From: Sulfurimonadaceae bacterium | Lineage (GTDB): Bacteria > Campylobacterota > Campylobacteria > Campylobacterales > Sulfurimonadaceae | Length of the DNA stretch: 40,561 nt | Reading direction: 5' to 3' | Assembly (NCBI GenBank): GCA_041571435.1 | Contig: JBFFUI010000017.1 | Coordinates: 1 to 40,561, forward strand | Shown: positions 1 through 40,561 of the stretch, piece after piece | How the letters are laid out: each line of letters begins with the position of its first letter | Numbering within the stretch: position 1 is the first letter of the stretch | Notes under the pieces: model-generated | What the model was told of the DNA's origin: nothing | Databases searched by the model: none | The model's input: only the letters and a program-made list of their open reading frames with translations | Program-made: the position numbers and the translations under genes

Positions 1-981
1 GATTTCAAAGATGATGCTATCCGTGACACAGACAAGTTTGAGATGCGCCGTGCCTACGTGCAGATCAAAGCCTATCTTCTTGATGATCCTAAATCATACT
101 TCCGCGTGACACTGGACATGGAGCATGTGACCAGCGATGCGACAGCCGGTGACTACAACGTCCGTTTCAAGTATGCTTACCTCTACCTGAACGAGATCCT
201 GCCATATACAGGCGTCGAACTGGGTATGGCACACCGTCCGTGGATCGATTATGAAGAGCATAACTCATGGTTCTACCGTGACACGCACTGGACCTTCACA
301 GAAGCGGATAACTCGGCAAAACTCTCCAACTCTGCAGACCTTGGTTTCAACTTCAAGACAGAGACGAAGTACTTCGGCAGTGAAGTTGGTCTCTTTACGG
401 GTGAAGGGTACCACAACGTCGAAGACGGTAAAGGCATCTCTTTGGAGTGGCGTGCAACGGCGCACCTTCTTGGTACAAAGGGTAAAGACAAGCAGACGAC
501 GACAACCTACTGGGATGCGTCGTTCTTCGGTCAGTACAACATGGCCAACAACAAATATAAGCAAGCTGGCGTAAACCAGGATTTAGTCTGGGGCGGTCTA
601 CATACGGTCTTCAATATGCCGTCGTTAATGGTCGCAGCACAGTACATCAAGTCTCAGGACACGATCGATGGGCCTGTTGTATACAGCAAGGCAGGTGAAG
701 GGTATAATGCTCATGCCGTCTACCGTTTCGGTGATGCAAAACAGTTCCGTGTCATCGGCCGCTACGATGCATGGACACCTGAAGAAAAATATGGTGCAAC
801 TAACGAAACGTTGACAAAGCACACTTACTACGGCGGTGTTGTTTGGCAGCAGAACAAAAACGTTCAATGGGTAGCAAACGTACTTACCTATGACAATGAT
901 GTGGCGGTAGATGGTACTCAAGCCAGCGGTGCACAGGATAACTCGAACAACTACATGCTAACAACACAAATCTCTTTCTAA
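1..981 (+). CDS. Outer-membrane beta-barrel/porin-like protein, 5'-truncated by window edge
   Basis: Frame is open from base 1. FEMRRAYV and RFKYAYL beta-strand motifs resemble OprO/P-type porins; aromatic-rich; C-terminal Phe (QISF). Confidence 0.7.
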   Translation, partial: DFKDDAIRDTDKFEMRRAYVQIKAYLLDDPKSYFRVTLDMEHVTSDATAGDYNVRFKYAYLYLNEILPYTGVELGMAHRPWIDYEEHNSWFYRDTHWTFTEADNSAKLSNSADLGFNFKTETKYFGSEVGLFTGEGYHNVEDGKGISLEWRATAHLLGTKGKDKQTTTTYWDASFFGQYNMANNKYKQAGVNQDLVWGGLHTVFNMPSLMVAAQYIKSQDTIDGPVVYSKAGEGYNAHAVYRFGDAKQFRVIGRYDAWTPEEKYGATNETLTKHTYYGGVVWQQNKNVQWVANVLTYDNDVAVDGTQASGAQDNSNNYMLTTQISF

Positions 982-1021
982 GAGAGATCTTCTCCGATGC
1001 CTTCGGGCATCACCCCTCTTA
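979..1021 (+). terminator. Stem-loop after porin gene, GATGCC-TTCG-GGCATC (996-1011)
   Basis: Perfect 6-bp GC stem with cUUCGg tetraloop between convergent genes; outer TAAGAG/CTCTTA pairing; no clear U-tract. Confidence 0.55.
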
Positions 1022-1049
1022 CACACACGTTATCCATCATTTTTCTATC

Positions 1050-2258
1050 TTATAATGACAACAGTGTCACACAGTTGCGACCGCCCTCTTTAGATGTGTA
1101 AAGTGCTCTATCGACACGGTTTATGATGGTGCTAGGTGTATCGCCATGTACCCATTGGGTCACTCCGAAACTGCAGGTTACGGTCTGCTTGATCCCGTTG
1201 CAATTGAACTGGATATCCTCTTTGAGTCTGTTGGCCAGCCCCTCTGCACTCTCCGCACTGAGGTTTGGACAGATGACCAGAAACTCTTCACCGCCCCAGC
1301 GTCCTACGGCGTCTACATCGCGGACGTTTGTCCTGAGGTTGGCTGCGATCTGCATAATAACTTTGTCGCCTATAGGGTGGCCGTACTCGTCATTGATCCG
1401 TTTGAAAAAATCAATATCGATAAGAATCAGACTGAAGGTCTCTCCGTCATGTTCGGCATGTTCGCAGGCGGTATGCAGCAGCTCTTCGGTCTTGCGGCGG
1501 TTATAGAGCCTTGAGAGCGCATCCGTTCCCGAGATGTAACGCAGTTCCCTGTTCTTGTCATGCAGCTCTGTCTGGGTGGACTTGAGAATCTTGAGCGTTT
1601 TGGAGAGTTCAATGTTCTGCTTTTCAAGAAGGACTTTGTCAATGGCTTTTTCGACAAGGGTGCGGTAGATCTTTGAGATGTAGAGTGCGATGCCGATAAA
1701 GACAGTTAAAAAGACCATTTTAATTATGATATTGCTCAGAGCTACCTTGGGTGTCGTAAAGGATTCGGTGATGGTACCAAACTCTATGGTCTGGTTGGTA
1801 ACTGCCAAAACGATGATGATGAGATAGGAGAGGAGGCTCAGAAGACCTGTGATTAATGTCAGCTTGGGCGAAAAGCGGATGGTGGCAAGACCGATCCATA
1901 AAAAATAGAACAAAAAAGCCTCTGTTTTAAACGTACGGTAGGTGCCGATCGTGTAGATAAAGAGAGAGAGCAGGATAACATCGATGCTCACAGAGAGGTA
2001 CTTCAACCATCGGTGATGGCGGCCGTTACCTGTGAGAACAAAGACGAAAAAGACATAGAGAAAATTAAAGAAGGCGGCACTCATGATAAAAAGGAATGAG
2101 GTTTCGGGTATCTCTTTTTTTATGGCAAAAGCGGCACCTATGTATATGAACGTAAAGAAGAAGCGCGCCAGGTTGGCATATTTTTCACTGCGCATCTCTT
2201 CCTGGATAAAAAGTTCCGATATCGATGGTGCGGTATCGACCGGTATTGAAGATTTCAT
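1050..2258 (-). CDS. Membrane-anchored diguanylate cyclase (GGDEF domain)
   Basis: N-terminal TM helices, coiled coil, DALSRLYNRR, DIDFFKRIND, RWGGEEF active-site motif. Confidence 0.92.
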   Translation of the reverse strand: MKSSIPVDTAPSISELFIQEEMRSEKYANLARFFFTFIYIGAAFAIKKEIPETSFLFIMSAAFFNFLYVFFVFVLTGNGRHHRWLKYLSVSIDVILLSLFIYTIGTYRTFKTEAFLFYFLWIGLATIRFSPKLTLITGLLSLLSYLIIIVLAVTNQTIEFGTITESFTTPKVALSNIIIKMVFLTVFIGIALYISKIYRTLVEKAIDKVLLEKQNIELSKTLKILKSTQTELHDKNRELRYISGTDALSRLYNRRKTEELLHTACEHAEHDGETFSLILIDIDFFKRINDEYGHPIGDKVIMQIAANLRTNVRDVDAVGRWGGEEFLVICPNLSAESAEGLANRLKEDIQFNCNGIKQTVTCSFGVTQWVHGDTPSTIINRVDRALYTSKEGGRNCVTLLSL

Positions 2259-2391
2259 GCTCCATTATACTATACAATAGTATTAATATATAACCATTCC
2301 TAATTTTATATGTTTCAGTTCTGTAATATTTCGGGAATCTAAAAGGCTTTGTCGGTGGTCAAAAGAGAGGGAAAAGCGTCGGGGTTTATCC

Positions 2392-2949
2392 CTAGAATCC
2401 AAATGATTTTCTGAAGCGTTCCTCTTCGAGACTCTTTTTCGGTTCCTCTTTGTCGGCAGATGACGGCGCAAACTCTTTTATCATGATAACGGATTTTGAT
2501 CCTGCTGTATCGCACTTCTTGGAGGCTTTCTGTTTCTCAAAACCAAGTCTCTCAAAAAATGTGATAGCGTCGTCCTCCTCGCGCACCGAGAGCGACATCT
2601 TCGGATAGAGCTTTGCGACCTCCGTAAAGAGCTGCTCCATCAGCTTCGTGCCCAGACCCTGATTGCGGTACTCCGGCAAAACGGCAAGAGAGAGTTCGGG
2701 TGTTGCGTTGTCGACATAGCCGAAGCCGTTAAGGAGCATGCGGACCCATGCCCCGCCCGCCACTTTATGATCGACAATCGCATAGACGCCGATGTCACCG
2801 TTATAGTTGCCGTAGTTACGGACGTACTGTTCAAGTTCAGGATGATCGGAGAGCGTCTCACCGGTTTCGTCCAGATGGGCAGCATAATGCAGCAGCTCTT
2901 TAACGATAAAGCCTTCGGAAGAGCGTAAAAAATAGAGTTCGGTTTTCAT
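2392..2949 (-). CDS. GNAT family N-acetyltransferase
   Basis: AVLPEYRNQGLGTKLM acetyl-CoA motif A; AITFFERLGF. Confidence 0.9.
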   Translation of the reverse strand: MKTELYFLRSSEGFIVKELLHYAAHLDETGETLSDHPELEQYVRNYGNYNGDIGVYAIVDHKVAGGAWVRMLLNGFGYVDNATPELSLAVLPEYRNQGLGTKLMEQLFTEVAKLYPKMSLSVREEDDAITFFERLGFEKQKASKKCDTAGSKSVIMIKEFAPSSADKEEPKKSLEEERFRKSFGF

Positions 2950-3059
2950 GGAGGAATTATACCTTTTTATCGGTGTTGTTTTTTAGACAAACTTCGCTGT
3001 TTTATAAGTGGATGATTACATGGTACAATTGTCGATAATGAACAAGAAGATAGGAAAAG

Positions 3060-4040
3060 ATGAACAACATAGCGATTTTATGCTCTGGCGGCGATGTTTC
3101 GGGCATGAACCCCGCCATCAAACACTTTGTCGAATACAGCCTGGCAAAAGGGCTTAAGCCCTTTTTGGTCTATGACGGGTTCGAAGGCCTTATCGATAAC
3201 AAGATCGTTAGTGCGGGTTATACCGATGTGAGCGGTATCATCAACCGCGGCGGGACAAAGATCGGATCGGCCCGGTCTCAACGCTTTTTTGACCCGGAGT
3301 TTCGAAAGCAGGCCAAAGCTAACCTGGACAGTCATGGTATAGACAAACTGGTGGTCCTGGGCGGTGACGGCAGCTTCCGCGGTATGGAACTTTTCTACAA
3401 AGAGCACGGGATTGCCTTCACGGGGATCCCGTCGACGATCGATAACGACATCGTGGGGACCGATTACTGCCTGGGCGTTGACACGGCGCTCAACATCATA
3501 CGTGAAGCACTCGATGCCATCCGTGATACTGCGGCTTCGTTCAAGCGGGCTTTCGTGGTCGAGACGATGGGACGTGATTGCGGCTATCTGGCACTGGTAT
3601 CGGGACTTACCTCCGGGGCGGAGCTCTGTCTGATCCCGGAGATCCCGTACGACCTGAGCCATTATGAAACGAGGTTCAAGCAGGATCTCGCCGAAGGACG
3701 CCGTTATTTTCTGGCAGTCGTATCGGAGGGGATCAAAGAGGATTCAGAAGCAATCGCAGCGTGGTTTGAAGAGAAGATCGGCGTCGAATCACGGGTAACG
3801 GTTCTCGGACATATCCAGCGCGGGGGCAACCCGAGCAGCAGAGACCGTTTGATGGCCTACCGCTTTGTCAACTTCGGGATCGACGGTCTATTGGCGGGCG
3901 AGAGAGACAAGATCAGCTGCTATAACAACAGCCGTTTTAACTACAAATCGATAGCGGATGTCGCCAACAAGGTGCATGAGATCGAGCCGTCGCTGCTCAA
4001 GCTTGCCAGTGCCTGCCTGACCTGTGCAAAAGAGGCTTAA
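3060..4040 (+). CDS. pfkA: ATP-dependent 6-phosphofructokinase
   Basis: SGGD..GMN, GGDGS, TIDND, ETMGR and LGHIQRGG motifs. Confidence 0.95.
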   Translation: MNNIAILCSGGDVSGMNPAIKHFVEYSLAKGLKPFLVYDGFEGLIDNKIVSAGYTDVSGIINRGGTKIGSARSQRFFDPEFRKQAKANLDSHGIDKLVVLGGDGSFRGMELFYKEHGIAFTGIPSTIDNDIVGTDYCLGVDTALNIIREALDAIRDTAASFKRAFVVETMGRDCGYLALVSGLTSGAELCLIPEIPYDLSHYETRFKQDLAEGRRYFLAVVSEGIKEDSEAIAAWFEEKIGVESRVTVLGHIQRGGNPSSRDRLMAYRFVNFGIDGLLAGERDKISCYNNSRFNYKSIADVANKVHEIEPSLLKLASACLTCAKEA

Positions 4041-4768
4041 AGAGCAACCTCTCTGAAGTCGCTGCGGGTATTTGGTATGGGTCTGTTCGAGATGCCGCGC
4101 AGGCTGTAGACAAAAGAGATCTTCGGTCTGTCGGTGGTGTTTTTGTTGGCGTAGTGCAGCGTCTTGGCATGAAACAGTACGACGTCGCCTTTTTGCAGGT
4201 TGAAATGAACGCGATTGGCGATGATCGCCTGGTTTTGCGGCAGATCGTCTCTGAAAGCGGACTGTTCGTCAAACTGCTCGGGTGAGAATGTCATCTTATG
4301 GGTGCCGGGTATAAACTCCAGCAGACCGTTTTCAAGGAACTCGTCATCCAGGCTGAGCCAGACGCTCAGGAGATTGTCGTTTTCGTAGTGCCAGTAACGG
4401 ATATCCTGGTGCCAGGTCGTCACAGAGCTGATGTGCGGAAGCTTGGTCATGATGGAGTTGTGGTGCGCAAGCAGCAAAACAGGCGGTTCGCCCAGTAGCT
4501 GTTCTAACATAGACCGTATTTCCGGGTTGGTCATCCACTGTGCGAAGAGCGGCTCTCTGTCATAGACCTGACGCAGACGGCGTGTGGTCTTGGAGTCGCA
4601 CTCTTTTTGCAGGTACTCCTCTTCACTCTCGATCGGTTCGATCTGTTCATAGAGATGTTTTGCCGCAAGTTGGTGGATCTCATCGCAGAGCTGATGGCTG
4701 GCAAACTGTTTCAATAGAAGAAAGCCGTTGGTATGAAAGTCGTTGATCTGCTGGGTCGTTAGTTTCAT
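4037..4768 (-). CDS. Phytanoyl-CoA dioxygenase (PhyH) family Fe(II)/2OG dioxygenase
   Basis: WHQD...H facial triad, NGLLEFIPGTH, GDVVLFH..TLH. Start moved to ATG 4768 (MKLTTQQ, AAGGG SD); the ORF track begins at 4840. Confidence 0.88.
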   Translation of the reverse strand: MKLTTQQINDFHTNGFLLLKQFASHQLCDEIHQLAAKHLYEQIEPIESEEEYLQKECDSKTTRRLRQVYDREPLFAQWMTNPEIRSMLEQLLGEPPVLLLAHHNSIMTKLPHISSVTTWHQDIRYWHYENDNLLSVWLSLDDEFLENGLLEFIPGTHKMTFSPEQFDEQSAFRDDLPQNQAIIANRVHFNLQKGDVVLFHAKTLHYANKNTTDRPKISFVYSLRGISNRPIPNTRSDFREVAL

Positions 4769-4885
4769 GTCTGCCCTTATGTAATCCAGCATTTTCTCAC
4801 TCATGGCATTAAGATAAGCTAAAACGCGTTTGTTTGTCACCTCTGCTTTTTATCTTTTATAACGGCATTCGGTATAATCACTCCT

Positions 4886-5662
4886 ATGAATGTGAAAAGC
4901 AATATATGGTTTGAGAACGACAACAACGGGTTTTTTGGCAAGGGCCGTATCGAACTCCTGGAACAGATAGCGACGCACGGTTCCATCTCTGCTGCAGCCA
5001 AAGCGATGAAGATGAGCTATAAAGCCGCTTGGGATGCGGTCAATGAGATGAACAACCTCTCTGACGCACCGATCGTACAGCGTGAAACCGGCGGCAAAGG
5101 CGGCGGGGGTACGGTACTGACCGAAAAAGGACGTTCGACGATCGCGCTTTACAAAGAGCTTGAGACGATGCAGGAGCACTTCTGGGCGTCGCTTGAAAAT
5201 GTGAGCAGTGATGTCACTCAGCTCGCGGCATTCGCGAACCGCATGACATTGCGTACCAGTGCGAGAAACCAGTTACTGGGAAGTGTGAGTGCCATAACAA
5301 AAAGCCCCCTTGGCGCAGATGTGACCCTGCAGCTCTCTGGCGGCGAAGAGGTCCATGTTGCGATTACACGGCGCAGTCTTGAAGAGATGGCGATCGAGAA
5401 GGGTACGTCACTGTTCGTGATCTTAAAGTCCTCCTGGATCACCCTTTGCAAAGAGCGTGAAGAGGGCAAGAGCAATACGCTCCCTTGCCGTCTGGATGAA
5501 GTCTTGAGCGACTCGACATCGGTCGAAGTGACCGCTACGCTCGAAGGGGGCAACACGCTGACGATCGCCATGAAGCCTGAATCTTTCGAGGCACTTGGAC
5601 TTCATGAAGGTGATCAGGCCTGGGCCTGTTTCGAAGCGTCAAATGCACTGCTCGCGATCTAG
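4886..5662 (+). CDS. modE: Molybdate-responsive transcription regulator ModE (HTH + two TOBE domains)
   Basis: GSISAAAKAMKMSYKAAW HTH, GGKGGGG linker, TSARNQL TOBE start; upstream of modABC. Confidence 0.95.
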   Translation: MNVKSNIWFENDNNGFFGKGRIELLEQIATHGSISAAAKAMKMSYKAAWDAVNEMNNLSDAPIVQRETGGKGGGGTVLTEKGRSTIALYKELETMQEHFWASLENVSSDVTQLAAFANRMTLRTSARNQLLGSVSAITKSPLGADVTLQLSGGEEVHVAITRRSLEEMAIEKGTSLFVILKSSWITLCKEREEGKSNTLPCRLDEVLSDSTSVEVTATLEGGNTLTIAMKPESFEALGLHEGDQAWACFEASNALLAI

Positions 5663-5702
5663 TATTGATGCAGTACCAAAAAGTGACAAAACGTAACATT
5701 TT

Positions 5703-5726
5703 CGTTATATATATGTAGATATAACG
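5703..5726. promoter_or_regulatory. ModE box 1, CGTTATATA-N6-GATATAACG
   Basis: Matches the ModE palindrome CG(N)TATATA-N6-TATATA(N)CG. Confidence 0.88.
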
Positions 5727-5742
5727 ATAGGAAGGATGAAAC

Positions 5743-5766
5743 CGTTGTATTTTTTTTTACATAACG
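5743..5766. promoter_or_regulatory. ModE box 2, CGTTGTATT-N6-TACATAACG
   Basis: Same 9-6-9 palindrome geometry, more degenerate. Confidence 0.75.
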
Positions 5767-5814
5767 ATAGAATCACTCTTGCATTTAGCAGTGCAATGGC
5801 GGGATACATTTTAT

Positions 5815-5838
5815 CGTTGTATATGATTATATATAACG
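5815..5838. promoter_or_regulatory. ModE box 3, CGTTGTATA-N6-TATATAACG
   Basis: Near-perfect ModE palindrome just downstream of a candidate -10 (TACATT 5805-5810). Confidence 0.88.
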
Positions 5839-5873
5839 GTTAGACCCTGTCCCTTAAGATACAAGGAGAGAGA

Positions 5874-7379
5874 ATGAGACATCAGCTTGGAAGCATCGCT
5901 CTGACATGCAGTATTCTGGTATTGTCAACGAGCCTGTGCAGTGCCGACGAAGCACCAAAGCGAACACTGAAGACAAACTATCAGGAGGTGTATAACCTGA
6001 CACCGGGGGCAGTGGACAGTTTTACAGCGTTGTTTTCAGAGGGGATGTTCTACGGGCGCCTGCGTTCAAACACCTTTTACTTCAATTATGAGACCGAGGC
6101 TGCCGGGAATTCACATCTTATCAGCGGCCTTGGCGGTTCCCTGATCTATAAAAGTGCGACATTAAACGATATCGATATGGGTGGGGCCCTCTACTATTCG
6201 CGTGCATTTTTCAAGAGCAGCGATGACCCGGTCGATGCGTTGAAACCGGGTAAAGATGTACTGAGCCGTTATGACTATGTCAGTACCGGCAACAAATCGA
6301 TGGGCGTCCTGGGCCAGGCTTACCTGCGTTACCGCGGCATCCCGGAGACTGAGATAATCGCCGGGCGTCAGCTGGTGGAGACCTTCTACACCAAGTCCAA
6401 TGACACCAAGATGGTCCCCAATACGTTCGACGGCCTCGTCGTCGAGACAACAGCGCTCCCGGATACGGGGATCAAGCTGGCCTACCTTTATGAGCAGAAA
6501 CTGCGCGACCATACGCAGGCACACTCAGTGCTGGTGTACGGGGATGCCAACTCTTCGTCATCAGTACGGCCGGAGTGGAGCGAAAATGACGACTCTGCGA
6601 TGCACAAAGGGCTCACCTATACCCGTCTGGAGGCAGCCGGCGTCAGCACAAAAGCACCTTTGATCGTCGGTGACCTGCACAACACATCGATTACAAACCT
6701 GAAGATCGACGCGTCATTTTATGCGGTCCCGGAAATGCTGTCGGAGGTGATGGGCGAGGTTAATTACAAGATCGGCTTTGGTGATCTCTCGCTGACGCCG
6801 GGCGTGCGCTATATCAAACAGTTTGACAATGGCGCCGGTGCGATCGGTGGGGCCGCCTATAATGGCCGTGCTGCCGCTGATTATGTTGATCCTACTACAA
6901 AAGGGACACAACCAGCGAATCGCGATGCTTATACAAACCCAGATAGTTTGAATTCACAAATGGTGGCAGCCCGCCTGGTCGGTGCCTATTCGAATTATAA
7001 GCTGAACCTCGGCTACACCCAGATCTTTGATGAGGCGGACCTTGTCACGCCGTGGCGCGGTTTTCCGACTTCGGGCTACACCCGTTCGATGGGGATCTAT
7101 AACTGGATGGCCAATACAAAAAGCTACCGTATTGAACTGCAGCGAAATGCCAGCAACAGCGGGATCTATAAGGATCTCTTCGTACAGGCATCGTTCTTGC
7201 ATGTGGATGCGGATGAGAACAAAGGGTTTTACGACATGAACTATTACTATGTCGGTTTTGTTCAGAACATTCCTGCTTTGGTTGAGTTGCAGTGGCGTCT
7301 GAGACTGGGTTATGCCGATTTATATACGGCCGATGCGGATTTCCTTGACAGCCGTTTTGAACTTAACTACCTCTTTTAA
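5874..7379 (+). CDS. Outer-membrane porin (OprD-like family), first gene of mod operon
   Basis: Signal peptide; LGQAYLRY, GRQLVET and PNTFDG motifs; C-terminal RFELNYLF beta-signal; AAGGAG SD. Confidence 0.82.
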   Translation: MRHQLGSIALTCSILVLSTSLCSADEAPKRTLKTNYQEVYNLTPGAVDSFTALFSEGMFYGRLRSNTFYFNYETEAAGNSHLISGLGGSLIYKSATLNDIDMGGALYYSRAFFKSSDDPVDALKPGKDVLSRYDYVSTGNKSMGVLGQAYLRYRGIPETEIIAGRQLVETFYTKSNDTKMVPNTFDGLVVETTALPDTGIKLAYLYEQKLRDHTQAHSVLVYGDANSSSSVRPEWSENDDSAMHKGLTYTRLEAAGVSTKAPLIVGDLHNTSITNLKIDASFYAVPEMLSEVMGEVNYKIGFGDLSLTPGVRYIKQFDNGAGAIGGAAYNGRAAADYVDPTTKGTQPANRDAYTNPDSLNSQMVAARLVGAYSNYKLNLGYTQIFDEADLVTPWRGFPTSGYTRSMGIYNWMANTKSYRIELQRNASNSGIYKDLFVQASFLHVDADENKGFYDMNYYYVGFVQNIPALVELQWRLRLGYADLYTADADFLDSRFELNYLF

Positions 7380-7391
7380 CAAGGTAGAAAG

Positions 7392-8135
7392 ATGAAAAAA
7401 TCAGTATATGTCCTGCTTTTTGCGGCACTTACACTCAGTGCGGGCAAGATCAACATCGCCGTGGCAGCCAACGTCTCTTACGCGATCGACGAGTTGAAGG
7501 CAGAGTTTGCAAAGAGCCACCCCGACACCAAGGTGCAGGTGACTCTCGGCAGCAGTGGCAAGCTGACGGCACAGATCAAAAACGGTGCACCTTATGGCCT
7601 CTTTATGGCCGCCAACATGAAGTACCCGCAGGCACTATATGATGAGAAGATCGCCATTACAGAGCCGCTTGTCTATGCAGAGGGAGCGTTGGCCTATCTG
7701 AGTGTAAAACAACAGGATTTCTCCCCGGGCATCGCCTTGTTAAAAGAGGAGAAGATCAAAAAGATCGCGATTGCCAGCCCCAAAACGGCGCCGTACGGAA
7801 AAGCGGCTGTCGAAGCGATGAAAACGGCAGGCATTTACGAAAGTGTCAAGGACAAATTTGTCTTTGCCGAGTCCATCTCGCAAACCGTCTCTTATGCGGT
7901 GACAGCAGCCGATATCGGGATCATCGCAAAATCGTCACTCTACAGCGATAAGATGGCGCAGTACAAAGAGGGCGTGAACTGGTCGGCTGTGGACCCGGCG
8001 CTCTACACACCTATCAAACAGGGTGTCGTTCTGCTCAAACAGGGTGAAAAAAATAGTGAGTACAGAGCGTTTTACGACTTTATCCTCAGTCCGAAGGGAA
8101 AGATGATCCTCAAAAAATACGGGTACATTATCTGA
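7392..8135 (+). CDS. modA: Molybdate ABC transporter periplasmic binding protein
   Basis: AVAAN, GSSGKLTAQIKNGAP and P.TAPYG.AA motifs; signal peptide. Confidence 0.95.
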   Translation: MKKSVYVLLFAALTLSAGKINIAVAANVSYAIDELKAEFAKSHPDTKVQVTLGSSGKLTAQIKNGAPYGLFMAANMKYPQALYDEKIAITEPLVYAEGALAYLSVKQQDFSPGIALLKEEKIKKIAIASPKTAPYGKAAVEAMKTAGIYESVKDKFVFAESISQTVSYAVTAADIGIIAKSSLYSDKMAQYKEGVNWSAVDPALYTPIKQGVVLLKQGEKNSEYRAFYDFILSPKGKMILKKYGYII

Positions 8136-8530
8136 TGAACAAAATCCCAGCGACCGTCACGGCGATAGAGCGTGCCGATACCATCAATATCGTCAGCTTT
8201 GGTGTTGCGGGACAGACTATGCGCATGATGGCACTGGAGTTGGACAGAAGGCTTACAACAGGTACTGAGGTGATACTGGGTGCCAAGGCGACCAATATCG
8301 CGCTTGCAAAAGAGATCAATTCGTTGATGAGTATCTCCAATCAGCTTCCTGTCAAGGTGGAAGATGTTGACCTTGGGGTCTTGCTCTGTAGTGTCAAATT
8401 CCGGTTTGCAGGGCATCTGCTTGAAAGCATTATCACCCGCGAGTCAGCACTGAAGATGGGGCTTGACGCCGGTGATGAGATCGTGGCACTGATCAAGTCG
8501 AGCGAGCTCTCTATCGTGGAGGTGCTCTAG
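8135..8530 (+). CDS. TOBE/Mop-domain molybdenum-binding protein
   Basis: SISNQL and [21 protein letters not shown] Mop motifs; translationally coupled to modA and modB. Confidence 0.88.
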
Positions 8531-9219
8531 TGGATTTTACTGCTTTGGATCTTGAACCTTTTCTTCTTTCGTTCAAACTTGCAGCCATAACGACGGTTAT
8601 ACTGTTTGTTATTGCGGTGCCGATCAGCTGGTGGCTCAGCCAGACACGCTGTCGCTGTAAGCCTTTTGTCGAAGCGGTGACCTCCCTGCCGATCGTTCTG
8701 CCCCCTTCGGTTCTTGGTTTTTACATCCTTTTTGCCCTCTCGCACAACTCGCCGATAGGAGCTTGTTTTGAGGAGACCTTTGGGATCAAACTGGTCTTCA
8801 ACTTTACAGGATTGGTCATTGGAAGTGTGTTTTACTCCTTTCCGTTTATGGTACAGCCACTGCAGGGCGGCTTTGAGTCTCTGAACAAAAACATGCTCGA
8901 AGCCTCCTACATCGCCGGCAAAAGCAGGCTTCAGACTCTGTGGCGCGTGGCACTGCCCAATATCAAACCGGCGGTTATAACGGCGCTCATCGTCACCTTC
9001 GCCCATACGGTGGGCGAGTTCGGTGTGGTCTTGATGGTGGGCGGCTCGATCCCGGGGGAGACGAAGGTGGCATCGGTGGCGATCTATGAGTTTGTCGAGG
9101 TGATGGATTACTCCCAGGCACACCTCTACAGCGCGATCATGGTCGTGATGAGTTTTGCGGTGTTATTGGGTGTCTATCTCTTTAACCAGCGCCATAACAG
9201 ACGCATCGGAGTGCAGTAA
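8530..9219 (+). CDS. modB: Molybdate ABC transporter permease
   Basis: [20 protein letters not shown] loop, [12 protein letters not shown] start overlaps the upstream stop. Confidence 0.95.
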
Positions 9220-10082
9220 TGGTCCATATAGATATCAACAAAACTCTGCAGGGCAGTGTCGGGACGATGGTGCTGGATGTCGATATTCACATAGAGGAGC
9301 ATGCTTTTGTCGCACTCGCGGGTCAGAGCGGCAGCGGCAAGACGACGCTGCTTCGGATCTTGGCAGGTCTTGAAAATTCGACAGGTGTCGTCGATGTTGA
9401 CGGCGAGCTGTGGCAAGAGGGGCGGAAGGTGCTCGCACCCCAAAAACGCGGCATCGGTTTTGTATTTCAGGACTATGCGCTCTTCGCCAACATGACTGTG
9501 GAAGAGAACCTGCTCTACGTGGCCAAGGACCGGGAGCTGGCAAAACAGCTCTTGGAGATGACAGACCTCTTGGTGCTTAAAGACCGCCTGCCTTCGACGC
9601 TCAGCGGCGGTCAGAAACAGCGTGTTTCGCTCTGTCGGGCGATGATGAACCGGCCGAAACTGCTCTTGATGGATGAGCCGCTCTCAGCACTTGATCCGGC
9701 GATGCGCACCAAATTGCAGCATGACATTCTGACCCTGCACAAGGCTTTCGGAACGACGACGATCATGGTCAGCCACGATCCGAGCGAGATCTACCGTTTG
9801 GCGGACCGTGTCATTGTGCTTGATCAGGGCAAGGTGGTCCGAGAAGGGAGCCCGAAAGAGGTCCTGTTACAGACGCAGGGTTCGCAGAAGTTCTCGCTGA
9901 GAGGTGAACTGCTCGATATTGTCAAAGCCGACGTTATTCACATTGCGGTGGTCTCGATAGGTCAGCAGATCGTTGAGGTGGTACTGGATGCCGAGGAAGC
10001 GGCGACGTTTGAGATCGGTGAAGCGGTGCAGGTGAGTACGAAGGCGTTTTCGCCCTCATTAAGCAAGTTGAAACCTTCATAA
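9219..10082 (+). CDS. modC: Molybdate ABC transporter ATP-binding protein
   Basis: Walker A GQSGSGKT, LSGGQKQR, LLLMDEP, C-terminal TOBE-like region. Confidence 0.92.
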   Translation: MVHIDINKTLQGSVGTMVLDVDIHIEEHAFVALAGQSGSGKTTLLRILAGLENSTGVVDVDGELWQEGRKVLAPQKRGIGFVFQDYALFANMTVEENLLYVAKDRELAKQLLEMTDLLVLKDRLPSTLSGGQKQRVSLCRAMMNRPKLLLMDEPLSALDPAMRTKLQHDILTLHKAFGTTTIMVSHDPSEIYRLADRVIVLDQGKVVREGSPKEVLLQTQGSQKFSLRGELLDIVKADVIHIAVVSIGQQIVEVVLDAEEAATFEIGEAVQVSTKAFSPSLSKLKPS

Positions 10083-10137
10083 GTCAGGCTGGTATACTTA
10101 AGAATAGGCAGGATAAAATAGTGCTCTTCAACAGTGT

Positions 10138-10215
10138 CGGGGTGTAGCTCAGTTTGGTTAGAGTACGAGTCTGGGGGACTTGGGGCCGCTGGTTCGAATC
10201 CAGTCACTCCGACCA
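10138..10215 (+). tRNA. tRNA-Pro(GGG)
   Basis: CGGGGTG...CACTCCG acceptor stem, GTTCGAATC T-loop, anticodon loop CT-GGG-GG, encoded CCA. Confidence 0.96.
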
Positions 10216-10297
10216 CCTGTTTTTTGTCTACAACTTTTTATCTCAATTGAATTGCTGTTTTTTTTATTTTAGGGCAACCGCGTCATAGAGCGTCTCT

Positions 10298-10786
10298 CTA
10301 TTTGTGCCCGCTGCCGCCTTGCCTCGGTAGCAGCATCTCGCCATGCTCGCCGCCGACACGGTAGGCCTCACCGAATCCAAACGTCGCTTCTCCCGAAATA
10401 GGTGTCAAAGCATAGAGGTTGAAGCCCTGCATCTTCATTAGCATTGAGACCATCTCTTCACCGAACTTGGCCTTGAACTGTTCCATGACCGGCACAAAGG
10501 CCGTCTCCTCTCTGGGGATCAGCGTTGATGCACACTGCAGGGAGATGCGCTTGCGGGCAAAGATGTTTGATGCTTGCGATTCATCTTCAATAAACAAGAG
10601 CGAAGCCTTACCTTCACGTTTGAGGTTCGCTGCATGGGTCGCGATATCGCTTATAAAGATATAGAAACGGTGATCATGATGGACAAAGGGGGCGTAAGAG
10701 GAAAAGGGGTGACCCTCGCCGTCGATCGACCCGATGACAACACTTTCAAAGGGACGGATAAAGGGTAGAATGGTGCTGTCGGCCAT
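10298..10786 (-). CDS. HugZ/HutZ-like pyridoxamine-5'-phosphate oxidase (split-barrel) family protein
   Basis: PFSSYAPF, IFISDIATH..NL, LFIEDE, IFARKR and GFGEAY motifs. Confidence 0.85.
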   Translation of the reverse strand: MADSTILPFIRPFESVVIGSIDGEGHPFSSYAPFVHHDHRFYIFISDIATHAANLKREGKASLLFIEDESQASNIFARKRISLQCASTLIPREETAFVPVMEQFKAKFGEEMVSMLMKMQGFNLYALTPISGEATFGFGEAYRVGGEHGEMLLPRQGGSGHK

Positions 10787-10787
10787 C

Positions 10788-11180
10788 TTATGTCAGCTGC
10801 GCCGATACCGCTGAGAGGATAGCGCCGGCATTGGTAGCCTCTCCACTGTATTTTACGATACCGACACCGTAGTTCGCCATGGCAGCAGCTGTGTTTTTAC
10901 AGGCGCGATTGACGACGACATACGCGCAGTCTTCAAGCACTTCACCCATTTTGAAATGCTCTTTGACATGCTCTTCATCGTCATGGTCATGTTCGCACTG
11001 GTGATTTTCGTCCGCATGTTCGTGGTCAAGGTCTGTTCTCGGGTTGGCACGCAGCTCTTCAAACGAGAACGCTTTGAACATACCGGCTCCATTAACACTG
11101 TAGATGGCAAAATAGGGCGTGTGGCCGGCATTACCGAAGAAGACAAGGGCATCGTTTTTGACTGGAATGGCAATTTTCAT
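10788..11180 (-). CDS. NifB/NifX (FeMo-cofactor-binding-like) family protein with His-rich insert
   Basis: MKIAIPV...GH.P.FAIY fold signature; His/acidic tract DHEHADENHQCEHDHDDEEH. Confidence 0.72.
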   Translation of the reverse strand: MKIAIPVKNDALVFFGNAGHTPYFAIYSVNGAGMFKAFSFEELRANPRTDLDHEHADENHQCEHDHDDEEHVKEHFKMGEVLEDCAYVVVNRACKNTAAAMANYGVGIVKYSGEATNAGAILSAVSAQLT

Positions 11181-11342
11181 TTAGGATCCTTCTGTTTACT
11201 AAAATTATACCTCAAAGATATAGAGATTATATCTATAAAGGTGCAAGTGCTGGTCCAGACCATGCAGATGCGAACGACGCTAAAAGCACATCTGCCTGTC
11301 ATAGTAATCGGGGTTTACTGTTAAAACTGCTACCATACCAGT

Positions 11343-13169
11343 ATGAATTCAAAAGATGAGCAGATGCCGCACGAAGCGCTCCAAGAAAAAAAATATAAGA
11401 TCCTGCAGAACCAGTTCGGACACAAAACCTTCAGGGCCCTGCAGGAAGAGGCAGTCGACACCATACTGGCGGGAAAAGACCTTCTGATGATCCTGCCGAC
11501 GGGCGGCGGAAAATCGCTTTCGTATCAGCTGCCGGCACTGCTGATGGAGGGGACCACGGTCGTCGTCTCACCGCTGCTTGCCCTGATGCATGACCAGGTC
11601 CAGAGCTTGAAAGCCCAGGGGATGCGTGCCGAGATGCTCTCATCGATGCAGAGTTCGGAGGAGAGCAGTGACATCGTCCGCCGTCTCTACGCCGGAGAGA
11701 TCGATTTTCTCTACCTCTCGCCTGAACGTCTTAACACTGACGGCATGCGAAATATCCTCTCACAGATAAAACTCAACTACTTCGTCATCGACGAGGCCCA
11801 CTGTATCAGTGAGTGGGGTCACGAGTTCCGATCGGACTACCGGGCATTGTCACAGCTTCGTGACTACTTCCCCGATGTGCCGGTGGCCGCCTTTACGGCG
11901 ACAGCGACAGAGCATGTCCGTCACGACATCGTCCGGCTGCTCCGGCTTCATGATGCGAAACTTCTTCAGGGGACAATCTTTCGTGAAAACCTTCAGATCA
12001 CAGTGCGTCACCGCATCAAAGACGGGTATGACCAGCTGACGGACTTTTTGGATGACCATAAAGAGGAGAGCGGGATCGTCTACGCCTTCTCGCGCAAGAA
12101 TGTCGAAGCGATTGCCCATCATCTGCAGAAAAAGGGCTATGCCGCAGCGGCCTATCATGCCGGGATGCCGAGCGAAGAGCGCAACCGGGTTTTTCACGAC
12201 TTTGTCCATGATGAGGTGAAGATCATCGTCGCGACTATTGCCTTCGGCATGGGGATCGACAAGAGCAATATTCGTTTTGTCGTGCATATGTCTTTGCCGA
12301 AGACGCTGGAGAACTACTATCAGGAGATCGGACGCGCCGGGCGTGACGGTGACCATGCCGATGTGGTTCTGCTCTTCAGCGCGGGTGACAGCATCCAGCA
12401 GAAACGTTTTATCGATATGAATGACGGTGACGAGGCCTATAAAGCCCATCTGCTGCAGAAGCTGGGGACCATACAGCGTTTTTCCGGGAGTGAAAGCTGC
12501 CGTCATCAGCAGCTGGCGGCCTACTTTGATGATACACTGGAAGCCTGCGGCGACAAGTGCGACAACTGCCTGGAACCCGACCATGACAAACGTGACATCT
12601 CCACCGAGGCACAGATGCTGCTCTCGACCGTCTACAGGACGGGGCAGTCTTTCGGTAAGAACTACCTTATCGATATCCTTCGCGGCTCCCGTGAGCAGAA
12701 GATCCTTGCAAACGGTCATGATGAACTGAGCGTTTACGGTGTGGGCGAGAAACTGAGCAAAAAGCAGTGGTTTGTGGTGATCGACCGTCTTTTGGAGGTG
12801 GAAGCGCTCCATGTCAACGAGCACCAGGGGTTGATGTTAAGTGAGAGCGGGCTGCAGATCCTCAAGGGCAAACAGCCGCTTCTTATTCGTGCTGACCGTC
12901 TCAATGTCAAGAGCAAGACCGTTAAAAAAGCGGCACCGGAGGATTTCGACTACGATACCGAACTCTTTGACAGACTCCGCGCCTATCGCCATGAAATCGC
13001 ACAGGAGCAGGGTGTTCCGGCCTACATCGTCTTTGGCGACAAGACCCTTAAAGAGATGGCAGCAAAACGTCCGAAGAGCAGAGATGAGATGTTACAGGTC
13101 GGGGGTATAGGTGAGGTGAAGTTCGAGCGATATGGAGAGAAGTTCCTGGTCTTTTTGCAGAGTCTCTAA
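11343..13169 (+). CDS. recQ: ATP-dependent DNA helicase RecQ
   Basis: PTGGGKSL, DEAHCISEWGHEFR, QEIGRAGRDG, Zn-binding Cys, RQC and HRDC (VPAYIVFGDKTL) domains. Confidence 0.96.
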   Translation: MNSKDEQMPHEALQEKKYKILQNQFGHKTFRALQEEAVDTILAGKDLLMILPTGGGKSLSYQLPALLMEGTTVVVSPLLALMHDQVQSLKAQGMRAEMLSSMQSSEESSDIVRRLYAGEIDFLYLSPERLNTDGMRNILSQIKLNYFVIDEAHCISEWGHEFRSDYRALSQLRDYFPDVPVAAFTATATEHVRHDIVRLLRLHDAKLLQGTIFRENLQITVRHRIKDGYDQLTDFLDDHKEESGIVYAFSRKNVEAIAHHLQKKGYAAAAYHAGMPSEERNRVFHDFVHDEVKIIVATIAFGMGIDKSNIRFVVHMSLPKTLENYYQEIGRAGRDGDHADVVLLFSAGDSIQQKRFIDMNDGDEAYKAHLLQKLGTIQRFSGSESCRHQQLAAYFDDTLEACGDKCDNCLEPDHDKRDISTEAQMLLSTVYRTGQSFGKNYLIDILRGSREQKILANGHDELSVYGVGEKLSKKQWFVVIDRLLEVEALHVNEHQGLMLSESGLQILKGKQPLLIRADRLNVKSKTVKKAAPEDFDYDTELFDRLRAYRHEIAQEQGVPAYIVFGDKTLKEMAAKRPKSRDEMLQVGGIGEVKFERYGEKFLVFLQSL

Positions 13170-13191
13170 AAGTAGAGACCCTCAGCAGCAA

Positions 13192-13503
13192 CTAGTTGGT
13201 GCCGCACTTTCCTGCACCGCACTTCATCGTCTCTTTCGGCATCTTGGTGCCGCATTTACCGGCACCGCACTTCATATTGCCCTGGGCATCTACCGGGCAG
13301 TCACACGGCTTGCTAGGGTCTTTTTTGGCTGCACAGTCCGGATTCGGGCAGGTTTTGCATTTGTCGCACCCTTTTGGTGTCATATCTTTCGTCATAGTAC
13401 TGCCGCATTTGCCTGCGCCGCATTTCATATCGGCTGCATTTAGTGTTGAAAAGCCGACCATAAGAAGGGCTGCGAAGAGGATGGTAGTGAGGTGTTTTAA
13501 CAT
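13192..13503 (-). CDS. Secreted Cys-rich low-complexity peptide with 3x MKCGAGKCG (bufferin/oxazolin-precursor-like)
   Basis: Sec signal ending LNA; 12 Cys; own TATAAT and AAGGA SD. Confidence 0.85.
   Translation of the reverse strand: MLKHLTTILFAALLMVGFSTLNAADMKCGAGKCGSTMTKDMTPKGCDKCKTCPNPDCAAKKDPSKPCDCPVDAQGNMKCGAGKCGTKMPKETMKCGAGKCGTN
13201..13428 (-). repeat. Three ~27-bp coding repeats for MKCGAGKCG (13201-13227, 13249-13275, 13402-13428)
   Basis: Direct repeats that differ only at synonymous positions. Confidence 0.9.
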
Positions 13504-13719
13504 GAGTTTTCCTTGGATTGTTTGCAGCTATTATACACTTATTTATGCTTAAACAATTGGCTGCGCCCTTGAAAAGAAGTTGATCGGTAGTGTCCGCACT
13601 GAAAACGAGATAGGGGCGGCATTTTCTTTACTTGAGGGTGCTTTAAAGCAGCGGTCAACATACAGATAACAAGAAACTAACAGCGTGTTTTGGGGTATCA
13701 TTTTGCAAAGGAAGGAAAC

Positions 13720-14490
13720 ATGCAGAACAATCTTCACGGAAAATGCGCTCTTATTACCGGGGCAACTTCCGGCATCGGCAAAGCCTGTGCCTACCAACTG
13801 GCTGAAGCGGGGGTCAACCTGGTTCTGAGCGGGCGTGCAGAAGAGACGCTCGAAGTACTGAAGCAGGAGCTTGCACGTTTCGGGGTCATAGTCGCGACGG
13901 TTGTGTTTGATGTACGTGACCGCAAGGCGGTTGAGCGCGAGCTTGAGAAACTGTTGGAGACGACAGACGTTGATATCCTTATCAATAATGCGGGTCTGGC
14001 ACTGGGGCTTGGTGCTTTGGACGAAGGGGATGTCGATCAGTGGGAAGAGATGATCGATGCCAATGTCAAAGGACTGCTCTATGTCAGCCGGGCCGTCATA
14101 CCGCAGATGAGCCGCCGCAACAGCGGCCATATCCTCAACATCGGTAGCATTGCGGGTAAGATGACCTACCCCGGCGGCAATGTCTACTGCGCGACCAAGT
14201 CTGCCGTGCATGCTTTGAGTGAGGCGATGAATATCGACCTGGCCGATACCGCAGTCAGGGTAGGCAACATCGCGCCGGGTGCCGTTGAGACGAATTTCTC
14301 CAATACCCGTTTCAGCGGCGACGACACAAAAGCCGATGCCGTCTATGAAGGGTACGAGCCCCTGCATGCCGAGGATATCGCGGAGCTAGCGCTCTATATA
14401 TTAAACGCCCCGGCACATGTCAATATTCAGGACACCCTTATCATGCCGACAGCACAGCGAAATCCGTATGTGCTCAACCGAAATAGCTGA
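13720..14490 (+). CDS. Short-chain dehydrogenase/reductase (YdfG-like)
   Basis: TGATSGIG, NNAGLALG, YCATK catalytic motif; start at ATG 13720 after AAGGAAGGA. Confidence 0.92.
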   Translation: MQNNLHGKCALITGATSGIGKACAYQLAEAGVNLVLSGRAEETLEVLKQELARFGVIVATVVFDVRDRKAVERELEKLLETTDVDILINNAGLALGLGALDEGDVDQWEEMIDANVKGLLYVSRAVIPQMSRRNSGHILNIGSIAGKMTYPGGNVYCATKSAVHALSEAMNIDLADTAVRVGNIAPGAVETNFSNTRFSGDDTKADAVYEGYEPLHAEDIAELALYILNAPAHVNIQDTLIMPTAQRNPYVLNRNS

Positions 14491-14515
14491 ACAAGTTCAG
14501 GTGAAAGGAGAGAGA

Positions 14516-14740
14516 ATGGGTTTTGTACCGCACACACAGGACGAACTTAAAAAGATGGGTATCACTGAAGGCAAAAGCTACCGCATCGAGTATGCCAACA
14601 AGGACTATTTTAACGGTGAAGAGATCATTGAGCAGTCCGACGGTACCGTTGTCGTGAGTAGTGACGGGAAGATCTATTTCAACGTGGTCGATCCGTACGG
14701 CATGGACAAGCTTATCCTGAAGGCACGGGTTGTAGGATGA
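14516..14740 (+). CDS. Small hypothetical protein (74 aa)
   Basis: AAGGAG SD before ATG 14516 (MGFVPHTQDELKKMG...); protein-like composition. Confidence 0.75.
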   Translation: MGFVPHTQDELKKMGITEGKSYRIEYANKDYFNGEEIIEQSDGTVVVSSDGKIYFNVVDPYGMDKLILKARVVG

Positions 14741-14744
14741 TATC

Positions 14745-15320
14745 TCAGAACTTCATGTCGATGCTGTAGGTCGGATGGGTGTTGCCGCCGGCACTTCTGA
14801 ACACCCCCAGTGTGAACTTCAGGCTTTTGAAGTACTGTTGCGTAAAATCAAAGGTGATCGGTATCCGAAACAGCAGGTCATAGGCAACCCCCAGGTTTTC
14901 GGCATCGGAAATATTATAGACATTGACGATGCTTCCGCCGATGTCAAAACCGTGAGGCAGTTTAAAGGTGTAGAGCAGCTGTGGCAAGAAGGTGTTTGTC
15001 TTGTCCTTTCGGTGGCGAAGTCCGACCGCTGTTGAGAGATCCAGCCACTCTCGCTCAAAAAAGTGATGCATCCACCCGTAGTAGATCTGGTTGGTGCCAC
15101 CGGCTTCGTGAGAGACATAGCCGTGAAAATCGTCATTGTCGGTGATGCCGTAACCCCAGACCAGGTAGCTCTGCCCTTCTTCAAAATAGTCGCCGGGGTT
15201 GATGGTGATGTCAATGTCAATATTGCCTTCACCCGCTGGTGTCCCATGATCATAACCGCCGGATGCGAAGAGAGGCAGGGCCAAAGAGACCAGAAGCAGA
15301 GTAGTGTGCAGCGTACGCAT
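14745..15320 (-). CDS. Exported hypothetical protein, probable small outer-membrane beta-barrel
   Basis: Signal peptide (..PLFA), alternating aromatic strands, C-terminal YSIDMKF. Confidence 0.7.
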   Translation of the reverse strand: MRTLHTTLLLVSLALPLFASGGYDHGTPAGEGNIDIDITINPGDYFEEGQSYLVWGYGITDNDDFHGYVSHEAGGTNQIYYGWMHHFFEREWLDLSTAVGLRHRKDKTNTFLPQLLYTFKLPHGFDIGGSIVNVYNISDAENLGVAYDLLFRIPITFDFTQQYFKSLKFTLGVFRSAGGNTHPTYSIDMKF

Positions 15321-15417
15321 AGAAAAGCCCTGTTACAAGTTCATGTTTGATGGAGTATACAGAATGCCAGGTAAAAAAGGCTTTTCGCTAGTGTCGTTTC
15401 TCGGGAGGCCCAGGCTG

Positions 15418-16179
15418 TTAATGATGATCTCTATAATAGTTCATCAGTACAGCAGCGCCCCAGATAAACGAGATGAAGAAGAGCATCCCCGAAATAAAGT
15501 TTGCTCCGGCAGCTATGGCAGCGTCATACTCCAGAAGCCCGGTGCTCATCAGGATCTGTCGCCAGTCATGCGTATGCGGCACCTGCGCTGCAGGACCGGT
15601 AAGCAACATAATTTTCAGGGCTCTTGCATCGTTGATGTAGGGGACGACATCCTTTAAGCTTTGCGCTACCCACCATAATGCAAGTGCAGCGCTGAAATTG
15701 TCACGGCTCTTGAAGACAAAAAAGAACATGATCCCAAGCGGCAGCAGCAACTGCATCAATGAGCCGCCCAGAAACATGATAAGCCTTCCAAACGGCTGGA
15801 AGATAATGTGCCCCGCCTCGTGGACAGGGAGGTTGATGAGGTGCATAAAAGAGTTGTTGATTTCGGGAAAACCACGGTAGTCGACGCCATATCCCATCTT
15901 AATAAAATGGATACCCCATCCCACCATCACGGCAAAAACAACGATCCGTGCATAGAACATCGTGGGCTCTTCTTTCAGGTTTGCCGCAGTGATGTAGCTC
16001 CAAAACCGTTGCATGTGCGAATCTTTTTTCGGGGCACGCTGCTGTTTTGCCTTCGCTTTTTTGTTAAAACGGTGCATGTCCAAGTCAAAACCGCACGCTT
16101 CACAGATATGCAGCGAACGGGGGGTAAGTGTGTTGATATGGCTGCATTTGGGGCATTTTATAGATTCTGTAGTGTGCAT
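15418..16179 (-). CDS. Zinc-ribbon membrane protein with HExxH motif (M50-like peptidase)
   Basis: CPKC..CEAC, LPVHEAGH in TM context, HDW motif. Confidence 0.75.
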   Translation of the reverse strand: MHTTESIKCPKCSHINTLTPRSLHICEACGFDLDMHRFNKKAKAKQQRAPKKDSHMQRFWSYITAANLKEEPTMFYARIVVFAVMVGWGIHFIKMGYGVDYRGFPEINNSFMHLINLPVHEAGHIIFQPFGRLIMFLGGSLMQLLLPLGIMFFFVFKSRDNFSAALALWWVAQSLKDVVPYINDARALKIMLLTGPAAQVPHTHDWRQILMSTGLLEYDAAIAAGANFISGMLFFISFIWGAAVLMNYYRDHH

Positions 16180-16288
16180 ATATCTGCCTTCTAGGTATTG
16201 GCGTATTATAATGGATACCGACTAAAAATGGTTTTATGAAAGAGATTTGAATATGTGTCTGAAAGTTTGAAAGCTAGATCTGCCTGGA

Positions 16289-16364
16289 TGGTGGAGCATA
16301 GCGGGATCGAACCGCTGACCTCTTCGCTGCCAGCGAAGCGCTCTCCCAGCTGAGCTAATGCCCC
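16289..16364 (-). tRNA. tRNA-Ala(GGC)
   Basis: Reverse complement GGGGCATTAGCTCAGCTGGGAGAGCG...CT-GGC-AG...GTTCGATC...CCA. Confidence 0.97.
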
Positions 16365-16426
16365 ACAGTTGAGAGGAGGAAATTATACTTCAAGAGTATT
16401 TGAAATACTCTTAAAAAAAACGCGTT

Positions 16427-17416
16427 TTATAAAATACTGTATTTTGCCGCTTCGGCGCGGGAGGCCAAAGGCTGTACTGCAATGCTTTCGCCTTCGAAGT
16501 CGAGTCTGTAGGTCTCTTGGGGTTTTGACTTGCAGTAGGTCAGGATCGCGCGTGCCGCAAACTCTTTGTCGGCCGGCGTGGCATTTTTGGAGAGCAGACA
16601 GTGCGGCCCCGGGATCCCGTCTGTTTTGATGTGGATGAACTTGTCGTTGACGATTCCCTTGAGCTTCTCGTTCTCATCCTGCTGACGGCCGATGACCAGT
16701 TTGGCACCGTCCGGCAGGCGAAGGTGCCGCCCCCATTTCAGCATCGGGATATCCTGGATTTCGAAGGTGTCATCGTATTTGATGTAGTCGCGCATCTTGA
16801 TGGAAAAATTCGCGTCAGTGAGCAGACAGCCGCCACCAGGGCTCTCATAATCGGTGATACCGAACTGTTCGACCAGTTCCATCTGGCGGTCGCGACTACG
16901 CCCTTGGATACCCTCCAGCTTCTCTCTGTCGACCCACCCCTCTGTCTCTGCTATCGTCGGCTCAAGACATTTGGCCGACATCGGGCGCAGCAGCAACCCC
17001 TCCACATTTGCTTCGTTGAGTACGGTGTTAAGCGCATCGCTGTTCTGGCTCATCGGACGCTGTCCAAGCACTTCGCCGCTGATCAGAAAGTCGGCCCCTT
17101 CGGCCTCCAAAATACGTTTGGCCACCTCAAACATCTTGGCATGGCAGTCGATGCAGGGGTTGAAGTGCTTGCCGTAGCCGTATTTCGGCGAGAAGAGGAC
17201 ACTCTGAAGGTATTCGTTCTGAATGTCGATGATGCGGAGCTCTGCACCGACCTGGTCACACATGTTCTGCATGTGCTCACGACGGTCGCGTGTGGCACCG
17301 AAACCGGTGTTGATGTTACAGGCGATCACTTCGATGCCCTGGTCGATGATGAGCTTCATCGCAAGAGTGGAGTCCAGACCGCCGCTGAAGAGGGCGATCG
17401 CTTTACGTTTTTGCAT
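16427..17416 (-). CDS. PP-loop ATPase, ThiI/MnmA-like tRNA thiolation-type protein
   Basis: SGGLDS PP-loop, NPCIDCH, SGEVLGQRPMSQ, PGGGCLLT. Confidence 0.82.
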   Translation of the reverse strand: MQKRKAIALFSGGLDSTLAMKLIIDQGIEVIACNINTGFGATRDRREHMQNMCDQVGAELRIIDIQNEYLQSVLFSPKYGYGKHFNPCIDCHAKMFEVAKRILEAEGADFLISGEVLGQRPMSQNSDALNTVLNEANVEGLLLRPMSAKCLEPTIAETEGWVDREKLEGIQGRSRDRQMELVEQFGITDYESPGGGCLLTDANFSIKMRDYIKYDDTFEIQDIPMLKWGRHLRLPDGAKLVIGRQQDENEKLKGIVNDKFIHIKTDGIPGPHCLLSKNATPADKEFAARAILTYCKSKPQETYRLDFEGESIAVQPLASRAEAAKYSIL

Positions 17417-17580
17417 TGATAATTCCCTGTAGAAGCACCGGTACCTGTTCGATAGGCAGGTTTACTTCAAAATATATGGAATTTTAGCAGGATAGACCGT
17501 GTTTTGACAACCAGACAGAGTCTAAAATGGAAGATTAAACCGTCAAGTCTCTCTAAGAGTCCCAAAAAACGGGATAAGGT

Positions 17581-19224
17581 TCAGGAGGTGACGAGCTGAC
17601 CTTTTTTTAGCATAGCGATTTTGCCTCTGATCTCGCGGATCAGGAAGGACTTTTTCTCAAACGAGTCATGCTGCTGCGTCAGTACTTTTTTGAGTTTGCG
17701 GTTATAGTGCTGGGTCAAAAAAGTGATCAGTTCTCTGTGCAATGCCGCTTCGTCTGCATACCCTTTGATCGTTTCATTAAGGGCGATGGCCATCAACTGC
17801 GGATGGTTGAACTGCTGCTGAACGACGAGGTCAAACTCAAAGGGGTGGAAATGCAGCATATCGGCTGAGATATAGTCGAGTATCTGGTCCCCGATAGCGG
17901 GGTTCTCCATCATGCTTTTGATCAGGCTGAGCTCCCAGACATCATAGGCATTTGTCATCTGCGGCGCTCTGTCCGGCACGTTCTGCTGTTGTGTTAGGCG
18001 GATAAGAGAGGGGCTGATCGCCATTCTTGCGGCAAGAAAGCTTTTGTACTCTTCCTGCAGCAGAGGCGAGAGTGTTTTGAGGTAGCCGATACTCTCGTGT
18101 AGTGCCTGCTCCTTGGCTTTGGGGTTGCGCAGGTCATAGGTGCGCAGTATCTCTTCGAGAACAAATTCTATAAAGGGTTTCGGGGAGCTGAACATCGCTT
18201 TAAGGGTGTCTACCTGTCCGGTATGGACCATATCGGCAGGGTCCTGTCCCCCTTCGAAGATGACAACACCGCCGTCAAAACCGCCGGCACTGAGAAGCTT
18301 GGAGGCTTTGAGGGCAGCCGCACGTCCGGCACTGTCGCCGTCGTAGGCCATGATGACTTTAGGGTCACCTTTACGCAGCAGCGGAAGGTGTTCGGGTGTC
18401 AGGGCTGTTCCCAGCGTTGCGACCGCCTGATTGAACCCGGCCTGGTGCAACATCACAACATCGAGGTACCCTTCGGTGATAATGATCTGGCGCTGTTTGT
18501 AGATGGCCTGTTTGGCGAGGTCATAGGCATAAAGCAGGCGCGATTTGTTAAAGAGTTCTGTCTGCGGCGAGTTGATGTATTTGGCCTGATGACCGGTGAT
18601 CGTACGCCCGCCGAAACCGACACTGGCCCCGTTGGGTGCATGAATAGGAAAGATGATGCGCTCGATAAAGCGGGCATACTCGCGCCCGCCTTCACTCCCG
18701 GCAACGCCCAGATCAACGGCCTCTTTCATACTGAACTGATTTGACTTGATAAACTGGAGGGTCTTGAACGAGTCAGGGGCATAACCGATCCCGAACTTCT
18801 CGATAGAGGCCATCGAGACGCCCCGTTCGCTCAGGTAAGCCTGTGCCGCAGGCATGGTCGTCAAAAGGCTCTGGTACCATTGGCTGAGTTTTTCCATCAG
18901 CTGTGAACGCTGTTTTTGCGGGTTTTTGTTGTCGGTGTAGTGCAGCGTATAGTTGTTCTGGTCCGCCAGCCGTTCGATCGCTTCAGGGTAGTTGAGCTTT
19001 TCATACTCCATGACAAACTTGATGGCATCCCCGCCGGCGCCGCAGCCGAAACAGTGATAGATCTGCTTTTGTGGGGAGATAACGAAACTTGGTGACTTCT
19101 CATCGTGAAACGGGCAGACTGCTTTGAAGTTGGCCCCGGCCTTTTTGACCTCGATATAGTTGCTGATAACGTCTAGTATGTCGACGCGGGCCTTAAGCCC
19201 TTCGATGGAGTCTTGGGAAATCAT
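17581..19224 (-). CDS. dnaG: DNA primase
   Basis: CPFH..K.PSF / HCFGCG zinc finger, KYINSP, TEGYLDV and YDGD.AG TOPRIM motifs. Confidence 0.97.
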   Translation of the reverse strand: MISQDSIEGLKARVDILDVISNYIEVKKAGANFKAVCPFHDEKSPSFVISPQKQIYHCFGCGAGGDAIKFVMEYEKLNYPEAIERLADQNNYTLHYTDNKNPQKQRSQLMEKLSQWYQSLLTTMPAAQAYLSERGVSMASIEKFGIGYAPDSFKTLQFIKSNQFSMKEAVDLGVAGSEGGREYARFIERIIFPIHAPNGASVGFGGRTITGHQAKYINSPQTELFNKSRLLYAYDLAKQAIYKQRQIIITEGYLDVVMLHQAGFNQAVATLGTALTPEHLPLLRKGDPKVIMAYDGDSAGRAAALKASKLLSAGGFDGGVVIFEGGQDPADMVHTGQVDTLKAMFSSPKPFIEFVLEEILRTYDLRNPKAKEQALHESIGYLKTLSPLLQEEYKSFLAARMAISPSLIRLTQQQNVPDRAPQMTNAYDVWELSLIKSMMENPAIGDQILDYISADMLHFHPFEFDLVVQQQFNHPQLMAIALNETIKGYADEAALHRELITFLTQHYNRKLKKVLTQQHDSFEKKSFLIREIRGKIAMLKKGQLVTS

Positions 19225-19263
19225 AGTCGTAGTTTAGTTTGTTTCGGGTTAGTTCTGGGTTAG
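19225..19263 (-). promoter_or_regulatory. dnaG promoter: CTAACC-N5-CTAACC direct repeat plus -10 TAAACT 6 nt before ATG
   Basis: 32/39 identical, in the same register, to 27131-27169. Confidence 0.65.
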
Positions 19264-19416
19264 TTTTGCAACTAAGTTTATGACAATAAAGCAAACCCTT
19301 CTGCTTTACGTTAACCTGATCATAAAAGGCGGGATGATTTCATTCACCGCAGGCTAGATTAATATTGTTTAGGTTATAATTCACGTCCAAATTTTAAAAG
19401 AAAGTAGGTGATGTGA

Positions 19417-19629
19417 ATGCCTGGTATTACACTTCGTTCGGACGATAACTTCGACGCAGCATACCGTCGTTTCAAAAAGCAAACTGACCGTAACCTTATC
19501 GTTACTGAAGCGCGCGCTCGCCGTTTCCACGAAACAGCGACAGAGAAACGCAAAAAGGATAAGATCAGTGCTCGTAAGAAGATGCTTAAACGTCTTTTCA
19601 TGATGCGCCGATACGAATCACGCCTCTAA
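19417..19629 (+). CDS. rpsU: 30S ribosomal protein S21
   Basis: MPGI...[15 protein letters not shown]...RRYESRL, the Campylobacterota-type S21. Confidence 0.97.
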
Positions 19630-19653
19630 GAGAATGCCTTCGGGCTTCTCTTA
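19627..19653 (+). terminator. Stem-loop after rpsU, TAAGAGAA-TGCC-TTCG-GGC-TTCTCTTA
   Basis: 8-bp outer stem plus GCC/GGC inner stem with UUCG loop. Confidence 0.6.
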
Positions 19654-19672
19654 ACCTCAAACACACCCCCAG

Positions 19673-20074
19673 ATGATACACTCAAAAAAAATCCTCTATA
19701 TAGACAACGATGATTTCCAGACCGAAATGCGTGCCCAGTTGTTGGTAGACACACGTCAGCACAAAGTGGATATTGCGGACTCTTTTGAGCATGTCAAAGA
19801 ACTTTACAAAAAAAACAAATATGATATTGTCATTATCGATTTTGCACGTGACTTCGGCGCACAGGGACTGAACTATATCGATGGCATGGACCCTATGCAG
19901 AAGATGATCACGATCTCGGAAAATGAAGAGTACAGCGAACAAAAAGGGTGCGACTACTGTGTCGCACATCACCAGCGCCGCCGCCTGGTGCCGCCGTTTC
20001 CTTTTCCGGAGCTTGTGCATATTGTCGAAAGTTTCGAGATGACGATCTGCGCCTACAAAAAGAAATTTCACTAA
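19673..20074 (+). CDS. Atypical single-domain receiver (CheY-like) protein
   Basis: KILYIDND and YDIVIIDF receiver motifs; CDYC insert; PPF in place of KPF. Confidence 0.65.
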   Translation: MIHSKKILYIDNDDFQTEMRAQLLVDTRQHKVDIADSFEHVKELYKKNKYDIVIIDFARDFGAQGLNYIDGMDPMQKMITISENEEYSEQKGCDYCVAHHQRRRLVPPFPFPELVHIVESFEMTICAYKKKFH

Positions 20075-20278
20075 ATAATTTCTATTGGGTCTCTCTTCGG
20101 GACTACAGCCGTCCGGTCTCTATCTAAAGAGGGATAAATCGCGTAGTGATGTCCCTCGAAACCAGAAACTATTTACGTATAGTCAGCCGCAAGACGGCTT
20201 CGCTATTTTTCATGAACCACCATCAGCCCATAAGTCATTCTAGGATAAAATATAGCAATTAAAATGCGAAGGTTTTTC

Positions 20279-21445
20279 ATGCTATTTTCAGCTCCACTCA
20301 AAAGTAATTCAAAACGTGTACTGTTGCTCGGTTCCGGTGAACTTGGCAAAGAAGTTGCTATAGAAGCGCAGCGTCTTGGTCTAGAAGTTATTGCTGTTGA
20401 CCGTTATGAGGGGGCACCTGCCCACTCTGTTGCGCATCGCTCCCATGTTGTCAACATGCAAGACGAAGAGGCGATCCTGGAGATAATCCGCCGTGAAAAA
20501 CCCGACTACATCCTGCCTGAGATCGAAGCGATCAGCATCTCCGCGCTTTTCAAAGCGGAGTCGGAAGGGTTTAACGTCATTCCAAACGCTGACGCTGTCT
20601 CCAAGACGATGAACCGTAAAAACATCCGTACCTTTGCGGCGGAAGAGCTTGGGCTCAAGACCGGACCGTACCGTTTCGTGACCACCCTTGAAGGGATGCG
20701 CCAGGCCGGTGAAGAGCTGGGCTACCCTTGTGTGGTGAAGCCGGTGATGAGTTCGTCGGGGCACGGTCAGTCGGTGATGCGTTCGGCCGACGACCTAGAA
20801 GCGTCGTGGGAGATGGCAAAAGAGGCGCGCGGCGATGCGAGTGAACTGATCGTCGAAGCCTTTGTCGACTTTGACTATGAGATCACGATGCTGACAGCGC
20901 GTAACGGCAAAGAGACCGTCTTTTGTGAGCCGATCGGTCATGAACAGCGTGACGGCGACTACGTCTTTTCATGGCAGCCGATGCGCATGAGCGAACTTGC
21001 CAAGCAGAGAGCCCAGGAGATCGCAAAAACGATCACGGACGGTCTTGGCGGCCAGGGTCTGTTTGGAGTTGAGCTGTTTGTCGAGGGCGACGAGGTCTAT
21101 TTCTCAGAAGTGAGCCCGCGCCCGCACGACACCGGTATGGTCACATTGATCACCCAGTCACAGAGTGAATTTGCCCTTCATCTTCGTGCCGTGCTGGGTC
21201 TTCCGCTTGGCTTTACTTTTTATGGCGAAGGGGCATCGGCTGCGTTTAAATCAGAGAACGATTCCCATGCGCCGGTTATTGACGTGGCGGATGAACTCTT
21301 TACTAACAACTCGTTTGTCCGCGTGTTTGGCAAACCTGAAGCACACAAAGGACGCCGCTTGGCGGTTGCGTTGGTGCTGGACAAAGTCGAAGACGCCCTG
21401 GCGCAGTCCCGACAGCTGATTACGAAGATCAGTGACCACAAATAA
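20279..21445 (+). CDS. purT: Formate-dependent phosphoribosylglycinamide formyltransferase
   Basis: [34 protein letters not shown]; start at ATG 20279 after GAAGG. Confidence 0.96.
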
Positions 21446-22037
21446 TCTCGAAGCCTATCTCTCGCCTAATGAGGCGGTAGACAGTGACCATCCGGCTATT
21501 GTTGCCAGGGCAAAAGAGCTATCAGAAGGTCTTGAAGGCGATGAGGCGATTGCCAAAGCGTGTTTTGAGTTTGTCCGTGACAAAATCGATCACAGCGGCG
21601 ATGTTGCCTCGGAACGGGTCACCTACAGAGCCAGTGAGGTGTTAGAACATCAAACAGGCTGGTGTTATGCCAAAAGCCATCTGTTGGCTGCGCTGTTGCG
21701 TGCCAACCATATTCCGGCCGGGCTCTGTTATCAGCGTTTGAGTCATGGAGAGAGCGGTGCGCCGTACTGTCTGCACGGATTGAATGCTGTCTATCTGAAA
21801 GCGTATGGATGGTACAGGATTGATCCCAGAGGCAACAAAGAGGGTGTCGACGCCCAGTTCACGCCGCCGATTGAGAAGCTTGCGTTTTCAATCCGTGATG
21901 AGAACGAAGGCGATTTTAGAGAGATCTATGCCGAACCCTTGAAAGAGGTCGCCGATGCTTTGCAGTCCAATGCTGATTACAAGGCGATGGTGCAGAATTT
22001 TCCGGACAGAATTTTATATGAGGATGAAAAACGATGA
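21432..22037 (+). CDS. Transglutaminase-like (Cys-His-Asp) protein
   Basis: [33 protein letters not shown]. Confidence 0.9.
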
Positions 22038-22963
22038 GCATGAAAATAGCGATCTTGGATGCCCTGACCTTTGGCGAGACGGACCTTAGCGGTTTCAATG
22101 AGCTGGGTGATGTTGAGATCTACCAGACAACTTCGGCAGATGAGACACTTGAACGTGTCAAAGATGCAGATGTCGTGGTCACCAACAAGGTGGTTATCGA
22201 TGCCGCTATCATGGATGCTGCGGCCAACCTGAAGCTGATCTGCATTGCGGCTACCGGGATGAACAACGTCGATCTTGATTATGCCGCACAAAAAGAGATT
22301 GCCGTTAAAAATGTAGCGGGCTACTCCACCGACTCGGTGGTCCAGCACACCTTCTCGATGCTCTTTTACATGATGGGCCATTCGCGTTATTACGATGAGT
22401 ATGTGAAATCGGGCGAGTGGCAGAAGAGCCCCGTCTTTACCAATGTCGCCAGACCGTTTTCAGAGGTCAAAGGCAAAAAGTGGGGGATCGTCGGCCTCGG
22501 TGAGATCGGCCGCGGTGTTGCCAATATTGCTAAGGCTTTCGGTGCCGAGGTGGTCTATTACTCGACATCGGGCAAAAACACCAACAGCGACTATGAGCAG
22601 ATCAGTTTTACCAAACTCTTAGAGAGCTGTGACATCATCACGATCCATGCACCGCTTAATGCACAGACAAAAGATCTTATCGGCCACTCGGAGCTGTTGA
22701 TGCTCAAAGAGGGTGCGGTGCTGCTGAACCTTGGACGCGGTGGGATCGTGACGGAGAGCGCACTGGCGGCCATCATCGATGTCAAAGAGATCTATGTCGG
22801 GCTGGATGTTCTTGAGAAAGAGCCGATGACGACACCGCATCCGTTGATGGATGTGGCGCACAAAGAGCGTCTATACATAACACCGCATATTGCCTGGACT
22901 TCGGTTGAGGCGCGAAATAAGTTGATCGCTTCGGTGATTGAGAATATAAAGAGTACTTTTTAG
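22034..22963 (+). CDS. D-2-hydroxyacid dehydrogenase (glycerate dehydrogenase-like)
   Basis: ATGMNNVD, GIVGLGEIG, NLGRG, LDV.E.EP, TPHIAW. Confidence 0.92.
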   Translation: MSMKIAILDALTFGETDLSGFNELGDVEIYQTTSADETLERVKDADVVVTNKVVIDAAIMDAAANLKLICIAATGMNNVDLDYAAQKEIAVKNVAGYSTDSVVQHTFSMLFYMMGHSRYYDEYVKSGEWQKSPVFTNVARPFSEVKGKKWGIVGLGEIGRGVANIAKAFGAEVVYYSTSGKNTNSDYEQISFTKLLESCDIITIHAPLNAQTKDLIGHSELLMLKEGAVLLNLGRGGIVTESALAAIIDVKEIYVGLDVLEKEPMTTPHPLMDVAHKERLYITPHIAWTSVEARNKLIASVIENIKSTF

Positions 22964-23087
22964 ACGGCATTGTCGTTTTTTATCCATCGGATAAACGTCG
23001 GTATGACAACTCTTTTCTCTGAGATGAGAAATTTATTGCCATAAATGAGAGCGACTTGCGTCGCACTCTAACGGTATGTCATGCAGG

Positions 23088-25364
23088 CTAGCGAAGCTTT
23101 TTTCTAACGATTTTCACCGCTTCGACCATGTTGATGAGACTTGGTTTGACCTCTTCCCATTTTCTTGTTTTAAGACCGCAATCCGGATTTATCCATAACT
23201 GCTCTTTTGGAAGTACCTCTAAGAGAAGCTCTATCTGCTGTACCATCTCCTCAACAGTTGGCACACGCGGAGAGTGGATATCGTAGACGCCCGGACCTAC
23301 CTCCTGTCTGTAGCCTACCTCCTGAAAAATCTTCAGCAGTTCATTTCCACTGCGTGCCGTCTCTATGGAGATGACATCCGCGTCCATTGCCTCGATGGTT
23401 TTGATGATGTCGTTAAACTCGCTGTAGCACATGTGGGTGTGGATCTGCGTCTCTTTTTTGGCACTGCTTACCGAGATCTTGAAGTCTCTCACTGCCCAGT
23501 TCTCATACTCGGCTATCTTTGTTTTGCGCAGAGGATACCCCTCTTTAAAGGCCGCTTCGTCCACCTGGATCATCTTGATACCGGCAGTCTGCAAGTCCTC
23601 TATCTCATCGCTGAGTGCCACGGCAATCTGTTTGGAGACCTCGCTTCTTGGCATGTCGTCGCGCACAAATGACCAGTTGAGGATGGTCACCGGACCGGTA
23701 AGCATCCCCTTCATGATCTTTTTTGTTTTGCTCTGCGCATAGCTTATCCACCTCACCGTCATCGCTTCCGGACGGCTGATATCACCGTAGATAAACGGCG
23801 GTTTGACACATCGGCTTCCGTAGCTCTGCACCCAGCCGTTCTGGCTGAACCCGTACCCGCTTAACTGCTCGCCAAAATACTCCACCATGTCGTTACGTTC
23901 CGGCTCGCCGTGGACAAGTACCTCTAAGCCGCACTCCTCCTGAAACGCCACACACTCGTCGATGTAACCTCTCATCTCCTGCTCATAGGCCTCCCGGGTT
24001 ATGGTCTGTGCTTTATAGTCGCTTCGGGCTTTGCGGATCTGCGGTGTCTGAGGAAAGGAACCTATGGTCGTCGTCGCCAAATCGGCATACCCCAAGAGTT
24101 CCCTCTGGAGTTGTATACGCTCTTCAAAAGCACCTTCGCGTTCAAATCTACATAATCCGGCGACTCTCTCCTGCACAGCTTTGTCGTGGATACGCGGTGC
24201 CGTTTTTCTTGAGATGTTCGCTGCTCTATTGGCCTGTAAAAGTGCCTGATCAACACTATTGAGACCCTCTTGCCCTTTATAAAATATTTGCGAGACAAGC
24301 GAGATCTCGTCTAGTTTCTCCACCGCATATGCAAGCCAGTTTTTCAGCTCTGCATCCATCTTCTCTTCGTATTTCAGTGTAAACGGCGTATGCAGCAGCG
24401 AACACGATGAGCTGACATAGACGCGCTCTTTCGGAATGACTGAGGCAATTGTTTCCAAAAGGTCAACTGTTTTGTCGATGTCGTTTTTCCAGATATTGCG
24501 TCCATCGACAACACCTGCCACAAGTGTCTTTCCGCTCTGTGCGATGCTCTCGAGTGAGTCTGTATTGTCAGCCCCGTAGAGAAAATCAAGCCCTATACCA
24601 AAGACAGGTGTGTGGACAAGCACGGCAGTCGCCTCTTTTGAGTGTTCAAAGTAGCTGCTGACGACGATATCGATGTTGCTAGCGACAGAGGTGAGTGTGT
24701 CGTAGGCCGGTTTGATGAGGCTTAGCACTTTCGTGTCCAGGTCTTTGGCAAAGATAGGCTCGTCGATCTGTACTAAAACCGCTTCGTCAAGTCTGCTTAT
24801 CGTCTCTAATAGTTCAACATACAGTGGCATGATCTTGGCGTAAAGCGCGTATGTGTCACCGCCGTCGACACGCTTGGAGAGTCTCAGGTAGGTCAGCGGA
24901 CCGATGATGTTGATTTTTGGTGTGATGCCAAATGCTTTAGCCTCGTTGTACTCTGCGATGATCTTGCCGGCGTCGAGTGTATACGCATCCTCAAGAGAGA
25001 GTTCCGGAACGATATAGTGGTAGTTTGTGTTGAACCACTTTGTCATCTCCATAGCTGTTGTTGTCTTGGTCCCACGGGCCATCGCAAAATAGAGCTCTTC
25101 ATCTCTAAGCCCCCGAAATCTTTTCGGTACAGCACCCAGCATCACGGAGGTATCGAGCATGTTGTCGTAGAGCGAGAAGTCGTTGCAGCTTATGCACTCT
25201 ATTCCTGCATTACGTTGATACTCCCAGTGGCGCTGTTTCAGCTGTAAAGCTGTTTTTTGGACCTCGCTAAAGGCCGTCTCTTTTGCCCAGAAGCGCTCCA
25301 ATACTCTCTTTAACTCTCTTTGTTCCCCTATTCTCGGGAATCCTACTACGTAATTTTTTGACAT
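23088..25364 (-). CDS. metE: Cobalamin-independent methionine synthase
   Basis: GFPRIG..RELK, KWFNTNYHY, HGEPERNDMVEYF, HTHMCYSEF, WINPDCGLKTR. Confidence 0.97.
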   Translation of the reverse strand: MSKNYVVGFPRIGEQRELKRVLERFWAKETAFSEVQKTALQLKQRHWEYQRNAGIECISCNDFSLYDNMLDTSVMLGAVPKRFRGLRDEELYFAMARGTKTTTAMEMTKWFNTNYHYIVPELSLEDAYTLDAGKIIAEYNEAKAFGITPKINIIGPLTYLRLSKRVDGGDTYALYAKIMPLYVELLETISRLDEAVLVQIDEPIFAKDLDTKVLSLIKPAYDTLTSVASNIDIVVSSYFEHSKEATAVLVHTPVFGIGLDFLYGADNTDSLESIAQSGKTLVAGVVDGRNIWKNDIDKTVDLLETIASVIPKERVYVSSSCSLLHTPFTLKYEEKMDAELKNWLAYAVEKLDEISLVSQIFYKGQEGLNSVDQALLQANRAANISRKTAPRIHDKAVQERVAGLCRFEREGAFEERIQLQRELLGYADLATTTIGSFPQTPQIRKARSDYKAQTITREAYEQEMRGYIDECVAFQEECGLEVLVHGEPERNDMVEYFGEQLSGYGFSQNGWVQSYGSRCVKPPFIYGDISRPEAMTVRWISYAQSKTKKIMKGMLTGPVTILNWSFVRDDMPRSEVSKQIAVALSDEIEDLQTAGIKMIQVDEAAFKEGYPLRKTKIAEYENWAVRDFKISVSSAKKETQIHTHMCYSEFNDIIKTIEAMDADVISIETARSGNELLKIFQEVGYRQEVGPGVYDIHSPRVPTVEEMVQQIELLLEVLPKEQLWINPDCGLKTRKWEEVKPSLINMVEAVKIVRKKLR

Positions 25365-25473
25365 ATTTTTATCCTTATAATTTAAAAAGGTTCAATATAC
25401 GCTGCTCTTCATGGCATGTAGAAGGTTCACGCCAAAAAAGGACGCGTAAAAAACAGTGGTGTTATGAAAAATG

Positions 25474-25809
25474 TTAAAGGGTAAAAAGAGGTGGGTGTAC
25501 GCCCGTTCGGCGAAATGCGAAACAGACAGTGTAGTAGGGGCAGCGCGGGATAAAATGGTTTAAAAGGAGGATCAGACGTACGCGGATCTTAAAAAAACAG
25601 TTGCAATGGCAGGGCTTATCGCTCTGTAGAAGAGTCGTTGCCAGAAGATCATCGGGAGGTGACTCCTCCTCTTGTTCATCACTTGAGAGCTTTGAAAAGA
25701 AGTACTCCTGTGCAGAAGCAACCTGACTTTCGAGTCTGCCTGAGACACTGTAGGCAAGGATGGCAGAGAGACGAAAATAGTTTTTACCAAAGCCGCGAGG
25801 TCTTCTCAC
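25474..25809 (-). CDS. Putative upstream ORF/leader protein of metE (111 aa, Cys-rich, ends RRTGVHPPLFTL)
   Basis: GTG start 6 nt after AAGGA, downstream of TATAAT (25837-25842); fills most of the 510-bp gap before metE. Confidence 0.55.
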   Translation of the reverse strand: MRRPRGFGKNYFRLSAILAYSVSGRLESQVASAQEYFFSKLSSDEQEEESPPDDLLATTLLQSDKPCHCNCFFKIRVRLILLLNHFIPRCPYYTVCFAFRRTGVHPPLFTL

Positions 25810-25836
25810 TTGCCATCCTTTTTAAAAATTTGCGCC

Positions 25837-25842
25837 ATTATA
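25837..25842 (-). promoter_or_regulatory. -10 box (TATAAT) for the uORF-metE transcript
   Basis: Consensus TATAAT on the minus strand about 27 nt upstream of the uORF start. Confidence 0.65.
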
Positions 25843-25874
25843 ACCGATTTTGCAGTCTGCAGTATTGAAAAAGA

Positions 25875-26231
25875 CTATTTTCCAAAAAGTCGGGCAAAGA
25901 ACCCTTTCCCCTGCGCTTTTTTTACCATCCGGATATAGCGGTCTATCGAGGCCGCACCCACTTCGTAATCTTTAACCATCTTGTCCTTTGCACCGATGCT
26001 GACGCAAAACGGCACGGAACCGATCTCATATTTCTTGGCCAGACGCGGATTTTGTGTCACATCGACTTTGGCGATGATCGCTTCGTCTTTGAAGTAGTTG
26101 TCTAGGTGGGGCAGGTTGGCAAGCACCTCCTGGCACGGCCCGCACATCGGCGAGTAAAAATCGATAAAGATCGCTTTGTCACTGTTTTCGACCAGCTCGA
26201 CATAGCTTTCATCACTCAGTTCTATAACCAT
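25875..26231 (-). CDS. Thioredoxin family protein
   Basis: FIDFYSPMCGPC, AKVDV, cis-Pro SVP. Confidence 0.9.
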   Translation of the reverse strand: MVIELSDESYVELVENSDKAIFIDFYSPMCGPCQEVLANLPHLDNYFKDEAIIAKVDVTQNPRLAKKYEIGSVPFCVSIGAKDKMVKDYEVGAASIDRYIRMVKKAQGKGFFARLFGK

Positions 26232-27130
26232 TTAATAACCTCCACAGCAATAAATACGACACCCAGAAACATCACCGATGTCAAAAAGACCAGTGCGGTG
26301 ATATCTTTCGGTTTGCAGTTGTACAGGGATCCCAGATTGACATTGGCGACAGCCAGCGGCATGATGAGCTCCATAAACAGGATGCCTTTGATCATTGAGT
26401 CCATTTCGACCTGTGACAGCAGTGCAAAGGTGATAAGGGGAAGAAGTATGAACTTGACGCTGCTGACCCAGCCGACGAGCATGCGATTGATGGTCGTGAT
26501 CTTGACATCATAGAGATAGATCCCGAAAAGGACCAGTTGCATCACCATGGAAGCGTAGGCTCCCATCTGAAGCCCTTTTTCAACGACCTCTGATGGCTGG
26601 TAACCGAAGAGATTGAGGGCGATCGCGATAAATGCGGCCCAGATGATCGGGATCTTTAAAATGTTGATGAGAGAGGTGCGTACGTTGAAACTGCCGCGCG
26701 AGTAGAAGTAGACACCGGCGATGTAGACGAAAAAGACGTTGACCAGGTTGATGATGGTGGTGTAGGGGATACTCTCTTCACCGAAGATAGCGATTCCCAG
26801 AGGAATACCGAGATTTCCGGTGTTTCCGATCAGGGCCGAAACGGTTGCGATGGAACGCTCTTTTGTGTCTGTAAAAAGTGCACGCGCGATAATGACACTG
26901 AATGCCAGTGCCGCCATGACGATAACAAAATAGAGCGCCGGTGCATAGACGAGGGTCGTATCGATAGGGCGTTTTAACAGCCCCCAAAACGTTAAAAAGA
27001 TCTGCAGAAAGTAGACCGACAAAAGGGTGATCGTGCGGTCGTCGATCTGCTCTTTGAAGGTACGTTTGGCAATGTAGCCGACGGCAATAAAAATATAGAT
27101 GCCGAGTACGGAGATCAATATAGAGTTCAT
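26222..27130 (-). CDS. AEC (auxin efflux carrier) family transporter
   Basis: About 10 TM helices, GNTGNLGIP, MPLAV motif. Confidence 0.9.
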   Translation of the reverse strand: MNSILISVLGIYIFIAVGYIAKRTFKEQIDDRTITLLSVYFLQIFLTFWGLLKRPIDTTLVYAPALYFVIVMAALAFSVIIARALFTDTKERSIATVSALIGNTGNLGIPLGIAIFGEESIPYTTIINLVNVFFVYIAGVYFYSRGSFNVRTSLINILKIPIIWAAFIAIALNLFGYQPSEVVEKGLQMGAYASMVMQLVLFGIYLYDVKITTINRMLVGWVSSVKFILLPLITFALLSQVEMDSMIKGILFMELIMPLAVANVNLGSLYNCKPKDITALVFLTSVMFLGVVFIAVEVIKWL

Positions 27131-27169
27131 AGCGGTATTGTAGTTTGTTGCCGGTTAGTTTTGGGTTAG
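27131..27169 (-). promoter_or_regulatory. AEC promoter: CTAACC-N5-CTAACC plus -10 TACAAT 6 nt before ATG
   Basis: Second copy of the dnaG upstream element. Confidence 0.65.
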
Positions 27170-27286
27170 CGAAGGACCCTGTCCAAGAGGAATCATAATT
27201 GCATTAAATTTTTTATGAGCAAAAGTTTGACAGCCAACTCTAACAGTCTCTAAAGTAGAATGACAAAAATCAGCCAAAGGAACGGT

Positions 27287-28918
27287 GTGATCGATGTATT
27301 AGTAATAGGCAGCGGTGGTGCGGGCATGGTAGCGGCACTCGCTGCAAAAGAAGCAGGTGCAAGTGTTGCCGTTGTCTCCAAGACATACCCGACGCGCTCA
27401 CAGACCAGTATGGCACAAGGCGGTATCAATGCCTCTATCGGTGAGGAGGACAGTGTTGCCGCCCATATCGCCGACACTGTGAAGTCATCACAGGGGCTAG
27501 GCGACGAAACGGCGATCGACAAACTGTGTCGTGAAGGGGTCGAAGCGGTGGCCTGGCTGGATGCTATCGGTGTCCCTTTTTCGCGTTCTGCGGAGAGCAA
27601 GATAGCGCAGCGCCGTCTGGGCGGTGCGAGTGCAGACCGTGCCTGCTATGCGCAGGATTATACCGGACTCAAGATCCTCCATACGCTCTATGACAGCTGC
27701 TTGAAAGCGGGGATAGAGTTTCATAATGAGCGGTTCCTGATGGAGCTGATCGTTGATGAAAGCAGTGACAAGCGACGGGTCTGCGGTGCGGTCTTCAAAG
27801 ATCTCAAAAACGGTGAACTCAAAAGTTTCTACGCCAAGACAGTGATCATGGCAACAGGCGGTTACAGCCGTGTGTATGACCAATACTCGACCAATGCAAC
27901 CGGTTCGACAGGTGACGGTCTTGCAGCCGCTCTGCGGGCGGGCGCACTGTTGAGTGATATGGAGTTTGTGCAGTTCCACCCCACAGGACTGAAAAATGCT
28001 TCGATCCTGATCTCGGAGTCGGCTCGCGGGGCAGGCGGACACCTCTTGAATGCAGAGGGCGAGCGCTTTACCGATGAACTGCAGCCGCGCGATGCGCTAT
28101 CGCGTGCCATCGATGAGGAGATCAAGAAGAGCGGCGCGGTCTTTTTGGACATTCGTCATCTGGGCGAGAATTTCATTGACCATGAGCTGCCGCAGGAACG
28201 CAAGCTTGCAAAGCTGTATGAGAATGTCGATCCTGTTACCGATGTTATCCCCATAAAACCGGTGGCGCACTACACAATGGGCGGTATCGCTGTTGATGCC
28301 AATGCGCAGAGCACGCTTGCCGGGCTTTTTGCCGCCGGTGAGTGTGCCAACCACAACGTGCACGGGGCGAACCGTCTTGGTGGTAACTCCCTGTTGGAGT
28401 TGATCGTATTCGGAAAAGAGGCCGGCCGCAGTGCTGCAGAGGCCGCAAAAGTGCTTGAGATGGCTGCTGTCAACGATACCGCTTTAGCAGACGTTACAAA
28501 AGAGATCGAAGCGGTCATGGCCTACACCAACGAGGTCGACTTCTATCAGAAGCGGACGGAGCTCGGGGAACTGTTTTACAGGTATGCGGGGATAGAGCGC
28601 AGCGAAAAAGGGCTGATGACGGCACTTGAGCAGGTCCATGCGATGAAGCATGAGCTGCCGAAGATGGGGGTATCAGACAGGGAAACTGCCTATAACACCA
28701 ACCTTATGGAGTTTGTGGAGTTTACCAACATGCTGACGCTGGCGGAAACGATGTTGGCCGCGATGCTGGAGCGCAGGGAGAGCCGCGGTGCCCACGCCCG
28801 ATCCGATTTCAGCGAACGCAATGACGAAGCGTACAAGCGTCACAGTGCAGCGTTGCTGCATAACAGGCGTGTGGAGATAGCATTCCCACAGGCGGATGCG
28901 AAAGAGCAGGAGGTGTAA
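27287..28918 (+). CDS. Fumarate reductase/succinate dehydrogenase flavoprotein subunit (FrdA/SdhA/TfrA-like)
   Basis: GSGGAG, AQGG, QFHPT, ELQPRD, HYTMGG, HGANRLGGNSL, RRESRGAH. Likely GTG start 27287 after AAGGA (ORF track 27260). Confidence 0.92.
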   Translation: MIDVLVIGSGGAGMVAALAAKEAGASVAVVSKTYPTRSQTSMAQGGINASIGEEDSVAAHIADTVKSSQGLGDETAIDKLCREGVEAVAWLDAIGVPFSRSAESKIAQRRLGGASADRACYAQDYTGLKILHTLYDSCLKAGIEFHNERFLMELIVDESSDKRRVCGAVFKDLKNGELKSFYAKTVIMATGGYSRVYDQYSTNATGSTGDGLAAALRAGALLSDMEFVQFHPTGLKNASILISESARGAGGHLLNAEGERFTDELQPRDALSRAIDEEIKKSGAVFLDIRHLGENFIDHELPQERKLAKLYENVDPVTDVIPIKPVAHYTMGGIAVDANAQSTLAGLFAAGECANHNVHGANRLGGNSLLELIVFGKEAGRSAAEAAKVLEMAAVNDTALADVTKEIEAVMAYTNEVDFYQKRTELGELFYRYAGIERSEKGLMTALEQVHAMKHELPKMGVSDRETAYNTNLMEFVEFTNMLTLAETMLAAMLERRESRGAHARSDFSERNDEAYKRHSAALLHNRRVEIAFPQADAKEQEV

Positions 28919-28919
28919 G

Positions 28920-29621
28920 ATGGTGCTGCATATAATGCGAAACGGCGAGAAGGTCAGCTACAAGGTGACCTCCAAAGAGGCGACCCTGCTGCAGCTGTTA
29001 ACTGAGATCAAAACAACGCAGGATGCGACACTGAGTTTCGCATCAGGATGCCGCTCAAGCGTCTGCGGCTCCTGTGCGATGCGTGCCAACGGAAAAGAAG
29101 TGCTCGCCTGCGCCTACAAACCGCAAGACGGCGATCTTATCGAACCGTTGAAAAACGTGCCGGTCATCCGTGATCTGGCGGTCGACATGGAGAAGGCGCT
29201 CAGTTTTAACAAGGTGGCGCAGAACTGGACGGTCACTCCTGCGGCACTGCCTCTCTTGGGGCCTGACGATGCATCGGTCAATGAAGTGCAGAGCGACTGT
29301 ATTCTCTGTGGTTCCTGTTACAGTGCCTGCCCCGTTTATGCCGTCAACCCGGAGTTCATCGGGCCGTTTGCGCTCACACGAAACTGGCGCTATGTCAGTG
29401 ACAGACGCGAAGAGGATGTTGCCGGCAAGATCGCAGCGGTTCAGACCAACGGGGTCTGGGACTGTACGCTCTGCGGCGAGTGCGTGCCGGTCTGTCCGCA
29501 GGGGATTGCACCGAAGTCGGACATCGATATGCTGCGCAACAAGAGCAATATAATGGGGTATATGGACCCTAAATATGCCAATTTTGGCGGCGGACTTGAC
29601 TTTGGAGCACCGAGTTTTTAA
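28920..29621 (+). CDS. Fumarate reductase/succinate dehydrogenase iron-sulfur subunit
   Basis: CRSSVCGSC..C [2Fe-2S], CILCGSCYSACP and CTLCGECVPVCP; GGAGG SD before ATG 28920. Confidence 0.92.
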   Translation: MVLHIMRNGEKVSYKVTSKEATLLQLLTEIKTTQDATLSFASGCRSSVCGSCAMRANGKEVLACAYKPQDGDLIEPLKNVPVIRDLAVDMEKALSFNKVAQNWTVTPAALPLLGPDDASVNEVQSDCILCGSCYSACPVYAVNPEFIGPFALTRNWRYVSDRREEDVAGKIAAVQTNGVWDCTLCGECVPVCPQGIAPKSDIDMLRNKSNIMGYMDPKYANFGGGLDFGAPSF

Positions 29622-29779
29622 TTCCTATGCAGGTGCTTAGTGTTCTATCTTGTAAGCACAGCATGTTGCAAACTGCCGGTTTAGTAACCACCAAAATAAA
29701 AAAACCTCAGTTTGCATCTGTTATACTTGGTTAGTTAATCAAACTAAGGGCAAACAAGGCCTCTATTAAGCGAGTAAAA

Positions 29780-30277
29780 ATGGCAAAAGAACATTCCGTA
29801 GATATCTCCGCAAAGATCGACATGCAGCACTTCAAAGATGCAATCCAGCAGGCAGAACGTGAGGTCGGCAACCGCTATGATTTTAAAGGCATTACCGCCG
29901 AGATCGACTACAATGAAAAAGCAAAGACATTAACGTTGACCAGCTCAAGCGACAACAAACTCGAAGCGCTTCAGGATATGGTGATCGCTCGATTTCTCAA
30001 ACATGGGCTGAGTTCAAAGGTCCTTGACGAAGCCAAGACAGAAGACTGCAGCGGCGGCAATCGCCGGGTGGTCTATAAGATCGTCGATTACATCGAGTCC
30101 AAAGAGGCTAAAAAGATCGTTGCCGAGATCAAAAAGATGAAGATCAAAGGGAGTGCCACTCTTGAGGGTGATCATATCCGTGTCAAGTCGAAACAGATCG
30201 ATGAACTTCAAAAAGTGATCAGAGAGATCCGCGCCATGGAGTGGGATGCCCCTCTTGTTTTTGAGAATATGCGATAA
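29780..30277 (+). CDS. yajQ: YajQ family nucleotide/c-di-GMP-binding protein
   Basis: NRYDFKG, GI/YIESKEAKKIV, IRVKSK.IDELQ, FENMR. Confidence 0.9.
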   Translation: MAKEHSVDISAKIDMQHFKDAIQQAEREVGNRYDFKGITAEIDYNEKAKTLTLTSSSDNKLEALQDMVIARFLKHGLSSKVLDEAKTEDCSGGNRRVVYKIVDYIESKEAKKIVAEIKKMKIKGSATLEGDHIRVKSKQIDELQKVIREIRAMEWDAPLVFENMR

Positions 30278-30285
30278 GGACCGTA

Positions 30286-30930
30286 ATGAGTAAAATGACC
30301 GTAGCTGAAGCTTCCGAGTATTTCAAAGTCTCCAAAGAGGCGATCCATAATCGTATTCGTCGTGGTACGCTTGACTGTGTTATTGAACATGGAACGAAAT
30401 ATGTTGTCGTCGGGGAGGTAAAAAACGAATCTGCAGCTGTCCCTTCGGGCAATGACAAATACTACAGCTATATCGAGCAGGAAAATGCGGTACTCAAAGC
30501 GAAGATCTCCGAACTCGAGGGTGAGACGCGTTCGCTTAGAGAGCAGCGCGAGCAGATGCTGATCGAAGAGAAGGTGAAGATCGAACAGATCTACAAAGAG
30601 CGCGACGCCCAGCTGAAAAGCGTTTTACAGGTAGTCGCCTCGAAGTTTTTGACACATCAGAATATGGATGCCCTTATCGAAGAGGCGGTTGCCGCTGAAG
30701 ATGAAGAACCGCTTGAACCGTTTGACGATGTGATCGACGTTGTCGAGGAAGACGATGACCTTGTCTCATTGAAGCAGTTTTTGAAACTGAAGATGTACCC
30801 TAAGAAAAAACGCGAAAAGATCAAGGCACGTTTTGAAAAGAGAGCGTCAGAGGATGAACGCATCATCATCAAAAAAGGCAAATACCACTTACGACCGAAT
30901 CACTTCGACTACAGCGATTTGATAAGATAG
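30286..30930 (+). CDS. N-terminal HTH DNA-binding protein with coiled coil
   Basis: MTVAEASEYFKVSKEAIHNRIRRG HTH; heptad region; acidic linker. Confidence 0.8.
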   Translation: MSKMTVAEASEYFKVSKEAIHNRIRRGTLDCVIEHGTKYVVVGEVKNESAAVPSGNDKYYSYIEQENAVLKAKISELEGETRSLREQREQMLIEEKVKIEQIYKERDAQLKSVLQVVASKFLTHQNMDALIEEAVAAEDEEPLEPFDDVIDVVEEDDDLVSLKQFLKLKMYPKKKREKIKARFEKRASEDERIIIKKGKYHLRPNHFDYSDLIR

Positions 30931-30941
30931 ACGGTTTTTTT

Positions 30942-33758
30942 TTACCGTTGTCTTCTGGGTCGGGTGGAACCGCCCGTCTCCCTGTCGGCCCTCCGTTTCT
31001 CCATATTCAACTTCTTGAAACAGCTTTGGCAGATGGCATATTTGGTATCGAGCGGCAGCGGCTTGGTGCATTGGCGGCACCGCGGCACGAAGTGGCTCTG
31101 TTTGAGGGAGTTCTCGATGAAGTTGTTGAGCTTAACGCGCGTCTGTTTGGCTTTCTCGGCATCGAAAAAGGACTCCTCAAAACGGTAGCTCAGCCAGAGA
31201 TAGAGTGAGATCTCTTTGACATAGTCTTCGGCTTCGAGCAGTTCATCCATACTGTTGGCGAAGCTTCCAAGATTGCTCGGCGGAAGATAGGGAATAAACT
31301 CATCTTTTTCCAGCAGATGGAGGTAGCGTTCAAACGCGGTCACAATAAAGGGCGAACGCAGCGAGAGCGGGGCACAGGCGAGATGAAACTTGGTCGCTAG
31401 ATCGAGGTGATAGTGGTCGACGATCTCTGCCGCCTCGACCATGTCCTCGAGGTTGGCGGCACGGAACGGACCGTTGAACTGCATGTATTTGGCAAAAAAA
31501 CCGAGGATTTCCTGAAGGGAGTTCTCTTCCAGGATACCACCGACGAGTTTGATATGTTCAAGGTTCGCCATGACGTTAAAGGGGAGCTTGATCGGCGGCG
31601 GTGTCAGATGAAATGTCGCTTTGAGATGGTTGAGCACTTCGGGACGGAGTGCACCGACATACCCCTTTTCATGCAGTCCATAGCGTCCTGCACGACCTGC
31701 GATCTGCTGGATCTCCGTGGCGATAAGCGGGCGCTGATTTACGCCGTCAAACTTGTCGCCGCGTGAAAAGAGAACGGTCTTGATCGGAAGGTTGAGCCCC
31801 ATGGCAATGGCATCGGTCGCGACGAGTATATCGGTCTCGCCTTCACGAAAACGACGGGCCTCTTCACGGCGCACTTCGGGAGAGAGGTTGCCGTAGACGA
31901 CACTGACACGATAGTTTTTTGAGAGCTGCTGTTTGAGCCGCAGGACATTGGCGCGGGAAAACGCGATGACAGCCGTTGCCGGTTTGATGTCGTTGAGCGG
32001 GGTAGCATGTGTGAGAAGTTCGAGCGGGTTCTTGCGTTTGAACTCTATGATCTCAAGCGGTTCGTTGAGGTACTCCGCCAGGGCGATGACCGCCTCCTTG
32101 CAGTTGGGCGAACCGGTCATGATGACAGTTTTGGCAGGGGCACCGATAATGGCATTGGCCCAGGCCCATCCGCGGTCGCGATCATCGATCATCTGCACTT
32201 CATCAATGATGCAGACATCGACATCCGTCTCAAAATTGAGCATCTCGATCGTGGAGGAGATATGGGTGGCATCATCATTGATCAGCTGCTCCTCCCCGGT
32301 GATCAGGGAGCTGGCGACACCGTCTTTTTTCAGAGATTCGTACCCTTCAAGCGCCAAAAGTCGAAGCGGTGCCAGGTAGTAGCCCGTATCGGCTTTTTCC
32401 AGTGCTTTCATGGCCTGATAGGTCTTTCCGCTGTTGGTTGGACCGATGTGTAGGACAAGCTTGCGGCGAAGCTCGCGTGCCAGCGGAAAGAGGTTTTTAA
32501 AGTCGCGGATGGTCCTGGCAAGCAGTTGTTGACGCTGGTGTTTCAAGAGGGCGTCGCGAATGGAGTCGTGAAAGTGGCTGAGTGCCCGCTTGGCGGCTTT
32601 CTTCGAGATCAGCAGATCGTCTCTCAGTTGCGGTAGGAGTGACTCCAGCAGTCGGCTGCTGATCTCCTCGTCACTCATCTGAAGGGCGGAAGCCGACTCT
32701 TTGGCACTCTCGAGAAGCGCTTCATACTCTCTGTGAAAATGGGCTTCATGCTCTTTTTGCTCACGCTCAAACAAGGTCGTGATCTCAAGCGGCTCTCCCT
32801 GCCATAGAGATTGAAGCGTCTCTTTCTTAGGCAGCAGCAGATGGAGTTCATAATTGACCTTGTTCTGGGCCAGAGGCGGCTGATAGTCTGCCTCTATCGT
32901 AAGGATGATCTCTGTCATCGTCTGCGAGAGAGAACTGATCGGGATCATATGCGAAATGATGCGCGAGACGATGGCATCCATCAAGGCGACGGTCGTCACA
33001 TCATCGCTCGGTTGGGCTCTTTTGATCGCAGCAACGATCTCCTCTTTGTCAAGATAGGGGTGCGGGTCCGGAATGTGCTGCAAAAAGGTGTTGAGCTCTT
33101 TCTGTTTTATCACTGTCAGCTCGCTCTTGGCCTCTGTCAACTGCGCCAGTATCTCTTCGATAGGGGCCTCTTGCAAAAAAGAGAAGGCAAAGGGTCTGGT
33201 CTTCAGCGGCTGGATCTTTCTAAAACGCTCTTCGTAGAGTTCGTATGCGAGGGAGGCGTTGAACTCAAACCTGTCTTCGATATCGAAATGCCCCTGGGCC
33301 TCCCTCTCTATCTGCTCTCTTTTATTTTCAAAACGGAGCAGTTCAAGTTTGCTTTGGAGCTTATAAAGATTGATCTTTCTGGTGCGCACGTCGGCAAAGG
33401 CATGGTGAAGAGCATGACGCTCTTCCTTGGTGACATCAAGCTCTTCAAGCAGTTCGTCGATCTTCTCTTCACGTTCATTGGTATCGGCTCTTGGTTTCGT
33501 AGGCTGATAGACCTTGCCTTCGGCTTTGAAAAAGTCAACGATATGGCGGCGCAGCTCGATATCCGCCTCGGACCATAGGGTACGGTAGATGCGTACCAGC
33601 GATTTTTTGGAGTAGTTGTCAGGTACGAGACCGATGGCGTGTGCAAGGTCGATTAGTGTCGCTTCGTCTACACGTTCGATGCCTGCATCAAAACCGTCTT
33701 CACCGAAATAGTGGCGAATTGTCTGGTTGAGCTTTATAAATTTTTTCTTTTTAGACAT
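30942..33758 (-). CDS. SUV3-like SF2 helicase
   Basis: GPTNSGKT, PLRLLA, DEVQ..RGWAW, ATDAIAMGLN, QIAGRAGR; C-terminal CxxC..CxxC. Start likely ATG 33758. Confidence 0.92.
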   Translation of the reverse strand: MSKKKKFIKLNQTIRHYFGEDGFDAGIERVDEATLIDLAHAIGLVPDNYSKKSLVRIYRTLWSEADIELRRHIVDFFKAEGKVYQPTKPRADTNEREEKIDELLEELDVTKEERHALHHAFADVRTRKINLYKLQSKLELLRFENKREQIEREAQGHFDIEDRFEFNASLAYELYEERFRKIQPLKTRPFAFSFLQEAPIEEILAQLTEAKSELTVIKQKELNTFLQHIPDPHPYLDKEEIVAAIKRAQPSDDVTTVALMDAIVSRIISHMIPISSLSQTMTEIILTIEADYQPPLAQNKVNYELHLLLPKKETLQSLWQGEPLEITTLFEREQKEHEAHFHREYEALLESAKESASALQMSDEEISSRLLESLLPQLRDDLLISKKAAKRALSHFHDSIRDALLKHQRQQLLARTIRDFKNLFPLARELRRKLVLHIGPTNSGKTYQAMKALEKADTGYYLAPLRLLALEGYESLKKDGVASSLITGEEQLINDDATHISSTIEMLNFETDVDVCIIDEVQMIDDRDRGWAWANAIIGAPAKTVIMTGSPNCKEAVIALAEYLNEPLEIIEFKRKNPLELLTHATPLNDIKPATAVIAFSRANVLRLKQQLSKNYRVSVVYGNLSPEVRREEARRFREGETDILVATDAIAMGLNLPIKTVLFSRGDKFDGVNQRPLIATEIQQIAGRAGRYGLHEKGYVGALRPEVLNHLKATFHLTPPPIKLPFNVMANLEHIKLVGGILEENSLQEILGFFAKYMQFNGPFRAANLEDMVEAAEIVDHYHLDLATKFHLACAPLSLRSPFIVTAFERYLHLLEKDEFIPYLPPSNLGSFANSMDELLEAEDYVKEISLYLWLSYRFEESFFDAEKAKQTRVKLNNFIENSLKQSHFVPRCRQCTKPLPLDTKYAICQSCFKKLNMEKRRADRETGGSTRPRRQR

Positions 33759-33874
33759 AAAGAAATAATAGCGCAAAAAGGATACAGAAGGGACCTGAAC
33801 TGAAGTTTTTTGCATAAATTAAAATTACAGTGGCAATAGCAAAAAGCTTTGTTAAAATTTCCTAAAAATAACAG

Positions 33875-34240
33875 ATGAGTACAACAATGCAGACATTTCC
33901 CGATGAGTGGACGCAAGAGCAGTTCTTGCGTGAAAAAGAGCGCCTTGAAAAAGAGGGTATCAAAGTGCTTTTGATCGACACGATCCTAGCGCCGATCGAA
34001 AAAGCGGACACGGTTGTCTATAACCCGCACGCCCTTCAGCAGGAGCCGGAAGGTTCCGTGTTTGTCTTCTACTGCGACACGGGAAAAGCATCGAAAGACC
34101 GCTTGAACGAATACCGCAAAAAGTTCCCGAAATACCACTGTATTTCGCTGCGGGGCGGGCGAGGGTATTGGCGTAAAAATATGCAGCTGCTTCCAGATAA
34201 ACCCGCATCATGCGAGTTACCGAAGGGAAATAATGAGTAG
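33875..34240 (+). CDS. Rhodanese-like small protein
   Basis: FVFYCDTGKAS loop and SLRGG..YW resemble rhodanese motifs. Confidence 0.6.
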   Translation: MSTTMQTFPDEWTQEQFLREKERLEKEGIKVLLIDTILAPIEKADTVVYNPHALQQEPEGSVFVFYCDTGKASKDRLNEYRKKFPKYHCISLRGGRGYWRKNMQLLPDKPASCELPKGNNE

Positions 34241-34565
34241 CGACTATACGCTCCATCTGGACCGGTTTTCGGTCTGTCTGGACGAAGAGCGTTTTTACGA
34301 TGCACACGAAGCGCTCGAAGAGATCTGGTTCCCCCGACGGTACGAGAATGACCTCGAGATCAAACTGCTCAAAGGTTTCATCAATGCCGCTGTATCGTTC
34401 GAGTTGACCAAGCGCGGTCGACCGGACCCTGCGACAAGGGTCTGGGGTAATTATGAAAAATATCGTCCTCTGCTCGCGCGTTTCAGTTCCTGCAACACCC
34501 CCTATTATGAACGCCTGGCTCTCCGTTTGGAAGGGATGCGTCAAGAGCGTTTAACGCTCCGGTAA
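34233..34565 (+). CDS. DUF309 family protein
   Basis: FYDAHEALEEIW...KGFINAAV motif. Confidence 0.88.
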   Translation: MSSDYTLHLDRFSVCLDEERFYDAHEALEEIWFPRRYENDLEIKLLKGFINAAVSFELTKRGRPDPATRVWGNYEKYRPLLARFSSCNTPYYERLALRLEGMRQERLTLR

Positions 34566-34632
34566 AGTGTTCAAAAAGTGCCTTTGGTTATAATCGAGTA
34601 GAGAAGCATATCTTTTTCAGAAGGAGTGTCCT

Positions 34633-35502
34633 ATGGCAGATGTTATCGATGTAGAACAAGTGGGTACTCAGTTGGGTGTCAGTCTAGATGTGAACAAGTA
34701 TTATGATCTGGCAATCCAATACGGTGCCGAATACGGTCTTAAGATCATCGGAGCGATTCTCATCTTTTTCATCGGGAAATTGGTTGCGTCATCACTTCGC
34801 AACCTGACCGACAAGGCGATGACCCATCAGAAGGTGGATGCGACCTTGACCGATTTCGTGACAAGTGTTATCTATTACGGCCTGATGGCGGTTGTCTTTT
34901 TGGCGGCTATCAGCAACATCGGTATCCAGACGACCTCGTTTATGGCGATACTCGGTGCTGGCGGTCTGGCCGTCGGTCTGGCACTAAAAGACACGCTCTC
35001 CAATATCGGTTCGGCCGTGGTCATTCTGGTCTTCCGTCCCTTTAAGGTCGGTGATTATATCAATGCCGGCGGGGCAGAGGGAACGGTCGATCGTATCAGC
35101 CTCTTTACCACCACGATCAGTCCGGTCGATAACCGTCTGATCGTGGTGCCAAACTCGGCAATCACAGCGGGAAACATTACCAACTTCTCGTCCAAAGCAG
35201 TGCGCCGTGTCGATCATACGGTCGGGATCTCGTATGATGACGACATCAAGAAAGCCAAAGAGGTGATGTACGGCGTTATCGAGAAGAGTACGCATACCCT
35301 GACAGACCCGGAACCGCTTGTCGCGGTCAAGGAACTTGGCGACAGCAGTGTCAACTTCACGGTACGAGCATGGGTGGCATCTGCCGATTACTGGACAGCG
35401 TACTTTGAACTTATCGAAGAGATCAAGTACGCACTTGACGGGGCCGATATCACCATTCCGTATCCACAGATGGATATACATATGGACAAGGAGAGCAAGT
35501 GA
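34633..35502 (+). CDS. mscS: Small-conductance mechanosensitive channel
   Basis: GAGGLAVGLAL, RPFKVGD, VPNS, ELGDSSVN, IPYPQMD. Confidence 0.93.
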   Translation: MADVIDVEQVGTQLGVSLDVNKYYDLAIQYGAEYGLKIIGAILIFFIGKLVASSLRNLTDKAMTHQKVDATLTDFVTSVIYYGLMAVVFLAAISNIGIQTTSFMAILGAGGLAVGLALKDTLSNIGSAVVILVFRPFKVGDYINAGGAEGTVDRISLFTTTISPVDNRLIVVPNSAITAGNITNFSSKAVRRVDHTVGISYDDDIKKAKEVMYGVIEKSTHTLTDPEPLVAVKELGDSSVNFTVRAWVASADYWTAYFELIEEIKYALDGADITIPYPQMDIHMDKESK

Positions 35503-36269
35503 TGAAGAAAATTGTCGGACTGATTTTTATCGCGGGCGTGTTAACCACGCTGTTCGCAGGAGAAGAAGAGAACTTTGCAGCCCATGCTGAACTGAGCTAT
35601 GCCAATACTGCGGGGAATACCGAGTCGCAGGATATTGCCGGAAAACTGAAGTTTAAGTACCCGTTCTATCAAAATGCCATCCGCTTTGAGGCGAACGTGC
35701 TCTACTCTGAAAATAAAAACTTTGATGAGAACGGCAGCTACATTGATACGGTCGCGACCAAGAACCGCTGGGACGCGGAGGCGAACTACGACTACAACTT
35801 TAATGATAGCCTCGCGTTCAACTACATCGCCGGAGCCAAAGGGAATGAGTTCTCATCCTATAAATATCAGGCATACACCGGACCGGGTGCGATCTGGACT
35901 GCGTTTAAAAACGATAATCATGACCTGAAGTTCCAGGGCAACATTATGTGGGCATGGGATGAACACCGCGAACCGTATGAAGTCGGTTCAACGAAGACAT
36001 TACACTCCTATGCAGCCTATCAGGCCTCGATGGATTATCTCTTCAAGATCACCGCAAGTTCGAAGTTCATCCAGTACCTGATGTACCGCAGTGAATTCGA
36101 AGACAGCTCAAATTATTTCGGAAAATCCAAGACAGCCCTTGAGAGCAAGATCAACAGTGTCTTCTCCATGGGTGTGAGCTACACGATCGATTACACCAAC
36201 AACATCGCAGACAATATCCGTTCGCATACCGACCGCGTCTTCCTGGCCTCTTTTATAGCCGACTTTTAG
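35502..36269 (+). CDS. DUF481 (YdiY-like) outer-membrane beta-barrel
   Basis: Signal peptide, ELSYANTAGNT, aromatic strands, C-terminal Phe; alternative GTG start at 35499. Confidence 0.82.
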   Translation: MKKIVGLIFIAGVLTTLFAGEEENFAAHAELSYANTAGNTESQDIAGKLKFKYPFYQNAIRFEANVLYSENKNFDENGSYIDTVATKNRWDAEANYDYNFNDSLAFNYIAGAKGNEFSSYKYQAYTGPGAIWTAFKNDNHDLKFQGNIMWAWDEHREPYEVGSTKTLHSYAAYQASMDYLFKITASSKFIQYLMYRSEFEDSSNYFGKSKTALESKINSVFSMGVSYTIDYTNNIADNIRSHTDRVFLASFIADF

Positions 36270-36340
36270 CAGGAAAATCCTCAAGTTTCGTACAGCTTAA
36301 GCTGTTATAATGCCGCGCAATTTACATTGGGCGGTAATTT

Positions 36341-37111
36341 ATGTTCAGATATCTTTTACTCTTTTTAACTCTTTTTTCGAATCTTCTTTTTGCGGTTGTT
36401 GAGATCGCTCCGAACGAGGTCGGCCTGCGACCCGGCCTGTCGGGAACTGTACAGCTTGCTGTCAACACGCAGCGCGGAAACACCGATAAAGACGAGTATG
36501 ACATGGGCGGACTCTTCTCTTATGACAATAACCGATCTTACGTGACCTGGTTTGACTTTTCCTATGCGTACGGGCAGGCCTCAGGTGTCGAGAATGAGAA
36601 TAAAGCGTATGCCCATTACCGTTTTTTGCACACGCTCTATTCACCGGCTTGGAACTGGGAGCTCTATGCCCAGAACGAGGGGGACGATTTCCGTAATATT
36701 CAGCGAAGATTGTTGGGCGGCGCGAGTATCCGATGGCGTTTTTATGAAAGTGAGGCGTTTGGCCGTATTTATTTTGGTCTGGGAGGCTATTACGAATACC
36801 TGAGGTATACGACAGTAGGTGATCCGAGAGAACGCAATGCCCGGGTCAGCAGTTATCTCAATTATACAAAAAAGCTTGGAGCCGATGCGCGTTTTAGTGT
36901 TTCAAGCTATTTCCAACCCAAGGCAGATGACTGGCAAGACTATTACATCAGCAACAGCGCATCGCTTTTTATCTATGTATACGGTTCGATGTATATAAAG
37001 ATGACCCTCTTGCATAAGCACGACAGCAGACCCGCTGTCGGTGTCGAGAAGAGCGATCTTCAGCAGACAACGTCATTGGGCTGGAAATTTGGCGCTAAAG
37101 CGGATCGATAA
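36341..37111 (+). CDS. DUF481 family outer-membrane protein (second paralog)
   Basis: Signal peptide, RGNTD, D.F..I..R.L.G, SLGWKF. Confidence 0.82.
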   Translation: MFRYLLLFLTLFSNLLFAVVEIAPNEVGLRPGLSGTVQLAVNTQRGNTDKDEYDMGGLFSYDNNRSYVTWFDFSYAYGQASGVENENKAYAHYRFLHTLYSPAWNWELYAQNEGDDFRNIQRRLLGGASIRWRFYESEAFGRIYFGLGGYYEYLRYTTVGDPRERNARVSSYLNYTKKLGADARFSVSSYFQPKADDWQDYYISNSASLFIYVYGSMYIKMTLLHKHDSRPAVGVEKSDLQQTTSLGWKFGAKADR

Positions 37112-38176
37112 GAAAGCTGCCCCGGCAACAAAAGCGGCGTACAGGAAAAGCATCGACGGCCACAGCTCATAGATGTAGCCGGCAGTGATCGCGCCGATAA
37201 ATCCACCAAGCCCGTACGAGATCCCGAAGAAAAACTGCTGTGCCAGTTTGCGCTCCGCATAAAGCTCGTAAAGGTAGCTGATTGCGGCCGTGTGAAAGAG
37301 TGCAAAGCTGAAAGCGTGCAGACTTTGTGCGAAAAAGAGCACGGTCAGATTTTCCGGGAAGAGATAGCTCAGCAGCCATCGTATGACGGTGACGAGCAGA
37401 GAGAACTCTAGAAGTTTCAGCAGATTGCGTTTGAGCAGTGGCCCTTGAAAATAGAAGAGGATGATCTCGGCGATGACCCCAAAACTCCAAAGGTAGATCG
37501 TCATCTCAAGCGAGATACCGTGCGCCGTCTCGTAGATGGTAAAGAAGTTGTAAAAGGGACCGAAACTGACCTGCATGAGCGTGAGGCCCAGCCAGAGCGG
37601 CCAGTGGGCGAAGAGGTTGAGATGTTTGCCTTCAATGCTTTCGGGCGCAACCACCTTCTTGTTGTCAAGGTGGGCAATAATATAGCCAAACAACACCGTT
37701 GCGATAACCACGGCAAGCAAGAAGAGGAGCGCCGTTGTCGGAATGTCCAAAAACTTCACCAGGACAAGGGCAACCAGTATAAACCCGATGGAGCCAAAAA
37801 GACGGACTTTCCCATAGGACTCTTTGCCAATGAGCGAAAGAGCGATCACTTCGACATAGGGCAGAATAAGGCTCATGCCGATACCCATCGCGACATTACT
37901 TAAGAGCAGTGGCCAAAAGCTCTCCAGTGTAAGAAAAAATGAGACGCCCGCAAGCAAGAGCAGGACAAGTGCGCTGTTAAACGTCGTCAGGTCAAGTTTG
38001 ATGCCTTTCAAAAAGAGAAACGGGAGCCCAAAACGCACAAGCGGGCCGGCTGCAAAGATTATGCCTATTTCGGAAGGCGTGTACCCGACCATGTGGAGCA
38101 CTTTGGGCATAAAGATGACATAGATCGCCACGATGGCAAAGTAGAAGAAGTAGAAGAGGGCGATCAGTGCTGACAT
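37073..38176 (-). CDS. MFS transporter (HcaT/LacY-like)
   Basis: 12 TM helices, YGKVRLFGSIGF, GVIAEI, QSLHAFSFALFH. Confidence 0.9.
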   Translation of the reverse strand: MSALIALFYFFYFAIVAIYVIFMPKVLHMVGYTPSEIGIIFAAGPLVRFGLPFLFLKGIKLDLTTFNSALVLLLLAGVSFFLTLESFWPLLLSNVAMGIGMSLILPYVEVIALSLIGKESYGKVRLFGSIGFILVALVLVKFLDIPTTALLFLLAVVIATVLFGYIIAHLDNKKVVAPESIEGKHLNLFAHWPLWLGLTLMQVSFGPFYNFFTIYETAHGISLEMTIYLWSFGVIAEIILFYFQGPLLKRNLLKLLEFSLLVTVIRWLLSYLFPENLTVLFFAQSLHAFSFALFHTAAISYLYELYAERKLAQQFFFGISYGLGGFIGAITAGYIYELWPSMLFLYAAFVAGAAFLSIRFSAKFPAQ

Positions 38177-38182
38177 GGTACT

Positions 38183-38692
38183 TTAGGCGGATCGGTAGAT
38201 GATAGCCGTATGGCTGATAAGGTCGTGGAACATACGTTTATCGCGCCGCACAAGCCCCCAGAGGTAACCGAAGAAAAGCAGCGAGAGAGGGTAACTCAAA
38301 AACCGGACGATAAGCTGTAGGTAAGAGGCACCCTCAAACGTGCCGGCATCGACGATCTCTATGCCGGCCATCTTCATTCCCGGCGTCTGCCTTGGTATTT
38401 TCCAGAAGAGGACAAAGGTGGTGATGAAAAGGGTAAACTGGACAATAGAGGCCAACGGATCGGGGGCCTGTTCCTGCGCTTTTTGTGTCTGCATCAACGC
38501 ATCACTGAAACCGGCGGTCTGCATCTGCTCATAACCGAAAAAGATCATAATGATTAGGGTGATAGGAATACCGATCATAAAAATATCGGTAATAAAGGAG
38601 AGAGTACGGCTCCAAAAACCTGCGTAACGCACTTTAGGGCTCTCTGTCAACGTAGTACTGTTTTTTTTCTGTTTTATCTCTCGCCATCTCAT
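38183..38692 (-). CDS. RDD family membrane protein
   Basis: YAGFWSR...D, QTPGM, HDLIS.T motifs. Confidence 0.9.
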   Translation of the reverse strand: MRWREIKQKKNSTTLTESPKVRYAGFWSRTLSFITDIFMIGIPITLIIMIFFGYEQMQTAGFSDALMQTQKAQEQAPDPLASIVQFTLFITTFVLFWKIPRQTPGMKMAGIEIVDAGTFEGASYLQLIVRFLSYPLSLLFFGYLWGLVRRDKRMFHDLISHTAIIYRSA

Positions 38693-38762
38693 GATGGCAT
38701 TATAGCACTGAAAGACTTGGTTAACGGGCGGTAAATGTTTACAATCCGTTAGTGTAGATAGC

Positions 38763-38807
38763 CTATACTTTTACTACCTCAATGATTGAGATTATTGAGT
38801 TTTTCAT
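38763..38807 (-). CDS. Possible 14-aa small ORF MKNSIISIIEVVKV
   Basis: AAGGAG SD 9 nt before ATG 38807; too short for the ORF track. Confidence 0.3.
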   Translation of the reverse strand: MKNSIISIIEVVKV

Positions 38808-38914
38808 TTTTACACACTCCTTAAGTTCAAAGTTTGGCCGGGTCTCTTTCATTTACCCGGACTTACACTTTTCTCCTATCTTCAACATAAAAAATCTCTT
38901 TTTCAATTGGCCAT

Positions 38915-40237
38915 TCAATCCCGAAGTCCGAAATAAAACTCCAGCAAAGCTTTTAGATAGTAATTTGCCTTGAATGCATACTGATCATCATATGATACGA
39001 TAGGCTGCAGTCTATAGACGATATATTTTCGTTTCGCCTGCTTGCTCCAGTTCAACCCGACAGCGTAACGGTATACGCCCCGTTTCGGTATGTATCCGTC
39101 TTGTGTTGCCGGCTGCTCTTTGGTACGTCCGTACATCCCAAGATAGGGCGTAAAGTTTCCGTATTTTCCCAACGTAAAACTGAGTGTCGGCTGCACAAAA
39201 TAGTTCATACCGTCGACGCCGGTGATTGTTGAGCGCTGTGTCAGCAATGAAAAGATCATCTGGCTTACAATTCTGCGCTTTACCTCCAGGTTCGTCCACT
39301 CCTCAAATGCATCTTCGGCCGAGTATCTGAATGTTTGATTCGGCAGGATCAGCCATTGACTGAAAAGTGCCTCATAGCTAAAAGCGATTTTGGCGTAAGG
39401 GTTGCTCACTCCGGAGAAACCCAAGCGGATTCGGGTCTTTACCGGATCGGTCAGGCCAAGAAGATTGTTCATGCCCAATGCAACACTGTTGTCGCGCTCT
39501 GCTTCGGTCCCCTCCAGAGAAATATCTGAACTGTTTTTAGTGTCATCACCGATGATCAGATCAAATTTCTCCTGTGTTCTGGGAATGCTCACACGGGCTG
39601 CGATGCTGTAGATATAGTCATCATCGCCGCGATGGTTATAGGCATAGCCGCCGCGCAAGCGTACATAGCTCCGGTTGGTCCTGTCCAAAAATGTATCATC
39701 GATGTTCTTGCCACTAAACCACGTTGATATTAGATAGGTCTGCTCCCCTCTGCGATTGTCGGGTGAATAAAGTTGTTCCGGCAGCTCTAATTTACCAGTC
39801 TGCGACAGGAGATACTGTTCCAGCTTCTCACTGTTCTCATTGGAAAAACCGTCTTCAAAAAAGTTTCTTTCGGCTTTTCTACGCACTTCTTTTTTCTGCG
39901 TCACGTTGGCATCAGCGCGGCGTTCGCCAGGTGCATAATTAGTTAGCAGATGATACAGGGTGTAATCGATACCCGAGCCGACAACGATGACGGCATCGGT
40001 GCCATAGAGATAGGTCGCATCAAGATTGGTTAAAAAATAGTGGTCGTAGGCCTGCAGAAAGTTGCGGTAGTAGAACCAGTTCCTGGCAGTAACATTGTCG
40101 TCAAGCGCCATTGTTTGGTTATTGTCATCAGTGGTGTTTCCCTCATGGGAGATCACGGTTTCATATAGAAGTGTGTCAGCGGCATAAAGTGAGGTAGCGG
40201 ACACAATTATAAAGAGAACGCAGATAAGTTGTCTCAA
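38915..40237 (-). CDS. Exported hypothetical protein, probable outer-membrane beta-barrel
   Basis: TTG start after GGAG, signal peptide (..SLYA), beta-strand-rich C-terminal half ending LEFYF. Confidence 0.7.
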   Translation of the reverse strand: MRQLICVLFIIVSATSLYAADTLLYETVISHEGNTTDDNNQTMALDDNVTARNWFYYRNFLQAYDHYFLTNLDATYLYGTDAVIVVGSGIDYTLYHLLTNYAPGERRADANVTQKKEVRRKAERNFFEDGFSNENSEKLEQYLLSQTGKLELPEQLYSPDNRRGEQTYLISTWFSGKNIDDTFLDRTNRSYVRLRGGYAYNHRGDDDYIYSIAARVSIPRTQEKFDLIIGDDTKNSSDISLEGTEAERDNSVALGMNNLLGLTDPVKTRIRLGFSGVSNPYAKIAFSYEALFSQWLILPNQTFRYSAEDAFEEWTNLEVKRRIVSQMIFSLLTQRSTITGVDGMNYFVQPTLSFTLGKYGNFTPYLGMYGRTKEQPATQDGYIPKRGVYRYAVGLNWSKQAKRKYIVYRLQPIVSYDDQYAFKANYYLKALLEFYFGLRD

Positions 40238-40329
40238 ATAGTACTCCACATAAAAATGATGAAAATAAAAGGGTATAGTCAACAGTATATCAATAATGTG
40301 TTTGTGTTATGAAGTCAGATTATGAAGGT

Positions 40330-40404
40330 TGGATGGGGTAGAGGGATTCGAACCCCCGAATATCGGTACCAAAAACCGAGGCCTTACCGCTTGGCGATAC
40401 CCCA
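40330..40404 (-). tRNA. tRNA-Gln(TTG)
   Basis: Reverse complement TGGGGTATCGCCAAGCGGTAAGGC...TT-TTG-GT...GTTCGAATC...CCA. Confidence 0.96.
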
Positions 40405-40431
40405 ATATTTATGAAAGTTATTTTTGTAATT

Positions 40432-40508
<77 letters not shown>

Positions 40509-40517
40509 ACACTTAAA

Positions 40518-40561
40518 TGGTGCGGACGAGAGGACTTGAACCTCCACACCGTAAGGCACCA
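40518..40561 (-). tRNA. Partial tRNA, probably Leu (3' half; anticodon outside window)
   Basis: Reverse complement shows a long variable arm (GCCTTACGG), GGTTCAAGTCC T-arm and ...GCACCA end with discriminator A. Confidence 0.8.

Follow-up and report, generated by a model that had tools for sequence, protein, structure and literature searches.

A short open reading frame (uORF) in the leader of metE, found on the minus strand of a 40,561-nucleotide stretch of DNA from a Sulfurimonadaceae bacterium (hereafter the window), is, judging from its pattern of sequence variation, a genuinely translated gene under selection at the peptide level. It belongs to a family of leader peptides that is spread across Campylobacterales and is new within the literature searched. 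On balance, and by a modest degree of preference, we regard the uORF as co-transcribed with metE, in the position of first cistron, and as encoding a cis-acting, arrest-type leader peptide, for which a corrinoid (vitamin B12) would be the most likely signal. The features of the locus are collected in Table 1. The start of metE lies 109 nt past the uORF stop, and the leader upstream of metE comprises about 465 nt. All positions proposed by a preceding sequence-only reading of this DNA, i.e. those of the TATAAT, the GTG, the AAGGA, the inverted repeat, the T7 tract and the ORF itself, proved to be correct.

Table 1 Positions of the metE leader features in the window.
Feature	Position	Strand	Remarks
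-10 box TATAAT, predicted promoter of the uORF-metE transcript	25837..25842	(-)	Begins 33 nt upstream of the uORF start
Shine-Dalgarno (SD) sequence of the uORF, AAGGA	25816..25820	(-)	A/G-rich SD-like stretch before the aligned start in most relatives compared
Inverted repeat, 5' arm AAGGATGGCA	25811..25820	(-)	Perfect 10 bp; covers the uORF SD
Inverted repeat, 3' arm TGCCATCCTT	25756..25765	(-)	Perfect 10 bp; codons 15-18 (SAIL)
Leader ORF (uORF)	25474..25809	(-)	111 codons + stop; GTG start at 25807-25809; C-terminal end RRTGVHPPLFTL
N-terminal motif P-R-G-F-G-K-N-Y-F, residues 4-12	25774..25800	(-)	Most conserved block; signal-peptide-like by homology
Cys motif C-H-C-N-C, residues 67-71	25597..25611	(-)	C69 nearly invariant
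T7 tract	25591..25597	(-)	Codons for Cys-Phe-Phe (TGT TTT TTT) within the conserved motif CNCFF
C-terminal motif R-R-T-G-V-H-P-P, residues 100-107	25489..25512	(-)	PP codons at 25489-25494, proposed pause/arrest site
Pyrimidine stretch UUUUUACCCUU, predicted anti-SD just after PP	25477..25487	(-)	Pairs with the metE SD in MFE and centroid structure, z -2.26
SD sequence of metE, AAGGA	25372..25376	(-)	AAGGAT recurs before most metE starts compared
metE (cobalamin-independent methionine synthase), proposed regulated gene	23088..25364	(-)	NCBIfam NF003556, 1058 bits, above cut-off

The sequence-only reading had proposed a translated uORF in the metE leader, and the comparison with relatives bears this out. 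In 22 conserved columns of 31 sequences, the codon-position entropy amounted to 0.38, 0.19 and 1.26 bits at positions 1, 2 and 3, respectively; the variation in the leader thus has a three-base periodicity with free third positions, and all four CCN codons are used across the family for both prolines of the C-terminal Pro-Pro pair (PP). The dN/dS of the uORF, computed on 635 usable of 2926 pairs, did not exceed 0.82, with the median at 0.33, and was below 1 in every usable pair. It is on the basis of codon-position entropy and dN/dS that we consider the uORF translated and conserved, with purifying selection, as read from the sequences, along most of the leader peptide. A start codon and an SD are present at the aligned position in relatives, with GTG or TTG used as start in 56 of 77 uORFs. 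Similarity of the leader was detectable at the DNA level in 8 and at the protein level in 32 of 41 genomes, and in 13 of the 15 best loci the frame continues without an in-frame stop inside the match; in L010, one of the two exceptions, the stop comes merely one codon past PP. Periodicity, dN/dS, the gap between DNA and protein similarity and the intact frames all stand against the explanation that the leader is a structured RNA, namely a divergent cobalamin riboswitch, in which the open frame is incidental. The length of the leader and its sharing of position and regulon with B12 riboswitches speak for such an RNA, but positions 25000-26300 gave no Rfam match at E <= 1, and we consider this explanation scarcely credible.

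The textbook example of a riboswitch is the control of metE and btuB by B12, and metE together with a TonB receptor makes up the classical B12 regulon. The cobalamin riboswitch RF00174 was found in none of the 41 and none of the 151 Campylobacterales genomes searched, while 7 of 14 control genomes scored, in agreement with the earlier suggestion that the uORF stands in place of a classical riboswitch. The family resembles RF00174 in its site in the 5' leader and in its targets, i.e. metE, a btuB-like receptor and cobamide salvage genes; it differs in that the riboswitch senses as RNA, whereas the conserved information in the family resides in the peptide. The leader peptide therefore probably does the job that is held by the B12 riboswitch in other bacteria.

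Homologues of the leader peptide were present in 82 of 151 sampled genomes of Campylobacterales and formed 261 clusters at 90% identity, 197 clusters at 50% identity and 270 genome loci, in 80 + 30 of which the gene context was checked. Synteny with metE, on which the sequence-only reading had made its proposal depend, was evident from the 15 best loci, all of which have the homologue directly upstream of metE. Classified by tblastn, 74 of 77 parsed genome loci combined an HPP-type peptide with metE. A second sample of 30 loci, classified by Pfam, consisted of 15 SPP-type peptides before Plug/TonB receptors and 15 HPP/APP-type peptides before Meth_synt_1. In the examined loci, the leader ORF was always the first gene and the downstream genes fell into just two classes, metE and TonB-dependent receptors. 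Genomes carry two paralogues, each in cis to its own target. Of 13 receptor loci, 9 had CobT, CobU or BtuF-like genes after the receptor, with several matches below curated cut-offs. The source genome of the window encodes MetH besides MetE, plus Rho. Public annotation calls the leader peptide a 'hypothetical protein'; Pfam and NCBIfam contain no family for the window peptide or its own-genome paralogue, the ESM Atlas gave no usable match for the leader peptide, and the literature searched on B12 riboswitches, leader peptides, DUF2946 and Sulfurimonas does not describe the family, which subscription journals or supplements may still hold.

The sequence-only reading had suggested Cys, Met or Zn status as a possible signal. 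This does not sit well with the paralogues that head TonB-receptor operons with CobT, CobU or BtuF genes, which point to a corrinoid. Since the subfamilies stand only before metE or before receptor operons with cobamide salvage or uptake genes, in an order without the riboswitch, the signal is probably a corrinoid rather than Cys, Met or Zn; the link to B12 is one of guilt by association, through gene context. A peptide pausing at PP in cis could as well read another signal, i.e. Co, Zn or Cu via its Cys, Sec/SRP export capacity, or TonB activity. Two observations favour such a signal, namely the Zn dependence of the enzyme MetE and the receptor operon in the window's own genome, which is without a recognisable cob gene. 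So do the copper-sensing leader peptides CruR and CutF, which are described as using Cys motifs, with some CutF-like clusters tied to Ni or Co (PMC9426467; PMC9973294), and the homology of the N-terminal half to receptor signal peptides, which recalls Sec-monitoring arrest peptides (PMC7897499). In contrast, neither the 30 Pfam-classified nor the 77 tblastn-classified loci had a sec, yidC or metal-homeostasis gene downstream, and the two downstream classes, the cob-type genes after the receptor and the lack of a CXXC or CXXXC motif next to a single conserved Cys all speak against it. We hold a signal other than B12 to be unlikely.

In the N-terminal motif of the peptide, G6, F7, K9, Y11 and F12 were invariant among 29 sequences; TonB-dependent receptors have a homologous N-terminus, and the N-terminal half of the leader peptide corresponds by homology to their signal peptide and acidic linker. 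In the Cys segment, a single Cys is near-invariant and His is not conserved likewise; CXXC and CXXXC are absent from the family. C69 was spaced 37 residues from the first Pro in all 116 HPP-type proteins with HC, and the corresponding distance was 34 residues in 40 of 44 SPP/APP types. At the C-terminus, conservation of the PP motif in relatives, another element of the earlier proposal, held without exception: [H/S/A]-Pro-Pro was kept in 213 of 213 full-length database homologues. Past PP, these homologues have a non-conserved tail of 0-40 residues, most of them <=10, with one outlier of 239 residues. PP occupies residues 106-107 of the 111 in the window peptide, which leaves 4 residues after it; across 77 loci, its position varies between residues 103 and 112. 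Minimal forms of 51-52 aa retain only the N-terminal motif and SPP, and N-truncated forms of 66 aa exist alongside them, so that the family has no upstream sensor module common to all members. The PP is also held at a narrow distance from the regulated gene, with 53-60 nt to the receptor ATG in 13 of 13 loci and, for metE, a minimum of 52 nt to the ATG and 52-90 nt in 39 of 63 loci. AlphaFold2 predicted a helix over residues 14-44 of the window peptide and in all two confident helices (pLDDT up to ~94), with a pTM of 0.39 and coil over the final 30 residues; according to this model, the leader peptide would be without a globular fold.

These properties bear on the possibility that the uORF simply encodes a small exported or membrane protein of ordinary kind, e.g. 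a corrinoid-handling accessory, which acts in trans and is merely co-transcribed. Purifying selection over most of the peptide, the signal-peptide-like N-terminus, the two confident helices and the annotation as a hypothetical protein would be expected of such a protein. An invariable first position directly 5' of two gene classes, one of them a cytoplasmic enzyme, two paralogues each in cis to its target, conservation that ends at PP with a tail of arbitrary length, the fixed PP-to-start spacing and the frequent GTG/TTG starts would not, nor would the predicted lack of a globular fold and 51-aa minimal forms that hold only the N-terminal motif and SPP. We judge a function in trans to be improbable.

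The closest known systems, by analogy, are CruR and CutF. CruR (Bp2923, DUF2946) of Bordetella pertussis is reported to have a Cys motif at fixed spacing to a C-terminal xxPP and to head a TonB-transporter operon; its ligand relieves the arrest, upon which Rho terminates (PMC9426467). The family shares with CruR the organisation as a small uORF that is first in its operon, ahead, in the receptor subfamily, of a TonB-dependent transporter, a predicted N-terminal export signal, a Cys at near-constant distance from a C-terminal xxPP near the stop, and a C>G-rich RNA, and the ligand-off logic of the CruR operon would fit repression by B12. It differs in its [HSA]PP motif without Arg as opposed to RAPP, in a CxC (x-C-N-C) with one invariant Cys as opposed to CXXC, in a Cys-Pro spacing of 37 (HPP) or 34 (SPP/APP) residues as opposed to 45 (+/- 2), in a regulon of metE and corrinoid uptake as opposed to copper, and in a short (~55-90 nt) instead of a long spacer. 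Homology to DUF2946 (PF11162) was rejected, as none of 120 family members gave a match at E <= 10 and hhalign gave a probability of 0.3% against a DUF2946 uORF from the same order (L134:1495-1764, 24.5 bits).

CutF of Rhodobacter capsulatus is presented as a nascent exported sensor whose stalling unmasks an SD (PMC9973294). [quoted passage not shown] With its 111 aa, the position of its PP and metE 109 nt downstream, the window peptide falls under the rule-based definition of CutF-like peptides (PMC9973294), a likeness by rule. Unlike in CutF, where the ligand prolongs stalling and the gene is on, repression by the ligand would be expected here; the main text of PMC9973294 has no mention of cobalamin, metE or Campylobacter.

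With the RAPP/RGPP arrest peptides (ApdA, ApdP and ApcA; SecM has RAGP), the family has in common that the protein is small and of the secretory type, carries xxPP at its C-terminus and is encoded upstream of its would-be target, and that conservation stops at the A-site Pro (PMC12992588; PMC7897499; PMC10951233). The motif does lie near the C-terminus of a small protein with an N-terminal signal, the latter judged by homology. The R-[A/G]-P-P core itself, whose Arg, placed two residues ahead of the first Pro, is described as irreplaceable (PMC12992588), does not occur: none of the 31 five-residue motif types among the 213 homologues has Arg at that position, which is taken by V, T, I, L or S, and the window motif V-H-P-P has its Arg at -5 and -6. 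Neither are the downstream genes of the family protein-localisation genes. The earlier comparison to RAPP/RGPP peptides with metal-binding Cys was apt as an analogy, with CruR and CutF as cases in point, but did not hold for the motif. Since the family motif is without the RAPP Arg, stalling may be strong or weak, and EF-P could resolve the PP without arrest.

At the RNA level, a TANAAT hexamer beginning 26-48 nt before the uORF start was found in 45 of 76 loci (shuffles: mean 11, max 20), with a mode at -33 that is identical to its position in the window. A sigma-70-like match (TCTACA-17-TATATT, 25422..25394, minus strand) between uORF and metE, one site compared to 1.3 expected by chance, could provide a separate metE start and would then count against control by the uORF. 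The inverted repeat around the uORF SD, highlighted by the sequence-only reading, does form a strong predicted hairpin in the window (duplex -17.7 kcal/mol, z -4.8), but it is common only to the window and its closest relative L040; with z < -2 in just 3 of 78 loci and a median z of 0.19, SD sequestration by an inverted repeat was rejected as a family feature and is lineage-specific. The T7 tract in the middle of the ORF, noted by the same reading, is likewise real and is not a family feature; it encodes amino acids of the peptide, and the minus strand has no terminator-like site within the leader (25365-25809).

The latter result, which leaves no terminator/antiterminator arrangement in the leader, bears on a classical attenuator that would couple metE to sulfur amino-acid supply by reading tRNA charging at the Cys codons of CHCNC. 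Such a device would be suggested by the three Cys codons inside five codons in the metE subfamily and by the role of metE in sulfur amino-acid metabolism. In the receptor subfamily, however, no more than one or two of these Cys are retained, selection extends over the peptide as a whole and is not confined to a codon run, and an attenuator would leave the invariant PP and the corrinoid-linked paralogues unexplained, which makes it very unlikely.

As to masking of the downstream SD, the predicted probability of its pairing with PP..PP+35 averaged 0.71 in the family compared to 0.47 in shuffles; with the whole leader folded, pairing of the SD with the PP region was 0.54 in the family and 0.32 in the window. 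Because the shuffle control already reaches 0.47, this predicted pairing signal is moderate and in part compositional. A universal anti-SD searched by RNAduplex was inconsistent, as only 5 of 15 metE loci had their best SD partner within ~12 nt of PP. The C/G ratio was 1.35-1.72 in the uORF, 1.6-3.8 in the spacer and 0.81 in the downstream gene.

Conservation at the level of translation, the motif, its spacing, the gene contexts and the lack of the riboswitch are observed; for the mechanism, we infer stalling, ligand, direction of control and the step of SD unmasking or Rho action. The ribosome would pause or arrest at the invariant [H/S/A]-Pro-Pro, where it would cover the pyrimidine stretch 3' of PP and free the ribosome-binding site of metE, so that metE is expressed; it may in addition shield the C-rich, G-poor RNA from Rho. 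The signal would be perceived via the upstream part of the nascent chain, i.e. the signal-peptide-like N-terminus plus the Cys 37/34 residues from PP, whereupon the pause would be relieved, the ribosome would depart and the downstream gene would be off. As a broader and more tentative proposal, which we would put at somewhat short of even chances, Campylobacterales may have swapped the cobalamin riboswitch for a leader peptide derived from the 5' end of the gene of a btuB-like receptor, in which a corrinoid is read during translation via the Cys segment at the tunnel exit and the arrest at [H/S/A]-Pro-Pro is released, turning metE and B12-uptake operons off.

Campylobacterales, including the abundant sulfur-oxidising Sulfurimonas, Sulfurovum and the Arcobacter group, thus have a translated leader at riboswitch positions where no such RNA was found. 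Even without the link to B12, [H/S/A]PP lacking the Arg is a compact, testable candidate for an arrest motif, and the family includes naturally shortened forms of 51 and 66 aa. The ligands known for arrest peptides that act as sensors are copper, amino acids, polyamines and antibiotics. If sensing of a corrinoid is true, this range would extend to a large organic cofactor, and the family would represent a second, independent solution to B12 sensing and would be without precedent as a protein-based cis sensor of an organic cofactor of such kind; the leader peptide would then also serve as a marker of B12-regulated genes in environmental Campylobacterota.

In the window, 510 nt separate the thioredoxin-family gene from metE, and the leader between them holds an upstream ORF (uORF) and several RNA-level features. 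No Rfam family matched positions 25000-26300, even at E <= 1.

Features of the metE leader and its flanking genes in the window
Feature	Position	Strand	Evidence
Thioredoxin-family gene	25875..26231	minus	PF00085, E 2e-17
TATAAT	25837-25842		sequence read
Perfect 10-bp inverted repeat	25811-25820 vs 25756-25765		sequence read
uORF GTG start, AAGGA ahead	25807-25809		sequence read
T7 tract	25591-25597		sequence read
111-codon uORF, ending RRTGVHPPLFTL	stop at 25474-25476		sequence read
metE	23088..25364	minus	NF003556, 1058 bits

At 25894-25914 (-), inside the final 40 nt of the thioredoxin-family gene and just 5' of the uORF promoter, is a hairpin with a T-run that resembles a terminator, consistent with uORF and metE being their own transcription unit. 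The -10 box was found 26-48 nt ahead of the uORF start in 45 of 76 loci, compared to at most 20 in shuffled sequence, most often at -33, which is also its place in the window; this conserved position makes the uORF the first cistron, preceded by only a short 5' UTR. One complication in the window is a sigma-70-like match between the uORF stop and metE (TCTACA-17-TATATT, 9 of 12, 25394-25422 (-)), which would bypass the uORF if active; one such match was found versus 1.3 expected by chance.

The positions that the sequence-only reading had assigned to TATAAT, Shine-Dalgarno (SD) sequence and GTG, uORF, inverted repeat and T7 tract were all correct on re-reading, and the peptide also held up in the tblastn, metE synteny and dN/dS checks that it had proposed. 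By tblastn, the leader peptide was matched in 32 of 41 related genomes, and a metE homologue followed directly on the same strand in all of the 15 best loci. The match was free of in-frame stops in 13 of these 15; in L010, one of the other two loci, the stop sits one codon past the terminal Pro-Pro (PP). DNA-level similarity of the leader was much weaker (8/41 genomes, short patches only). In a codon alignment of 31 homologues, mean entropy at codon positions 1, 2 and 3 was 0.38, 0.19 and 1.26 bits over the 22 columns with an amino acid at least 80% conserved, and all four CCN codons were used at both terminal Pro positions. The median dN/dS (Nei-Gojobori) over 77 loci was 0.33, with a maximum of 0.82, for 635 of 2926 pairs, saturated and near-identical pairs being left out, and the closest pairs gave 0.0-0.27. 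The aligned start position holds ATG, GTG or TTG (GTG or TTG in 56/77 uORFs), mostly with an A/G-rich SD-like stretch ahead. Codon-position entropy, dN/dS and the aligned start codon rule out an incidental open frame over a structured RNA; judged by its sequence evolution, the uORF is a real, translated gene.

A collection of 5.8 billion proteins contained 261 clusters of the peptide at 90% identity, none of them with a Pfam domain; the named ones, from Sulfurimonas, Sulfurovum or 'Epsilonproteobacteria', were all 'hypothetical protein'. Searching 1.84 billion representatives at 50% identity with a profile returned 197 proteins at E <= 1e-3. Among 185,579 species genomes scanned, 270 loci were confirmed; their sources are Sulfurimonas, Sulfurovum, the Arcobacter group, Sulfurospirillum and MAGs that bear a Helicobacteraceae or Campylobacteraceae label. 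Matches were present in 82/151 and 179/401 genomes of two even samples of the order Campylobacterales, and absent from three well-sampled families (0/38, 0/30 and 0/38) of the 401-genome sample. Among 29 aligned sequences, M1, G6, F7, K9, Y11, F12, P106 and P107 were invariant and G8, A19, L26, H68 and C69 at least 90% conserved (numbering of the 111-aa peptide). All 213 full-length database homologues had [H/S/A]-P-P at the profile end, followed by an unconserved tail of 0-40 residues with one outlier of 239, and across 77 genome loci PP fell between residues 103 and 112. The spacing from the conserved Cys to the first Pro was 37 residues in all 116 HPP-type proteins that have HC, and 34 residues in 40/44 SPP and APP types, the subfamilies being named by these ends. 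The AlphaFold2 model (120-sequence alignment; pLDDT 73, pTM 0.39) placed helices at 14-44 and 70-83 and coil past residue 83, so modelled, the leader peptide is without a globular domain.

For the downstream genes, 77 of the 80 best genome loci were parsed; in the other three no PP end could be read, in two cases because the contig stops inside the ORF. RR[ST]G[VTI]HPP was followed by metE in 74/77. The remaining three were SPP types, preceding a receptor, a contig end and a 606-aa signal-peptide ORF to which tblastn assigned no class. In a second sample of 30 loci, drawn with the receptor-type profile, 15 were xxSPP uORFs followed by Plug/TonB_dep_Rec proteins, and the other 15 were HPP or APP uORFs followed by Meth_synt_1. 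When longer flanks were fetched, cobamide-related genes continued past the receptor in 9 of 13 receptor-type loci, encoding CobT-type phosphoribosyltransferases (TIGR00303/PRK04447), CobU (PRK05800) or a binding protein resembling BtuF. Several of the matches score below curated cut-offs, and one locus adjoins metH. In genus g13, a btuB-like receptor gene lies directly 5' of an APP-type uORF and metE (L030 and L127, genomes G027 and G125), which places receptor, leader peptide and metE in a single cluster. At L038 (G007 contig 9, uORF region 3900-4274 (-)) the uORF frame is open into the receptor ORF, giving 791 aa; an error in the sequence or a natural fusion may explain this.

The genome of the window encodes MetH and Rho and has a second uORF copy on contig 22 (L023), whose receptor aligns end to end to the TonB-B12 model at a score well under the cut-off. 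No family was assigned to the two ORFs past this receptor, a 193-aa membrane-like one (L023:1457-2035 (-)) and one of 148 aa (L023:1014-1457 (-)): NCBIfam gave none for either, and the latter had only a weak Pfam zf-like match (E 4e-4, below cut-off). Their homologues occur again at further receptor loci and beside metH (L024), and both are candidates for uncharacterised corrinoid-handling proteins.

Elsewhere, metE, btuB-like receptor genes and genes for cobamide salvage are under the control of B12 riboswitches. The search for the Rfam cobalamin riboswitch was negative in all 41 relatives and in all 151 genomes of a sample covering 26 Campylobacterales families, and positive in 7/14 control genomes. 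Since metE, btuB-like receptor and cobamide salvage make up a B12-riboswitch regulon, a corrinoid is the most economical signal.

PMC9426467 describes CruR (DUF2946) of Bordetella as a uORF at the head of a TonB-transporter operon, with a C-terminal RAPP 45 residues past CXXC, an arrest relieved by copper, upon which Rho terminates transcription, and a signal peptide and EF-P that are both dispensable. In PMC9973294, CutF of Rhodobacter senses copper as a nascent exported protein, and its C-terminal Pro-rich motif opens a hairpin that masks an SD; neither cobalamin nor metE appears in the main text of that paper. The metE/receptor family has the same architecture as CruR and CutF but is a member of neither group: PF11162 (DUF2946) matched 0/120 members, and hhalign against a true CruR-like uORF from another genus of the same order gave a probability of 0.3%. 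The sequence-only reading was right in kind, but its Cys/Met/Zn signal was wrong, as receptor and cobamide-gene contexts point to B12, and it leaves the receptor subfamily unexplained. The Arg of RAPP-type arrest is reported to be irreplaceable (PMC12992588), whereas the metE/receptor family is without that Arg and would have been missed by the RAPP/RGPP survey of that paper. We found no description of the family in the literature searched. A 90-aa DUF2946/CruR-like uORF with CPVC, 45 residues and RAPP plus two residues, followed on the same strand by a 411-aa ORF, is present at L134:1492-1764 (-) on contig 1 of G066, and also in G111 (L135); copper-type RAPP leader peptides thus also occur in one Campylobacterales genus, separate from the metE/receptor family.

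TonB-dependent receptors of several Campylobacterales genera (L120-L125, L127, L128; for example the L120 frame starting at 394) begin with MKxPKGF(R/K)GKYFSLAAI..., then an acidic linker. These N-termini match leader-peptide profile positions 1 to about 100. In its N-terminal half, the uORF is therefore a homologue of a true signal peptide and linker, which points to an origin by duplication from the 5' end of a receptor. Conservation this high is rare among signal peptides, and the receptor motif may thus have a function of its own. Shorter variants keep different parts: uORFs of 51-52 aa before receptors retain the KGFGKNYF motif and SPP (L132:473-628 (+), L133:2757-2915 (-)), and uORFs of 66 aa before metE retain CHC...RRSG[VI]HPP with the N-terminal motif absent (L129:1974-2174 (-), L130:493-693 (+)).

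The distance from the first Pro codon to the receptor ATG was 53-60 nt in 13/13 receptor-type loci, for any uORF stop position from directly past PP to overlapping the ATG. From PP to the metE start the minimum was 52 nt, with 52-90 nt in 39/63 loci, insertions in the rest and 130 nt in the window. There, UUUUUACCCUU (25477-25487, from 2 nt past PP) is predicted to pair with the metE SD in both MFE and centroid structures (z -2.26). Over 73 loci, the mean pairing probability of the SD core with the 36 nt from PP was 0.71 (at least 0.5 in 58), compared to 0.47 after shuffling these 36 nt and to 0.54 for SD pairing in whole-leader folding (at least 0.5 in 43/73; 0.32 in the window), so the predicted signal is real, though composition accounts for part of it. 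In only 5/15 loci did a simple duplex search place the best SD partner near PP. Both uORF and spacer are rich in C and poor in G (C/G of 1.35-1.72 and 1.6-3.8, versus 0.81 in the downstream gene), a rut-like, unspecific composition.

On balance, we lean towards the uORF encoding a leader peptide that acts in cis as an arrest-type sensor for the B12 regulon. A ribosome pausing at PP would keep the downstream gene on, and the ligand, a corrinoid, would release the pause and shut the gene off via SD re-masking, Rho or both, with stalling at an Arg-less PP, corrinoid perception and the output step as putative parts of this model. Such a CruR-like polarity, in which the pause means on and the ligand off, would fit the expected physiology.
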